The translations under genes were made by a program, and so were the position numbers. A stretch of DNA of 64,000 nucleotides, taken from NCBI GenBank assembly GCA_963737265.1, contig CAVTRY010000014.1, forward strand, positions 128,001 to 192,000, in the 5' to 3' direction. Below, piece after piece: positions 1 through 64,000 of this stretch; positions within the stretch are counted from its first letter, which is position 1; every line of letters begins with the position of its first letter. The notes beneath the pieces were generated by a model. That model ran no database searches. It worked only from the letters and a program-made list of their open reading frames with translations, and was not told where the DNA came from. Source of the stretch: an uncultured delta proteobacterium (GTDB lineage: Bacteria > Myxococcota_A > Polyangia > Fen-1088).

Positions 1-1
1 C

Positions 2-241
2 CTCGTCGTACCATCTGCGGGCTGGAGCCTGCTCCTCATCCTCGCCTATCCGGTGCTTGCCTTGCGTGTGTTTAGATCGAGCCGTCGCCGCCGCGGGTTC
101 TCCGTCGAGGATGCGAGTCTCTTCGCCGTGTTCTGTACGCTCTCCAAGTTTCCTGCGGTCTACGGACAATTTCGCTATTGGGCCAGACGCCTCCTCGGCA
201 AGCGCAGCACGCTCATCGAGTACAAACACGCTGGTTTGTGA
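2..241 (+). CDS. 3' end of a probable family 2 glycosyltransferase (runs off the window edge)
   Basis: Open frame from position 2 with hydrophobic segments and a C-terminal FCTLSKFP..GQFRYW..LIEYK pattern seen at the end of membrane-anchored GT2 enzymes. Confidence 0.5.
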   Translation, partial: LVVPSAGWSLLLILAYPVLALRVFRSSRRRRGFSVEDASLFAVFCTLSKFPAVYGQFRYWARRLLGKRSTLIEYKHAGL

Positions 242-246
242 ACCCG

Positions 247-900
247 TTACAGCTTGATCACGCCCTGTCTCAGCGCGAACTTGACCAAGTCGGTCCGGTT
301 ATGGATGTCGAGCTTCAGCATGACCCGCTCGCGATGGGACATGGCGGTCTTCACGCTGATGCCGAGGCACTCGGCGACCTCCTTGTTGGAATTGCCTTCC
401 GCCACCAGCTTCAACACCTGCTTTTCGCGATCGGTCAGGCTCTGATAGCGTTCCTCACCGCTGCCCAAGCCGGGGTGCGGCGCTGCGGGCGCAAGCACAT
501 CGCGGGCCAGCGAAGGGTCGAGCACCAGACCGCCGCGATGGACCGCGCGCACCGCCGAGGCCAACTCCGAGCCGGCGGCCTTCTTGAGAATGTAGCCCGA
601 GGCGCCGCTCTTGAGAAAGCGAGTCACGTACTCGCGGTCATCGTACTGGGTCAACACCAAGATCTTGGCATGTTGGTTTTCGTTGCGAATCGCCAGCGTC
701 GCCTCCAGTCCACCGAGGCCGGGCATGTTGATGTCCATCAGAACGACGTCCGGGTCGAGGTGGCGCGTAGCTTCGATGGCCTCCTTGCCGTCGGCCGCCT
801 CGCCCACCACGTCGAGATCCTCGCACAGGTTGAGAAGCGCGCGAATTCCCTCGCGGACTAAGGCGTGGTCGTCGGCAATGAGAATGCGGATTTTAGTCAA
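247..900 (-). CDS. NarL/LuxR-family response regulator
   Basis: ILIADDHALVREG receiver start, DVVLMDINMP phospho-Asp, LTDREKQVLKLVAEGNSNKEVA LuxR HTH; TTG start with AGGAG RBS overlapping the kinase stop. Confidence 0.95.
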   Translation of the reverse strand: MTKIRILIADDHALVREGIRALLNLCEDLDVVGEAADGKEAIEATRHLDPDVVLMDINMPGLGGLEATLAIRNENQHAKILVLTQYDDREYVTRFLKSGASGYILKKAAGSELASAVRAVHRGGLVLDPSLARDVLAPAAPHPGLGSGEERYQSLTDREKQVLKLVAEGNSNKEVAECLGISVKTAMSHRERVMLKLDIHNRTDLVKFALRQGVIKL

Positions 901-2638
901 GGCTCCTGTCCTTCTCGAAAGATTCCTCGAAAGATTCCTCGAAAGGCACGCGCAGCACGATCCGGGTTCCGGCCTCCGCGGAGGAGAATACCTCGGCCGA
1001 GCCTCTGACGATGGCGAGACGCTCGCGCATGCCGAGCAAGCCCAGGCCGCGCCCGGACGGGCCGGGTTGGGCCACGCTGTCCGGATCGAAGCCATGCCCA
1101 TCATCTTCGATCTCGATCTGCAGGTGCCCTTCTCTCTCTTCGACCTGGATCAGCACTTGCTCCGCGCCAGAGTGTCGGGCCACGTTGCGAATGGCTTCTT
1201 GCACGGCTCGGAAAAGGGTGGTTTCGCGCACCGAGGTCAGTTTGTGCATGGGCTCGCTGACTTCGCAGCGGAACGCAATCCCCGCGGCGGCGAGGTGGTG
1301 GGCGGCCAGCCAACGGATGGCCGGGAAAAGCCCCAGGTCGTCCAACACCGCCGGGCGAAGCTCGTAGATGAGCGCGTGCACGTCGGCAAGGGTCCGGCCA
1401 GCGAAGGCGCGGGCCTCGGTCAGACGCTCGCGTCCGGCATCCGCCGTGGGGGCGGACAGCGCCGCATCCAGTTTCATGCCGAGCGCCGCGAGGGTCTGGC
1501 AAGTCTCGTCGTGCAGCTCGCGCGCGATGCGCCGGCGCTCGTCCTCCTGAGCCGAAACGAATTTGGTCAGAAGCTGCCGCAGCTCCTGCGTCCGCGCCAG
1601 CACGCGCTGTTCGAGCACGTCATGGCTGCTCGTCAGCTCGTCCATGGATTTCTTGAGGGCCACCCGCATCGCCTCCAGCGAACGACCCAGCTGCCCCACT
1701 TCGTCGTCGGCTTGCGCCGGCACCGACGCATTCAAGTTTCCGTCGGCGATGCGCTTGGCCGCGATGTTGAGATCCTTGAGCGGTTCGGTCACGCTGTGGG
1801 TAGCACCCCAGGAGAAAAGCAAGGCCAAGATCAGAAGCAGGGGCGACAGCAGGAGCATCCGACGCCCCTGAAGATTGAGGGGACCCAGCGCTTCGGCGCG
1901 CGGCTGGCGCAGAACGATCCGCCAAGGCGCCAGCGTCAGCTTGGCCTCGGCCTTGATATCGGCGCTGTCATCGTCCGGCGGCACAGTTGGCAGATTGGGG
2001 TCGGTGCTGACCATGACCTGGCCCCGCTCGTCGAGCAAGGTCGCGCTTCCGCTGCCAAGACGACCCTGCCGGAGAACGGCCAGCCAGGTGGGCGCGGCCG
2101 GATTCGCGACCGCGCACACCAGGTTCGTCACCTGTCCATTCCAGTCGCGCACCGGCACGAGCAAGACGAAACGACTGCGCCGCGGGTCGGCCAGATGCAC
2201 CACGCCCTGGCGGCCAGAGGCTAGCGCCGCGTCGACTTCGGGCAAGGCCAGCAACGCTTGGTCGGCCGAGGTCTGGTGTCGAAATTCCTGCCACAGAATC
2301 TTCTTGTCCGAGGCAACGACCACGATGGCGTCAAGGATGGGCGAGCGCAGAAAGGTCGAGCGCAAAGCACGCTTGGCATTCCCGGTCGCCCAATCCTCGG
2401 GCGTTCCGATAGCCGCCGAGAAACCGGCAAGGTTCTCGCGAAGCTCGTAGTCGAAATGCAGCGCCAGGCTCTTGGCCAGAAGCTCGTGCTCGCCGAGGAG
2501 ATGGCGCGAAACATCGTCGATGGTCGACGTTAGGGCCCACGCCGCCAGCGCCATGGGGGCGAGGGCGCCGAAACCCACCAGCAACGCAACCCGCTTGCGG
2601 ATGCCATAGGGGCGTTTTCTTGCAGGTGACGCCATCAT
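893..2638 (-). CDS. HisKA_3-type sensor histidine kinase with periplasmic Cache-like and HAMP domains
   Basis: Two TM helices, HAMP (DDEVGQLGRSLEAM), ERRRIARELHD H-box, EDDGHGF and GLGLLGMRER ATPase motifs; ATGA coupling to the upstream gene. Confidence 0.93.
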   Translation of the reverse strand: MMASPARKRPYGIRKRVALLVGFGALAPMALAAWALTSTIDDVSRHLLGEHELLAKSLALHFDYELRENLAGFSAAIGTPEDWATGNAKRALRSTFLRSPILDAIVVVASDKKILWQEFRHQTSADQALLALPEVDAALASGRQGVVHLADPRRSRFVLLVPVRDWNGQVTNLVCAVANPAAPTWLAVLRQGRLGSGSATLLDERGQVMVSTDPNLPTVPPDDDSADIKAEAKLTLAPWRIVLRQPRAEALGPLNLQGRRMLLLSPLLLILALLFSWGATHSVTEPLKDLNIAAKRIADGNLNASVPAQADDEVGQLGRSLEAMRVALKKSMDELTSSHDVLEQRVLARTQELRQLLTKFVSAQEDERRRIARELHDETCQTLAALGMKLDAALSAPTADAGRERLTEARAFAGRTLADVHALIYELRPAVLDDLGLFPAIRWLAAHHLAAAGIAFRCEVSEPMHKLTSVRETTLFRAVQEAIRNVARHSGAEQVLIQVEEREGHLQIEIEDDGHGFDPDSVAQPGPSGRGLGLLGMRERLAIVRGSAEVFSSAEAGTRIVLRVPFEESFEESFEKDRSLD

Positions 2639-3204
2639 GGCGCGGCCTCGATCATCCTTCTTGCCACCCGGAGCAATTCCACCGTGCGTCCGTTGAAGCG
2701 CAAGACGGTGGCGCCCGATGCGCCAGCCCATTCCATGTCCTGCCAGACCGAGCCATCCGGGAGCGCCTCCGCCTTTAAGGATGCGGAATATCCCTTTTCG
2801 AGCGGAACGGCGATCTCGTGGAAGCTGGGCAGCGGCACGCGCAATGCCGCGGGAATTTCCTTGCCGCGGGCACGGAACAGGGTAAGTCGAATGCGACGGT
2901 CTTGGCGCCACTGCATGGCTACCGAGGCGGCGGGTTCGGGTTTTGCGGTTACGCGAATTCCGCCGGCAAGCGGTTCATAGGCAGCGAAGAGATCGGGGAA
3001 GAGATCAGGGAAGAGGCGTAGGCCCGTTCGCGCTTCCGCCTCGGCGAGGTTTGCACAGAGCCGCACCCCCGACGGTATGCCAGCGAGCCAAGCGGGGATG
3101 GCGTCGGCGGTGCGCAGCACGAGGGCCGTGCCGCCAAGGACAACCGCCAGCACCAGGCCCGCGCGCCCCATGTCCTTCACCGAGTGCCTTCCGTTGTGGC
3201 TCAC
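2635..3204 (-). CDS. Hypothetical exported/membrane-anchored protein
   Basis: N-terminal hydrophobic helix; GTGA/ATGA overlaps with both neighbours. Confidence 0.65.
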   Translation of the reverse strand: MSHNGRHSVKDMGRAGLVLAVVLGGTALVLRTADAIPAWLAGIPSGVRLCANLAEAEARTGLRLFPDLFPDLFAAYEPLAGGIRVTAKPEPAASVAMQWRQDRRIRLTLFRARGKEIPAALRVPLPSFHEIAVPLEKGYSASLKAEALPDGSVWQDMEWAGASGATVLRFNGRTVELLRVARRMIEAAP

Positions 3205-4154
3205 GCGACCGTGAAAAAGAGTATGACACCGAGTCCGACCGCCAGCGCAACAAAACCCCAGCGCGCGGACGCCCCTGGAGATTTCGCGCGTTCGTCGAAC
3301 AGCACGCGGCAGCGGCGTTCGATGGCGTGCAGATGGAGATCCTGCCATGCGCTGGCGCCGAGTTGGTTTGGATTCGAACCGGAGAGGCCTATGACCTTTT
3401 GCAGACCACGCGCTAGAGGACGCGGGCTGCCCATGGAGTGGGCCGCGGTAGCGTCGGCCCGTCGCTCGATTTCTTGCACTGCCGCTCGCGCGACGAGCTG
3501 GATTGCTGGATTGAAGAAAAAGAGCCCGCGCGCAAGCATCAGCCCCCACCCGAGCGCGGGATCACGCCGTGCCACGTGGCTCATCTCGTGTGCCACGGCT
3601 GCTTCCAGCTCGTCAGGCGCCAGCCACTCGACCAGACCCGTGGAGGCGACGATGGTCGGTCGGCGAAGGCCGCGACACATGAGAATCGGCTGCCGGGTGG
3701 CCTCGACCAGAAGTCTAGGGGCGGAAACGCCGAGAACAGCCGCTGCCCGTTCCACGGCGACGACCAATGCCTTGGGGGCCGCGACCACTTCATTCCGTTT
3801 GGCCCTACCTCGCATGACATCCCATGCGAAGGGAATCAGGTCGCGCAAGAACAGTGCGGTTCCGATCAAGGCCAGCGCGACCACCAAGGCGGCTCCTGGA
3901 TGTATGCCCTGCCATTGAATCTTGGCGAAGTGGCTTCCCGAGAAGATCGCGCGTTCATCGCGAAAGGTCTCGCCCCGACGAAAAGGCGCCAGCAGCGAGA
4001 AGAACGGGGTCAGGACAACCGGACAGGCCAGGGCAAACAACCAGAAGCGGAGGCGAATTGGTGCTGCGTGGACAGGGCGCAGCCGGAGAAACGCCAGGGT
4101 CGCCACTGCCGCGACGATGCCGTGAAGGATGGTCTCGGCCGCCAGAGCGCGCAT
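3201..4154 (-). CDS. M56/M48-family membrane zinc metallopeptidase (BlaR1/HtpX-like)
   Basis: TM helices, ELEAAVAHEMSHVARRD (HExxH), FFFNP and EIERRAD motifs. Confidence 0.85.
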   Translation of the reverse strand: MRALAAETILHGIVAAVATLAFLRLRPVHAAPIRLRFWLFALACPVVLTPFFSLLAPFRRGETFRDERAIFSGSHFAKIQWQGIHPGAALVVALALIGTALFLRDLIPFAWDVMRGRAKRNEVVAAPKALVVAVERAAAVLGVSAPRLLVEATRQPILMCRGLRRPTIVASTGLVEWLAPDELEAAVAHEMSHVARRDPALGWGLMLARGLFFFNPAIQLVARAAVQEIERRADATAAHSMGSPRPLARGLQKVIGLSGSNPNQLGASAWQDLHLHAIERRCRVLFDERAKSPGASARWGFVALAVGLGVILFFTVA

Positions 4155-4155
4155 C

Positions 4156-4890
4156 CTATTTCCGAGCGGGATCGTCTTCGCGGTCGCGGAGCAAATCCGC
4201 TGCTTCCTCGGGAAACATCCTGGCGTACTCCAGCGGGTGCTCGTGGCGCATGCGCGCGCGCGAGATTTTGCCGGTGAAGATGGACTTGTCGAAGGGAAAG
4301 ACCTCGGGTGCGAAGTGCGCGTTGTAGAGGTGCCAGATGACGACGACGAGAAAGCCCATGAGGCCTTCATTGCTGTGGGCCACTTTGGCGGCGGGAATGA
4401 TCTGGCCGGGTAGAAAATGCGTGGCCGCGATAGGGAAGAGGAGCACGAATCCCGTGGTGATCATCACCAAGCTGCCGAGCACGAGTCCCCAGTATTCGAA
4501 TTTCTGCTTGTAGTCGAAGCGGTCGAAGCGCGCGCGCACCTCCGAGACGCGCAGGTAATAGCGCAGCGTGATCGCGGCGTCGCGAAAGTCCTTGCCCGAT
4601 AACATCATGGACGACGAGGAGCGGCCGGTGATGACTCCGGACAGCACGGTGACGAGGTGGGCGAGCGTCAACCCGGAGACGAGCACGCCCGCGATCCGGT
4701 GGAAAAGCCGAACCTGAGCGATGCCACCAAGCGCGCTCACGATTGCCCTGGCAAACGCGACATCGTGAAACTTCTGCGGAAACCCGGTGATGACCAAAAC
4801 CGAGAAGAGTACCGTCACGAGCAGGTGATCCATGCGGTCGCGACGACCGAAGCGAACGACGTAATCCGTGTCGACTTTTTTCTGGGTCAT
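4156..4890 (-). CDS. Diheme cytochrome b, FdnI/HydC-like membrane subunit
   Basis: RMDHLL, ITGFPQKF, LFHRIAG, RFDYKQKFEYWG, AHSNEG, WHLYNAH; four TM helices. Confidence 0.88.
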   Translation of the reverse strand: MTQKKVDTDYVVRFGRRDRMDHLLVTVLFSVLVITGFPQKFHDVAFARAIVSALGGIAQVRLFHRIAGVLVSGLTLAHLVTVLSGVITGRSSSSMMLSGKDFRDAAITLRYYLRVSEVRARFDRFDYKQKFEYWGLVLGSLVMITTGFVLLFPIAATHFLPGQIIPAAKVAHSNEGLMGFLVVVIWHLYNAHFAPEVFPFDKSIFTGKISRARMRHEHPLEYARMFPEEAADLLRDREDDPARK

Positions 4891-5966
4891 CGATTCACCA
4901 CTGCACGCCAGAGGTGGAGCAGAATCTGAAGTATGAGTCCTCCCACGGTGAATGGGACGATGAATGCGTAGAAGAGCTTTACCAAGAAGACGAGTGGCGT
5001 GCGGTGCAGCGACGGCTGGTAGTGACTCATCCAGGCCGCCGGAAAATTCTGGGAGGCGCCGGGGTGGCATTTCTGGCAGGTCTTCACCAGGTTCGCGCGA
5101 AAGGCGGGAGCATCCGCACCGGTGACCTTGCCAATGTCGTGGATGCCGTGGCAGTCCACGCACAGGGCGACCACGCGTTCGCTCCCGCTGGTCTCGCCCT
5201 TCGCGCCGAAGCTGGCGGTGGTGCCGTGAAAGTCGGCCAGGTAGGTCGATAGCACGTTGGTCGATAGGCCGTACTTGCCCATCAGCTTCTCGTCGGCGTG
5301 GCACTTGCCGCACAACGCGGGCGTGCTCATGAGCCAAGCCTTGTTTTTCGGGTCGGCGATGTCGTGCGAACGGTGGCAGTCGGTGCACACCGGGACGTCC
5401 TGATTCTGCTGCGTCAGCAATGCCTTGCCGTGGACGCTCCTGGCATAGGCTTGGGAAATCAGCTCGTGACAGCCGGCGCAGGTTCGCGAGATGCGCGAGC
5501 GAGGCTCGGCGGGGCGGGCTATGTCGTGCGAGCCGTGGCATTTCACGCACGTTGGTGCGAAGACATCGCCGCGCGCCTGAAGACCGTAGTGAACGCTGTC
5601 CAGCGTCTTGGTGTAATTCTCGAAATGGCAGGTCTTGCAGGCCTCTCCGAAACTCGAGCGAAAGTGCGCCAGGTCCTCGTAATGGCGTTTAGGGTGCGGT
5701 ACCTCGTCCAGACCGACGTGACAATCGGTGCAGCGCAGGGCCTTGTGAACCGATCCGGCGAGCAAATCCTTGTTCATGAACAAGGGCGCTTCCTCGCCAT
5801 TTTCCAGCGTTACCGTGAGTTTTTCGTCGCCGTGGCAGCTTAGGCAGCCATCGGACTCGTCGGCCATCGCGGCCATGTTCACGGGTGGGACCATGGACGC
5901 CATGACCATGGCGAGCATCCCGACGGTGAAAACATGTTGTGCCGGCCGCAATCTCATCGACAACAT
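4887..5966 (-). CDS. Multiheme cytochrome c (9 CxxCH) with C-terminal membrane anchor
   Basis: Nine CxxCH motifs counted; signal peptide; C-terminal TM helix; ATGA overlap with the cytochrome b gene. Confidence 0.92.
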   Translation of the reverse strand: MLSMRLRPAQHVFTVGMLAMVMASMVPPVNMAAMADESDGCLSCHGDEKLTVTLENGEEAPLFMNKDLLAGSVHKALRCTDCHVGLDEVPHPKRHYEDLAHFRSSFGEACKTCHFENYTKTLDSVHYGLQARGDVFAPTCVKCHGSHDIARPAEPRSRISRTCAGCHELISQAYARSVHGKALLTQQNQDVPVCTDCHRSHDIADPKNKAWLMSTPALCGKCHADEKLMGKYGLSTNVLSTYLADFHGTTASFGAKGETSGSERVVALCVDCHGIHDIGKVTGADAPAFRANLVKTCQKCHPGASQNFPAAWMSHYQPSLHRTPLVFLVKLFYAFIVPFTVGGLILQILLHLWRAVVNR

Positions 5967-6181
5967 TTAGATCATCGTCGGTTCGTGACAAATCTGCGCC
6001 CGCAAGGTATCCCGGCGGCCACAGGCGCCGAAGATATTTCCGATCTACCACCTCCAGGTCCAATTATCGAAAGGTTCGATAGGGTAGATTGCGGCCACCA
6101 ACATGCATGCGTCGCGGAACCACAGTTCTGGGCAGCCGCGTACGACCGCGGAACGGGCAATGGCATGGCTCGGGGCCGGTT

Positions 6182-6423
6182 CGGTTCGGTGGCGCCCTCT
6201 TTCGCGGGCGGACGTTTTTCGAGCGCGGTCTTGGCGCGTACTACTACGCCGCCAAGTGGCTGGTGGCGCCGCTGGCCCATGCTTCGGGTGGCATTCCATT
6301 GTGGAATCCCTTCTTCGCCTCGGGCCAGCCCTTCGCGGCCAACCTCGAACACGAGCTGTTTCACCCCCTGGCCACGCTCTTCCTCCTGCTTCCTTTCGAA
6401 TGGGCGTTTCGCTTGCAGGTCAC
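6182..6423 (+). pseudogene. Fragment of a YfhO-like (GT-C) membrane protein gene
   Basis: Frame reads GRTFFERGLGAYYY..GIPLWNPFFASGQPFAAN..LFHP, typical of the N-terminus of YfhO-like proteins; no credible start; stop at 6446-6448. Confidence 0.55.
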
Positions 6424-6444
6424 GAGACACCCCCTATCCCAATC

Positions 6445-6484
6445 CTAGGGTGTTTTCCCTAGACCGCTAGGGACTTTTCCCCAA
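6445..6484. promoter_or_regulatory. Two tandem palindromic operator-like boxes
   Basis: CTAGGGTGTTTTCCCTAG (6445-6462) and CTAGGGACTTTTCCCCAA (6467-6484), 22 bp apart. Confidence 0.55.
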
Positions 6485-6582
6485 CGGAACCAGGGATCGG
6501 CCGCATTGGCGAGACCAGCCCTGAGGTGTAGCTTTAGGTCAGAAGCAAATTACGGAATCTGGGGACCGAAAAGGAGTACGAC

Positions 6583-6987
6583 ATGACAACCGCAGGCTCA
6601 ATGGTCAAGGGTGGTTTCTACCTCAACCGAGACAAATGGGACATCCTCACGGTCGGCGGCAAGGAAGGCGTGCTGCCCGGCGCGGCGGGCGAGCGCTATC
6701 TGCGGCTCCCAGTGCTGGCGGTGGTGTTGTTGGCGCCGCTGCTCGGCGGTCTTTTCGTGGTGTTTCTTCCTTTCATCGGCTTCGCGCTCGTAGTGCAACA
6801 CCTGGCTAGGCTGTCGCTGTCGGGCATGAAGCGCGCCGGTCGTGGTCTGGTCTTCGTCATCACGCCGGCCTGGCGCCCGGGCGAAGCCTACTTTGCCGGC
6901 AAGGAACACGAGCAAGAGCACGCCAAGGATCCCGCCGCATCCAAGGTAGACGGAGCGATCGACAACGACAAGAACCCCCAAAAGTAG
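6583..6987 (+). CDS. Small hypothetical membrane protein
   Basis: Strong AAGGAG RBS; long hydrophobic hairpin (LPVLAVVLLAPLLGGLFVVFLPFIGF); WRPGEAYF motif. Confidence 0.8.
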   Translation: MTTAGSMVKGGFYLNRDKWDILTVGGKEGVLPGAAGERYLRLPVLAVVLLAPLLGGLFVVFLPFIGFALVVQHLARLSLSGMKRAGRGLVFVITPAWRPGEAYFAGKEHEQEHAKDPAASKVDGAIDNDKNPQK

Positions 6988-6988
6988 C

Positions 6989-7888
6989 TCAGCGAAGCAA
7001 GGCGTAAATCGCCAGGCCTGCGATGACAAGACCGATGGTCACCGCGGTGGTGCCTATGATGCGACCGACGGTGATGAGCGCGAGCGACGGCGGCTCCGCG
7101 AGAACCTTCTCGAGGGCGTCCTCGGCGACCAGACGCTCGTACTCGGCCGGGCGTTCGTGCTTGAGCTCGTCGACGGAAACGCGGCCTGTGAAGATCACGA
7201 GATCCATGGGGAACTTGTCCGGCCGCAGGTGGCCGTTGAAAAAATGCACCGTGAAGATGAACACCATGGCCATCAGGGCCTCTTCGCCGTGGACCACGAG
7301 CGCGATGTTGAAGACCCAGCCGGGCAGAAAGCGGGCGAAGAAGGCCGGGAACCACAGCATGAGGCCGGACGTACCGATGATCGCCATGCCCCAGAAGACC
7401 GCCCAGTAGTCGAACTTTTCCCAGTACGAATAGCGATCGAATCGCGGCTGGGGGCCGAGCCCAACGAACCAGCGGAAGTGCTGGACGAGCTGAACCAGAT
7501 CGATGGGCTGCGGCACCAGAGATTTCGGTCCCCACAGCATGCCGTAGTCCTTGCGGACGAACAGGCGGTGCGCCAGCCGGGCCAGATGGGTTGCAAAAAC
7601 CAGCATCAGAGTGACCGCAGCGATGCGATGAAGAACGCCCGTCACGCGGTAGCCACCGAGAAGATTCGCCAGGGTCGTGGCCCACGGCGCCTGGGGGAAC
7701 AGCAGTGGGATGCCGGTGAGAGCGAGAGTGAGGAAGCTCGCCATGAGCACGCCGTGAATCAGCCGGTCGTTGCGATGGAAACGCAGAACGAAACGCGAGC
7801 GCGGAGTCTTGCCTGACGAATCGGTCGACGAAACCGGCGCCGGTCCGGATTGCTCCGCCGCTGGCTGGCCTTTGCCTACTTCCGTCAT
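6989..7888 (-). CDS. Diheme cytochrome b, FdnI/HydC-like membrane subunit (paralogue of 4156-4890)
   Basis: RLIHGVL, LTGIPLLF, VLHRIAA, RYSYWEKFDYWAVFWG, VHGEEA, VHFFNGH. Confidence 0.88.
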   Translation of the reverse strand: MTEVGKGQPAAEQSGPAPVSSTDSSGKTPRSRFVLRFHRNDRLIHGVLMASFLTLALTGIPLLFPQAPWATTLANLLGGYRVTGVLHRIAAVTLMLVFATHLARLAHRLFVRKDYGMLWGPKSLVPQPIDLVQLVQHFRWFVGLGPQPRFDRYSYWEKFDYWAVFWGMAIIGTSGLMLWFPAFFARFLPGWVFNIALVVHGEEALMAMVFIFTVHFFNGHLRPDKFPMDLVIFTGRVSVDELKHERPAEYERLVAEDALEKVLAEPPSLALITVGRIIGTTAVTIGLVIAGLAIYALLR

Positions 7889-9183
7889 GGCGCCTTTCCC
7901 TTCGCTTGCATCCGCCGTCGAAGAATTAGCGATCGGCCAAGCCACAGCATCGTGTGCAGCCCGAAGAAGGCGAACACGCTGATGAGCATGAGCTTCATTC
8001 CTTCCGCAATAAAGTAAAGTAGCGGATTTCGCTCGCGGCTGTGCGCGTCGGCGTGGGGATCGTAGCGAGAAAACTTGTCCGAGGCGCCCGCGTGACACTT
8101 GCGGCAGGTGTCGGCGCGCCGGCCGGCGGAGATGAGGGATTTGGGATCCTTCTTGGCAAGAATCTCGTGCGTGCCGTGGCAATCCGCGCAGGTGGCGGCT
8201 CGACTGAAGCCCAGGGCGGACACCTTGCCGTGAAAGGTGTCTCGAAAGGTCCGAATTGATTCCTTGTGACAGGTGCCGCACTCGTTGACCAGGGCCATCT
8301 TCCAGGTTGCGTCGACAACCTTGATGTCATGGGCGGTGTGGCAGTCCGCACACTCGGCCGCGCGGGGATTTCCCTCGCGCAGGGCCGCTGCATGCACGCT
8401 GGTCTCGTAGATGTTGCGGATGCCTTCGTGGCAAGCTCCGCAGGTCTTGGAAATATTGTTGCGATTGACCCGGCTCTTGTCGTCCGAAGCGCGGCGAATT
8501 TCGTGATTGCCGTGGCAGGTGGCGCAGGTGGGGGCCACGAGCAGGCCGCTCTTGTTCAAGGCCCGACCGTGGATGCTGTCCTCGAAGTGGGCCGGCACGT
8601 TGCCAATCGCGATGTGGGCTTTGGCGATGACGGCCTCGTCGGCGTGGCATTTGCTGCAAGTGGCGAGGATATTGAAATGGTAGGTCTTGGAGAGCGGGTC
8701 TTTCGAACTACGAATGTCGTGGATGCCGTGGCAGTCGCTGCACCAGGCGGCGGCGCTGTCGCTGGACTTGCGGCGCGAGCCCGCGTGAACGCCAAGATCG
8801 TAGGCCTTGACGGCGTCTTCGTGGCACTGCGAGCAGTTGGGCTTGGCCAGCTTTTCGCCGTGAGGCAGGTCTTTCCCTTGCAGGTCGACGTGGCAGTCCA
8901 CGCAGGCCAGATTGATCTGTCCATGCACGGACTCGGGAAAGGTGTCGCTTACTGCGGGAATCGCGCGTCCCTTGCTTCGGTCGACGCTGTTGCCGTGGCA
9001 CCCCAGGCATTCGTCGTTGGCAGGGGACAACGCCGCGGCGGCCACGGAGGCGGGCACGGCCGGCGGCTCCGCGGGCACGGCCGCCCCCAACGCACGCCCC
9101 GAAAACACGACCAAGGCCGTCGCGTAGGTGCCCAGTTTGATCGCGGTCTTCAAACCGCCAAGGTCCATCGTCGTGAGCGCCAT
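7885..9183 (-). CDS. Multiheme cytochrome c (11 CxxCH) with C-terminal membrane anchor
   Basis: Eleven CxxCH motifs counted; signal peptide; C-terminal TM (FAFFGLHTMLW). Confidence 0.92.
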   Translation of the reverse strand: MALTTMDLGGLKTAIKLGTYATALVVFSGRALGAAVPAEPPAVPASVAAAALSPANDECLGCHGNSVDRSKGRAIPAVSDTFPESVHGQINLACVDCHVDLQGKDLPHGEKLAKPNCSQCHEDAVKAYDLGVHAGSRRKSSDSAAAWCSDCHGIHDIRSSKDPLSKTYHFNILATCSKCHADEAVIAKAHIAIGNVPAHFEDSIHGRALNKSGLLVAPTCATCHGNHEIRRASDDKSRVNRNNISKTCGACHEGIRNIYETSVHAAALREGNPRAAECADCHTAHDIKVVDATWKMALVNECGTCHKESIRTFRDTFHGKVSALGFSRAATCADCHGTHEILAKKDPKSLISAGRRADTCRKCHAGASDKFSRYDPHADAHSRERNPLLYFIAEGMKLMLISVFAFFGLHTMLWLGRSLILRRRMQAKGKAP

Positions 9184-9396
9184 CTTGCTGCCGAAGGTCG
9201 TGCGGAGAGTCGGTGGTATACTACCATAACGCCGCTGCCCACAAGACCCAGTTGGCCGGTCCGCAGCTAAATCTACCAGTTGCGTCCTGTTTCGCGGTTG
9301 TGTCTCGCGGGCGCCAACAAACGTAGATTCGAACCGGCCAGATGCCTTCGCCGTCAGAAATCAGGCATGGAGAGACCGCTTTGATCTCGGGTGGCG

Positions 9397-10878
9397 CTAT
9401 CCTAACGGAAGCTCGACGGTAAAACGGGCGCCTCCCAGGGGCGACCGGCTCACGGTCACGTCGCCGCCGTGGTCGATGACGATCTTGCGGACGATGGCGA
9501 GTCCCAAGCCCGTGCCGCCCTCGCGGTGGGTGACGTAGGGGTCGAAGATATGTTGACGTTCAGACTCGGGCACGCCGGGGCCGTTGTCGTCGATGAAGAT
9601 GGCAGCTCGCCTTTGCTCGCGTTGCATCTCGGCGTGGATACGCACCTCCGGCTGACGACCCGCGCTTTGGGCGGCTTGCATGGCGTTCTCGACGAGATTG
9701 GCGATCACGCGGCGGAACAACGTCTTGTCACAAAGGGCGGGCACGGGCGCTCGACTCGGCTCGACGATCACCAGCCCCTGCCAATCCGGTTGCAGGCGGA
9801 CGATGTCCACCAGCAACGACGTTATGTCGATGGCAAGCGGATCGACCTTGGGCAATTTGGCGAGGGCGGAGAAGTCATCGACCAGGCGGCGCAGTCCCGT
9901 GATTTCCTCGCGCAGGATCTCGGTGGCGGTGTCGAGCAGCCGCTTATACGAGGCATCGTCGCCGCGGTACTTGGACGCAAGCTCCTGCACGGCCAGTTGG
10001 ATTGGCGTGAGTGGATTCTTGATCTCGTGGGCCAGCCGCCGCGCCACTTCCTGCCACGCCGAAACCTTTTGCAGGTACTCGAGGCGCGAGCGGGCTTGGC
10101 CGAGCTCCGCCACCATGCCGTCGAAGGCGCGCCCGAGCTCCGCCAGCTCGTCCTTGCCGGCGAGCGCGACGCGCACATGCAAATCGCCCGCGCCCACGCG
10201 TCGGGCAGCCTCGTGCAGACGCGCCACCCGCCGCGTCACCTGGCGCGCGAAGAACCAGCCAAGCAGCGGAGCCGCGGCCAGCATGACGAGCACGAGCAGG
10301 ATGTACTGGCGCAAAAAGCGGGGAATGACCAAGTCGTAGACGCGGCCGAGTTGCTGTTCCTTGTCGATGGCATCGCGCAGAGAGAGAAAATTTTCGTACA
10401 TGTCGAGCGGAATGCCGAAGGTCAACTCCAAGATACGCGAGGGCTGATTATCGGTCGCCTTCTTGCTCGTCTTCTTGCTCGTCTTGCTCGGCAAGGCCAC
10501 GACGATAGGCGGGGCTTCGCGCGAGCGCGAGAGCACGGCGGGCCCGTTTTCCCACACGTCGACTTCTTCATCGCCGTCGAGCAAGCGCGCGCGCAGCAGG
10601 CCTTCCGTCGCCGCCAAGCTCGCCATCTCGGTGACGCCGCCGGCAGCGATGATCTGGGCGCGACGGCGAAACTCGTCCTTGCGATCGGTGAAGTAGGAGC
10701 GAAAAACCTCAGCCGCGTGCTTGGATGCGTTGGCGACTTGTTCGGACTGCTCGATGGAGAAGTCGGCAAAGCGGTGCACGACATAGTAGAGCGCATAGGC
10801 CGACAGCAGCGCCGACAGAAATGCGACCAGCAGCATTTCGCCCAGCATCTTGAGGGCGAAGCGCCCAGGCCACCTCAC
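9397..10878 (-). CDS. NtrY-like HAMP sensor histidine kinase
   Basis: AWQEVARRLAHEIKNPLTPIQL H-box, DDNGPG, GTGLGLAIV. Confidence 0.92.
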   Translation of the reverse strand: MRWPGRFALKMLGEMLLVAFLSALLSAYALYYVVHRFADFSIEQSEQVANASKHAAEVFRSYFTDRKDEFRRRAQIIAAGGVTEMASLAATEGLLRARLLDGDEEVDVWENGPAVLSRSREAPPIVVALPSKTSKKTSKKATDNQPSRILELTFGIPLDMYENFLSLRDAIDKEQQLGRVYDLVIPRFLRQYILLVLVMLAAAPLLGWFFARQVTRRVARLHEAARRVGAGDLHVRVALAGKDELAELGRAFDGMVAELGQARSRLEYLQKVSAWQEVARRLAHEIKNPLTPIQLAVQELASKYRGDDASYKRLLDTATEILREEITGLRRLVDDFSALAKLPKVDPLAIDITSLLVDIVRLQPDWQGLVIVEPSRAPVPALCDKTLFRRVIANLVENAMQAAQSAGRQPEVRIHAEMQREQRRAAIFIDDNGPGVPESERQHIFDPYVTHREGGTGLGLAIVRKIVIDHGGDVTVSRSPLGGARFTVELPLG

Positions 10879-11531
10879 GGCGGCGACTCCAGCGGTGCCT
10901 TGAACGGCTGCGAGACGATCTGGACGAGCCGCTCGCTGTCCTCGATGCGCGGGTTCACGAACACACTGACGAACGACCCGAAGAAGTTGTCGCCCGAGCC
11001 GGTTCTTCCCCGGCCGCTTGGGCGGGACAGCCAGCGCCGCACATTGGTGACGAGCTCCTCCGAGATGGGATTCAGATCCGCGCGAACGCTGAGGTGATAG
11101 GTCGCACCAGGATCGAGCTTGTCGATGTCGATGAGCGGAAACGCGGCGAGCTTTGTCGCAATAGCCACGGCGGCCTCGGGGGTGGTCACCACATGGACCT
11201 CTGGTTTGGTCGGCTCATCGGTCGAGGTGCGCACGCGAATCTTCTCGTCCCACAGATCGTAGACGATTTCGGAAAGGCGCGTGGCGTGCGCAACCGGCTC
11301 GTCGCTGCCCTCGCGCAGAAGTACCACGCGAATCAGGACGCGCGTGGAAAACCCGGACAGCAGGCGATCCACATCGCGCGGTTGGAAAACGTCCCGAAGC
11401 CCGACGCTGGCCACCAGCTTGTCACCCTTGCGCGCGATCCCCGTGGTGCGGACGTGCGGCGCGGCGGCCGTGGCCGTCGTTGCCAGCATGGCCGAAATCG
11501 CAACGCCGAGAAAAGCTGCCCGCCAGGTCAT
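10875..11531 (-). CDS. DUF4390-like exported protein
   Basis: Signal peptide, IVYDLWDE motif, and position upstream of an NtrY-like kinase, as usual for DUF4390. Confidence 0.7.
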   Translation of the reverse strand: MTWRAAFLGVAISAMLATTATAAAPHVRTTGIARKGDKLVASVGLRDVFQPRDVDRLLSGFSTRVLIRVVLLREGSDEPVAHATRLSEIVYDLWDEKIRVRTSTDEPTKPEVHVVTTPEAAVAIATKLAAFPLIDIDKLDPGATYHLSVRADLNPISEELVTNVRRWLSRPSGRGRTGSGDNFFGSFVSVFVNPRIEDSERLVQIVSQPFKAPLESPP

Positions 11532-13009
11532 CAGAAGGGGATCCGGCCGATGGCGTTGGCCACCGAGAGGGTGAAGATGCCGATGTAGGTATCGAGACGG
11601 ATGCCGAGATCCGCGGTGAGATCGGGCGCGACGGCGTGCGACAAGGAGAGATTGCTGTTTCTGAGGTCGTCCGGGTTGGACAGCGCGAACACGCCGAAAG
11701 CCGCGAAGGCGTCGCCGCGATAAAGCAACCCGTGTCGGCTCCAGACGGGAACTGCGTACTCGACGAGGACTCGTCCGGCGAGGTTGTTGTAGCGACGAGC
11801 CGCACTGCCGGTGCCGAGAAAATCGAACGACGGCTGGGTCGAAAAGTTGAGTCCGAGCGCGCGCGGCGGCAGCAGTTGGTTGAGGTCGCCGACGAAGAAG
11901 CGATCGAAATAGGGCGCGTCGCCCGCGATGCCGCCCAAGAATCCGTGGATGCCGATGACGTGCCCCGAGCGCAGCAGGAAATACGACGAGGACTGGGCCA
12001 CGCCTTTGACGAAGCCATAGTTCGAGGCGAGCGCCGACGTACTGGCTTCGACCGACAGCGAGATGTGGTGGCCGCCGCGAGGAAGCACCGGATCCGAGCG
12101 CGAATCGATGTCGAGGGTGAGGCCGAGCGTTGCGAGATGGCTCGCGCCGTCGCGCACGGCAAAGGGGATCTCGACGATCTGACCATCGGGTGTCGTCTGT
12201 GTGCGGTCACCGGGAAGGTCGGCGCGAATGGACTCGAAGCGTGCTTCGCCCAGCAAAAAGAAGGTGCGCGACAAAACCCGGCCCGCGCCGACGGTTCCGC
12301 CCAGCCGGCGCACGTTCGCCGCGACGAAGTCGGCCGGAGCGGAGCTGCCATCGCCGCCGCTTGTGCGGAAGAACTCGCTGCCGCGCGAGGCAGTGAAGCT
12401 TGCTTGCAGCGCGAGGCGGCCCGAGAAGAAGGTGGGCGGGCCGGCCATGTGCAAGGCGCCGGCGAAACCAGGCTCGGAGCCCGCGACTTTCGGCCGCGTG
12501 GAGCCAACGAAACCGCCGCCGAGGGAAAGCCCGCGGCCGAAAAGATTGCGCTCGGTAGCCGCCAGCCCGCCCCACACCGCCGTCGCCTGGCTGGTGCCCA
12601 AATAGACCGCATCGAGAATCACGGTGCCGCGCTCCTCCACCTCGACCACGAGGGTGGCGAGGCCGCGGCGTTCGCCCCTGGCCAGGGAAAGGTGCACGTC
12701 GAGAAAGAAGCCGAGCGAAAGCAGCCGCAGTCGTGCCAGCCCCACGCGCGCGTCGTTGGCCGCGACGACATCCCCAGGCACGAGCCCCACCTCGCGCAGG
12801 ATGAGCGCGGTCTGGGTCTTGTGGTTGCCGCGCACTTCGATGCGTTCGAGCCGATAGCGCGGCTGAAACGCGGGGTCGGGCGGGAATTCCGGCAAGCCTA
12901 GAGCAGCCGGACTGGCTGCTTGCTGCGCCGCCAGCAGTTCGCTTTCAACCGATCCAGCGAACGCTACGCGAGAGAAGCCGATCAAGAACAATGCACAGAG
13001 GGTGCGCAT
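11531..13009 (-). CDS. Omp85/BamA-TamA family outer-membrane protein
   Basis: POTRA (IEVRGNHKT..ILRE..LGFF..VEVEER), beta-barrel strands, C-terminal Phe. Confidence 0.85.
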   Translation of the reverse strand: MRTLCALFLIGFSRVAFAGSVESELLAAQQAASPAALGLPEFPPDPAFQPRYRLERIEVRGNHKTQTALILREVGLVPGDVVAANDARVGLARLRLLSLGFFLDVHLSLARGERRGLATLVVEVEERGTVILDAVYLGTSQATAVWGGLAATERNLFGRGLSLGGGFVGSTRPKVAGSEPGFAGALHMAGPPTFFSGRLALQASFTASRGSEFFRTSGGDGSSAPADFVAANVRRLGGTVGAGRVLSRTFFLLGEARFESIRADLPGDRTQTTPDGQIVEIPFAVRDGASHLATLGLTLDIDSRSDPVLPRGGHHISLSVEASTSALASNYGFVKGVAQSSSYFLLRSGHVIGIHGFLGGIAGDAPYFDRFFVGDLNQLLPPRALGLNFSTQPSFDFLGTGSAARRYNNLAGRVLVEYAVPVWSRHGLLYRGDAFAAFGVFALSNPDDLRNSNLSLSHAVAPDLTADLGIRLDTYIGIFTLSVANAIGRIPF

Positions 13010-13098
13010 GGAGCAGCGGCGATTCTACAGAGGATTCAAGCTAAGTGGCGAATCGTCGTGGCGGCGGCGGATTCGGCCGCGCAGGACCCGCGAGCCCT

Positions 13099-13848
13099 TT
13101 AGTTGATGCTTATCCGCGGCGCGAGGGCCACGGCGTGAACCACGGAGTCGAGGCGGCGCTGCACTTCTTCTGACGGATTGAGGAGGGTCATGCGTTCGAG
13201 AACGAAGCGCAGCCGTTCCTGGTCGCCGCGCAGCTCGTAGATGGAGCGCAGGTTGTTGAGCATGCGTAGGACGATCTGGCGGCGCGACGCGGGCACCAAG
13301 TACTGTTCATCGACGTCGCCGGGATCGCCAGTCGCCGATTCGTAGATCGATTGCAACGCAGCCCGCGTAAGCACCCGACCATCAAAGGGATCGATGGTGG
13401 CCATGTCGCCGGTGACCTTGGCGGCGCGCACGAGGAAGTGACCGGGAAAGGAAATACCTTCGGCGACGACGCCCGCGCGCCGGCACACGCCGAGCAAGAC
13501 CACCGCCAGCGAAAGCGGGTTCCCGGTACGTCGGTCAATCACGTGGTTGAGAAAGCTGTTTTGCGGATCGTAGTAGTCCGTCACGTTGCCGCGAAAGCCA
13601 AGCTCGCCGTACAGCAACCGCAAAATGGGCATGATGCGATCCGCGGGTGATGGGCCGCATTGGGGATAGAAGCGCAGCTTGATGCGCCCGAGCTCGCCCA
13701 TCACGTCGAGCTTGTTGACGTACGACTGGATGTCGAGGCCAGGATGTTCGGGCTCGGCCAGGAGCAAGGCCAGGTGCTCCACGTCCAGCTTGTCTTCCGC
13801 CCTCGACATAAGGTGCGCGAACAGCAGCAGATCGGCCTGGCCACTCAT
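13099..13848 (-). CDS. SirB1/transglutaminase-like (Transglut_core2) protein
   Basis: GFRGNVTDYYDPQNSFLNHVIDRRTGNPLSL, GISFPGHFL, IDPFDG, RMLNNL; start could be 13887. Confidence 0.88.
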   Translation of the reverse strand: MSGQADLLLFAHLMSRAEDKLDVEHLALLLAEPEHPGLDIQSYVNKLDVMGELGRIKLRFYPQCGPSPADRIMPILRLLYGELGFRGNVTDYYDPQNSFLNHVIDRRTGNPLSLAVVLLGVCRRAGVVAEGISFPGHFLVRAAKVTGDMATIDPFDGRVLTRAALQSIYESATGDPGDVDEQYLVPASRRQIVLRMLNNLRSIYELRGDQERLRFVLERMTLLNPSEEVQRRLDSVVHAVALAPRISIN

Positions 13849-14001
13849 AGGTGATAAGGAAGATAGCAGAGCATGGACCCAAGGCATCTGCTTTCTTGGC
13901 CAAGGGAGATCATAGATCGATGATCGTCAAGACCTCTGGCAAGCGACGGCGGCGATAGTAAATCGACGGGAATTGCCCAAAGGCCCGAAACCAGCGTCAA
14001 T

Positions 14002-16071
14002 TTACTGGCGCGAAGGTTCCGCCAGGCGCGCTTCGATCTCGGCCAGCCGCGCTTCAAGCGCGGGAACGCGCGCCGCCGCCATGGTGGCAGCCTGGTACTG
14101 CGTTTCGAGGTCGAAGAGACGCTCGTATACTTCCTCCGGATCGGGGGCTTCCGCGCGTAGCTCGGAAAGGCGGCGCTCGCGCTCGTCGCTAGAGCGCACG
14201 CGCTGCTCGAGCTCGGCCAAACGCTCGGCATCGGCGGCGTGAGCGGCCTTGGACTCGAGGAGCGTGACCTCAAGCTCGGCCAGGCGCGCAGCCGCTCCCG
14301 CGCGCGCAGCCGTGCACTCGGCAAGCGCAGCTTCGCCCTCCGCCAAGCGCATCGTCTCGATGGCACGAGCAGCTTTGCACTCGGCGAGAGCAGCTTCGGC
14401 TTCAGCCAAGCGCGCGGTATCGGCCAGGCGCGCGGTGTCGGACTCGGCGAGTGCGGCTTCGGCTTCGCTTAAGCGAGCACGAAGCGTGTCGGCTTCGCCG
14501 CGCAGGGCCGCGACGCGCGCCCGCGAATCGTCGAGCTCCGCCTGTTCTCGTCCCCTCGCCTCGCTGTCCTTCGCAGTCGTGTACTGCGCGCGCAGCAGGA
14601 GACCTTCCAGCTCGGCCAGGCGAGAGCGTCGCTGGCGATCGGCGTTCTCCACCTCGGCCAGCGCCTTTTTCAGCTGCTCGACTTCCGCGGCAGCGGCGGC
14701 CTGACGCTTCTCGCTCGTCGCCAATTCATCTTCGAGCTCGGCCACCAAGCTTCCCTGCTCGTTGGCGGCATCGCGCAGCCGGTTCATCTCTTCGACGTGG
14801 GCGGCGGCAGCCTGGCGATATTCTTCGATCGCCTGCCCGCGCACCTTGAGCGTCTCCAGCAGCTCGTTCTCTTGTTGGGATTGTGATCGCCCACGCTCGC
14901 GCTCGCTGCCCAGGCTGGCCAGCTCGGCACGCGCGCGGCCAATCTCGTCCTCGGCGGCGTCGGCCCGCCATAGCGCATGTTGATTGGCGGTTTCCAGCGC
15001 CGCGATGCGATCGTCGCGCTCGGACAGGGCCGACTCGCGCGCAGCGAGCTCACTCTCGCGCCGCCTTAACTCTTCGGTCAGGTACGGGTCCGGCGCTGGT
15101 TCGCCCGCGCGAAGTCCCGCGGTCAGGCGCTGGGCCAGCACGGTCATCTCTTCCGTCGTTTTGCGCGTAAGATTGACGACCGATTCGTCGGCCTCGATGA
15201 GCGCGTGGCGCAAGCGGCGCACTTCCTCGTCGAGCTCGGCGCGCGCCTCGGCGGTGCGGCGCAAGCGGGCGCGCAGCTCCTCGATTTCTTCGCTCTGCGC
15301 GCGCGACACCCGCACGAGGCCCAGGGTCTTGCCCTCGCTTTCGGTCAGGCGTTGGCGCAGCTCCGCAAGAACGGTGTCGGGCGCCTTGCCGGAAACGCCC
15401 GCTCCTGCTCGTTCGTGCGACGGTCCGGCGCAAGCGTCGGCGGGGATCTGCACCAGGGCGTAGCCGAGTGGATGGCGTTCATTGGGGCCGGCCAGGGCGA
15501 TGTAGTGGGTAGGCTCTTCGCCTGCGCGTAGGGCAAGCTCCGGGTCGACGCGCAGGTCGGCGGCGGCCTCGTCGAATTCGGCGATGCCGTAGGCCGCAAA
15601 GGGCGTCTGGCCGAACATGCGAACGGTAGCGAAATGCGGGGTCAGAGCGTCGACGACATCGTAGTAAGGAACGCCCTCGCCTCGGTCGCCATTCTGTACG
15701 ACACAGGCCAGTTGGCCACCGGGTGCCACTAGGGCAAGCAGCGCGGAAAGTGGCACCGAACTACGGCCGCGCAGCACGTCCGCAGCATCGGGCACCAGCA
15801 CCAGATCGAATGCCCCAGACGCGTCGATGGAACCCGACGCCATGGTGACGAAGCCCAAGGCGCCCTCGTGGTTCCGCGTTCGCGCTATGGAGAGTTCGCG
15901 CGGGCCGCACGCGCCAATCACGCTGCTCGCTCCCAAACGAACCAGGTGGGCCGCGGCCTCGCCCGTGCCGCAGTCGACTTCGAGCACGCGCCGTCCGACG
16001 ACGAGAGGCCGCAAGTAGCTATACACGGCCGCGCGGCGAATACCGCTCTTGGGCATGGATTGGTCGGCCAT
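14002..16071 (-). CDS. Methyltransferase-like N-terminal domain plus long coiled-coil protein
   Basis: RVLEVDCGTG degenerate SAM motif followed by an Ala/Glu/Arg-rich heptad region. Confidence 0.7.
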   Translation of the reverse strand: MADQSMPKSGIRRAAVYSYLRPLVVGRRVLEVDCGTGEAAAHLVRLGASSVIGACGPRELSIARTRNHEGALGFVTMASGSIDASGAFDLVLVPDAADVLRGRSSVPLSALLALVAPGGQLACVVQNGDRGEGVPYYDVVDALTPHFATVRMFGQTPFAAYGIAEFDEAAADLRVDPELALRAGEEPTHYIALAGPNERHPLGYALVQIPADACAGPSHERAGAGVSGKAPDTVLAELRQRLTESEGKTLGLVRVSRAQSEEIEELRARLRRTAEARAELDEEVRRLRHALIEADESVVNLTRKTTEEMTVLAQRLTAGLRAGEPAPDPYLTEELRRRESELAARESALSERDDRIAALETANQHALWRADAAEDEIGRARAELASLGSERERGRSQSQQENELLETLKVRGQAIEEYRQAAAAHVEEMNRLRDAANEQGSLVAELEDELATSEKRQAAAAAEVEQLKKALAEVENADRQRRSRLAELEGLLLRAQYTTAKDSEARGREQAELDDSRARVAALRGEADTLRARLSEAEAALAESDTARLADTARLAEAEAALAECKAARAIETMRLAEGEAALAECTAARAGAAARLAELEVTLLESKAAHAADAERLAELEQRVRSSDERERRLSELRAEAPDPEEVYERLFDLETQYQAATMAAARVPALEARLAEIEARLAEPSRQ

Positions 16072-16208
16072 TGGCGCAGCACTATATACAATAAGAAGCG
16101 GCATCGGCACCTTTGGAGCCCACGTCGATCGAATTATTGTTGCGGTGCTGCTTGCCCTTCGGCCCCAAGCCGACTATAAATCCCCTCCTTCACACGAGGT
16201 TTCGCGTC

Positions 16209-16430
16209 ATGCCCAAGATGGGGATTCACCCAAGCTATCAGCCCTGCACGATTTCCTGCGCCTGCGGACACAAGGTAGATACCTTCTCCACGCGCGGGTC
16301 GTTCATGGTGGACATTTGTTCGAACTGCCACCCGTTCTACACCGGGAAGCAGAAGTTCTTGGACACTGGTGGCCGTATCGAGCGCTTCAACAAGAAGTAC
16401 GGCCGCCCGAGCGCCACGCCGACGGAATAG
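16209..16430 (+). CDS. rpmE: 50S ribosomal protein L31 (zinc-binding type)
   Basis: [41 protein letters not shown]. Confidence 0.97.
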
Positions 16431-16472
16431 GGGATTGGGCCGCGCGGGCCTTGCCGCGGGCTCGCGTTCTTT

Positions 16473-17558
16473 ATGCTCGACAATCTGCTGCTCGCCAAGC
16501 TGGCGGCTGTCGAGAGCCGCTTCGACGAGCTGACCGGTAAGCTCTCCGATCCGGAGGTGCTGGCGCGCCCGCAGGCCATGCTGAAGCTGGCCAAGGAGCA
16601 CTCCGACCTGCGCGAGCTGGTGGACACCTTGCGCATCCATCGCGCCAACGGCCGGCGCATCGACGAAGCGCGCGAAATGCAGAAGGATCCCGAGATGCGG
16701 GATCTGGCGCGCCAGGAAGAAACCGAGCTCGGCGCCGAACAGCTCCAGCTTGAGGAACGCCTGAAGCTGCTGCTCTTGCCCAAGGATCCCAACGACGACA
16801 AAAGTATTTTGCTCGAAATCCGCGGCGGCACCGGCGGCGAAGAAGCGGCGCTGTTTGCCTCCGACCTGTTTCGCATGTATTCGCGCTTCGCCGAACGGCG
16901 ACGCTGGAAGGTCGAGATTCTGTCCATGTCGAGCGCATCGGCGGGCGGGCTCAAGGAAGTCGTGGCGGCCGTGGAGGGTCGCGGCGCCTATGCCCACCTC
17001 AAATACGAATCGGGCGTCCATCGCGTGCAGCGCGTGCCCACCACCGAGGCGCAGGGGCGCATCCACACCTCGACTGCGACGGTGGCCATCATGCCCGAGC
17101 TCGAAGACGTGGATATCAACATCGACCCCAAGGATCTCAAGATCGAGGTCATGCGTTCGGGCGGCCCCGGCGGCCAGTCGGTCAACACCACCGACTCCGC
17201 CGTGCGCATTCACCACATTCCCACCGGCCTTTACGTTCACTGCCAGCAGGAAAAGAGCCAGCACAAGAACAAGGCCATGGCCATGAAGATCCTGCGTTCG
17301 AAGCTGTACGAGATTGAGCTCGAAAAGCAGGAAACCGCCGAGCGCGAGGCCCGGCGCAGCCAGATCGGCAGCGGCGATCGCTCGGAGAAAATCCGCACCT
17401 ACAATTTCCCCCAAGATCGCCTGACCGACCACCGCATCGGCTACACCCGGCACAATCTGCCCGCCATCATGGACGGCGATCTCGAAGACATCATCAGCAG
17501 CCTGCGCTCGCATTTCCAGGCCGAAGCCCTGCGCGGCGACAATCCGCAAAAACCGTAG
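16473..17558 (+). CDS. prfA: Peptide chain release factor 1
   Basis: GGQ motif ([15 protein letters not shown]), PxT motif in [17 protein letters not shown]. Confidence 0.97.
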
Positions 17559-17607
17559 GGCACGAGACGAAGTTGACGAAGGCCCCGCGGCAGGGAAACC
17601 TTCGAGC

Positions 17608-19446
17608 ATGCGCAGCCCTTCGCTCTTCGCCCCCGAACCAGGATCTGGTTCCACGCTTCGTTCGCGAGCCGACGTTTCCGACGCCGACCGCTGGGATCTC
17701 TCCAAGCTCTACGCCAACGACGCGGCTTGGGAGAGGGATCTCGAAAGTTACCGCGCCATGAGCGAGCGGATTCCCTCGTTCAGGGGCACGCTCGGCAAGG
17801 ACGCGGAATCGCTGGCGGTGGCGCTTGGCTTTCTGCGCGACTTCGGCAAGGTCGAGGAACGGCTCGCAGCCTACGCCAACCTGCGCGAGGCCGAGGACCA
17901 AGGGCTGTCGGAGGCGCGCGATCGCTCGGCGCGTTTCATAATGACCCAGGCCGAGGCTCAGGCCGCGTGGAGCTACCTCGATCCCGAGATTCAGGCCATT
18001 CCCGACGAGCGCATGGCCGGCTTCCTCGCGCATCCGGCACTGGCGGAGTTCGCGATTTGGCTGCGCAAGGTCCTCCGCTTTCGGCCGCACGTTCTTTCCG
18101 AAAAGGAAGAGCGGCTGCTGGCGATGCAGATCGAGGCCAACCAGACCGCCTCGAACGCCTTCACGGTGCTGACCGATGTCGACTTCGATTTCGGCACGCT
18201 TGAAACGCCCGACGGCACGCGACCGCTCAGCCATTCCTCATTTCCGAGCTTCCTGCAAAGTCGGGATCGCGAAGTGCGACGGCGCGCCTACGCTCTCTAC
18301 TACGCGCAGTACGACCGGCACAAGACTACGCTTGGCGTGCTGTACGCGGGATCGGTCCAGCTCGATCGCTATGCCGCGAAGGTGCGCAACCATGCCTCGG
18401 CACGCGCCATGGCGCTGTTTCCCGACGACATGCCCGAATCGGTCTATGACAACCTGGTGGCGGCGGTGAACGCGGGCTTGCCGGCGCTGCACAGGTATTA
18501 CGAGATCCGTCGCAAGTCCATGAAGCTCGACGAGCTTCGCCATTACGACGTGCGCGTGCCGCTGGTGGCGGGTGTCAGCTGGCGCCACAGCTATGACCAG
18601 GCCGTCGATGTCGTGCTGAAGGCGCTGGCGCCGCTGGGCGAGACGTATGGCACGGATCTCGGCAACGGCCTGCGCGGCGGCTGGGTCGACAGGTACGAGA
18701 ACAAGGGCAAAAATTCGGGCGCGTTTTCCTACGGTTGCTACGGCGCCGAACCCTACATCCTGATGAACTTCAAAGAGGACTTGCTCGACGACCTGTTCAC
18801 GCTCGCGCACGAAGCTGGCCATTCCATGCATTCGTTCCACAGCGCGCGCAACAACGCCTTTTTGCACTGGCACTACACGACCTTCGAAGCCGAGGTGGCG
18901 AGCACCTTCAACGAACAGCTCTTGCAGCGCTATCTCATCGACCACGCCGATTCGCCCGATGAGCGCGCCTATCTCGTCAACAAGGAGGTCGATTCCATCA
19001 TCGGCACGCTCTTCCGCCAAACCATGTTCGCCGAGTTCGAGGCGCGCGCGCACGCCCTGGTGGAATCGGGAACGCCGCTCACCGTGGACGTGATCCGCGC
19101 CGAGTACCGCGCGCTGCTCGAACGCTACTTTGGCCCCGGCATGAAGCTCGAAGCGACGAGCGATCTCGAGGGCCTGCGCATCCCCCACTTCTACCGCGCG
19201 TTCTACGTCTACACCTACGCCACCGGCATCTCCGCCGCCATTACGCTGGCCAATCGGGTGCTGACCGAAGGCCCCGCAGCGCGCGAAGACTACTTCGCCT
19301 TCCTGCGGTCCGGAGGCTCGCGCTACCCCCTGCAGTCGCTGAAACTGGCCGGCGTCGACATGGTCAGCTCCGCGCCAGTACAAGCCGCCATCGCACGTTT
19401 CGAGAAATTGGTGGGCGAGCTGGCTCAGTATCTGGGCGTGAGCTAG
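17608..19446 (+). CDS. pepF: Oligoendopeptidase F (M3B)
   Basis: WDLSKLY, GKNSGAFS, TLAHEAGHSMHS, AEVASTFNE, RIPHFY. Confidence 0.93.
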   Translation: MRSPSLFAPEPGSGSTLRSRADVSDADRWDLSKLYANDAAWERDLESYRAMSERIPSFRGTLGKDAESLAVALGFLRDFGKVEERLAAYANLREAEDQGLSEARDRSARFIMTQAEAQAAWSYLDPEIQAIPDERMAGFLAHPALAEFAIWLRKVLRFRPHVLSEKEERLLAMQIEANQTASNAFTVLTDVDFDFGTLETPDGTRPLSHSSFPSFLQSRDREVRRRAYALYYAQYDRHKTTLGVLYAGSVQLDRYAAKVRNHASARAMALFPDDMPESVYDNLVAAVNAGLPALHRYYEIRRKSMKLDELRHYDVRVPLVAGVSWRHSYDQAVDVVLKALAPLGETYGTDLGNGLRGGWVDRYENKGKNSGAFSYGCYGAEPYILMNFKEDLLDDLFTLAHEAGHSMHSFHSARNNAFLHWHYTTFEAEVASTFNEQLLQRYLIDHADSPDERAYLVNKEVDSIIGTLFRQTMFAEFEARAHALVESGTPLTVDVIRAEYRALLERYFGPGMKLEATSDLEGLRIPHFYRAFYVYTYATGISAAITLANRVLTEGPAAREDYFAFLRSGGSRYPLQSLKLAGVDMVSSAPVQAAIARFEKLVGELAQYLGVS

Positions 19447-19536
19447 ACCGCCAGCCTTTGCCGCAGCACGATGGCTTGCCGGCCCCGGTCGCACTAGGCT
19501 CGTCGATCTTCTACCTGCCCGGCGTATAATCTCCCT

Positions 19537-20103
19537 ATGCTCAATCCTGGGGTTCGCGCGAACGTGCCGTACACCTATCAGGAGTACTGCTATCTGCCGA
19601 ACGACGGCCGTCGCTACGAGATCATCGAGGGGGATCTTTACGTGACACCTTCGCCTTCTTCCATGCACCAGACTGTTTCACGTCGCCTGCAGTTCGCGCT
19701 CATGAGCCAGCTCGAGGTACCGGGGCTAGCCTACATCTTCGACGCCCCGTATGACGTTATCCTGGCCGAGACATCGGTGGTCGAGCCCGACCTTGTCATC
19801 ATTCGCAAGAGCCGCCGCGGCAGCATCTCGAAGCGTGGTTTCGAAGGGGCGCCCGACGTGGCCGTCGAGATCCTTTCGTCCTCCACCTGCGGCAACGACG
19901 TGTTCTTGAAAAAGGCCGCGTACGCCAGGGCTGGCATTCAGGAGTATTGGATCGTGGAGCCCGACCTCGGCCACGTCGAGGTATTTCGCCTGAAAGAGAG
20001 CGGTTACGATCAAGGCGTGCTCTTCGACCGTTCCGCCACCCTGACCTCACCGTCGTTTCCCGAAGTGGCCATCCCCCTCGCACCGATCTTCGAGCCGCTT
20101 TAG
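19537..20103 (+). CDS. Uma2-family endonuclease domain protein
   Basis: RYEIIEG, VVEPDL, PDVAVEILS, YARAGIQEYWIV; TATAAT 6 nt upstream of the ATG. Confidence 0.92.
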   Translation: MLNPGVRANVPYTYQEYCYLPNDGRRYEIIEGDLYVTPSPSSMHQTVSRRLQFALMSQLEVPGLAYIFDAPYDVILAETSVVEPDLVIIRKSRRGSISKRGFEGAPDVAVEILSSSTCGNDVFLKKAAYARAGIQEYWIVEPDLGHVEVFRLKESGYDQGVLFDRSATLTSPSFPEVAIPLAPIFEPL

Positions 20104-20287
20104 GGGCGCCTGCAGTTTCTAATCGCGCGGCGAAAACCGCGAGAACGGCGCTCGCTTTCGGCCCGTGCTCGCTGCCCACCTCCCCGCGCGGGCCTGGCAA
20201 TGCTGCGCTAGGAGGCAAAGGCTGGCAAGCGCAAGTAGCTGACTTCATGGTGGTTTAACCTGGTTTTCTGGCACTCTCCCGGCGCCC

Positions 20288-20315
20288 TTGACAGCGGCGG
20301 GTTGGTGCTTAACCT
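20288..20315 (+). promoter_or_regulatory. Putative sigma70 promoter for the fmdB-like/groES/groEL unit
   Basis: TTGACA (20288-20293), 16-bp spacer, TAACCT (20310-20315). Confidence 0.45.
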
Positions 20316-20367
20316 TTGTCTACCTGCTTCGCAGAGCAGCAGAACAAAACTAGACACCGAGCGACAG

Positions 20368-20739
20368 ATGCCAATTTACGAATACGAATGCCAGGCCTGC
20401 AACCATCGCTTCGAGGAATGGCAGAAGATGTCCGACAAGCCGGTCAAGGTTTGTCCGAAGTGCAAGGCGCGCAAGGTTGACAAGCTGATCAGCCACACGT
20501 CGTTCCAGCTCAAAGGTGGCGGTTGGTACAGCGATCTCTATTCCAGCCAGAAGCCGGGAAGCTCGGACAAGTCGGGCGACAAGCCCGAGTCGTCCGCCAG
20601 CAGCTCCGGGACGGGCGCCGACAAGAAGTCGGGCGCCGAGTCCAAGGCCGGCGAAACATCAGGTTCCACGTCCACGACCACGGACAGCAAAGACAAGAGC
20701 AAGGGCAAAAAGGGCGCGACCAAGGCAGCGGCTGCCTAG
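20368..20739 (+). CDS. FmdB-family zinc-ribbon protein
   Basis: MPIYEYECQAC..CPKC..FQLKGGGWY followed by a low-complexity S/K tail. Confidence 0.9.
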   Translation: MPIYEYECQACNHRFEEWQKMSDKPVKVCPKCKARKVDKLISHTSFQLKGGGWYSDLYSSQKPGSSDKSGDKPESSASSSGTGADKKSGAESKAGETSGSTSTTTDSKDKSKGKKGATKAAAA

Positions 20740-20830
20740 CACCGTCTGCCAGAGCAGAGCGACCTGAGCGCCGCGCATGACCGTTCGGACGTGTCCGAAC
20801 GGGTTCATTCAATCAAGGAGAAAACGGAAA

Positions 20831-21118
20831 ATGAAAGTCAGACCACTCTACGATCGCATCCTCGTCAAACGCGTTGAGGAAGAAACCAAGACCGCCGGCG
20901 GGCTCTTCATCCCCGACACCGCCAAGGAAAAGCCCCAGAAGGGCTTGGTCGTTGCCGCGGGCAACGGCAAGCTTCTGGAAAACGGATCGATTCGCAAGCT
21001 GGACGTCAAGGAGGGCGACAAGGTTCTCTTCTCCAAGTACTCCGGCAACGACATCAAGATGGACGGCGTCGAGCACTTGATCCTCCGCGAGGACGATGTC
21101 CTCGCCATTCTCGAGTAG
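20831..21118 (+). CDS. groES: Co-chaperonin GroES
   Basis: [30 protein letters not shown]; AAGGAG RBS. Confidence 0.98.
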
Positions 21119-21136
21119 ATACGAAAGGAAATCATC

Positions 21137-22792
<1,656 letters not shown>

Positions 22793-22797
22793 GTAGA

Positions 22798-22923
22798 CCC
22801 GCGCTCTGGCTTCGGCGGGCAAGGCCCGCCTCCGCCAAATGTCCGTGATGGGAACCCTGAAAGGGTTCCCAAACCCTCCCGCGCTCTGGCTTCGGCGGGC
22901 AAAGCCCGCCTCCGCCAAACGTC
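22798..22923. repeat. Left part of an 80-bp palindromic tandem-repeat array (about 1.5 units)
   Basis: GCGCTCTGGC at 22801 and 22881; hairpins GGGAACCCT-GAA-AGGGTTCCC and GGCGGGC-AAA-GCCCGCC. Confidence 0.92.
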
Positions 22924-23062
22924 GGGTTTGCCCGGACATTCGCGTCATCGACTGAATTACCGGGCAGCTAAAGGAATTGGCGGGCAACCGCGCCGCAACT
23001 AGCGAATGGGGCGGCGTCGCGTTACCATGGCGACGACTCTCAACCCCACCGTGGAGGCTCGC

Positions 23063-23254
23063 ATGAATTCCGACACGCAAATGATCGTCCTTGGCGTCGA
23101 AGCGGTCCTTGGCATCGTCATCCTGTTCGCTCAGGTCAAGCTGTTCTCCATCGCGTCCACATTGACCGATTCCAAGACGAAGCTGACCGCGATTAGCTCC
23201 ACCTTGGACGCGATCCTTCAGGAAATGCACAAGAACCGGGACAAGCAAGCGTAG
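23063..23254 (+). CDS. Small single-TM hypothetical protein (transposon cargo)
   Basis: GGAGG RBS before ATG 23063; hydrophobic helix then short coiled coil. Confidence 0.6.
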   Translation: MNSDTQMIVLGVEAVLGIVILFAQVKLFSIASTLTDSKTKLTAISSTLDAILQEMHKNRDKQA

Positions 23255-23263
23255 GATGAATCC

Positions 23264-23431
23264 ATGCGAAAGACTCCCTGGCATTCGACCAAGAAGGGCA
23301 CGAGGCACTACCACAACAACGGAAAGTGCGGTCCTGGGGGCGAGATACCAGACCGCAATCGAGCGACGGGACCTGGCACAGGGTTGACCCTTTGCGAAGA
23401 CTGCAAGAAGCTCAACAGAGATGGCAAGTAG
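23264..23431 (+). CDS. 55-aa His/Cys-motif small protein, putative metal-binding (cargo; not in ORF track)
   Basis: Hand translation MRKTPWHSTKKGTRHYHNNGKCGPGGEIPDRNRATGPGTGLTLCEDCKKLNRDGK; follows the previous gene by 9 nt. Confidence 0.65.
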   Translation: MRKTPWHSTKKGTRHYHNNGKCGPGGEIPDRNRATGPGTGLTLCEDCKKLNRDGK

Positions 23432-23435
23432 GAAG

Positions 23436-23828
23436 CTAGGCACGAAGCTTTCCTCCTCTCCACTTCGCTCGCTGGTCATGCTTCGGATCTTCGCGTAGAG
23501 CATCGGTCCTGACGAATTCGATTTCCCACTGCGGCCCGACAAGCTCTAGATCGAGGACATCCCAAACCCTGCAAAGACGGGCTACTTTCAGTCCATTCTG
23601 CTGTGCCACCGCGACCGCGCGCAGTCCTTCATAGTGTTCCCCGCTGAACCATACGGTGGGATCCCTTCGTGGGTGAGTATCGCCACCCTCGCAGGATTCG
23701 ATGGTTTCAATCCCGCCTTCTTGCAGAAGACGCACGGCCCTAGCAATGCCCTGATCGATAGGACGCGCGCCGCGACCTTCGGGAGGGGTTTTCCGCTCCC
23801 GCGTTATTGCCGAGCGCGATCCTCTCAT
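23436..23828 (-). CDS. Hypothetical protein with ID.GI..AV..L..GIET.ESCEGG..H motif (cargo)
   Basis: ATGA-coupled to the upstream HTH gene; globular composition. Confidence 0.65.
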   Translation of the reverse strand: MRGSRSAITRERKTPPEGRGARPIDQGIARAVRLLQEGGIETIESCEGGDTHPRRDPTVWFSGEHYEGLRAVAVAQQNGLKVARLCRVWDVLDLELVGPQWEIEFVRTDALREDPKHDQRAKWRGGKLRA

Positions 23829-24109
23829 GGCCTGACACCTACTTCTGGCCCACGTCCACAATGTGGGCATGTTCCGGCCAGAGGGTACCTCCCAGACACC
23901 ACGTCATCGAATAGCACGCACGCCAGCCTGGATACCTGGAAGGCCAGATTGACCGACGCTGGGTTGACGCCCTTGTCGATGTTTTTCATGGTGCTCAACT
24001 CGAAGCCAAGCGCCTTGGCGAGCATCTTCCACGTGCCCACTCGAATGCGCAGGAAGCGCAGAGCGGCCATGACGTTCGCCCGCTGCTCCTTGCTCAGTCC
24101 GCGTCTCAC
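23825..24109 (-). CDS. XRE-like HTH regulator with C-terminal CPHCG zinc knuckle
   Basis: WKMLAKALGFELSTMKNI HTH-like segment; GTGA coupling to the transposase stop. Confidence 0.75.
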   Translation of the reverse strand: MRRGLSKEQRANVMAALRFLRIRVGTWKMLAKALGFELSTMKNIDKGVNPASVNLAFQVSRLACVLFDDVVSGRYPLAGTCPHCGRGPEVGVRP

Positions 24110-25341
24110 GCTGTCACCTTCCTAAGAAAGCTTGGCTCTATGCCGAGCTTGTGCATGGCCATGACCAAGCACGACAGATTGTGACAGAGCACCTTGCACA
24201 AGATCTCGTTAACCTGTGCGGTGAAAGTCTTGGAGCGCACGGACTGGCCAAACTTGCGCTTGACCGCTGAAAAGGTGCTTTCGATGGCGCTGCGCTTGGA
24301 GTAGGCCGCGAGAAAATCCTCGTGCTTAAACATGAAGACCGCGCGCATCTTGCGCCACGCTGGCGATCCATCGTCCTGGCTGTTGATCTTGAAAGGTATG
24401 AATGGCGAAGCGCCGGCGGCTTCGATGGCGGCTAGATTCTCGTGCCCGAGATACGCCTTGTCCGCCGAGACTTCTGCCATGCCTACGAAGCGTTGCTTCG
24501 TAGCTTCCACCAAGCCGGGGAGTTGGGGAGAGTCCGCGCCGCTGCTGTCCGTAACCCGGACGGCGGTGATGATGTTTGTCGATGTTCCGATCATCGCGTG
24601 CGCCTTCAGCCAGGTATGCTCCTTCATCTCGCGTCCGTACTTCTGATCATACCAGCGACGGCAAATGGCAGTGCCAAAACCAGTCGAGTCCACCGCAAAG
24701 GCAGTCTCGACGGCGGCCAGGGGCTCCGCGCTTTGTTCTATCAGCTTCGTCAGAAGCTCGGTCACCTCGACCTTGTCGAAGTAGTCGATGATCGTGTTGT
24801 AGCGTGGCACCTTGGTCATGTGGCCAGCTTCGCCAGACGCTTCCAGGTCTGTCGTCGCGCGACGGGCGGACATCGCCACGTAGACCTTCATTACCATCGC
24901 AAAGACGGCGTCAGAGAGAGGCACTGGCTTGCGACCACGGCCCGCATGCGCCGGAGTCTTGATGCCGTCGCAGAGCCCACGCAGAAGGTGCTCAACCGTC
25001 TCCTTCTCCTCGCACTGGGCGGTGTTGTAGGCGTTCCAGTCGCGATCTTGCGGCGCCCGGCTGTAGCTGATGGACTGGGTAACAACGTCTCCCTTTTCAG
25101 ACTTCGCAACCGTCTGTGCGAATTCCACGGCCCACTGGTGCTTGCAGCGTATGCGGCGAAGCTCGAAATCGGGGCATGAGCAGGTGCCTTCCGCCACGTT
25201 GACGAGGTAGCCGCCCGATGGCTGGGTTTGCGATGGCACAAGCCAAGTCACGCCCGCCACGCACTTGATCCGGTTGTCATGCGAAAGCATCCTGCCGCGC
25301 TCTTGCCGAAGATCCGTTGTGCTCGCCTGCGTTGTCGTCAT
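24106..25341 (-). CDS. Transposase with N-terminal SWIM zinc finger and DDE_Tnp_1-like (IS4/IS5 superfamily) catalytic domain
   Basis: CSCPDF..CKH (SWIM); AVDSTGF, SADKAY, YSKRSAIESTFSAVKRKFG catalytic/YREK-like motifs. Confidence 0.9.
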   Translation of the reverse strand: MTTTQASTTDLRQERGRMLSHDNRIKCVAGVTWLVPSQTQPSGGYLVNVAEGTCSCPDFELRRIRCKHQWAVEFAQTVAKSEKGDVVTQSISYSRAPQDRDWNAYNTAQCEEKETVEHLLRGLCDGIKTPAHAGRGRKPVPLSDAVFAMVMKVYVAMSARRATTDLEASGEAGHMTKVPRYNTIIDYFDKVEVTELLTKLIEQSAEPLAAVETAFAVDSTGFGTAICRRWYDQKYGREMKEHTWLKAHAMIGTSTNIITAVRVTDSSGADSPQLPGLVEATKQRFVGMAEVSADKAYLGHENLAAIEAAGASPFIPFKINSQDDGSPAWRKMRAVFMFKHEDFLAAYSKRSAIESTFSAVKRKFGQSVRSKTFTAQVNEILCKVLCHNLSCLVMAMHKLGIEPSFLRKVTA

Positions 25342-25421
25342 GATTATATGTATACATTAGCGCGCGTGAAGATGCAAGGTAAATGTGTTGACAATAACAT
25401 GACGCCTGGTATCCTCAAATC
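25342..25421. promoter_or_regulatory. Divergent promoters of the transposase and RHH genes, with a palindromic operator
   Basis: + strand TTGACA(25388)-16 bp-TATCCT(25410) with TGn extension; - strand TTGCAT-17 bp-TATACA; palindrome ATGTATACAT at 25348-25357. Confidence 0.6.
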
Positions 25422-25604
25422 ATGAGCCCAGCACCACGCAAAAAGGCGTCAGAGCGACGCGAGACGCCACTCCAGATCCGTCTGACCGCAGAGGAAAAGA
25501 AGATGTTCACTGAGGCGGCCGACCGCGACCACCTATCAATATCGGCGTGGCTACGCCTGGCGGGCCTTCACGCCATCGAGAACCGACACAAGCTGAAGGG
25601 ATGA
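25422..25604 (+). CDS. Ribbon-helix-helix (DUF1778/MobC-like) DNA-binding protein
   Basis: LQIRLTAEEKKMFTEAADRDHLSISAWLR. Confidence 0.8.
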   Translation: MSPAPRKKASERRETPLQIRLTAEEKKMFTEAADRDHLSISAWLRLAGLHAIENRHKLKG

Positions 25605-25606
25605 TC

Positions 25607-26332
25607 CTACTCGTCATCGCCCTGACTGGGTGTCAGGCTGATTCCAAAATCACGAACGTCCTTACGCATCTCGACGATGACCTCGCTAATGTCTTCAATG
25701 TTTGAGTAGCGAGGCTTAGGCGATCCAACGATCTTGCCGCGTTTGTTCACATCCAATCTGGGTTTGCCCAGAATCTTCACTAGTTCGTCGAGCACCTGAC
25801 TCCGGAAGGCAGCGTTGTTCTTCAGTTCCTCAGTGTTAGCCCCAACGATGCCGCGTAGAGAACTCAACGAAGCCGAGAAATCCTCACGAGCCCCGCTCAC
25901 CCGAGCGGATTGAGTTTGATCGTACTGCTCCATGGCTTTCAAAAGCGAGGCAGAAACAGCCGCGAGTTGATCCGCAACCGGCGTTTCAAAGCCTGACAGC
26001 TTCTTCTCAAGACCCGCCAACCTGTTTTCATACTGCAACCCACGCCGCGCGTTTGCTTGAGTTTGTAGCGCGAAGTGAAGAACCAACATTGCCCACAGCG
26101 CGAAAGCAAGATTCAACAGAATAGCTCCGAGTCTTGCCTCGACGGATAGAAGCTGAGGCAATCCAAGAAAGAAGATGCACCCCAGGACGGTCACAACCAG
26201 CACACCGGCAATGATCTCTGCCGTCCTCGGGTTAAGACGTGGCATGACCCGCTCCGCCAAGCGCAAAAGACCAGCGATTGCTACAAACTCGATGAGCGCC
26301 CCTATGGCGGCTCCCAGAATGATGTCTCGCAT
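25607..26332 (-). CDS. Hypothetical 3-TM protein with C-terminal coiled coil (cargo)
   Basis: Three hydrophobic helices; visibly lower GC than the flanking genes; TAGCAT 8 nt upstream of the ATG. Confidence 0.65.
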   Translation of the reverse strand: MRDIILGAAIGALIEFVAIAGLLRLAERVMPRLNPRTAEIIAGVLVVTVLGCIFFLGLPQLLSVEARLGAILLNLAFALWAMLVLHFALQTQANARRGLQYENRLAGLEKKLSGFETPVADQLAAVSASLLKAMEQYDQTQSARVSGAREDFSASLSSLRGIVGANTEELKNNAAFRSQVLDELVKILGKPRLDVNKRGKIVGSPKPRYSNIEDISEVIVEMRKDVRDFGISLTPSQGDDE

Positions 26333-26473
26333 GGCGCGCGATGCTACCACCGCCGCCCCCGCGCCGTAAGCACGCCGCAGCGCCCGCGTGGCCCATCATG
26401 TCACCGGCCCCTTTCGGGAATTGCCGGGCAGCCGGGGGAATTCTCGGGCAGGTGAGAATTGGCGGGCAAGCCC

Positions 26474-26717
26474 CCAAACGTCCGTGATGGGAACCCTGAA
26501 AGGGTTCCCAAACCCTCCCGCGCTCTGGCTTCGGCGGGCAAAGCCCGCCTCCGCCAAACGTCCGTGATGGGAACCCTGAAAGGGTTCCCAAACCCTCCCG
26601 CGCTCTGGCTTCGGCGGGCAAAGCCCGCCTCCGCCAAACGTCCGTGATGGGAACCCTGAAAGGGTTCCCAAACCCTCCCGCGCTCTGGCTTCGGCGGGCA
26701 AAGCCCGCCTCCGCCAA
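26474..26717. repeat. Right part of the 80-bp palindromic tandem-repeat array (3 units)
   Basis: TCCGTGATGG at 26481, 26561 and 26641; identical units with no spacers. Confidence 0.95.
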
Positions 26718-26812
26718 CGCGGTCGCCCGAAAAGGTACTGTCTAGAGCGCCCGGCAGTTTTCCCGTCGGGCGTTTTTCTAGCGCCCTCCGCGGTGGCGGT
26801 TACAATGGAAGC

Positions 26813-27208
26813 GTGATCGCCGAAGTCGTGGACAATCGCAGAAGAGATCCTCGCATCGAGGTCTTCGCCCAGGCCGAGGTAAAGGCCAAGGATGTCCAGA
26901 TCATGGAGGTCCGCAATGTGTCCACGGGCGGGATCTATCTCGTCGGCACGTCCGCCCAATATCCCGACCTGGCTCCTGGCAAGGATCTCGGCCTCGTGAT
27001 CTTCGGCCTGGAAGATGGCTTGGGCGACGACCCGACCTTCAATATTGTCTGCCGTGCGCGCATCATTCGCATCGACGAGGGCTTTCCGGGCAAGCGTCCG
27101 CCCGGTTTCGGCGCCACCATCGATCCCATCGACGAAGACAACCGCGACCGCCTGACCAACCTGCTTTTGCGGGCCGACCATTTCCGGGCGGGCGATCCGC
27201 GCCGGTAG
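26813..27208 (+). CDS. PilZ-domain protein
   Basis: NRRRDPR (RxxxR) and NVSTGG (D/NxSxxG) motifs. Confidence 0.8.
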   Translation: MIAEVVDNRRRDPRIEVFAQAEVKAKDVQIMEVRNVSTGGIYLVGTSAQYPDLAPGKDLGLVIFGLEDGLGDDPTFNIVCRARIIRIDEGFPGKRPPGFGATIDPIDEDNRDRLTNLLLRADHFRAGDPRR

Positions 27209-27262
27209 TCGCGACAAGCACGAAAGTAGCGGAAGCCGCGGCCGAGTGGTAACAGGAAGAGA

Positions 27263-27634
27263 GTGTTGCGGCTTCTTAGGCTGATGTTCTTCCTGGGCTG
27301 TCTTGTGGCCCTGGCCTGGTTTGGCATGACCGTGCCACTCGGGGATCGAACCCTGTTCGAGCACGTGCAGGCGATCTTGAAAACGAATGCGTCGCAAGAT
27401 CTCTTGCGCGGCACCAAGGAAAAAATGAGCGACCTCGTGGATCGCGCGACCGACAAAGTCGTCAAGGGCGTTGCCAGGAATACGCCCAGCCAGGTCAACT
27501 CGCGCGGCGAGGGCGCGGGGCAAGAGCCAGGCGTCACTCCGCCTCCGCCACCTCCGATGGAAGACTTGCCCGCCAAGGATCGCAAGGCGCTGCGCGGGAT
27601 CATCGGGCAAGGTCGCCCCGTGAACAACCCGTGA
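27263..27634 (+). CDS. Hypothetical membrane-anchored protein
   Basis: N-terminal TM, VPLGDRTLFEHV motif, Pro-rich linker. Confidence 0.7.
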   Translation: MLRLLRLMFFLGCLVALAWFGMTVPLGDRTLFEHVQAILKTNASQDLLRGTKEKMSDLVDRATDKVVKGVARNTPSQVNSRGEGAGQEPGVTPPPPPPMEDLPAKDRKALRGIIGQGRPVNNP

Positions 27635-27645
27635 TGGGAAGAAAA

Positions 27646-27978
27646 ATGGAAGAGAACGATTACCGCCAGCGCGTGGATGAAATCTTCCGCCGCATCGACG
27701 CAGCCTTCGAAAACGTGGATCCCGATCTGGCTGAATCGGACTATGCCCAGGGCACGCTGGTCATTACCTTTCGCCAGGCGCACAAGTTGATCTTGTCGCC
27801 GCAGACGCCGCTGCGACAAATCTGGATGGCGTTTCGCGACCGCGCCTGGCATTTCGCCTTTGCAGAGACGAGCGGGCGACCAGAAACGTGGACCGACGAC
27901 CGCGGCCAGGGCGTGGAGTTGCTGGGGCTCATCGCAGAGCTAGCGCGCGAAAACGCCTCGTCACAGATAGCGTTCTGA
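27646..27978 (+). CDS. cyaY: Iron donor protein CyaY (frataxin)
   Basis: GTLVITF..LILSPQTPLRQIWMA..WHF..W.DDRG. Confidence 0.8.
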   Translation: MEENDYRQRVDEIFRRIDAAFENVDPDLAESDYAQGTLVITFRQAHKLILSPQTPLRQIWMAFRDRAWHFAFAETSGRPETWTDDRGQGVELLGLIAELARENASSQIAF

Positions 27979-27982
27979 CGTT

Positions 27983-29818
27983 CTAGATCGGATAGTCAGG
28001 CGGTCCCACGGAGCCGCCCATGGTGTGGCCTTCGCGCCACAGGGCTTCTTCCATGGCTGCAAGCAACGGCCCAATGGTTTGTCGGTCGAGCGCGCTCACC
28101 GCCAAAACGCGGCCGCTGTCTTCGAGGATGGCTCTCTCCTCGGTCTGTAGGCGGTCGGCCTTGTTGTAGACCAGCAGGCGCGGCGTCTCGGCCAGATTCA
28201 AATCGCCGAGGATGCGCTCTACCGCGGTGATGTGGGCATCGCGATCCGGATCCGATGCATCGACCAGGTGGAGCAAGAGATCGGCGTTGTCCAGCTCCTC
28301 CAGCGTGGCGCGGAACGCTTGCGCGAGATCCTTGGGCAGATCGCGTATAAATCCCACGGTGTCGGCGAGAATCAACTCTCGCTCGCGCGGGAAGCGCAGC
28401 CGGCGGGTGGTCGGATCGAGGGTGGCGAAGAGCTTGTCTTCCACCAAGACGTCGCTGCCGGTGAGACTGTTCAGCAGGGTGGACTTGCCAGCGTTGGTGT
28501 AGCCCACGATGGCGACGACAGGCAGTCCGTGGCCTTCCCGCGCAGAGCGCCGGTTCGCGCGCTGGCGGCGGGTTTGCTCGATGTCTTTTTCCAAGCGATG
28601 CAACCGCTCGCGCGCACGGCGGCGGCCGATTTCTAGCTTGGTCTCGCCCGGGCCGCGCCCGCCAATGCCTCCCACCAGGCGACTCATCATGGTGTTTTCT
28701 TCCTGCAGTCGCGGCAGGCGATAGCGCAATTGCGCCAGCTCGACTTGCAGCTTGGCGTCCCGGCTGCGCGCGCGCTGGGCGAAGATGTCGAGAATCAGAA
28801 TGGTTCGATCGATCACCTTGAGATCGGTAAACGACGCGATGGCATGGGCCTGGCCCGGCGACAGATCAGGATCGAAAATCAGCACGCTGGCATCGAACTG
28901 CATGGCGCGCACAAGCACGTCCTCGAGCTTGCCGCGACCGATGAGGTAGCGCGGATCGGGTTCGGGCCGTCGCTGCACCGCCACGTCCACCACCAGAATG
29001 CCGGCGGTTCGGCACAGCTCGCGCAGCTCGTGTACGCGGCTATTGTCTTGGGAACCCTGGGCGGGTTCCCAAACCTTCCCGCGAGGCTCCGCTGCCGGCA
29101 AAGCCGGCAGGCTCCGCACGCGACTATTGTCTTGGGAACCCTGGGCGGGTTCCCAAACCTTCCCGCGAGGCTCCGCTGCCGGCAAAGCCGGCAGGCTCCG
29201 CACGCGACTATCGCCGCGCGATTTGCCGATCTCCGCCACGACCAGCAGGGCGCGCTCGGCCGAGCGGGTCGCGCGCGTGGAGGGCAGCACGCGCTCGAAT
29301 TCTTCTTCCAGCGCGGCGATGATCTCGGCGGGATCGACGGGCGCGCGGTGGAACGGCGCGGGTGGCAGTGAGACCCAGGGCGATTTGCCTTCGCGGGGTG
29401 GGACCAGGTGGGCAAGGTGAAGATCGGCGGGCCGGCCTTCGTGATTGACGCCCACGGCGGCGACGAGATCCAGGCGCAAGAGAGCGAGATCGACGAGATC
29501 GTCGCGCGACAGGGTTTCGTTGCGCAAGTGGGTGTGCACCAGGCGTAGCCCGCGAAAGCGGCCGTGACCAGCGCGGAGGCGTCCGACCTCGGGCAGAACG
29601 ATGCGCGAGGCGTCGCCCACGAAGACATGCTCGATATCGCCCCGGCGTGAGATGAGCACGCCGACTTGGCGCCCGATGCTTCGCGATACCTCGCACAAGT
29701 AGGCGCCAAGCTCGGCCGAGACGACATCGTTGGGCGCGACCCGTCGGCGGTACACGCGTTCGAGGGCCGACAGCTCCGAGGGCTTGAGGCCCGCGCGATT
29801 TCCCGTCACCTCGTGCAT
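27983..29818 (-). CDS. hflX: Ribosome-splitting GTPase HflX (long N-terminal form) with an in-frame repeat insertion
   Basis: [43 protein letters not shown]. Confidence 0.96.
29034..29211. repeat. Two identical 84-bp palindromic units inserted in-frame in hflX
   Basis: TATTGTCTTGGGAACCC at 29041 and 29125; encodes [28 protein letters not shown] twice; related to the 80-bp unit. Confidence 0.92.
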
Positions 29819-29867
29819 GCGGGCTCAAAAGTGTTGATAGGGAAACCCTGGGAGGGTTTCCCCAATT

Positions 29868-29999
29868 CCGCGACAAGCGCAGCGACGTCGCGGAAGGCGG
29901 CAGAAAGAGGGGCCTTTCCAGGAGGGACGCGCCACCCAGTTGGAGCGATGAATGGTGGTCGTAAACGTCGTTGTCGTCGTGGCCCTGGCCGTGGCCGAC
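29868..29999. repeat. Dispersed ~130-bp intergenic repeat, copy 1
   Basis: Near-identical to 35392-35524; preceded by a GGGAAACCCT-GGG-AGGGTTTCCC hairpin (~29840-29862). Confidence 0.88.
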
Positions 30000-30082
30000 G
30001 AAGATCACTCCGGCCACGGCCACGACCTTCTGCACCTTTCGCGGAATTACGGGCCGGGCTTAGCCCGCCTTCGCCTACCGGA

Positions 30083-32518
30083 CTACGTCGGATTTTCATC
30101 GCCCGAACGGGAGACGGGCGGCACCGGCGAGGTGCCCCGGTCATCGAGCAGGGTCAGCGCCACGCTGACCGCGCGTTTCGCCTTGTCGATGGTCTTCTCG
30201 TCGTCCTTGATTCTGCGGTAGGCGCGCAGGGCTTGGTCCTCCAGATCGGCCACCTTGCTTTCGAGCCCGGTGATGCGGTCGCGGGCCTGGCCCAGCTTGA
30301 CCTCCCGGTCGCGCACGTCCGTGCGCGAGGTGTCGAGCTCGCCCTCGACGCGCAAGAGCCTGCGGTGGGTCTCCGCCAGTTCTTCGTTGCGCGCGTTCAA
30401 CTCGACTTCGATCTCAATCGCACGTGCCTGTGCTTGCGCCACATCGGCTCGGTTACGCTCGGCCGTCTCGGCCTTCTCGGCCAGGTGGCGCCGCTCCATC
30501 TCGGCTGTGGCGGCCTGGTGTTGTTCGTCGCGCGCTTGTAATTCGGAGCGCCGGCGCGCGTCGGCGAGGTCCAGGTCGCCCGCGCGACGCGCCTCGGCCT
30601 CCTCCAGCTCGCGGCGGCGCCGATCCTCGGCTGCGGCCAGGGCGTCGTCGGAATTGCGGCGTTGCTCGGCGAGGTCGTTCTTGTAGTCGCGATCCTTTTC
30701 CTCCAAGCTGGTCTGAGCGGCACGCTTCTCATTCTCGGTCGCGGCTGCGTGCTCCTCGCGCAAGACCGACAGGGCCTTCTCGTGCTCGCGACGAACGCGT
30801 GCAAGCTCGATCTCGTGGCCCTCCTCAAGCGAGGCGGTTTCTTCGCCGTGGCGCCTGTGAAGAAGCTCAATCTCGGCGGTATGGTTCGCGGTCAGGCGGC
30901 CAATCTCGGCTTGGACTTCCGCTTCCCGCGCGGATTTCTCCCCTTCGCGGTCATCCTTGAGGCGCGCCAATTCGCCGCGGTGCAACTCCTCGTCCTCGGC
31001 AATCTTGGCTTCGAGATCGTGGCGGACGCGATCGACCTCCGCGCGTGCACGATCTTCGAGGGTCGTCAGGCGTTTCTTGAGCAAATCGAGCTCGTCGTGG
31101 TTCTTGCCGATTTCGATGTGCGCATCGTCGAGTCGAACCTTGAGCCCGCGCTCGCGTTCGAGGCTCTTTTCCTTGTCCTGGCCAAGAGCCATCACTTTCT
31201 CGTTGGCGTGCATCAGGCTCTTCTCGAAGATCAGCATCTTCTCTTCGAGATCACGGCGCGCGCGCTCTTGCTCGCGCATGCGATCCTTGTGGTCGAGGAT
31301 CTGTCGATCCTTGGCGTCGACGGCGTCGCGCAGGTCGAGAACCTCTTTCTCCTTGCGATTGATGGTCTCGCGCAGGCCGAGCAGATCCCTTTCCTTGTGC
31401 AGCGGTTGCGCCTGAAGGTGCGATCGCAGATCGTCGATCACGGCGGCCAACTCGCGCTTTTCGTCCTCGAGATCGTGCACCCGTTTCTGCAAGTCGCTGA
31501 AGGCGGCGTCGTTGGCGGTGGTCGCCGCATAGGCAACCGCGGACGTGTTACGCACCTCATCGGGCAGCGGCGGCACATCCTCGGCCGAGCGACGCAGAAG
31601 GTCGGTGTCGCCCTCGACCTCGGCTGGAGGAGCGAGCATTTCGGCGGTAGCAGGTTCGGGGAACGGCACTGGCTCGGGAACCCCGTCCCGATCTTCGCCG
31701 GCTGGCGCCTGCTGGTCGAAGACGAGGCCCGGCAGGTCTTCGGCGTTGAACGCGTGTGGCACCACCCGGGTCGCTCCCTCTTCAACCCAACCCTCGTTGT
31801 CAGGGGGCGGTGGCATGGTGAACGGTGCGCTCGCCACAACCTGGTCGAGCGGCGGTGGCACCGCCACATTTTCGATTGCTTGCACCGGCGGTGGCGTCGA
31901 CATTTCCAGGGCATCGAACGCAGCTTCCGCTTCCTTTTCGAACATGGCGTCCAGCACGGGGTGAATGCCAAATTGATCCGCCGTTTCGGGCGAGCCGCCC
32001 GCTTGACCCGATTGCGGCGGCGGCGTCGCCAGCTTGGTTTCGTCGACGATATCGTCCGCGTCGATGGCGATTTCCGATGAGACCACGTCGGTTCCGAGAA
32101 AGATTTCTTCGGAGGCGGTGGGCACCCGAGCCACCTCGGGCTCGTCCAGACCGACGAGGACGTTCACCTTACGCATGAGCTCGTGGCGGTCGAGCGGCTT
32201 GAACATGTAATCGTCGGCGCGCAGCTTGAACGTCTTGTGCTGCTCGAATTTTTCCGGCGACTCTTCGGCCGACGTCAAGATGAGCGGCACCTCTTTCAGG
32301 TCGGCGTTGCGCTTGATCTTGTTGCAGATGGCGTAGCCCATCTTGTTGGGCTCCACCGATACCATCATCAGGGCCGGCAGGTTTTGCTTGGCCCAATCGA
32401 CAACCTGATCGCCGTTGGTGATGTTCTTGATCGCGAAACCGTAGGGTTCCAGGGTGCCGACGATTGCGGCCAGGGCTGCTTCGTCGGGCTCCACACATAG
32501 AAGCGTTCTCGTCGCCAT
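30083..32518 (-). CDS. Pseudo-receiver domain plus long coiled-coil protein (AglZ/FrzS-like architecture)
   Basis: N-terminal REC fold (GYAICNKIK, ADDYMFKP) lacking the canonical Asp; acidic Pro-rich linker; long heptad region. Confidence 0.8.
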   Translation of the reverse strand: MATRTLLCVEPDEAALAAIVGTLEPYGFAIKNITNGDQVVDWAKQNLPALMMVSVEPNKMGYAICNKIKRNADLKEVPLILTSAEESPEKFEQHKTFKLRADDYMFKPLDRHELMRKVNVLVGLDEPEVARVPTASEEIFLGTDVVSSEIAIDADDIVDETKLATPPPQSGQAGGSPETADQFGIHPVLDAMFEKEAEAAFDALEMSTPPPVQAIENVAVPPPLDQVVASAPFTMPPPPDNEGWVEEGATRVVPHAFNAEDLPGLVFDQQAPAGEDRDGVPEPVPFPEPATAEMLAPPAEVEGDTDLLRRSAEDVPPLPDEVRNTSAVAYAATTANDAAFSDLQKRVHDLEDEKRELAAVIDDLRSHLQAQPLHKERDLLGLRETINRKEKEVLDLRDAVDAKDRQILDHKDRMREQERARRDLEEKMLIFEKSLMHANEKVMALGQDKEKSLERERGLKVRLDDAHIEIGKNHDELDLLKKRLTTLEDRARAEVDRVRHDLEAKIAEDEELHRGELARLKDDREGEKSAREAEVQAEIGRLTANHTAEIELLHRRHGEETASLEEGHEIELARVRREHEKALSVLREEHAAATENEKRAAQTSLEEKDRDYKNDLAEQRRNSDDALAAAEDRRRRELEEAEARRAGDLDLADARRRSELQARDEQHQAATAEMERRHLAEKAETAERNRADVAQAQARAIEIEVELNARNEELAETHRRLLRVEGELDTSRTDVRDREVKLGQARDRITGLESKVADLEDQALRAYRRIKDDEKTIDKAKRAVSVALTLLDDRGTSPVPPVSRSGDENPT

Positions 32519-32584
32519 GAGGATGACGGACGTTACTACGGATGGACGTCAAGAACCAGGCGGCGCCGCAGGCAACTTGATGTG

Positions 32585-33364
32585 TTACATGCGGTTGAGG
32601 TAGGCCGTATCGACCCAGCTGGCCAAGGCGTCTTCATCCAGATCGGCGGTGAAGACGTAGTCGAGGCCGTCCGTCCCGCGCAGCGTTGCCGTTGCGACAC
32701 CCCGGCGGGTGTCCACGTAAACCTGCCGCCCGTGCAGGACACGCTGGCGAGCCCCGGCCAGCGGTTCGCTGTCGGAGGGAAACACCATCACGCCCAAGCG
32801 ATGTCCGGCCGCCACTTGGTAGACGACGTAGGCGCCGAAACGGTCGCGCACATTGACCAAACGTCCTCCTTGGCAATGCGAGCCGGTCTGGACCGAGGCC
32901 GGCTGCAAGGTGAAATCAACCTTGCCGCGGAACCAGTCGGACACCTTGGCGCAGCTCTCCGACAGAACGTCGAGTGGCAGATCGCGGTGAAAGGTCGAAA
33001 TCGCCTGCTCGAGGACTGGGGAACGAACAGGCCGCTCGCGATTGGCGACGAGCAAAACAATCGCGGCCGCCGCCGCCATGCCGACGGTGAAGGCACGAGG
33101 ATAGGCCTGCCAGGGCCAGCGACGGCGCGGGGACGGAGCAACCGCCAACGCACCTTCAATGCGCGCCCTCAGTCCGACGGGAAGCGCCGGGCGTGGAAGA
33201 TGTCCACGCACCGCTGCCTTGAAGCGCGCCTGCAGTCGGCTGGCGTGGGCACAAGCCTCGCACGTGCGCAGGTGGGATTCGTAGGCCTGCCGATCCGCGC
33301 CGGCCAGCTCGCCGTCGACGTAGGCATGAACGACCGTGTCGGCTTCCGCACAAGAAAGGGTCAT
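32585..33364 (-). CDS. Zinc-binding (ZAS, zf-HC2) membrane anti-sigma factor
   Basis: AYVDGEL..HLRTCEAC (HxxxCxxC), single TM; coupled to the sigma gene. Confidence 0.88.
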   Translation of the reverse strand: MTLSCAEADTVVHAYVDGELAGADRQAYESHLRTCEACAHASRLQARFKAAVRGHLPRPALPVGLRARIEGALAVAPSPRRRWPWQAYPRAFTVGMAAAAAIVLLVANRERPVRSPVLEQAISTFHRDLPLDVLSESCAKVSDWFRGKVDFTLQPASVQTGSHCQGGRLVNVRDRFGAYVVYQVAAGHRLGVMVFPSDSEPLAGARQRVLHGRQVYVDTRRGVATATLRGTDGLDYVFTADLDEDALASWVDTAYLNRM

Positions 33365-34017
33365 GCGGCACCCCCTTCCTGCTTCTTGCGGCGGAAGGTT
33401 TCAAAATCGACCAGCTTGTCGGCCTCTTCGGAGCCTGGTTCATCCTGAACGGTCTCGTTGGCGTCGTCCTTGGCGGCGTAGTCGCCGAGCATCTTTTGCA
33501 GCATGCGGCGTCCGCGGTAGAGACGGCTCATGACCGTGCCGGCCGGACATTCCATAACGTCCGCGATTTCTTTGTAGGACAGGTCTTCCAAGTCGGCCAA
33601 GATGACCGGCAAGCGAAACTCGGGTGGCAAGGTATCGAGGGCCTTCTCGACGTCGCGCGAGAGCATGCGACCGAACAGCGCGCTTTCCGCGTCGCGGGGT
33701 GCAGCGCCCTGAAATCGTCCCAGGTTGGCGGTGCTGGTCTCCGCCTCGCCCAGAATTTCTTGCTCGCGTGCCCGCTCGCGATAGCGGTTGCGGAACAGAT
33801 TGGTCAGAATGCGCAGAACCCAGGCTCGGCAATTGGTGCCAGACTCGAATCCGTCCCAGAAGCGATAGGCGCGCAGGATGGTGTCCTGGACCAAATCCTC
33901 GGCATCGCTTTGGGACTTGGTCATGCGCAGGGCGACCCCATACAGGGCTTGGAGATGAGGCATCACCTCGCGCTCGAAATCGGCATGTGAAGCAGAATGG
34001 CGAAGAAGCATGGTCAC
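33361..34017 (-). CDS. ECF RNA polymerase sigma factor (SigR/SigH-like)
   Basis: DAEDLVQDT, GTNCRAWVLRILTN, LSYKEIADVMECPAGTVMSRLYRGR. Confidence 0.93.
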   Translation of the reverse strand: MTMLLRHSASHADFEREVMPHLQALYGVALRMTKSQSDAEDLVQDTILRAYRFWDGFESGTNCRAWVLRILTNLFRNRYRERAREQEILGEAETSTANLGRFQGAAPRDAESALFGRMLSRDVEKALDTLPPEFRLPVILADLEDLSYKEIADVMECPAGTVMSRLYRGRRMLQKMLGDYAAKDDANETVQDEPGSEEADKLVDFETFRRKKQEGGAA

Positions 34018-34026
34018 TGCGATATC

Positions 34027-34052
34027 AACCGCCGGCAGCGCTGGACTATTCC
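34027..34052 (-). promoter_or_regulatory. Putative autoregulatory ECF promoter GGAAT-N18-GTT
   Basis: GGAAT at 34052-34048, 18-nt spacer, GTT at 34029-34027, about 10 nt before the GTG start. Confidence 0.65.
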
Positions 34053-34068
34053 CGCCCAGCCGGCCTAG

Positions 34069-35268
34069 CTAGGGAAGTTGGGCCGGGCTAACGACCTTGA
34101 TGAAATAGCGCTTAAGCCCAGAGCTCGCCACGTGGTCGGTGTAGGTGACGTAGACCCCGTCCGATCCAACCCAGGCTGAAACTGGATCGGTCTGTCCATT
34201 CGCGCTGGGCAGTACCAGCGCGGAGCCGTGGGGAACGGCGTTATATGTGAAGCGCACGACCTCGGGTCCGGCTTTTCGGTCGAGGCCGATGGTCGAGTCC
34301 GAGCCGGCAGGGGCGACCCACGCCGGATGAGGCACGCTCAACGGGCCGGAGAAATCGGCCGTGGCGAGAGCTAAGTTGGTGGAAACGGTTCCGTCTGGGC
34401 CGTTGCTGCTTGGATAGAAGATGGACAAGGAGATTCCGGCGGGGGTTTGGAATGCGATGTCGTAATCGCCGGTCGGTGTGGGTGAACCCACGATCTGGCA
34501 ACCAGCCACATCGCCGATGAGGGTATAATCTGTGCTGCTCGTGAGACTTCCCGCCTCGTCGAATTGCGCGGCACTCCACACGGCTGAACCAGGGATGGGT
34601 CTCACGACGGTGATGCCGAGTCCGTTCGTTCCGCCGGTGGTTGCGAGGCAGTCCCAGTCCGGGTTGGCGGTGGTGACAGGATCGCCGAATATCTGTGCAG
34701 GCGTGCCCGAGTTTGCTGCATTCGCTTCCAGCAAGAGGTAGTAGACCGGCTTGCCGGTACCCTGAACGCCCCAGGCCACGAAACCTACCTTGCCCGATGT
34801 GGCGGCGCCGGCGGCGACTTGGACCTTGGTGAGGTCGACACCGGCGGGAAGTGACGCCAGCACGACCGGAGCCACGGGGGCAGAGGCGCCTTCGTCCTGC
34901 ACGATGGCAGAAAGGTCGTACGTACCCGCCGTATTGAGGTTGACCACGAGAGCCACCAGCTGATCGCCGGGACTGGCGCTCATGGTGGCGGCGAAGAACG
35001 GCCCGAGCGCTGGCAGGGGCAGAGCGAAGCCGGTCTCTTGTGTGAGAACACCGTCGACGGAAACCCGCCCCCAGCGGACGTGAACACCGTCGTAGCCGGC
35101 CAGCGTAAAGCTGTCGCCCGCGCGTAGGAGCGAGGCATTCGGCATGCCCGCGAGCGACGACGAGGCGGGAAGCGTGAGATTGGCGGCTATGCTCGCACCT
35201 GGGGGCGAGTCGGAGCTGCAGGCCGCCTGACCGACGGCCAACCATGCTGCCATCCAAATCTTGGTCAT
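34069..35268 (-). CDS. Hypothetical beta-rich lipoprotein
   Basis: MTKIWMAAWLAVGQAAC lipobox-like signal; G/S/T/P-rich beta-strand composition. Confidence 0.7.
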   Translation of the reverse strand: MTKIWMAAWLAVGQAACSSDSPPGASIAANLTLPASSSLAGMPNASLLRAGDSFTLAGYDGVHVRWGRVSVDGVLTQETGFALPLPALGPFFAATMSASPGDQLVALVVNLNTAGTYDLSAIVQDEGASAPVAPVVLASLPAGVDLTKVQVAAGAATSGKVGFVAWGVQGTGKPVYYLLLEANAANSGTPAQIFGDPVTTANPDWDCLATTGGTNGLGITVVRPIPGSAVWSAAQFDEAGSLTSSTDYTLIGDVAGCQIVGSPTPTGDYDIAFQTPAGISLSIFYPSSNGPDGTVSTNLALATADFSGPLSVPHPAWVAPAGSDSTIGLDRKAGPEVVRFTYNAVPHGSALVLPSANGQTDPVSAWVGSDGVYVTYTDHVASSGLKRYFIKVVSPAQLP

Positions 35269-35391
35269 GGGCGGATCTTCGTGGGGATCCGTCATTCCGC
35301 CAAGCGAGCTGTTAGCGGCGGGTGCGTTGCATAAACCCGCGTTTTGGAGTGAAGCGGCCGGAAGCCCAAGGGCGATCCTCAAGCCGTACCC

Positions 35392-35524
35392 CCGCGATCA
35401 GCGCAGCGACGTCGCGGAAGGCGGCAGAAAAAGGGCGCCTTCCCAGGATGGACGCGCCACCCAGTTGGAGCGCTGAATGGTGGTCGTAGACGTCGTCGTC
35501 GTCGTGGCCCTGGCCGTGGCCGAC
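35392..35524. repeat. Dispersed ~130-bp intergenic repeat, copy 2
   Basis: Near-identical to 29868-29999; lies just past the secA stop. Confidence 0.88.
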
Positions 35525-35537
35525 TGAAGCCGGCGAT

Positions 35538-38552
<3,015 letters not shown>

Positions 38553-38690
38553 GGGAATCCTTCCGCCCCGCGCCAGGCGCGGGAAGGGTGTAAACTAAGG
38601 GCACTGGCCGTCCCCTGCAAGCCCTGGATTCACGGCCAGGGTTTCGTGAGAATTTGACCACACGGGCGCAGAGAGCACAGATGGGAGCCG

Positions 38691-39863
38691 CTAGCCCACG
38701 GCCTTCAGGGCCTGCGCCACGTCGGCGACGAGATCGTCGGGATTTTCGATGCCGGTGGAAACGCGAACATTGGATCCGGTGATGCCGGCAGCGCGCCGGG
38801 CCTCGGGGCTCATCGAGGCGTGGCTCATGGTTTCGGGGTGCTCGACCAGGGATTCGACCCCGCCCAAAGATTCCGCGAAGGCGAAGATCTGGAGTGCCTG
38901 GATGAACCGGAAGGCGGCCGCCTTGCCGCCGCGAATATCGAACGACAGCATGCCACCAAAGCCGGTCATCTGTTTCTTGGCCAGGCGGTACTGCGGGTGC
39001 GATTTCAGGCCGGGGTAGTAGACGCGCTCGACTGCCTTGTGGGCGGCGAGGAACTCAGCCAAGGCGCGGGCGTTGCGTTCGTGCGAGGCCATTCGGCACG
39101 GCAGGGTCCGGATCCCGCGCATGACCAACCAAGAATCGAAGGGCGACGAGCAAGTGCCGAGCGCATTGGTCATGGCGGCGATGGCGGTCGCGTGTTCGGG
39201 CGTGCGCGAAATGATGGCGCCGCCCACCATGTCGCTGTGGCCATTCAGGTACTTGGTCGTGGAGTGCACCACGATGTCGGCGCCCAAAGCGAGCGGCTTT
39301 TGGAAAATCGGCGACATGAAGGTGTTGTCGACGATGGTCAGCTGTCCGCCCTTGCGAGCGATGGCGCAGATGGCGGCGATGTCCACCAGGCCGAGTAGCG
39401 GGTTGCTCGGGGTTTCGATCCAAATGGCGCGCGTGTTCGGCCGAATGGCCTCACGCACGTTGCGCGGGTCGGACATGTCGACGAAGGAAAACGACAGGCC
39501 GCGCGTGGCGAGGACGGAGGCGAACAGCCGGTAGGTTCCGCCGTAGATGTCGTGGCCGGCGACGATGTGGCTGCCGGCCGGAAAGAGGCCCATGACCGTC
39601 GTCTCAGCGGCCATGCCGGTGGCGGTGGCCGACGCGCCCGCGCCACCTTCCAAGGCCGCTAGGCATTCTTCCAGCGCCGACCGCGTGGGGTTGGCGGTGC
39701 GGCTGTAGTCGTAGCCCTTGGTCTTGCCCGGTGCTTCGAAGGCAAAGGTCGAGGTTGCGTAGATGGGAACCGCGACGGCGTTGAAGGTGGTGTCCTTGCG
39801 TGTTCCGGTCTGAACGCAGATGGTTTCGGTCTGGTACTGGACGGCGCTGGCAGACTTCTTCAT
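38691..39863 (-). CDS. Cystathionine gamma-synthase/lyase family PLP enzyme
   Basis: YSRTANPT, ETPSNP, VDNTF, HSTTKYLNGHSD, AESLGGVESL. Confidence 0.93.
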   Translation of the reverse strand: MKKSASAVQYQTETICVQTGTRKDTTFNAVAVPIYATSTFAFEAPGKTKGYDYSRTANPTRSALEECLAALEGGAGASATATGMAAETTVMGLFPAGSHIVAGHDIYGGTYRLFASVLATRGLSFSFVDMSDPRNVREAIRPNTRAIWIETPSNPLLGLVDIAAICAIARKGGQLTIVDNTFMSPIFQKPLALGADIVVHSTTKYLNGHSDMVGGAIISRTPEHATAIAAMTNALGTCSSPFDSWLVMRGIRTLPCRMASHERNARALAEFLAAHKAVERVYYPGLKSHPQYRLAKKQMTGFGGMLSFDIRGGKAAAFRFIQALQIFAFAESLGGVESLVEHPETMSHASMSPEARRAAGITGSNVRVSTGIENPDDLVADVAQALKAVG

Positions 39864-39912
39864 GGGGCCACGGGTCTAGCACGCGGCCGCCCCGACCGAA
39901 ACCGCGACCTCA

Positions 39913-41760
39913 TTACTCCTTGATGGCGGCCAGCGGGCCGCCCTTGGCGAACAAGGCGTCCACGCGCGCGGTGACGGCCGGATCGTCGGTCAAGGGCGGA
40001 GCGTGATGGCGTTTCTGCCGGGCATCGATGACGAGAGAGCCCGCGCAGCCCCAGTGTTTGTGCAGGGTGGCGGAGCCTATGCCCGCGATGTCGATGGCCG
40101 GATTCGAGCGCGTGAAGGTCACCCAAAGAAAGTTGTCGAGGCTGCGGGCGCAGAACTCGCTGTCGTCCACCAGCACGACGAGCGGAAAGGCGCTGATGGA
40201 ATCGGCTGCCGTATAGCCGGCGCAGAAAACGCCGAGATCGGCGGCCGTGCCGTCCGCAATCGCAGCATGCCCGGGTGCGCGCACGGCCAGCACGCCGGGC
40301 AGAACCACCCGTGCTTCGGAAAAGCCATCGGGCAGGCGCATGCCGGCGGGAACGGCCGTCGGCAGAGCACGCCGGGGCCGGCCCACCGCGGCCACGACAA
40401 CCTTCGACCCGCGGTGCAGCCCGGCGCCCGAGTAGTCGAGCGTGTCGATAGTGGTGCGGGTGTGGAAATGCAAATCGCGCTGCCAGTCCACGCGTAGGAG
40501 CACATGACGGAAGAACGCCGGGATATCGGCCACGCGCAGATCGGGGTCGTCGTTGTCGGCGACGATGAACAGATACTTCGCCAGCGACAGCTGGCCTTGG
40601 CCGAGCAGAGCGTTTGCTTGTGTAAGCAGTTCCTGGGGTTCGCTGCGTTCGGCAAAGGGCATGTAGCGCTCGCTGCCGATGGCGAGCAGAAGCGGGTGTA
40701 CCCCAGCCGCGTCGACGGCATGAACCGCGCGCACGCCAGGCAGCACGGCGGGAATGAGCGGGCCGGTGAGCTCGTGTACGAGCTGGCCGAATACGGTATC
40801 TTCCTGGGGCGGCCGGCCCACCACGGTGAAGGGCCAAACGGCGTCGCTGCGATGGTAGATGCGGCGCACGCGTAGCACCGGAAAATCATGCCGGAGGCTG
40901 TAGTAGCCGAGGTGATCGCCGAACGGCCCTTCCGGTTTGAGCAGGCCGGGGTGGATCTCGCCGAGGATGCAGAAATCGGCGTCCACGCACACGGGAAGCG
41001 GCCAGTCTTTCTTATGCGCGAGCTGGATGCGACGGCCGCTGAGGGCGCCGGCAAACGCCAATTCCGGAATGCCTTCCGGCAGGGGCATCATGGCCGCGAT
41101 GGTCATGGCGGGTGGCCCGCCGACGTAGATGTTCACGGGCAGGGGCTCGCCTCGACTGAGCGCCGCCGCGTGATGCACGCCGATGCCGCGATGAAGCTGA
41201 TAGTGCAGGCCCACCTCGCGATCCTTCTCGTACGCGCCGCCCGAGAGCTGAACCCGGTACATGCCAAGATTCGACGTACGGTGCCCAGGGCGGCCTGGGT
41301 CTTCGGTGTAGACCTGGGGCAACGTGATGAAGGCCCCGCCGTCGTCGGGCCAGCACTTGAGCTGGGGCAATTCGCCGACGGTGGTTTGGTTGGCAAAGAG
41401 CGGCCCGCCCGCCACGTGGCGCGGCCGGGTCCGCAGCAGGGTCATCGGCACGCTCGAATAGCGCAGCGGCCGCTTCCACAGCGCGGACGGATCTACGCGC
41501 AGCTCGATGAGGCGGCGAACCCTTTCGAGGGCGTCGCGAAAGATGAAGCGTGCGCGGTCGAGGGTCCCGAACAGATTGCTCGCCATCGGGAAGCGGCAGC
41601 CGCGCACGCGCGCGAAGTACAGGGCAGGACCGCCGGCACGAAACACCCGACGCTGGATCTCGGCCATCTCAAGCTCGGGATCGACCTCGCGGTCGATGCG
41701 GACCAGACGGCCATCGCGCTCGAGCGCGTGAACACACTCGCGGGTGGAGGTGTAGGCCAT
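39913..41760 (-). CDS. UbiD-family (prFMN) decarboxylase
   Basis: NLFGT, NLGMYR, EGPFGDHLGYYS, TVVGRPPQED. Confidence 0.92.
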   Translation of the reverse strand: MAYTSTRECVHALERDGRLVRIDREVDPELEMAEIQRRVFRAGGPALYFARVRGCRFPMASNLFGTLDRARFIFRDALERVRRLIELRVDPSALWKRPLRYSSVPMTLLRTRPRHVAGGPLFANQTTVGELPQLKCWPDDGGAFITLPQVYTEDPGRPGHRTSNLGMYRVQLSGGAYEKDREVGLHYQLHRGIGVHHAAALSRGEPLPVNIYVGGPPAMTIAAMMPLPEGIPELAFAGALSGRRIQLAHKKDWPLPVCVDADFCILGEIHPGLLKPEGPFGDHLGYYSLRHDFPVLRVRRIYHRSDAVWPFTVVGRPPQEDTVFGQLVHELTGPLIPAVLPGVRAVHAVDAAGVHPLLLAIGSERYMPFAERSEPQELLTQANALLGQGQLSLAKYLFIVADNDDPDLRVADIPAFFRHVLLRVDWQRDLHFHTRTTIDTLDYSGAGLHRGSKVVVAAVGRPRRALPTAVPAGMRLPDGFSEARVVLPGVLAVRAPGHAAIADGTAADLGVFCAGYTAADSISAFPLVVLVDDSEFCARSLDNFLWVTFTRSNPAIDIAGIGSATLHKHWGCAGSLVIDARQKRHHAPPLTDDPAVTARVDALFAKGGPLAAIKE

Positions 41761-41781
41761 CCGTTCTGCCGCCTGGCCGGG

Positions 41782-41994
41782 CTAGTTCATGCCGCAGCCG
41801 CCCTGACCGCGGTTGCTGCACGATCCGCAGGGGCTGGGCGGCAAATCCGGCGTGCCCTTGCCGACAGCGACGACCGACATCACCCGTTCGAGATCGGTCG
41901 ATTGGCAAGAAGGACACGACGACTTGGCGTCGCCGAAGACCAGGTCTTCGAACTGGCTCGAACATTTGCGACACACATATTCATAAAGCGGCAC
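41782..41994 (-). CDS. FmdB-family zinc-ribbon protein
   Basis: PLYEYVCRKC..FEDLV..CPSC..CGSC; GTG start with AGGAG RBS. Confidence 0.88.
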   Translation of the reverse strand: MPLYEYVCRKCSSQFEDLVFGDAKSSCPSCQSTDLERVMSVVAVGKGTPDLPPSPCGSCSNRGQGGCGMN

Positions 41995-42105
41995 GCGAGA
42001 ACTCCTTTTGCGAAGCCCAAGGTTAGCAGCAGTCGGGCTTCCGTCCGGAGAATCTACTCTCATCTGGCGAGTTCCGAAATGCTTCCTCTGGCATAATGGT
42101 CCATC

Positions 42106-42750
42106 TTGCGCGGATCGAATTCTGGTGCGACGGCACTCGGCATCTGTGTCGCGTTGCTGTTTGCCACCGACAGCTACGGCGTGGTTTTCCGCGGCACCCG
42201 CGCGCCCATTTCTCCCGACCTGGCCACGCGCATGCGCCAATATTCGTGGCGCGAAGGGTGCCCGACTGCCGTTGCAGACCTGGCCTACCTGCGCCTGAGC
42301 CACTTCGGCTACGACGGATCCGTGCACGACGGAGAGCTGGTCGTCCACAAGGATGTCGCAGACCAAGTGCTGGTCATCTTCAGGGCGCTGTTCAGGCGGC
42401 GTTTTCCCATCGAAAAGATGCGCGTCATCGACGACTACCAGGGCAGCGACGATGCCTCGATGGCGGACAACAACACCTCGGGGTTCAACTGTCGGTTCGT
42501 GGCGGGCAAGCCGGGTGTCTTTTCCAAGCACAGCCAAGGCCGCGCCATCGACATCAATCCGCGCACCAATCCCATGGTCACCGCCGACGAAGTTTCGCCG
42601 CCCACCGGCGTGGGGTTTGTGGATCGGCGCAGGAATGCCAGCGGGATTCTGCGCGCCGGCGATGCGGCCGTGGTCGAATTCACACGTCGGGGATGGACGT
42701 GGGGAGGGGCGTGGGCCGCGATGAAAGACTACCAACATTTCGAGAAGTAG
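42106..42750 (+). CDS. M15-family (D,D-peptidase-like) metallopeptidase
   Basis: SWREGCP, NNTSGFNCR, SKHSQGRAIDINP, GWTWGG, DYQHF. Confidence 0.88.
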   Translation: MRGSNSGATALGICVALLFATDSYGVVFRGTRAPISPDLATRMRQYSWREGCPTAVADLAYLRLSHFGYDGSVHDGELVVHKDVADQVLVIFRALFRRRFPIEKMRVIDDYQGSDDASMADNNTSGFNCRFVAGKPGVFSKHSQGRAIDINPRTNPMVTADEVSPPTGVGFVDRRRNASGILRAGDAAVVEFTRRGWTWGGAWAAMKDYQHFEK

Positions 42751-42856
42751 GCCGACCCAACAAGACGCTCGCCCCATTCGCATGCGAGAATTCTCCTTTG
42801 TCTGGGCGCACTGGATCATGCACTAATACACCGATGCCTAAAGGAGACTGGTCGCG

Positions 42857-43597
42857 ATGATTCGTGGGAAGAAAGTGGTTGTCGTCATGCCCGCCTACAA
42901 CGCGGGCAAGACGCTTCGATCCACCTGTGCGGAAGTGCCGATGGATATCGTGGACGAGATCATCCTCGTCGACGACGCCAGTCGAGACGAGACCGTGGCG
43001 GTGGCCAAGGAGCTGGGGCTCAAGACGGTCGTGCACCCGCGCAACCGCGGCTACGGTGGTAACCAGAAATCTTGCTACAAAACGGCGCTCGCAGCAGGCG
43101 CCGACATCGTCGTCATGCTCCATCCCGACTACCAATACACGCCCAAGTTGGTGTCGGCCATGGCCTACGTTTTGGAATCTGGCCTCTACGACGTCGTCCT
43201 CGGCTCGCGCATTCTGGGTGGCCAGGCGCTCAAGGGCGGCATGCCGATGTACAAATACATCAGCAATCGCTTCTTGACCATGGCTCAGAATCTTCTCATG
43301 GGAGCCAAGCTGTCCGAGTACCACACCGGCTACCGCGCCTTTACCCGCAAGGTGCTTGAAACCGTGCCCATCGAGAGAAATTCGGACGACTTCGTGTTCG
43401 ACAACCAAATGCTGGCGCAAATTCACCACGCCGGCTTCAGCATCGCCGAGATCACCTGCCCAGCCAAGTACTTCAAGGAAGCTTCGTCCATCAACTTCAA
43501 CCGCAGCCTGCGCTATGGCCTTGGTTGCCTCTCGACCGCGCTGCGCTTTCGCCTGAGCAAGATGCGCATTCTCCGGTCGAAGCTGTTTAGTCCCTAG
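42857..43597 (+). CDS. Family 2 glycosyltransferase (DPM1-like)
   Basis: VVMPAYNA, ILVDDASRD, NRGYGGNQK, HPDYQY. Confidence 0.93.
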   Translation: MIRGKKVVVVMPAYNAGKTLRSTCAEVPMDIVDEIILVDDASRDETVAVAKELGLKTVVHPRNRGYGGNQKSCYKTALAAGADIVVMLHPDYQYTPKLVSAMAYVLESGLYDVVLGSRILGGQALKGGMPMYKYISNRFLTMAQNLLMGAKLSEYHTGYRAFTRKVLETVPIERNSDDFVFDNQMLAQIHHAGFSIAEITCPAKYFKEASSINFNRSLRYGLGCLSTALRFRLSKMRILRSKLFSP

Positions 43598-43786
43598 CGG
43601 GGCGCACGTCAGACGGTGTCCCTCGCCGACAGTAGGGCTTTCCCTTACAGTGTGGGGCCATGCCGCCAGGGAAAGATTCAGCTTGTGGGCTCGGACGAGT
43701 TCGTATCACAATCGACGCTCACCCCGGCTGGGCCAGTGAGCGGGGCCACTCGAGTCCCGTCGGCAGTCGTCGTACGCAGCAGGCAA

Positions 43787-44599
43787 ATGTTCATGGGCGC
43801 GACAATCAAACGGCTCCTTCTTGCGCCGATACTTGCGATTTCGGTTGCCTGCACGGTCAACTCCTCGGGCATCGGCGTCGTCAGCGCGGGTGGAGCCGGG
43901 GCAACCCGCGCTGACGGCGGTCAAGGCCACGACACCGGCCGGTTCTTCGACGTGAACCCACCTGGATCCGGTGGCGGGACCGGTGGCGGCGGAGCGGCGG
44001 GCGGGGGCAACGCCGACTTGGGACCGGTGGACACCGCGGCCTCAAAATGCGCGGAGCGCGGCGGCCAGTATGGTCCCGCCGGATGCGTCTTCGATTGCAG
44101 CGTGCCGGGAGCCTGTGCGGCAGCCATCGTGTGCCCCTCTGGACAGCCCTGTCAGGTCACATGCGGTACTTCCGGTTGCGCCGGCGGCGTCGACTGCGCG
44201 CAAGGAAAGAGCTGCACCATCGCTTGCGGTCAGGGGAACTCTTGCGCCGGCCCGGTCGTGTGTAGCGGCAGTCAGTGCACGGTCACCTGTGCCGAGGACA
44301 GCGCCTGTGCCGGTGGCGTGACTAGCAGCGCGGCCAGCGCGCAGATAAGCTGCGCTGGCCAGAACAGTTGCGGCGCAATCGTGGCTTGCTCGGGAAATCA
44401 GTGCAATATCGGCTGCGGCGGCAATGGTTCCTGCAAGGCAGGCGTTGTCACCAGCGCGAGTAGCAACGCGATCCTTTGTGCCGGTGTGAATTCGTGCAAA
44501 CAGAGCGTGCAGTGCAGCGGTGCGAGTTGCCAGATCGGGTGCACCGGATCGGGCGCCTGCGCGGGTGGCAAGTCTTGCTTTGCCAGCACGTGCAGCTAG
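43787..44599 (+). CDS. Cysteine-rich repeat lipoprotein
   Basis: LAISVAC lipobox, Gly-rich linker, repeated C-x-G-x2-S/A-C units. Confidence 0.75.
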   Translation: MFMGATIKRLLLAPILAISVACTVNSSGIGVVSAGGAGATRADGGQGHDTGRFFDVNPPGSGGGTGGGGAAGGGNADLGPVDTAASKCAERGGQYGPAGCVFDCSVPGACAAAIVCPSGQPCQVTCGTSGCAGGVDCAQGKSCTIACGQGNSCAGPVVCSGSQCTVTCAEDSACAGGVTSSAASAQISCAGQNSCGAIVACSGNQCNIGCGGNGSCKAGVVTSASSNAILCAGVNSCKQSVQCSGASCQIGCTGSGACAGGKSCFASTCS

Positions 44600-44759
44600 C
44601 TCGGTCGGGCGAGGGCCGCCCCAGGTTTGCGCTCCTTCCTCGGGCACGTTCGGAGCTGACCTCGGCGCCGGAACAGTGTATGTTGGCCCAGGGACTCGGC
44701 CAAGGTTGCTGGGAATCTCGCCCACGTTCCCGTAAGATCAAGCAGTAATACGCTGATAC

Positions 44760-47594
<2,835 letters not shown>

Positions 47595-47658
47595 CGCGAG
47601 TTTGCCAACAGCCGACTGGGCGCGCCAGGCGCGCGCTGATAGACTCCGCCCGCAAACC

Positions 47659-48834
47659 ATGGCGGTCAGCTTTCCGCGCCAGTTCGGCAAGTACGTTCTC
47701 CTCAAGCCCCTGGCCAAGGGCGGAATGGGCGAGATCTACCTCGCGGCCCTGGGCCAGCTCGACGGCTTCGACAAACTCTGTGTCATCAAGAAGGTCATTC
47801 CAGAGAAAACCGACGCCGGCAAGGCCAAGCGCTTTCTCGACGAGGCCAAGGTCGTCCTGCGTCTCACCCACTCGGGCCTGGTCAACACCTTCGACGCCGG
47901 CCAAGTCGACCGCGAATTCTACATCGCCATGGAAATGGTCGAGGGCAAGGATCTGCGCGAGGTATGGAATCGCTGCGTGCGGGTTCGCCACCGCATCCCC
48001 ATCGAGGTCGCACTCCACGTGGCGCGTGAGCTGGCGCGCACCCTGGCCTACGTGCACGACTACGGCAACCTGAAGCTCGTGCACCGGGATGTGGCGCCAC
48101 CCAACATCATGCTGGCCTACAACGGCGACGTGAAGCTGACCGACTTCGGCCTGGCCCGCAGCGCGCTCAAGCAGGAGCACACCCAGCCCGGCGTGGTCTT
48201 CGGCCGCGCGGCGTACCTCGCGCCCGAGCAGGCGCGCGGCGAGGTCGCGGATCCACGCACCGACGTGTACTCGCTGGCGGTGGTGCTGTGGGAGCTGCTC
48301 ACCGGACACCAATACCTGCAGATCACCGGCCTCGATCCCGTGGCCGCGCTCGCGCTGGTTCGTCACCCCAAGCCCACGCCGCCGTCCACACGCGCGCCGT
48401 GGGTCACGCCCGCCATGGATCAGGTTCTCTTGCGCGCACTCGCCCCGGACAGAGCCCAGCGCTTCGACAACGCCGAGGAATTCCGTCTCGCGCTTTCCGA
48501 GGCCATTGCCGAAGCGGCTCCCCGCACCGACGCCGCGCGCGTGTCCGAGCTGATGCACGCCATCTACAACAAGGCCATCGGCGAGGAAAGTGCCGAGCGC
48601 GAGCGATTCGTCAAGGAAGTGCTGCCCTCGTTTCGCGCGTCGACCACGCCCCCGCCCGTGCCGGCGCGGGCACAGACGTCCTTGAGGGGCGAGCCGAATG
48701 GCGCGGGTCCGCAGGCCGCGCCCGCGGCGCAAGGTGACGACGACCGCGAAGCGCGCAAGCGGGCCAAGCGCGAGGCCGCGCTCAAGGTTCTCGCCGAACT
48801 GGCGGCCGAAGATGCGACGGCTTCACGCAAGTAG
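47659..48834 (+). CDS. Ser/Thr protein kinase
   Basis: GGMGEIY, HRDVAPPN, DFGLA, YLAPE; clear paralogue of domain 1 of the upstream kinase. Confidence 0.92.
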   Translation: MAVSFPRQFGKYVLLKPLAKGGMGEIYLAALGQLDGFDKLCVIKKVIPEKTDAGKAKRFLDEAKVVLRLTHSGLVNTFDAGQVDREFYIAMEMVEGKDLREVWNRCVRVRHRIPIEVALHVARELARTLAYVHDYGNLKLVHRDVAPPNIMLAYNGDVKLTDFGLARSALKQEHTQPGVVFGRAAYLAPEQARGEVADPRTDVYSLAVVLWELLTGHQYLQITGLDPVAALALVRHPKPTPPSTRAPWVTPAMDQVLLRALAPDRAQRFDNAEEFRLALSEAIAEAAPRTDAARVSELMHAIYNKAIGEESAERERFVKEVLPSFRASTTPPPVPARAQTSLRGEPNGAGPQAAPAAQGDDDREARKRAKREAALKVLAELAAEDATASRK

Positions 48835-48846
48835 GTTCCGCCGTTG

Positions 48847-49938
48847 ATGTCCGCCGAGGCCGAGTCGCTTCCGCGCGTGGCCGTGGTCACGGTTCTCTAT
48901 CGTTGCGAGAAATTCATTGCCGGACTTATCGCGGGCCTGGCGTCGGTCGACTATCCGCGCGCGCGTCTCGAGTTTCATCTGGTCGACAACGGCGCCGGCG
49001 ACGGAAGTCTGGCAGTCGCTCGACAAGAGATCGAACGCCAGCGCGCCAGCCTGCCCGCCATCGTGATTCACGAACCCGGCGCCAACGTGGGCTTCGCCGT
49101 CGGCAACAACATCGCCCTGCGCGCCGCCATCGCCGGCGGGGCCGACTACTGCTTTCTGCTCAATCCCGACGCCAGGTTCGAGCCCGCAGCGCTGCGCGAA
49201 GCCGTGCGCGTGGCCGAGAGTGCGCCCGATGTGGGATCGGTTCAATCGTTGCTCGTGCTGGGCGACGAGCCCGAGGTCGTCAACAGCAGCGGCAACCACA
49301 TCCACTTTCTCGGCTTCGGCTACGTCGGCGGCTACCGAACCTTGCGCGCCGACGTTCCGCCCGAAGCGCGCGACATCGCCTTTTCGTCGGGCGCCTGCGT
49401 GCTGCTGCCCGTGCGGGTCCTCAAGCAGGTCGGCCTTTTCGACGAAACCCTGTGGCTCTATCACGAAGATCTGGATCTCGGCTGGCGCATTCGCCTGGCC
49501 GGGTTTCGCAACCTCGTCGCTCCGGCCAGCGTGTGCCGGCACCACTACGAATTCGCGCGCGCTCTTTCCAAGTGGTACTGGATGGAGCGTAACCGCTCGA
49601 TCGTGGTGCTCAAAAACTACCGCCTGGCCACCATTATGTTGCTGCTGCCGGCGCTGCTTCTCGCCGACTGCGGCTTGCTGGCGATGGCGTGCAAGGGCGG
49701 CTGGCTGCGCGCCAAGCTGCGCGCGCTGCTTTGGTTCTGCCGACCCTCCGCCTGGCGCTACCTGTGGCGCGGCCGGCGCGACATCGCGCGCATTCGCCGC
49801 GTTCCCGATCGCGAGCTGCTGCGCCACTTCACCGCCGTCATCGACTATCCCGATTTCCGAAGGCCGGTCGTCACGAGGGTCGTCGAACCGGTATGGAAGG
49901 CGATGTTCGCGCTCGTGCGCGCGCTCGTGCGCTGGTAG
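48847..49938 (+). CDS. Family 2 glycosyltransferase (rhamnosyltransferase-like)
   Basis: VDNG, NVGFAVGNN, LLNPD, SGAC, YHEDLDLGWR. Confidence 0.9.
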   Translation: MSAEAESLPRVAVVTVLYRCEKFIAGLIAGLASVDYPRARLEFHLVDNGAGDGSLAVARQEIERQRASLPAIVIHEPGANVGFAVGNNIALRAAIAGGADYCFLLNPDARFEPAALREAVRVAESAPDVGSVQSLLVLGDEPEVVNSSGNHIHFLGFGYVGGYRTLRADVPPEARDIAFSSGACVLLPVRVLKQVGLFDETLWLYHEDLDLGWRIRLAGFRNLVAPASVCRHHYEFARALSKWYWMERNRSIVVLKNYRLATIMLLLPALLLADCGLLAMACKGGWLRAKLRALLWFCRPSAWRYLWRGRRDIARIRRVPDRELLRHFTAVIDYPDFRRPVVTRVVEPVWKAMFALVRALVRW

Positions 49939-49984
49939 CTCCGGGCTTGTGCGACGAAGCCGTCACTCGTTGGGTGCGGAGCGA

Positions 49985-50839
49985 CTAGTGAGCCAAGATG
50001 GCGTCCAAGATTACGGCGCCCATCACCATCACGGCGTAATAGTTGATGGCGTGAAAGGCTTGGCGGAAGCCCTGTTTGCTGGGCGCGCGCAGGGAGCGCC
50101 AGGCGACCGCCGTCAGCCACGCGCCGGCGGCAGCAAGTCCGAGGCCAAGGAAGGGCGAGCTCGACAAGCCGAAGATGGGCAAAAGCAGCGCCGATGCCGC
50201 GGTGGCCGCCGTCCACACGAAGGTCACGCGCGATAGGGAATCCACGCCCATGCGTCGGATGAAGGTGGGGAAGTTGGCGTGCTCGTAATCTCCGCTGATC
50301 CGCAGAGCGAGCAGCCAGAAGTGCGGAACCTGCCACATGAGCAGAAAGAACGAGAGGGACAAGATGGGTCCGTTGAGGGCACCGCCAGCGCACACCCAGC
50401 CGATGGCGGGCGGAATCGCGCCGATAACGGATCCGACGACAGAGGCGAGAGAGCTGACGCGCTTGAGGTAGGTGTAAAAACCGTTGTACCAAAGCACGGC
50501 GAGAGCGCCCAGGCCCACCGCCAGCCGGCCGCCAAAGAGCCAGAGGCCCGCGAGGGCCACAGCAGCCAAAACGGCAGCCAATGCCACCGCCGCCGTGGGC
50601 GAGATTTTTCCCGCGGGGATGGGCCGGCGGCGCGTTCGCTCCATCAGCGCATCCAGTTTGTGTTCCTGTGCCTCGTTGAGCGCGCAGGCGGCGAAGGCCA
50701 GCAGCAGGACCACGCCTGAAACCGGCAGCAAGCGCCAGGTCAGCGCGTGGGTGAAGGCCAGGTATCCGGTCGCGGCGGATACCGTCGACATGATCGAAAT
50801 CGGGAACTTGAAGAGCTCAACGAGGTCGTGGCGGTTCAC
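49985..50839 (-). CDS. ctaB: Protoheme IX farnesyltransferase (heme o synthase)
   Basis: DALMERTRRRPIPAG, YTYLKR, GAIPPAIGW, WQVPHF. Confidence 0.92.
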   Translation of the reverse strand: MNRHDLVELFKFPISIMSTVSAATGYLAFTHALTWRLLPVSGVVLLLAFAACALNEAQEHKLDALMERTRRRPIPAGKISPTAAVALAAVLAAVALAGLWLFGGRLAVGLGALAVLWYNGFYTYLKRVSSLASVVGSVIGAIPPAIGWVCAGGALNGPILSLSFFLLMWQVPHFWLLALRISGDYEHANFPTFIRRMGVDSLSRVTFVWTAATAASALLLPIFGLSSSPFLGLGLAAAGAWLTAVAWRSLRAPSKQGFRQAFHAINYYAVMVMGAVILDAILAH

Positions 50840-50853
50840 GGCGTTCTCTTTCG

Positions 50854-51789
50854 TCACTGCAATGATTTGATGTACGCGGCCAGGTCGGCGACATCGCCTT
50901 CGCTGAGGTCGGCTTTGGGCATCTGCGGCGCGAATCCCTTCACCACCTCCTTGGGCGGGTGGCTGATGGATCGTTTGATGTAGTCGTCGTCGGCGGTCAG
51001 GGTGATTTCCTTGCCTTCGGTCAGCACGGTGACTTGGCTGCCGAACAATCCTTTCCAGGTTGGGCCTACCAGCTTGGACCCGTCGGTGGTGTGGCACGCC
51101 ACGCAGCCTTTGAGCTTGAAGTCGCGTTCACCCTTGGCCGGATCTGGCGGGCCCGATGCGGCTGCTGCCAGAGTGGGCGGATCGGATGAGTCGCCGAAAT
51201 ACCAGGCGGAAAAATCTGATTCCGGCATCACGCGGACCTTGGACAGCATGTACGAGTGGTTCACGCCGCACATGACCGTGCACTCGATGTCGAAATCGCC
51301 CAATTGGGTGGCCTGAAACCAGGTGTAATTGTCCTTGCCGGGAACCACGTCGGCCTTAATCCGGAACGCCGGCACGTAGAACCCGTGCAGAACGTCCAAC
51401 GACTTGAGGTCGAGGCGCACCGGCCGGCCAATTGCGGCGTAAAGCTCGGTGCTTTGCTTGCCATTGGGATAGGTAAACGACCACGCCCATTGCCGGGCGG
51501 TCACCTTGACGACCATGGCGTCGCGCGGGACCTCGCGCAGGTAGCGATAATTGGTCCAGCCGTAATAGAACATGCTGAGGAACAGCACCAGCGGGATCCC
51601 CGTCCAGGCCAGCTCCAGGGCTCTGTGGCCGTGGATGTCCTGGCCTTGCGCGCCGGACGATCGCCGGTAGCGCACGACGAAGTAGATCATCACGAAGGTG
51701 ATGAAGACGAGGAAGGCGATGGTGAGCGCGGAAATGTAGAGAAAGACCGCATCCACCTTGTCTGAAACGCTGGAAGCACCGCCAAACAT
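50854..51789 (-). CDS. coxB: Cytochrome c oxidase subunit II with fused cytochrome c
   Basis: Two TM helices, QWAWSF, DVLHGF, CTVMCGVNHSYM CuA site, CVACH. Confidence 0.94.
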   Translation of the reverse strand: MFGGASSVSDKVDAVFLYISALTIAFLVFITFVMIYFVVRYRRSSGAQGQDIHGHRALELAWTGIPLVLFLSMFYYGWTNYRYLREVPRDAMVVKVTARQWAWSFTYPNGKQSTELYAAIGRPVRLDLKSLDVLHGFYVPAFRIKADVVPGKDNYTWFQATQLGDFDIECTVMCGVNHSYMLSKVRVMPESDFSAWYFGDSSDPPTLAAAASGPPDPAKGERDFKLKGCVACHTTDGSKLVGPTWKGLFGSQVTVLTEGKEITLTADDDYIKRSISHPPKEVVKGFAPQMPKADLSEGDVADLAAYIKSLQ

Positions 51790-51795
51790 CGTTAT

Positions 51796-52098
51796 CTACC
51801 TGTAGAGGTAATCCGAAAAGGTGAGGAAGACAAAGATCACCAGGACCGAAAGCGCGGCGGCAACCATGTACTTGAGGGCCGCGCTCTCGTACTTGAGGTG
51901 CATGAAGTAGAAGAATACCAGGCTTGCCTTGGTCGGCGTGATAACGAGCAGCCCCAGGAGAGCGAGGTTGGGTTTGTGGGTAAGGCTTAGCGCTACCAGA
52001 GCAGCGGTCAGGGCCACAAGTGCGATCCAAACCTTGATGAAGGTGCCATAGCCGACGATGTGCATGGGCTCGGCTTCGTGTGGCATGTTGTTGCTCAT
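51796..52098 (-). CDS. Cytochrome c oxidase subunit IV
   Basis: VWIALVALT, KASLVFFYFMHLKYE. Confidence 0.88.
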   Translation of the reverse strand: MSNNMPHEAEPMHIVGYGTFIKVWIALVALTAALVALSLTHKPNLALLGLLVITPTKASLVFFYFMHLKYESAALKYMVAAALSVLVIFVFLTFSDYLYR

Positions 52099-52119
52099 GT
52101 TCGATTGCTCATAGGATCG

Positions 52120-52755
52120 CTAGGCCGCCAAATAGAATAGGGGAAGCAGAAAGATCCAGATCACGTCGACGAGGTGCCAGTAAAGACCGGTGTTTTCCAG
52201 CTTGATGAAGTCGTCATGGCGAATCTTGTCGCGCGCCAGGAGCGTCAGCATCACGGACATCACCACGATTCCGACGGTGACGTGCAGCCCGTGGAGTCCA
52301 GTCATGCCGTAATACAGGCTAAAGAATAGCGGCTCGCCCAGCGGGCGCTGAAGAAGGGTGGCCGAGCCGGGATAGAAGCCATGATGAATCTCGGCCTTCC
52401 ATTCGAAGAATTTGTTCACCAGGAAGACGCAGCCAAGCAGCATCGTGGACGCGAGGAACAACATCGACTGAGTTTTGCGCTTGAGCTGGATGGCAATGAT
52501 GGAGAGCGCCATGGTCAAGCTGCTGGTCAGCAGAACCACGGTGTTGGTGACGCCCAAGGTGACGTTGAGATGACCGGCAGCCTCATGAAATTCGTGGGGA
52601 TGCATCGAACGATACATGCCGTAGGCAATGAATAGGCCGCCGAATAGAATGAGCTCGGTAAAAACGAAAATCCACATCCCCAGCTTCGCGCCGGTGTAGT
52701 CGCGGTGCTCGGTTGCGTGGTGTTCCGCGGCGCGGGGTTCGGCCGGCGCGCTCAT
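52120..52755 (-). CDS. coxC: Cytochrome c oxidase subunit III
   Basis: GMWIFVFTELILFGGLF, NTVVLLTSS, TGLHGLHV, YWHLVDVIW. Confidence 0.94.
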   Translation of the reverse strand: MSAPAEPRAAEHHATEHRDYTGAKLGMWIFVFTELILFGGLFIAYGMYRSMHPHEFHEAAGHLNVTLGVTNTVVLLTSSLTMALSIIAIQLKRKTQSMLFLASTMLLGCVFLVNKFFEWKAEIHHGFYPGSATLLQRPLGEPLFFSLYYGMTGLHGLHVTVGIVVMSVMLTLLARDKIRHDDFIKLENTGLYWHLVDVIWIFLLPLFYLAA

Positions 52756-54407
52756 CGCGAGGGCTCCTTGGCGACAGGATTGAACTGGTAGGGATCCTCG
52801 GTGATGACCGGCAGCACGTCGAAGTTTTCCACCGGGGGCGGCGACGAAACGGTCCATTCCAGCGTGACGCCGCCCCAGGGATTGGCGGGAACGTCGACTT
52901 TGCGAAACAGGCCGCGGATGAGATTGGCGACCATCATGAGAAGGCCGGCAACCATGATCCAGGAACCGACGGTGGCGTGAATATGGCCGCCGTTGAATTT
53001 GGGCAGGTGGTCGTAGTAACGCCGGGGCATGCCTTGCAAGCCGAGAATCAGGAAGGTGAAATAAAGCATATTGAAGCCAACGAAGATGTGGATAAAGGCC
53101 ACAATGGCGGTGCGCTCGTTGTACATGCGGCCGAACATCTTGGGATACCAGTAGTGCAGTGCCGCGAAGAAGGCGAATCCTGTTCCGCCGAACATCACAT
53201 AGTGGAAGTGCCCCACGATGAAATAGGTGTCGTGAATGTGCACGTTGATGGCAAGGGCACCTTGGAACAGTCCGGTGAGGCCGCCAATGCTGAAGAGGAA
53301 AATGAAACCCAGGGCGTAGAGCATGGGGGAGCGCAGCTCGACCGACCCCTTGTAGAGTGTGGCGACCCAGTTGAAGACTTTGATGGCGCTGGGGATGGCC
53401 ACCAGGAAGGTGAGCAGAGAGAATGTGACGATGGCGGTTTCGCTCATGCCGCTGGTGAACATGTGGTGTGCCCATACAAGAGAGCCAACGGCGGCGATCG
53501 CCATGCTCGACATGACGATGGCCTTGTAGCCGAAGATGGTTCGATGGGCGAAGGTCGGGATGATCTCGGAGACTGCGCCCATGGCCGGGATAATCATGAT
53601 GTAGACGGCGGGATGCGAGTAGGTCCAGAAGAGATGCTGGTAGAGGATGGGATCGCCGCCGATGCGGGGATCGAAGATGCCGAGGTGAAACACGCGCTCC
53701 AGGATGACGAGCAAGAGCGTGATTCCCAGAATCGGCGTCGCGAGCACCTGCACCCACGCGGTGGCGTAGAGCGCCCACGGGAAGAGAGGCATGCGCATCC
53801 AATTCATGCCCTTGGTGCGCAGGCGGTGAATGGTGGTGATGAAGTTGAGCCCGGTGAGGATGGAGGAAAAACCGATGACGAAGGCGCCGAGCACGGCCAT
53901 GGTGACGTTGGTTCCGGTCGTCACGCTGTAAGGAACGTAGAACGACCAGCCCGTGTCGGGCGGCCCGCCGCCGGTGAACAACGACGTGATGGCTATGGTG
54001 GCGCCGGCCATGAACAGGTACCACGATAGTAGATTGAGGCGCGGAAAGGCCACATCCTTGGCGCCGATCATAATGGGCAACATGAAATTCCCGAACACCG
54101 CCGGCAGGCCAGGGATGACGAAGAGGAAGATCATGATCACCCCGTGCAACGTGAACAGGGCGTTGTAGGTGGTGGGCTTCATGATGGTCGGGCCCACGGT
54201 CAGGTGCTCTAGGCGCATGAACACCCCGAGCGTCATGCCGACCAGGAAGAACGTGATCATGGCGCCGAGATAAAGAAGCGCGATGCGCTTGTGATCCGTG
54301 GTGAGTAGCCAGGACGCGATTCCCTTGCGCGACGACTGGTTATAGAAATTCTCCTCGTGCGCGGCGACCGCGGAAGGGGCGGTGATCGATGCGGCGGCGG
54401 TACTCAC
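52752..54407 (-). CDS. coxA: Cytochrome c oxidase subunit I, type A2
   Basis: DHKRI, TLHG, FWTYSHPAVY (YS motif = A2), WAHHMF, HFHYV; GTGA coupling. Confidence 0.96.
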   Translation of the reverse strand: MSTAAASITAPSAVAAHEENFYNQSSRKGIASWLLTTDHKRIALLYLGAMITFFLVGMTLGVFMRLEHLTVGPTIMKPTTYNALFTLHGVIMIFLFVIPGLPAVFGNFMLPIMIGAKDVAFPRLNLLSWYLFMAGATIAITSLFTGGGPPDTGWSFYVPYSVTTGTNVTMAVLGAFVIGFSSILTGLNFITTIHRLRTKGMNWMRMPLFPWALYATAWVQVLATPILGITLLLVILERVFHLGIFDPRIGGDPILYQHLFWTYSHPAVYIMIIPAMGAVSEIIPTFAHRTIFGYKAIVMSSMAIAAVGSLVWAHHMFTSGMSETAIVTFSLLTFLVAIPSAIKVFNWVATLYKGSVELRSPMLYALGFIFLFSIGGLTGLFQGALAINVHIHDTYFIVGHFHYVMFGGTGFAFFAALHYWYPKMFGRMYNERTAIVAFIHIFVGFNMLYFTFLILGLQGMPRRYYDHLPKFNGGHIHATVGSWIMVAGLLMMVANLIRGLFRKVDVPANPWGGVTLEWTVSSPPPVENFDVLPVITEDPYQFNPVAKEPSR

Positions 54408-55204
54408 GGCGACTCCTTGGCGTCGGACTTGGGGCGCTTCTTTCGGTTTGCGGCGATGCCGATACCAAAGCCCAACGCGAGCACGATGGTGAAGGCCGCG
54501 GCGACGCGCGTGATGTCGAGGAAATACCTGCGACCAGCGGGATCGTAGCTGTAACAGAAGCGCAGAAAGCGGGCGATGGTGGGACCGGTGCGGCCTTGCG
54601 CGGCCTCGGCGACGGCCATTTTCACATCGAAGGGCAGGAAGGTGACGCCGTAAAGGTAGCGAGTCACCTTGCCCGTGGGCGAGAGCACCATGACGGCCCC
54701 GGCGTGAACGTAGTCGTCGCCGCGCTTGGCGAATCTGAAGCCGACGGCGTCGGCCAATCTTTTCGTGGAAACCGGATCGCCGGTCAGGAAACGCCACGCT
54801 GTGGGCGGGAAAGCGGGGCCGAGCTGCTTGACGTAGTTTTCCTTTTTCAGCCCGGCCAGCTCGGCGTTGTCGCGCGGATCGAAGCTGACCGAAATGACCT
54901 GGAAATCCTTGCCTGGGATCTGGTCCGTGCGTCCCAGCATCTCGGCCACGCCGTTGAGGAGCGGCGTGCACAGGCCGGTGCAACGGAAGTAGTTGAGCGT
55001 GAGCAGGGTCGGCTTGTCGAGGATGTCTCGCAGCGAGACGCGGTCGCCTTGCTCGTTGACCAACATGAGATCGAGGGGAACGGTTTGGCCCAGTTTCTCG
55101 TCGATGCCCACATCGAGTGGCGCTTCGGCAGGGGCCGCCGCCCGGGCAAGGCGTGTCGGCGCCAAGGTGCAAAGACATACCAGAATTGCGAGGTAGCTCT
55201 TCAT
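54404..55204 (-). CDS. SCO-family copper chaperone
   Basis: YFRCTGLC (CxxxC), SFDP, YVHAG, RYLYG. Confidence 0.9.
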   Translation of the reverse strand: MKSYLAILVCLCTLAPTRLARAAAPAEAPLDVGIDEKLGQTVPLDLMLVNEQGDRVSLRDILDKPTLLTLNYFRCTGLCTPLLNGVAEMLGRTDQIPGKDFQVISVSFDPRDNAELAGLKKENYVKQLGPAFPPTAWRFLTGDPVSTKRLADAVGFRFAKRGDDYVHAGAVMVLSPTGKVTRYLYGVTFLPFDVKMAVAEAAQGRTGPTIARFLRFCYSYDPAGRRYFLDITRVAAAFTIVLALGFGIGIAANRKKRPKSDAKESP

Positions 55205-56193
55205 GGCTGTGTAGCCTGCCCCTGTGGCGGTGCCGGTGCCATCAGATCGATGCCGAGCAGTGCGCGCATGATTTCCTGCCATTCATCCTTGCTCATGGTT
55301 GCCACCCTTGGAGAAAAGCCATTGCCTGGCGCGCCCGCTGTCCACGCGCGCGCCAGCGCAAGCGAATCGCCGCGATTCGTCCTTGCAGCCACCGTGCGCG
55401 ACGCGCGCGCTGGATCCGCGATTGCGGCGCGTAGCAATTCCGCCGAGGCGGATGTGTCGTCAGGAGGCGGCAGCTTCAGCGCCGGCACCGCAACCTGCTC
55501 GCGCACCATCTTGCTGATGGCCGAGCTCACCGGGATGCGATTGGGAATGTGGAACGCCTTGGAACGGAATTGATCGGACAGGGCCTCGAGCGCCTTGGGA
55601 TCTTCCGGCCCGTGGTCGAACGCGCCGAGGGAGCGCACGTAGTGCACGAGCGCCATGCGATCGGCGGGGACGATAAAATCGAAGGCGGCCATGCCGGTAC
55701 TCTTCACGCCGGTCGATACCGTCGTATATATGTCGGTCACGCGATAGCCGTGCGTCCATTTTTCGGGCTGGGAGAAGTTGCGCGGCTTGGGATTCAGCGC
55801 CGCCGCCGCGGGGCCGTCGCCGTGTCCCGTATCTCCGTGGCAGGATGAACAGTTCTGCTTGAAGAGGGATTTGCCGCGGGTCAGCAGTTTTGGGTTCGGG
55901 GTTAGCACCGTCGCCGGATCCACGGGCGGAAGATCCCGACCCTTGCTTGCCGGGGCTTCAGCCTGGTCGAGCCAACCCACGCTGGCGGCGGCCGGCTGAT
56001 CCGATGGCGTGCGACCGGGCGGGCGCCGCTCGCGCAGCAGCGACGGGACGACAATCAAGCCGAACAGGATGAAGGTGATGGCGACGCCCGCGCCGAGCGC
56101 GAAACGTGTTGCCAGTCCCTGGGCCTCCGCTCCCCACGGCGATGACGGCGGCGATGAAGACGACGGCGGCATCGGCTTTCGTTCGTCGCTCAT
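55201..56193 (-). CDS. Membrane-anchored monoheme cytochrome c
   Basis: One TM, CSSCH, GDGPAA..PKPRNF, M ligand in TGMAAF. Confidence 0.85.
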   Translation of the reverse strand: MSDERKPMPPSSSSPPSSPWGAEAQGLATRFALGAGVAITFILFGLIVVPSLLRERRPPGRTPSDQPAAASVGWLDQAEAPASKGRDLPPVDPATVLTPNPKLLTRGKSLFKQNCSSCHGDTGHGDGPAAAALNPKPRNFSQPEKWTHGYRVTDIYTTVSTGVKSTGMAAFDFIVPADRMALVHYVRSLGAFDHGPEDPKALEALSDQFRSKAFHIPNRIPVSSAISKMVREQVAVPALKLPPPDDTSASAELLRAAIADPARASRTVAARTNRGDSLALARAWTAGAPGNGFSPRVATMSKDEWQEIMRALLGIDLMAPAPPQGQATQP

Positions 56194-57350
56194 AGTTGCC
56201 ACTCCAGTCCCTTGCTCAGCAGGGGATCGCCCACCGGCATGTCGGCGCCTCGACCCATGGCGCGGCGAATTTGCAAGAGGCCGAGACCGGTAAAGAAACA
56301 CGCCATGGCGAGCTCGGGCCAGCCGAAGAGCGGCTTGCTGCCGAGCACGGGGAAGATGAGCCAGTACAAATCGACAAAGTGCCCGAGTAGCAGCGACAGC
56401 GCCGCGAGGCGCAGAATCCTCGACGATTTCTTCGCCTGGCCGCCGATGAGCAGGAAAAACGGAAGCAGAAAATTCAGCAGGGGAAGAAGCAAGGCGACGG
56501 GCTGCCAAGCGCCTTCGATGCGATGCTTGAACCAGACGACTTCCTCGGGAAGGTTGGCGTACCAGATCAACATGTATTGGGCGAAGCCGATGTATGCGTA
56601 GAAGACCGTGAAGGCTAACCCCAGGGTGCCTAGGTTGTAGTAGTGCTTGCTTTGGACTTCAGTCAAGCGCCCGCGGCGTTTGAGGACGAGCACACCGAGC
56701 AACATGGCGGCGATGCCCGAGAGAAAGGTACCGGCAAACAGGTACACGCCGAACATGTCGCTGTACCATTCGGGTTCGAGGCCAGAAATCCAGTCGAACG
56801 CCACGATGGTCACGGTGAAGAAGAAGACCACCATGAAGGGCGGCGCCAGCCGGCGCGCGCGCACGGTGAAATTGGGATCCTTGCTTTCATCCTGGCGCAA
56901 TGAACCGCGCACGTAGAAGGAATAGAACAGCAGCCAAACTACTGCGCACGCCACCAGGCGGATAGCGAAGAAGGGCAGGTTCAGCCAGGGCGCCTTGGCG
57001 ACCAGGATCGGATTGTGGGCGGCTTCGGGGCGCGTCCAGGGAAACAGCACCGGCAGCGCGAGAAAGGCGACCAGCAGCAAGGGAATGGCCAAGAGCAGCA
57101 GCGAGGCAAGTCGCTCGGGCACGCGGCGCATGGGCACGCTCCAGTGGGCACCGACGAGGCGTTCGAGCGCGACGAGAAAAAGATTTCCAAGGCCGAGGGT
57201 CAGCAAGAACAACGTCCACACCAGCCAGTTGGCCCAGAAACGCTCCGGTCCGGCGCTGACGTAAACGCCAGCGGTACCCGCCGCGCCCACCAGGGTCAGC
57301 ACCACGAGAAGATTGCGGGTCAGCGGGGATCGAGGGTTTTCGGCACTCAT
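56190..57350 (-). CDS. actF: Alternative complex III subunit F
   Basis: About 10 TM helices, WYSDMFGVY, QYMLIWYANLPEE. Confidence 0.88.
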   Translation of the reverse strand: MSAENPRSPLTRNLLVVLTLVGAAGTAGVYVSAGPERFWANWLVWTLFLLTLGLGNLFLVALERLVGAHWSVPMRRVPERLASLLLLAIPLLLVAFLALPVLFPWTRPEAAHNPILVAKAPWLNLPFFAIRLVACAVVWLLFYSFYVRGSLRQDESKDPNFTVRARRLAPPFMVVFFFTVTIVAFDWISGLEPEWYSDMFGVYLFAGTFLSGIAAMLLGVLVLKRRGRLTEVQSKHYYNLGTLGLAFTVFYAYIGFAQYMLIWYANLPEEVVWFKHRIEGAWQPVALLLPLLNFLLPFFLLIGGQAKKSSRILRLAALSLLLGHFVDLYWLIFPVLGSKPLFGWPELAMACFFTGLGLLQIRRAMGRGADMPVGDPLLSKGLEWQL

Positions 57351-58486
57351 CGCAGATCCTCGTCCTTGGCATTCTGGGCCCGTTGCAGAACGCGAACGTA
57401 GTGCACGGCGGCCCAGCGATCGGAATCATCCAGATCCGGCGCGTAGCTCGGCATGGCGTTCTTGCCCAGCATGATCACGCCGTAGAAATATCCGTCGGGG
57501 CGGGCGCGTACCTCGTTGGACAGCAAGTTGCCGGGCTTGGCGCCGTAGGCGCGCGAGAGCAAGGCCACGCCATCGCCCACGGCGCCGTGGCAAACCGCGC
57601 AGTGGTCATTGAAAACCTTGCGCCCGCGCTCGGCGGTCTCTTGCGTGAGCGGCAGCGGATTCGTGAGCATGTCGCCGGCCTCTTCTGGCGTGGCAAACGC
57701 GGGCGGAAGGTGTCCACGCGCGACCGTGCCGGCCACGGCGGGGCGCATGCCGCGTCCGTCGGCGAAGAACGAGCTCGATCGAAATGCGTTCAACTTGGGT
57801 TGGTTGTGCATGTGGACCATGGGCGGCACGATGGGCAGCACTTTCTGAACGGCGTAGATACCCACACCTGCCACCACGCAGGCCGCGACGATGGCGCCGA
57901 TGGCTTGCAGCAGACCCACCAGCGTGAGCGGAGTCCACACAGGAATGGGAACCATCTCGACGGACTCGGCGCCGTTGTCGATGAGCGCCTGGCGGGCGGT
58001 TTCGGTGTCGAAGGTCGGCCCGACGTTTTCGATGCTGAGGGCGAGCTTGTCGCGCGTGATGTCCTTGATGGCCTTGGCATGGAGCACAGGGTGGCCGAAG
58101 AACGGCAGCTTGTTGAACACGAACAACATGGCCAGGCCGGCGGTGAAGGTGGCGAAGAGCACCGTCACTTCGAACATCACCGGCACGAAGGCCTGCCAGG
58201 AAAAGAGCGGCTTGCCGCCCGTCACCAAGGGATAGTCCACCGCGCTCGTCCACCACTCGAAGAGCAGCGCCAAGAACGCGCCGAGGATGCCCATGCCCAA
58301 GACCAAGGCGCCGAGGCGCGACGGCGCAAGTCCAATCGCGCGGTCGAGTCCGTGCACCGGGTAGGGCGTGTAGGCCTCCAGCCGTCCCAGCTTGCGCGGA
58401 CGAATGTTGTTGGCGGCGTCGACGATCTTCTGCGCGTCGGAGTAGAGGCCGAGCACGGCGAACGTCGAACCCGTCGCGCTAGTCAT
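57347..58486 (-). CDS. Alternative complex III ActD-ActE fusion (DUF3341 + cytochrome c)
   Basis: [20 protein letters not shown], then MHNQPK..GTVARG..CAVCHG..MPSY. Confidence 0.88.
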
Positions 58487-59870
58487 GGCTGGCGCCCCCG
58501 TGGCCGGCCTGGGCACCCGGCAGACTGGCTTTCATTTCGCTGGTGGCAATGACCGGCATCACGCGGGCGAACAGTAGCACCAGCGTGAAGAACAGTCCGA
58601 ATGAGCCCAGCAGAATGCCGAAGTCGATCTTGGTGGGAATGTAGATGTGCCAGGACGACGGCAGGTAATCCTGATGGAGCGAAATCACGATGATTACGAA
58701 ACGCTCCATCCACATGCCCAAGGTCACGGCCAGCGCGACGAAAATCATGGCTGGGATCGACCGGCGCATGCGGCGGAACCAGAAAATCTGCGGGATGATG
58801 ATGTTGCAGGTGATGGTGGTAATACCGGCCCAGCCGTAGAAGCCTGAAACGTAATTCTTGAAGGTGTGCTGGATGTACGGGTTGGCGCTGTACCAAGCGG
58901 TGCCGCCCTCCATGCAGTAGGCGTAGCCCATGATGCACGACATGGCCAAAATCAGCCGATTCATCACGTCGAGGTGATTGTCGGTGATGAGATTCGCGAG
59001 ATTCATGGTCTTGCGAACCACGATCAGCGCCATGACCACCATGGCGAAACCGGCGAAGATGGCGCCCGCGACGAAGTAGGGCGGGAAGATGGTCATGTGC
59101 CAGCCCGGCACCAGCGACACGGCGAAGTCGAACGACACCACGCTGTGCACGCTGATGACGAGGCCGGTGGCCAGGCCCGCGAGCAGCAAATACGCCTTAT
59201 CGTAATGAAGCCAGTGCGAGGTGGCGCCGCGCCAGCCCATACTGAGCACGGCGTAGATTCGCTTGCGTATGCCTTCGGGCGTGCGGTCGCGCATGGACGC
59301 GAAATCAGGCACGAGCCCGAGGTACCAAAAGACCAGCGAGACCGAAAAATACGTGCTGACCGCGAACACGTCCCAAATCAGCGGCGAGCGGAAGTTCACC
59401 CAGAGGCTACGCTCGTTGGGGTACGGGAATAGCCAATAGCCGAACCACGGCCGGCCGGTGTGCAGCACCGGAAAGATGGCCGCGCACATGACGGCGAAGA
59501 TGGTCATGGCCTCGGAGAAGCGGGCAATGGCATTGCGCCAGCGCGCCCGGAATAGAAATAGGATGGCCGAAATCAAGGTGCCCGCGTGGCCGATACCGAC
59601 CCAGAAGACGAAGTTGATGATGCCGAAGCCCCACGCCACCGGCCGGTTGTTTCCCCACGTGCCGATGCCGTAGTAGAGCGTCCAGGCAATGCAGAAGCCG
59701 CCGATGCCAAGCGCCGTGAGCGTCACGGCCAGGGCGACGTACCAGGCGCGCGGCGGCCGACGGTCGGGAAACTGCAGGACCTGCTGATCGAGCGAGGCAG
59801 ACGTGACCACGCCTTCGATGAGCTCGAAGGGCTGCAGGGCTTCCGGCAGGGGCGCGGTCGCGGGTTTCAT
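58479..59870 (-). CDS. actC: Alternative complex III subunit C (NrfD-like quinol-binding subunit)
   Basis: [50 protein letters not shown]. Confidence 0.94.
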
Positions 59871-62799
59871 CGTTCGCCTCCACCCGCCGGGTTTTTGAGC
59901 GCTGCCAGATAGGTGATGGCGGGCTTGGTGCCGAGCTCTTCGAGCACGTGGAAGCCGCGATTGCTCCGGGAAATCTTCGACACTTCGCTTGTCAGGGTCG
60001 GCGATGTCGCCGAACACGATGGCGCTGGCGGGGCACGCGGCTCCGCAGGCCGGCACCACGTCGTTGTCGCGCAGCGGGCGCTCTTCGCGCTTGGCGACCT
60101 GATCGGCGTTGCGAATGCGTTGCACGCAGAAGGTGCACTTCTCCATCACGCCGCGCGGGCGCACCGTCACCTCGGGATTGAAGGCCAGTTGCATCGACTC
60201 CGGCGTCTCGCTGGTGAAATCGAGGAAGTTGAAACGGCGGACCTTGTACGGGCAGTTGTTGAGCGCAGTAGCGCGTGCCCACGCAGCGGTTGTAGGCCAT
60301 CTGGTTGATTCCGTCCGGGCCGTGGTTGGTGGCTTGCACCGGGCACACGGTTTCGCAAGGAGCGTTGTCGCAGTGCTGGCACAGCATGGGTTCGTGCACC
60401 ACACTCGGCGCGGTCTCGTTGCCTTCGTAGTACCGATCGATGCGCATCCAGTGCATGGCCCGCCCCTTGCGCACTTGCTCGGGGCCTACCACAGGAATGT
60501 TGTTCTCCGATTGGCAGGCCACCACGCACGCGCCGCAGCCCACGCACGAGGAAAGATCGATGGCCATGCCCCATCGCGGACCCCTTTGCTCCTGTTTGTC
60601 ATAGAGCGAGGGCAGCTCTTCGCGCTCCAGCTCGTGCTGGGGCTTGCGCGCGTAGTCGGCCAGCGACCACTGGCGCGCGATGTCGCGGCCGTCCTTGGTG
60701 TCGTGCTCCTGGGACAGCGCCAGCTCTTGGTGGCCGCCGGTCGGCTGGATGTTGTCGATGGAAAGCACTCGACGCGCTGGTGTGCCGGCAAACGCCCAAG
60801 CGCGCGTTCCCACGTCGGAAGCCACGCTGCCTTGCCAGTGACCGTGGCCCAGCGTCAGACGAAGCACGCCTTCTGCCTGGCCGCGCTGGCGCAGGATGGG
60901 CAGCGCCGGACCTTTGCCAAGCGTGACCATGTCGCCATTCTTGAGGTGCAAGCGATCGGCATCGGCGGGCGCCATCGCAAGGGGATTGCCCCACGATGCC
61001 TTGGTCACCGAATCGGGCAGCTCCTGCAACCAGCCGTTGTTGCCGTAGCGGCCGTCGTACATCCGCGAGTCCATATCGAGAACCAGCTCGACGTTTCCGG
61101 CCGAAACCTTCGCCGCGTTGGCGACAGCGCGCGAACAGGCGGCGCCGTCCAGGCGTCGCGGCGGCAGCGCCTCGGACCGGCGACGGAAGAGGCCGTCGTG
61201 CAGGCAGGCGTTCCAGAAACGCGCGAAAGGAATCGGGCTGTCCTTGGGCTGGACGTCGTTCTGCCAGCGCTGCTTTATCCACCCGAGGTAGGTCTCGGTC
61301 CCTGCTTTTCCCAGGCCGGACAGGCAGCGCAGAAGAATGTCCTCGCCCTGCAACGTCTCGTAGAGCGGCGCCACCAGCGGCTGTTGCAGGGTCAAGAGAT
61401 CGCGACTGGTCTCGAAATCGTTCCAGCTTTCCAGCCAGTGATTGACGGGCAGCACGAGCGAGCACATCGCCGCGGTTTCGTCGGGCAGAAGCCCCATGCT
61501 CACGCGCAAGGGAATCTTTTCCATCGCCGCTTTCCAGGCGCCGTCGTCGGGATAGTCGTAGGCCGGATTGACGTCCCAGAACAGGGCGGCGGCGAATTTG
61601 CCCGCTGCCATCTCGTCGACCAGCTTTTTGAAATCGTCGGCGGAGGCCAGCGCGGGTGCGGCTTGCTCGCTGACCACGGTGACGCCCTCGGCACCGAGCA
61701 TGCTGTTCAAGATGTGGCAGGCAGCGTGCGCCTCGACGGACGCGGCCGGACCGGCGAGAACCATGGCCTTGTCGCCGGCGGTGCATAGATCCCTGACCAG
61801 CGCATCGAGCTGCGCGGCGAAAGGCTTGGCTTCAGTCAAACGCTCCAGCGCAAACGGATCGAGCGCGGCCAGCTCCAATCCCGCGGGCAAGGCGCGGCCA
61901 CCCTTGAGATGAACCGCCCGAACCAAGCCGAAGGCGATGCGCGCGAGCGCCGAGGGACGAATCGGCATGCGCACATCGGCCTTAGTGCCAGTCAGGCTCA
62001 TGCCGCCTTCGAAAACGTAAAGGCGGTTCATCGATCCCGTCGGCGAGTCGGGGCGGCGCATGCGTGCGAAGCCTGCAATGGCCGACACGGTGTCGCCCTG
62101 GGTTCCGAGGAAGTCGGCTTCGAGGGCCAGGATGACCTTCGCTCGATCGAAATGATACCGCGCGAGCCTCACTTCGCCGAACAAGGCGCGCTCGGCCTCG
62201 CGGGCGTTGTGGTCGGCCGCCGGCTCCCATTGCACGTGGCGCAGTCCCGGCAACGCCTCGGCCAATCGCGCAAGCAGCGCCTTCCGGCTGGGCGAAAGCA
62301 CGGCGGGCGTGACCAGCAGGACGTCGCGGCCCGAGCCCGCAGCGTTCTTGAGACCACCGACGAGATTGTCGGCGGCTTCTTTCCAGCCGCACGGTCGTCC
62401 GTTCAGCACCGGGCCGCGCAGTCGATCTGGATCGTAAAGACCGAGCAAATCCGCCGTGGCGTGAAAATTCGTTTTGCCCCGATAGACGGGATGCTCGTCG
62501 TTTCCCTCGACGTGAATGGGGCGGCCTTCGCGTGCCTTGACCAGGACCGAGTAGGCGACTTCGCCCTCCTGGAAGGTACTGGCGTAGTAATCCGCGATTC
62601 CGGGGACGATTTCTTCCTGTTTTTTCGTGTAGGGGACGACAGCCGCACGGCTCTTGGCTGGTTTGCACCCGGCCCCGGTCGCGACCGCTGCCGATGCGCC
62701 CATCAAGGCCAAAAAACGTCGTCGAGACGGGCTGTCCACGTCGTCTTGGCCGGCGGTTTTGAAGACGGGCAGTCTGACGGGGGACTTCGGTTCACCCAT
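59867..62799 (-). CDS. actB: Alternative complex III subunit B (molybdopterin-like + Fe-S domains), with two +1 frameshifts
   Basis: Tat signal [34 protein letters not shown]. Extra bases near 60262 and 59990; correcting them restores [13 protein letters not shown] and an end coupled (ATGA) to actC. Confidence 0.88.
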
Positions 62800-63028
62800 G
62801 GCGCTTCACGGATTCGGCAGAGGGTCGAACGACGACCCGCGTGTTGGTCGGGGATTGGGCTGGCCAAAGTGGTCGGTGCTCGCGCTGAGCAGCCTCGGCG
62901 TGGAGCGAGTCGCGCGGACCGCGGCGGCGCAATCTCCAAGCCGCAAGTCCGGCGAGCGCGGCCGCGATTCCACCCAGCCAGCGGCGACGTGGGGTTTTGT
63001 CAAGGGTCTCTTCAGCGTCGGATTTCAT
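62792..63028 (-). CDS. 78-aa hypothetical protein with twin-arginine-like motif between actA and actB
   Basis: [44 protein letters not shown]; ATGA overlap with actA and 8-nt overlap with actB. Confidence 0.65.
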   Translation of the reverse strand: MKSDAEETLDKTPRRRWLGGIAAALAGLAAWRLRRRGPRDSLHAEAAQREHRPLWPAQSPTNTRVVVRPSAESVKRHG

Positions 63029-63588
63029 CGATGGCACGCGAAACAATTGGTGGGGCCTTGGGTGATCTTGGAGCCGGCCGGCACGGCGGCGTGGGCATCG
63101 CGATGGCACGACAAGCAGTTCCCCATGCGCATCAGCATCTCGCGCGAAACCCGTTCCATGGTTTGAACCTCCCCGTGACAGGTCTGGCAGGCGATGCCGG
63201 CGCCGACGTGGGGACGGTGATCGAAGTAGACGTGGTCGGGCAAGGTGTAGATGCGCTGCCATTCCACCACTTGGTTGGCTTTGAACGCGGCCGTGATTAG
63301 CTGGATCTCCGGCTTGTCGGTGCGCGTGACCGCGTGGCAGTTCATGCAGGTTTCCACTGCCGGCACACCGGCGTGGCGCGAACGCTCGGCGCCAGTGTGA
63401 CAGTACAAACAAGGGATGTGGTTGTCGCCTGCGTGCAGCCGGTGAGAAAAGGCGATGGGCTGCCTTGGGGAAAAGCCCAAGGCGAACCTGTCCGGTTCGG
63501 TGGCCCAGCCCACGGCCAGAACGGTTGTTAGAACGGCGATCGTGCCGATGGGCAGGATTATTCGCCAGAAGCGATCTCGTGGATGCAA
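63025..63588 (-). CDS. actA: Alternative complex III subunit A (pentaheme cytochrome c)
   Basis: QPIAFSHRLHAG, five CxxCH, LPDHVYFDH, MGNCLSCHR; TTG start. Confidence 0.92.
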   Translation of the reverse strand: MHPRDRFWRIILPIGTIAVLTTVLAVGWATEPDRFALGFSPRQPIAFSHRLHAGDNHIPCLYCHTGAERSRHAGVPAVETCMNCHAVTRTDKPEIQLITAAFKANQVVEWQRIYTLPDHVYFDHRPHVGAGIACQTCHGEVQTMERVSREMLMRMGNCLSCHRDAHAAVPAGSKITQGPTNCFACHR

Positions 63589-64000
63589 GCCTCGGTCCTC
63601 TTGACGAAATGTTCAGCAATCACAGTCTGATGAGTCCTGTTCTCGATCTGGTCCGATTCGTTACTCTTGTCACAGCCGGCTCTGGGGCGCACGTTAGATG
63701 CCAAGACGGAAACGAAGGTAACAGGGGCGGGCGAAAGAGCGTGTTATCCCTCGCGGAGTCGGCGTAATCTGTCGGCGGCTTGGGCCATGCGCACGGGCTC
63801 ACCGACGCGGCGCGCCCGCCACAGCAGATTGTGCGGGGTGAGCGTGGGCGGGACGAAGGGGACAACAACGGTCTCGTATCCGGCTGCTTCCAGGCGCAGC
63901 GTGCGTTCGGCATCCACGATGGCCTGAATGAATCTGCGCCGAACCTCGGCCTGGCGAGGGATACCGAGCGCCTCGGCCCGCCGCCCGGCAAGCTCGGCAG

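Follow-up and report, generated by a model that had tools for sequence, protein, structure and literature searches.

A probable intact cargo-carrying transposon of IS903-like type with a SWIM finger on its transposase

The window, a 64-kb stretch of DNA, contains a 3550-bp segment (22924–26473) with a transposase gene and six further open reading frames, and this locus raises the question of whether the segment is a complete mobile element and, if so, of which kind. The reading preferred here, with a probability of roughly 0.8, is that it represents an intact, autonomous-type cargo-carrying transposon ("transporter IS") belonging to a large clade, whose IS5-family, IS903-like DDE transposase bears an additional N-terminal SWIM zinc finger.

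Boundaries, insertion site and end architecture

The segment is framed by two copies of the 9-bp target-site duplication CCAAACGTC (22915–22923 on the left and 26474–26482 on the right) that agree at 9/9 positions, with the caveat that CCAAACGTC also opens each of the 80-bp units in the flanking tandem repeat, the left copy being the first 9 bp of such a unit. Immediately inside lie the terminal inverted repeats GGGTTTGCCCGGACATTC at the transposase-downstream end (22924–22941, + strand) and GAATTGGCGGGCAAGCCC at the transposase-upstream end (26456–26473, + strand); with the latter reverse-complemented (GGGCTTGCCCGCCAATTC), 14 of 18 positions agree. Both duplication copies and both terminal repeats were read from the sequence and recovered by script, and the script finds no other pair within a 10-kb stretch that combines an exact 9-mer duplication with inverted repeats matching at 12/18 or better. 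On these grounds the earlier note's description of a complete transposon with exact boundaries stands. The GC content of the element is 58.2%, versus 62.9% in its flanks.

The host target is a REP-like tandem array positioned after groEL, with 3.0 copies of an 80-bp repeat, 100% identical, to the right of the element (26474–26717) and about 1.6 further units to its left (about 22795–22923). Excising the element together with one 9-mer brings the array back into register. The repeat also holds a stretch complementary to the left tip of the element (pairs I21 and I22). A check for the empty site in related genomes, as the note had proposed, finds groEL and the right-flank gene adjacent and element-free in 9/9 same-genus loci examined, the gene lying approximately 100–330 bp after groEL. 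A perfect duplication, undamaged genes and the element's absence from this locus in all nine congeners examined make the suggested recent insertion plausible. Within the sub-clade of this genus, insertions fall mostly into REP-like repeats, a preference seen only there, and the REP-like repeat stem CGGGCAAAGCCCG resembles the element's own tip.

Analysis of the ends reveals a 13-bp motif, GAATTNNCGGGCA, that occurs six times in the 64 kb at no more than one mismatch, every time at one of the two ends of the element (1.57 occurrences expected; 0 of 100 shuffles reach six). At the transposase-downstream end, an inverted tip copy (22929–22941) sits inside the terminal inverted repeat and is followed by two subterminal copies running in the opposite direction (22954–22966 and 22974–22986, + strand), and at the transposase-upstream end two subterminal copies (26418–26430 and 26438–26450, + strand) share the direction of the tip copy. 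The same organization extends across the family, in which a GGCTTTG tip precedes the motif and most elements carry three motif copies per end: uniformly directed at offsets 5, 23 and 43 at the transposase-upstream end, and as two same-direction copies plus an inverted tip copy at the transposase-downstream end. This asymmetric layout is kept in most of 26 elements ranging from 30 to 68% GC. The transposase may recognize the motif copies by means of its helical region (residues 102–208) and/or its SWIM domain; a multi-subunit complex would pair the two unlike ends and cleave at the GG tips, with insertion, probably mainly cut-and-paste, proceeding through a 9-bp staggered cut. Such a staggered cut is the behavior of IS903.

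Transposase, accessory genes and control region

The 411-residue transposase (24106–25341, − strand) is organized into a SWIM finger, a disordered linker (residues 80–97), a helical region and a DDE core. Residues 45–74 match the Pfam SWIM model (PF04434; 2.3e-8, 33.8 bits versus a cut-off of 19.6) and residues 212–389 match DDE_Tnp_1 (PF01609; 1.3e-21, 77.8 bits versus a cut-off of 23). The SWIM ligands of the CxCxnCxH pattern (C54, C56, C66 and H68), the catalytic residues D218, D294 and E354, and the associated Y347, R350 and K361 show no variation across 28 aligned sequences, nor does the Y-2-R-3-E-6-K (YREK) signature. From the Pfam score and the invariant ligands, the finger qualifies as a SWIM zinc-finger domain with predicted zinc binding; the N-terminal SWIM domain reported earlier is thus present, held within approximately 100 extra N-terminal residues, and ordinary IS5-family enzymes are without such a finger. 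The transposase of ISGNB1-1, an element of the IS903 group in the IS5 family, aligns over nearly its full length at 28% identity starting from query residue 101. The best NCBIfam model is IS5_2 (NF033579), whose score of 133.6 bits falls just below the equivalog cut-off of 140, and no other IS model comes near its own cut-off. The predicted structure (pLDDT 80.5; 82–88 in the SWIM domain) has as its best fold matches the ISCth4 and Tn5 transposases, the IS256-family ISCth4 at E 1.8e-5 and TM 0.33.

Two small DNA-binding proteins flank this gene. HTH94 (23825–24109, − strand), whose start overlaps the transposase stop, is a five-helix protein of Cro/lambda-repressor type with an invariant C-terminal CPHCG in the alignment; its model (pLDDT 90) returns exclusively XRE/Cro-type fold matches, which are weak (E about 0.05, probability 0.97–1.0). 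RHH60 (25422–25604, + strand), divergent from the transposase, is a ribbon-helix-helix protein resembling NikA (Pfam, 1.1e-7) and RelB antitoxins (NCBIfam RelB_antitoxin, 2.7e-6, 27.6 bits, below the cut-off of 50). Of 19 loci, 13 have an HTH94 homologue directly after the transposase, and tblastn finds RHH60 homologues in six of the 19; in five of these (L024, L026, L029, L033 and L056) the gene lies a short way upstream of the transposase and is encoded on the other strand. The earlier note listed both proteins among the six other ORFs of a passenger-gene transposon; their conservation identifies them as accessory genes of this clade rather than as passengers. An assignment of RHH60 as a RelB-like type II antitoxin was considered and rejected: it has no co-directional toxin neighbor, the only next gene being the convergent o247, its score is below the cut-off, and in the relatives the RHH gene is divergently paired with the transposase.

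The divergent control region between the transposase and RHH60 (25342–25421) contains two promoter-like sites recognized purely as consensus matches, TTCACG-16-TATAAT facing the transposase (25370 to 25343, − strand) and TTGACA-16-TATCCT facing RHH60 (25388–25415, + strand), and a palindrome, ATGTATACAT, adjoins the transposase start. The divergent promoter-like sites and the palindrome suggest that the element may regulate itself. RHH60 probably represses the back-to-back promoters, and HTH94 might act as a second regulator or, by analogy with PIF/Harbinger elements, as an end-binding cofactor; all roles given here to the SWIM finger, HTH94 and RHH60 are putative.

Cargo and distribution of the family

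The cargo of the window copy comprises four genes, distributed over the two sides of this core. On the transposase-downstream side, o82 (23006–23254, + strand; 82 aa, with one hydrophobic stretch) has no family match in Pfam, NCBIfam, PADLOC or PHROGs and no homologue among the family loci compared. It is followed by a convergent pair consisting of the Cys-containing o55 (23264–23431, + strand; 55 aa) and o144 (23436–23870, − strand), the latter probably starting at the ATG at 23828 (130 aa) and overlapping the HTH94 stop as ATGA. The pair recurs in element L027, where homologues of o55 and o144, each 58% identical, lie side by side; o144 has only two homologues among 5.8 billion proteins, and no family was found for it. 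On the other side, o247 (25607–26350, − strand; likely start at 26245, giving 212 aa) combines membrane and coiled-coil-like segments and has only three homologues, at 100%, 63% and 50% identity. The window's cargo, comprising the o55/o144 pair, o82 and o247, matches no known family.

Across the family, 36 elements of 2483–9491 bp were bounded in genomes, metagenomes and viral contigs, and every one carries cargo, none being transposase-only. PADLOC matches (E ≤1e-10, HTH-only models excluded) place defense genes in 18/36 elements, 13 of which contain restriction-modification genes, where cargo ORFs are crude six-frame calls, methyltransferase matches may include orphan methylases and the upstream cargo of L027 was left out of the scan. 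Approximately half of the family cargo has no known family. Because cargo differs among elements with related transposases, it is taken to be dispensable. The family is proposed to shuttle small gene modules, of which restriction-modification and toxin-antitoxin or abortive-infection-type systems are the most recognizable.

A 9-bp duplication (9/9 or 8/9) flanks 34 of the 36 bounded elements, mostly at unrelated, non-repetitive sites; the metagenome and viral elements were chosen by requiring inverted repeats and a duplication, and their duplication frequency is therefore no independent estimate. Among the ten bounded genome-derived elements, the duplication is 9/9 in six (two of these after a 1-base boundary shift), 8/9 in two and absent in two (L024 and L027). 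Inverted repeats of 14–18/18 with a duplication of at least 8/9 occur in 16/73 metagenome loci and 11/22 viral-contig loci (10 distinct), compared with 0/73 and 0/22 in offset controls, and bounded elements were obtained at 9 of 19 metagenome loci that extend for 3 kb or more on each side. In the genomes of relatives, the same tips and motifs flank the homologues. Collectively, the homologue comparison set out as a refutation test in the earlier note shows that the ends and the 9-bp duplications are conserved and that the cargo varies. Copy numbers are low: matches at E ≤1e-30 appear in 8/41 genomes, G000 itself counted, and several copies are broken. Of two paralogues in the element's own genome, C13 encodes a truncated transposase and lacks a duplication, and the right end of C11 was sought and not found. 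Among 72,556 plasmids and 50,697 phage records, no relative exceeds 30% identity. The source annotation of the relatives' product reads only "transposase", and no description of the family was found in the literature searched, ISfinder and TnCentral lying outside that search.

Mobility, rival explanations and relation to known systems

It is scarcely credible that the repeat array gave rise to these boundaries by chance, with the 14/18 inverted match a coincidence. Such a reading could draw on the presence of CCAAACGTC at the head of each repeat unit and on the complement of the left tip within the repeat, but removal of the element and one 9-mer restores the register, all six motif copies of the window lie at the ends, and 35 other elements with like tips, motif layout and 9-bp duplications lie mostly outside repeats. 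A remnant of a mobilizable plasmid, ICE or prophage, with the NikA-like RHH protein as a relaxosome accessory factor and the ends as recombination scars, is likewise very improbable. RHH60 weakly matches NikA-like and MobA/MbpA-type models and some relatives lie on contigs predicted to be viral, yet the 3.55 kb contain no relaxase, integrase, replication or structural gene, the element has inverted ends, a 9-bp duplication and a DDE transposase, the RHH gene is divergent beside the transposase in the relatives checked, and on the viral contigs the elements form bounded insertions of their own, 3.3–6.1 kb long.

Somewhat more weight, though still a low probability, is given to a fossil or domesticated insertion that once transposed and is now immobile, its transposase and DNA-binding genes being kept for another role, for example regulation or stabilization of the linked modules. 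The element is single-copy in its genome, with no second identical copy and no transposition event observed, the two own-genome paralogues are both degenerate, relatives contain few members of the family and these are often broken, and the contigs of the soil runs, the only form in which those runs were searched, contain no joint across the empty site. Against immobility, the catalytic and SWIM residues are all intact and invariant, the perfect duplication lies inside a 100%-identical repeat array, and 34 of the 36 bounded elements carry 9-bp duplications (9/9 or 8/9) at differing sites. Moreover, contigs from the same soil runs contain the right arm (25596–26473) at 100% identity, at much greater depth and in another context, diverging from the window sequence exactly after 26473. 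An intact, autonomous-type transposon remains the preferred reading.

A broader reading is tentative and, taken as a whole, rather doubtful. It would see here an undescribed, widespread IS903-related "defense shuttle" clade (30–68% GC, in bacteria and on viral contigs), whose SWIM transposase would form its complex on asymmetric ends of three sites each and mobilize cargo in every case. The window modules, namely the o55/o144 pair conserved in a second element and o247, shared at 100% with another element in the same soil, would then be new anti-phage or addiction-type systems, and the genus sub-clade would be drawn to REP-like repeats by the likeness of one repeat stem to the end of the element itself. 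If so, a defined single-transposase vehicle would join the short list of movers of restriction-modification and other defense modules between genomes. Since the ends are easily recognized (GGCTTTG, motif offsets 5/23/43, 9-bp duplication), the cargo can be exactly delimited, and since approximately half of it has no known family, it forms a clean source of candidate defense genes.

Among known systems, IS903 itself has inverted repeats of about 18 bp, a 9-bp duplication and a single gene within approximately 1.05 kb. The present family shares with the IS903 group the DDE_Tnp_1 core with its triad and Y-2-R-3-E-6-K signature, the 9-bp duplication and inverted repeats of about 18 bp beginning with GGC in the family consensus (GGCTTTGCCC...), the window tips reading GGGTTTG and GGGCTTG; the repeats of ISGNB1-1 similarly start GGCTCTG and GGCTTTG. 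Because the catalytic part, GGCTTTG tips, inverted repeats and duplication agree, the family is placed in the IS903-like group of the IS5 family, and the element is an IS903-like variant rather than the separate, poorly described system envisaged earlier. It differs from that group in its SWIM N-terminus, in having three copies of the 13-bp motif at each end, in its accessory genes for an HTH and an RHH protein and in its constant cargo: in place of a compact, transposase-only IS of about 1 kb, the window copy has seven ORFs in 3550 bp, and the smallest element measures 2483 bp. Transporter IS are known from the IS1595, IS481 and IS66 families as occasional derivatives; like them, the present elements combine IS-like ends, a single transposase and a target duplication with passenger genes that have nothing to do with transposition, whereas cargo here is found in 36/36 and is dominated by restriction-modification and other defense modules.

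MULE/MuDR and FAR1-type transposases also join a SWIM finger to a DDE enzyme, as do prokaryotic IS256 enzymes, with the finger of MULEs C-terminal to a catalytic domain of the Mutator/IS256 family, whereas here it is N-terminal to an IS5-type core. The eukaryotic, IS5-related PIF/Harbinger elements (PHIS superfamily) pair their transposase with a Myb/SANT-like partner and have a 3-bp duplication, no SWIM finger and no cargo; they share an IS5-like DDE transposase with a second small DNA-binding protein and supply the model for HTH94 as a putative cofactor. The present family differs in being bacterial, with a Cro-like HTH, 9-bp duplication, SWIM finger and cargo, and the partnership is suggested purely by analogy. 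IS1397 and ISKpn1 of the IS3 family insert into repetitive extragenic palindromes and thus resemble it in REP targeting, which here is confined to one genus sub-clade whose repeat stem resembles the element tip, and is served by another transposase family.

Tn7-like transposons, whose left and right ends differ in structure and hold several repeats bound by the transposase, share with the present family such dissimilar, multi-repeat ends and defense-rich cargo, but they encode the multi-protein TnsABC(D/E) machinery, make a 5-bp duplication, target attachment sites and are far larger, in contrast to the single DDE transposase here. Their defense-rich cargo is described by Benler et al. 2021 (PMC8649781). 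As far as the portion of Furuta, Abe and Kobayashi 2010 used here extends (PMC2853133), restriction-modification units with imperfect terminal inverted repeats and 8-bp duplications have no recognized active transposase, and the mobilizing enzyme is left open; restriction-modification genes within imperfect inverted repeats and a short target duplication are common to both, whereas here the family of the transposase, the layout of the ends and the 9-bp duplication are all defined. Were the broader reading to hold, it could supply the transposase, ends and duplication for the "transposon-like RM units" that this portion of the 2010 account leaves unexplained. In terms of mechanism, a new model would then be at hand: an IS5-type transposase that bears a SWIM finger, acts on dissimilar ends with several sites and, in one clade, is coupled to a Cro-like partner. 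It would stand between simple IS and complex transposons and form a bacterial counterpart of PIF/Harbinger elements with their two proteins.

Boundaries, ends and relatives of the element

The transposon downstream of groEL occupies positions 22924–26473 (3550 bp) and is bracketed in the sequence by two copies of the 9-mer CCAAACGTC, at 22915–22923 and 26474–26482. Its ends, GGGTTTGCCCGGACATTC and, reverse-complemented, GGGCTTGCCCGCCAATTC, are identical at 14 of 18 positions, and a script requiring exact 9-mers around an inverted pair matching at at least 12 of 18 positions returns these boundaries as the sole pair in the 10-kb stretch around the transposase. The exact boundaries with a 9-bp duplication and imperfect inverted ends, as claimed in the earlier note, are therefore retained, and the ORF list likewise agrees with the note in containing an intact 411-aa transposase ORF (24106–25341, minus strand) together with six further ORFs. 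One caveat on the duplication is that the host array is an 80-bp tandem repeat, with 3.0 identical units to the right of the element and approximately 1.6 to the left, in which the same 9-mer begins every unit. Removing the element with one 9-mer brings the array back into register, so a target duplication stays the simplest reading, and the ends and duplications found across the family settle the question.

The 64-kb window contains six copies of the 13-bp motif GAATTNNCGGGCA when at most one mismatch is allowed, all at the element ends and three at each, against an expectation of 1.57 copies; none of 100 shuffles attained six. For the layout survey, 26 elements (10 genome-derived and 16 from metagenomes) were oriented by their transposase, and copies of the 13-mer internal to the inverted repeat were sought. 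At the upstream end there are typically three copies, all pointing one way, at offsets 5, 23 and 43, whereas the downstream end combines an inverted tip copy with two that keep the upstream orientation, making the two ends structurally unlike. This layout is present in the window element and most others, including those of 30–35% GC, and appears in mirror form in two elements (L083 and L110); it is conserved far past sequence similarity.

Relatives of the transposase number in the thousands, with 4090 of 8000 scored candidates reaching E ≤0.001; the best are 60–76% identical, and the sole name attached to them is 'transposase'. Matches at E ≤1e-30 occur in 8 of 41 genomes of the same class, the source genome included, and in 5 of 12 congeners, and matches at E ≤1e-40 in 7 of 400 genomes sampled from elsewhere in the phylum. 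Homologues in the relatives' genomes are bracketed by the same motif and tips, with the consensus tip GGCTTTGCCCAATGATTC forming a perfect inverted repeat in several elements. Ten genome-derived elements of 3.5–9.5 kb, including that of the window, are bounded; their duplications match at 9/9 positions in six (two after a 1-base boundary shift) and at 8/9 in two, and two have none. Loci L024, L027 and L032 show no target duplication. One of the ten, L055, encodes a transposase just 46% identical to that of the window.

A metagenome scan found 558 relatives, of which 80 were retained and 73 loci tested with a script demanding a GGCTTTG-like tip, an inverted repeat of at least 11/18 and a duplication of at least 8/9. 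Sixteen of the 73 loci are bounded, with inverted repeats of 14–17/18 and duplications of 9/9 in fifteen and 8/9 in one, and a control using 9-mers offset by 12 bp returns 0/73; of the 19 loci flanked on either side by 3 kb or more, nine are bounded. The same script bounds 11 of 22 viral-contig loci, representing 10 distinct elements, with a control of 0. In total, 36 bounded elements span 2483–9491 bp and 28–68% GC, and every one is larger than a lone transposase needs. Gathering homologues, as the earlier note had suggested, thus reveals conserved ends, 9-bp duplications and variable cargo.

The source genome holds two further transposase loci. On contig C11 (L028/L002), a second transposase, 59% identical, is accompanied by HTH and RHH partners and a recognisable downstream tip, GGCTTTGATCGCCAATTC; no upstream (right) end was found within 60 kb, and a small AbrB-like ORF and a Fic/Doc-like ORF, both recognised by eye only, sit just beyond the tip. 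On contig C13 (L032/L003), both tips of a third copy are present at a distance of 2.26 kb, but its transposase is truncated and frameshifted; it is a decayed or rearranged element lacking a target duplication. In L126, at 2483 bp the smallest of the bounded elements, the transposase-containing ORF at 1217–3151 reads 645 aa, possibly an N-terminal fusion or a mis-called start.

Transposase and accessory genes

Pfam detects a SWIM domain at residues 45–74 (33.8 bits against a cut-off of 19.6) and DDE_Tnp_1 at residues 212–389 (E 1.3e-21), in accordance with the SWIM and DDE content proposed for the 411-aa protein. The best NCBIfam model, IS5_2, scores 133.6 bits, slightly below its 140-bit cut-off, with much lower scores for the other NCBIfam models of IS4, IS5, IS1182 and ISNCY. 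Plasmid and phage records contain no relative above 30% identity, their matches being ordinary IS5-family transposases. One of these, from the element ISGNB1-1, aligns through residues 15–298 of its 315 aa with query residues 101–388 at 28% identity; because the alignment begins at query residue 101, the first ~100 residues, with the SWIM domain, extend an otherwise complete IS5-type enzyme. The ISGNB1-1 inverted repeats start with GGCTCTG and GGCTTTG, and IS903 has inverted repeats of approximately 18 bp beginning with GGCTTTG and generates 9-bp duplications. This agreement places the clade beside the IS903 group. Of the idea that the enzyme represents a poorly described family, the N-terminal SWIM domain as an extra to an IS5-type enzyme stands, but the core does not stand apart, given its 28% identity to ISGNB1-1 and its tips.

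In a 28-member alignment, the SWIM ligands C54, C56, C66 and H68 are invariant, as are D218, D294 and E354 together with Y347, R350 and K361. The AlphaFold model (pLDDT 80.5) consists of a small beta-plus-helix N-domain at residues 10–77, a disordered linker at 80–97, a helical region at 102–208 and an RNase-H-like core. The best Foldseek matches are the ISCth4 (IS256-family) and Tn5 transposases, and a PDB sequence search with the transposase gives no match at E ≤1.

The start of HTH94 (23825–24109, minus strand) overlaps the transposase stop, and at 13 of the 19 loci searched a homologue directly follows the transposase, even where the latter is just 35% identical; the aligned homologues have an invariant C-terminal CPHCG. 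Its model (pLDDT 90) is a bundle of five helices that matches only folds of Cro, lambda-repressor or XRE proteins, and these weakly, at E ~0.05; the predicted complex with the transposase scores 0.01, which weighs neither for nor against an interaction. RHH60 (25422–25604, plus strand) is NikA-like and RelB-like by Pfam and NCBIfam. Its homologues are found by tblastn at 6 of 19 loci, and at five of these the homologue lies a short distance upstream of the transposase and on the other strand; blastp clustering adds one at L032, and the L026 copy is NikA-like by Pfam. The two DNA-binding proteins described in the earlier note are thus present, but as accessory genes rather than cargo, given the recurrence of HTH94. 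HTH94 and RHH proteins as universal core genes were rejected, since 11 of the 26 elements from metagenomes and viral contigs have all their other genes upstream of a transposase that stops 47–66 bp short of the tip.

RHH60 and the transposase are separated by 80 bp containing two promoter-like sites arranged back to back, and a 10-bp palindrome adjoins the transposase start; relatives carry other repeats or palindromes at this position. From these sites and palindromes, we infer that the RHH protein may repress the control region. Nothing in Rfam reaches its gathering score across window positions 20000–30000.

Insertion sites and cargo

The element is present as one copy in the source genome and has a GC content of 58.2%, compared with 62.9% in the 3-kb flanks on each side and 63.4% genome-wide. 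The right-flank region occurs in 12 of 12 other genomes of the genus searched. At all nine congener loci with both groEL and the downstream gene on the retrieved stretch, the element is absent and groEL is followed by the same downstream gene at roughly 100–330 bp, with REP-like repeats in some of these gaps and none in others. As congener DNA is only ~70–74% identical here, the related genomes provide the sought empty locus by synteny, but not an exact empty site.

Parts of the stretch are present in six sequencing runs of soil or peat, which belong to three studies. Contigs, rather than reads, were compared for four runs of one study, with uncovered parts being uninformative. The arm at 25596–26473, comprising o247 and the upstream end, occurs at 100% identity on far deeper contigs in soil run X1 (76–88 vs ~4), which diverge from the window exactly after 26473 and before 25596. 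This places the same end and cargo module in another context, which independently supports the right boundary and points to module exchange. The arm has a different flank in soil runs X1 and X2, and at ~20x the depth of the rest in X1 the module has a more abundant carrier in that soil community. The empty site that the earlier note proposed to look for is not seen in these contigs, as no contig of the four runs spans the whole element or joins across an empty site.

REP-like repeats of two palindromes are the site of most insertions within the genus sub-clade, approximately 7/9 by eye (window, L023, L024, L025, L030, L031 and L033), and a strict regex flags such a repeat in only 4 of 10 bounded genome-derived elements. 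The repeat linker provides a common target, CCCGCGCTC or its complement, for L025, L030 and L033, and in the local repeat the second stem (CGGGCAAAGCCCG) shows 91% complementarity to the element tip. REP targeting as a family-wide rule was rejected because none of the 16 metagenome elements examined has such repeats at its flanks; the preference holds only in this genus's sub-clade. A sub-group (L109, L121, L127 and L132) is inserted in C- or G-rich runs, with tips GGCTTTGCC(C/T)AACAA or GGCTTTGCACAAA and duplications ACCCCCCCT, TGGGGGGGT, CCCCCTCCC and GAGGGGGGA, which hints at a different target preference.

The REP-like units are 80–84 bp long, with the palindrome GGGAACCCTnnnAGGGTTCCC followed by the second stem, and in the window lie at 22795–22923 and 26474–26717. 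The first palindrome has just 27 strict copies genome-wide, often in tandem arrays of 2–4. The second stem varies between arrays yet stays self-complementary (e.g., gccggcaaagccggc and gcgagcgaagctcgc), a pattern that suggests a conserved structure. Two in-frame 84-bp units, at approximately 29000–29220, double a 28-aa segment of an HflX-like GTPase ORF (27983–29818, minus strand), which remains open.

All 36 bounded elements carry cargo, which differs even among close relatives, upholding the earlier description as a passenger-gene transposon. PADLOC and Pfam identify complete RosmerTA-type pairs in L026 (RmrA 1.7e-128 with RmrT 4.9e-11) and L023 (RmrA 1.9e-61), the candidate system PDC-M24A/B in L029, a HEC-04 ATPase in L119 and an SspD-like protein in L083. 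Type II restriction-modification pairs occur in L087, L116, L141, L146 and L149. The methylase and specificity genes of L118, L129, L136, L138 and L143 are type IIG or type I-like, and L140, L145 and L155 contain further methylases; some of the cargo methylases may be orphans. Based on crude six-frame ORF calls, at E ≤1e-10, with HTH-only models excluded and the upstream part of L027 outside the scan, 18 of the 36 elements contain a defence-type gene, with restriction-modification in 13 of those. A type IIG restriction-modification gene also follows the C11 paralogue (PADLOC 3e-64).

The window cargo ORFs (o82, o55, o144 and o247) match no family in Pfam, NCBIfam, PADLOC or PHROGs. L027, an element with a 59%-identical transposase, also contains the convergent o55/o144 pair, there inverted as a unit. 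Among 5.8 billion proteins, o144 has only 2 homologues and o247 only 3, and their best Protein Atlas scores (0.89 and 0.85, respectively), which yield no family, are leads only. In L025, a 7.4-kb member, an IS3-family insertion (HTH_Tnp_1 and rve ORF pair) is nested at 3754–4976.

Relation to known systems

Restriction-modification genes within transposon-like units were proposed by Furuta et al. 2010 (PMC2853133), whose units have 8-bp duplications and no transposase assigned to them. For Tn7-like elements, the carriage of defence genes is well documented (PMC8649781). The literature search found no description of SWIM-containing IS5/IS903 cargo transposons; supplementary tables (e.g., of PMC2853133), ISfinder and TnCentral may name members. 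The earlier proposal of a poorly described family accordingly stands as regards the clade, but the core is not unplaced, given its IS903-like tips and duplication.

The element shares the working mode, tips, inverted-repeat length and duplication of IS903-type DDE elements. Compared with the IS903 group, the window clade's own features are the SWIM domain, multi-site and unlike ends, accessory genes, cargo in every bounded element, and larger size. Together with the narrow miss of the NCBIfam IS5 cut-off, these five differences indicate that the clade is not a plain member of IS5/IS903.

Follow-up and report, generated by a model that had tools for sequence, protein, structure and literature searches.

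The 64-kb stretch of DNA analysed here (the window) contains an hflX gene whose product consists of an N-terminal extension of ~185 aa, an N-domain, a linker and a G-domain, with the GTPase motifs, including NKAD, intact (Table 1). The extension (29267-29818, minus strand) is kept in all relatives seen and has no Pfam match. Within the gene lies a tandem repeat with an 84-bp period and 2.1 copies (29034-29211, TRF). The sequence-only reading of this DNA had described it as two identical 84-bp units that lie in frame inside the ORF and add 56 aa, and the TRF result, the ORF and the TIGR03156 match confirm this. The identity of the units holds in the register 29040-29207, whereas in the register of that reading they differ at 1 of 84 positions. 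Unit 1 is made up, in this order, of hairpin 1 with a GGA/GGA internal loop, a spacer, hairpin 2 and an 11-nt tail. Its predicted folding is unusually stable (z = -4.2; none of 200 shuffles equally stable), and five of the six reading frames of the tandem unit are open. No Rfam family matched anywhere in the 64-kb window.

Table 1. The hflX repeat and related elements in the window
Feature	Position	Strand	Remarks
hflX, 611-aa ORF	27983..29818	-	432 bits against TIGR03156 HflX (cut-off 217)
Repeat unit 1, 84 bp with the CGCGT tag taken as its beginning, 28 codons	29123..29206	-	
Repeat unit 2, a second 84-bp copy arranged head-to-tail with unit 1	29039..29122	-	
Host Ser-Arg-Val codons, third junction repeat, presumed target	29034..29041	-	7/8 bases as in the element's 5' end
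Intergenic array, three 80-bp units, sister subfamily	26474..26722	-	two-hairpin fold as in the hflX unit, with which it shares 78% identity
Further 1.5 units of that 80-bp subfamily, directly behind the groEL stop codon	22798..22923	-	78% over 72 nt
Sequence remotely related to hairpin 2, immediately before the hflX start	29832..29886	-	27 bits, E ~7e-4 (rough)

The insert had been placed in a probable loop of the N-domain, and both structural approaches agree with this. When a relative without the insert (P0036) was aligned to solved HflX chains, the site fell between the first strand and the first helix of the N-domain, i.e. in the β1–α1 loop. The model of residues 185-611 (mean pLDDT 71) likewise has a confidently modelled strand and helix on the two sides of 56 residues with pLDDT below 50. 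The full-length model was of such low quality (mean pLDDT 46) that it revealed no fold for the extension, and it was not used. The same loop is variable in length and often of low complexity in L003-L008, six Polyangia-type loci that are less closely related, so it appears to tolerate insertions and deletions naturally. Since an 84-bp unit preserves the frame and falls into this tolerant loop, its peptide is most likely translated, forming a disordered segment of nearly neutral effect.

A dispersed two-hairpin repeat family

The hflX unit is akin to the intergenic 80-bp array, as had been proposed: the two are 78% identical over 72 nt (E ~1e-9 within the window). It had also been pointed out that 84 is a multiple of 3 and 80 is not. 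This is correct, but it compares one coding with one intergenic unit and therefore carries little weight alone. Altogether, the window contains three element loci and one distant copy. To look beyond it, we scanned GTDB and obtained at least nine hflX loci (L001-L009), titled Polyangia, Myxococcales or unclassified MAGs; copies of the element are present in five of these at least nine fetched loci, one of them decayed. A covariance model built from six copies revealed more of them in L003 and L005 in addition to the distant one upstream of hflX, with E-values that are rough. The eight DNA copies, which come from six sites, all begin with CGCGT, pairing with an internal CGCG, and all end with the second hairpin; most also have an inner stem together with a purine-rich internal loop of the form GGA/GGA or GGA/GAA. 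At eight of the 25 consensus pairs both partners vary, which is only suggestive since the alignment comprises six sequences. The proposal of a dispersed palindromic family thus stands, with intergenic copies in the window, further copies in relatives and a shared fold.

The two 80-bp-repeat blocks enclose a 3.5-kb island of lower GC content (22924-26473; 58% versus 64%) that occupies the gap between groEL and pilZ and codes for a SWIM+DDE IS5-like transposase and contains two unassigned ORFs. A short motif recurs, with some variation and in the same orientation, at its two inner ends (~22955-22990 and 26417-26472). The corresponding gap in L001 is ~156 bp long and has no repeat. A second repeat family is represented at 29868-29999 and 35392-35529 (93% identity over 138 bp). 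The former copy lies just upstream of hflX, adjoining the distant hairpin; at this position L001 has only ~14 bp between the aligned blocks.

In L002, a copy of the element (6511-6597) lies in frame within the C-terminal linker of an ECF sigma gene. It is read in another frame than the hflX copy, and the orthologues of the window and L001 are empty. The creation of peptide segments in frame, originally proposed for hflX, therefore extends to at least one other gene. Among the sigma relatives listed, 4 of 120 carry the element (P0160-P0162 included), in a ranking that favours filled rows, and P0163-P0166 may contain its remnants. The hflX site is far more often filled than the sigma site, the same ranking bias being present in both lists.

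The insert peptide, which had been suggested as a proteome-wide query, was searched for among 1.84 billion representatives. This produced 35 matches, 28 of which we read as element-derived, most of these apparently being spurious ORFs over intergenic arrays; such arrays explain many spurious short ORFs in this lineage. The other seven (P0137, P0141, P0147 and P0155-P0158) were judged to be chance or low-complexity matches. By their sequences, P0142 and P0127 look like real proteins carrying the element and are candidate in-frame insertions. P0142 has three units before a membrane helix and a weak FecR match below the cut-off. In P0127 (99 aa) the unit lies between two Cys motifs, with Arg-Val on both sides as at the hflX junction. 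P0135 starts with N-terminal sequence of an NAD-dependent DNA ligase, continues into the element and stops shortly afterwards; this may be a disruptive insertion. Searches of the insert against plasmids and GenBank phages gave no match.

Copy number and age of the hflX units

To compare HflX relatives, we searched with residues 120-330 of the window protein and used the best 120 of 798 matches. As the query contains the insert, the ranking favours filled proteins. Seven rows were dropped for their length or a missing anchor (P0033 and P0079, filled; P0037, P0068, P0081, P0100 and P0108, empty). In the remaining 113 of these best 120 matches, 0, 1, 2, 3 and 5 units are found at one codon in 74, 26, 10, 2 and 1 rows, respectively. 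The insert is thus not private to the window genome: 39 of the 113 relatives, scattered over the tree, have one to five units at the same codon. Its status as an insertion is nevertheless clear, since the unit is missing from the other 74 and from all seven more distant loci inspected at the DNA level (L003-L009). The alignment of orthologues, which had been proposed as a check, identifies the segment as an insert. All 14 outgroup rows are empty, the ESRV motif is common to them and the ingroup empties, and SRVH is kept in empty alleles, those of the outgroup included. The number of units differs even between close relatives, as in a coding VNTR; P0020, P0006 and P0004, otherwise near-identical HflX proteins, have one, two and three. 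With zero to five units at one spot, the loop appears to gain and lose selfish DNA repeatedly.

This range of copy numbers also bears on the possibility that the tandem duplication is an assembly artefact. The two units of the window are identical and were seen in the assembly alone, yet independent assemblies have two, three or five units, some of them non-identical (L002), and we find such an artefact scarcely credible.

In 11 of the 39 filled rows a further insert is nested in the unit; five of the 11 form one clade. These in-frame inserts (P0003, P0010-P0013, P0017, P0026, P0029, P0034, P0040 and P0041) are 16-51 aa long, apparently sit at the hairpins and, by their sequences, are probably other repeat families. 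Asn/Asp-rich scars that look like deletion remnants were flagged in 15 of the 74 empty loops; two are probably false, leaving ~13.

We then mapped the filled and empty states onto a tree of the 113 rows that was built without the loop region, counting changes by a quick method. The label changes 24 times, with 10 changes forced by starred branches, which contradict a single clade of filled alleles. Shuffled labels change 32 times on average, so there is some clustering of filled rows. On the same tree a gains-only scenario requires 27 events and a single gain is followed by 31 losses; gains are not distinguishable from losses.

Two of the DNA loci provide a view of the age of the units. L002 has two units in hflX and L001 has one decayed unit (71% identity). 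Compared with each other, units of the window and of L002 show 4-6 differences over 75 nt (92–95% identical) and retain 11-12 of 13 four-fold sites, compared with 62% of 157 such sites in the hflX flanks. Neutral vertical inheritance of the unit is rejected against the flanking four-fold sites (binomial P of 5e-11 and 3e-9), the same test against all flank sites giving P of 0.002 and 0.02; it concerns one genome pair and treats sites as independent. Between the two L002 units there are 6 differences in 75 nt. In hflX, the units of the window and of L002 are closer to each other than to any further copy in the 64 kb and 11 kb seen of their own genomes, which counts against re-invasion from dispersed copies.

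One explanation for these data is that hflX received the element in a single ancestral insertion, which was then passed on by vertical descent, removed on many occasions through slippage between the direct repeats and refreshed by occasional gene conversion with dispersed copies. A weak vertical signal, which speaks against pure re-invasion, is indeed present, as unit peptides correlate with the tree (Mantel rho 0.26, p 0.047; 24 rows, after taking out eight without a plain unit and seven near-duplicates) and, by inspection, unit tail variants cluster by clade. Moreover, the scarred empty loops show that losses occur, and if a deletion were precise, the loop would read SESRVH again, as in the ancestor. 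However, this history needs all 31 losses and has to invoke conversion for the 92-95% unit identity seen against 62% at neutral flank sites. We consider it rather unlikely. Alternatively, filled hflX alleles, unit included, may have been exchanged between co-occurring lineages by homologous recombination. Such exchange would account for near-identical units on distant branches, such as those of P0001 and P0020, which differ at 1 of 25 aa at a tree distance of 0.48. The window and L002 flanks, however, differ at the codons immediately beside both junctions, and although this is one DNA pair, we regard allele exchange as improbable.

The decayed unit of L001 resides in an intact hflX that is 98% conserved downstream of it, which indicates that no strong selection holds units once they are inserted and that the peptide is tolerated. 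The decay weighs against the view that the insert is a domesticated, selected feature, either as a hairpin in the mRNA that adjusts hflX translation or as a peptide with a function of its own, the number of units being the dial. Strong hairpins and the conservation of the unit sequence across lineages might be expected under domestication. But that conservation is at the DNA level, silent sites included; the unit is missing from 60 of the 99 ingroup rows (best 120 of 798 matches), the element also occurs between genes and in another frame in the sigma gene, and the insert is predicted to be disordered. Taken together, this makes domestication very improbable.

Junctions and proposed mechanism

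A 10-bp repeat, ACGCG[G/A]CTAT, had been reported at all three hflX junctions and is found there. It does not amount to a general target-site duplication: the repeat is absent at the other five sites, hflX being the only place where it occurs, and as a family-wide duplication it was rejected. Specifically, the element's eight left-end bases recur within 22 nt of the right end at hflX with 7/8 matches in both the window and L002, a level that controls reach at 0.6-1.3% of positions. At 5/5 other sites the match is at chance level (a post-hoc comparison of seven sites in all). The simplest reading of these sequences is that the Ser-Arg-Val codons of hflX mimic the element tag. The junctions of P0035 fit this mimicry, because the left one has the tag-type SRV and the right one the RIH variant of its clade's host sequence, as in the empty P0094, P0096, P0098 and P0102. 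Retention of this clade-specific variant is a further point against one ancestral insertion.

The reading that we prefer, with a probability of about 0.6, is that a non-autonomous element re-invades or overwrites the hflX site and that slippage expands or deletes it. It builds on a dispersed family with a conserved fold, on in-frame copies in two genes and on copy-number change, decay and nesting; the mobility of the family is inferred from its distribution. A miniature element of ~75-84 bp with two hairpins would spread in the Polyangia-type lineage by means of an enzyme encoded elsewhere. As the Ser-Arg-Val codons of hflX resemble its 5' end, insertion there would leave direct repeats on both sides, and copies of the live family could thereby enter or overwrite the site again and again. 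Head-to-tail amplification and deletion would then result from slippage between these direct repeats. The 84-bp unit would preserve the frame and land in the indel-tolerant β1–α1 loop, so that its translation would be near-neutral.

As for the mobilising enzyme, a single-strand, hairpin-recognising (HUH/Y1-type) enzyme would fit best by analogy with IS608 and REPINs, at about even odds, owing to the shape of the element and to the absence of both terminal inverted repeats and a target duplication. A scan of 44 ORFs of the window and 27 of the fetched loci found no HUH transposase. The sole transposase encountered is the IS5-like DDE protein (24106-25341), which is not favoured as the mobiliser because the element has neither terminal inverted repeats nor a target duplication.

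A more specific idea, possible but doubtful, is that self-similarity guides the element to its target: the CGCG arm inside the unit, which pairs with the unit's own tag, would pair equally with the Ser-Arg-Val codons of hflX, allowing many independent invasions. If so, the hflX loop would be a sequence-programmed safe harbour across the clade, and each insertion would recreate the target, giving rise to arrays, nested elements and excision scars.

Whatever the enzyme, alleles that are empty, young, decayed, tandem, nested or scarred occur at a single housekeeping codon in dozens of related genomes. The question of a hotspot versus an old insertion can therefore be tested on whole genomes, and co-occurrence offers a way to look for the mobilising enzyme.

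Comparison with known systems

The hflX insert is an RPE-like coding insertion derived from an apparently undescribed myxobacterial two-hairpin repeat family. The literature covered, which included few subscription journals, has nothing on this family, either for HflX with palindromic in-frame inserts or for such repeats in Myxococcota. In contrast to classical MITEs, the ends of the element are not complementary, and a flank repeat is present at hflX only. In cyanobacteria, Elhai and colleagues reportedly described in 2008 a class of very small mobile repeats that invade coding regions as well as one another. They are said to be about 20-30 nt long; compared by description, the hflX unit is different, having ~75-84 nt and two hairpins.

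REPINs with their RAYTs and IS200/IS605 elements are closer in several respects. According to the parts of the literature consulted, they have hairpin-defined ends, form tandem clusters, insert into existing copies, excise precisely and recognise their target through a guide near the hairpin foot (PMC3116915, PMC5027513). Hairpin-defined ends, tandem clusters and insertion into existing copies are features that the hflX element shares. Unlike a REPIN, however, its unit is not composed of two inverted copies of one REP but of two different hairpins in direct orientation. A Y1 transposase, as in REPIN/RAYT systems, is absent from the 44 window and 27 locus ORFs, and guide-target pairing of the IS200/IS605 kind is only hypothesised for the hflX element.

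GTAG/CGTC REPs provide another precedent for tagged palindromes in coding sequences. In the main text searched, they are described within ORFs singly, as dimers or in clusters, adding 20-82 aa, and at about the same recB site in two Xanthomonas species, with no myxobacterial family among them (Di Nocera et al. 2013, PMC3733652). The likeness lies in tagged palindromes that occupy ORFs either singly or clustered. As described there, CGTC-REPs have an unpaired terminal CGTC tag, a single 8-9 bp stem, a 4-5 nt loop and a CCA tail. The hflX element departs from this structure; its CGCGT tag is base-paired, each unit has two different hairpins, and copies are arranged head-to-tail.

The analogy originally drawn was to Rickettsia palindromic elements (RPEs), and it holds for the way the element works but not for its identity. 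In the sections consulted, RPEs are dispersed palindromic repeats that enter housekeeping genes in frame at exposed sites (PMC10969869; PMC3767692), RPE positions are described as conserved among spotted-fever-group orthologues, and both the route by which such elements enter genes and, for RPE-4/6/7, the choice between a hotspot and a single ancestral insertion are left open (PMC3767692). Like RPE-1 to -7, the hflX element is a dispersed palindromic repeat within the range of ~70-150 bp, is inserted in frame in unrelated protein genes (hflX and the ECF sigma gene, each with empty orthologues) and occupies an exposed, tolerant protein site, the β1–α1 loop. The differences concern the host (Rickettsiaceae there; Polyangia/Myxococcales MAGs, a different phylum, here), the ATGAC motif versus a GC-rich two-hairpin unit with a CGCGT tag, and the orthologous hflX site itself, which varies from 0 to 5 tandem units and takes up nested inserts. 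In-frame palindromic inserts are therefore already known, whereas a copy-number-variable hotspot in hflX, a ribosome-rescue gene, is new. It is a clear case of selfish DNA adding 28-140 residues to, and removing them from, a conserved ribosome-splitting GTPase, and what it adds to the known systems is a visible sequence reason for this codon being a hotspot.
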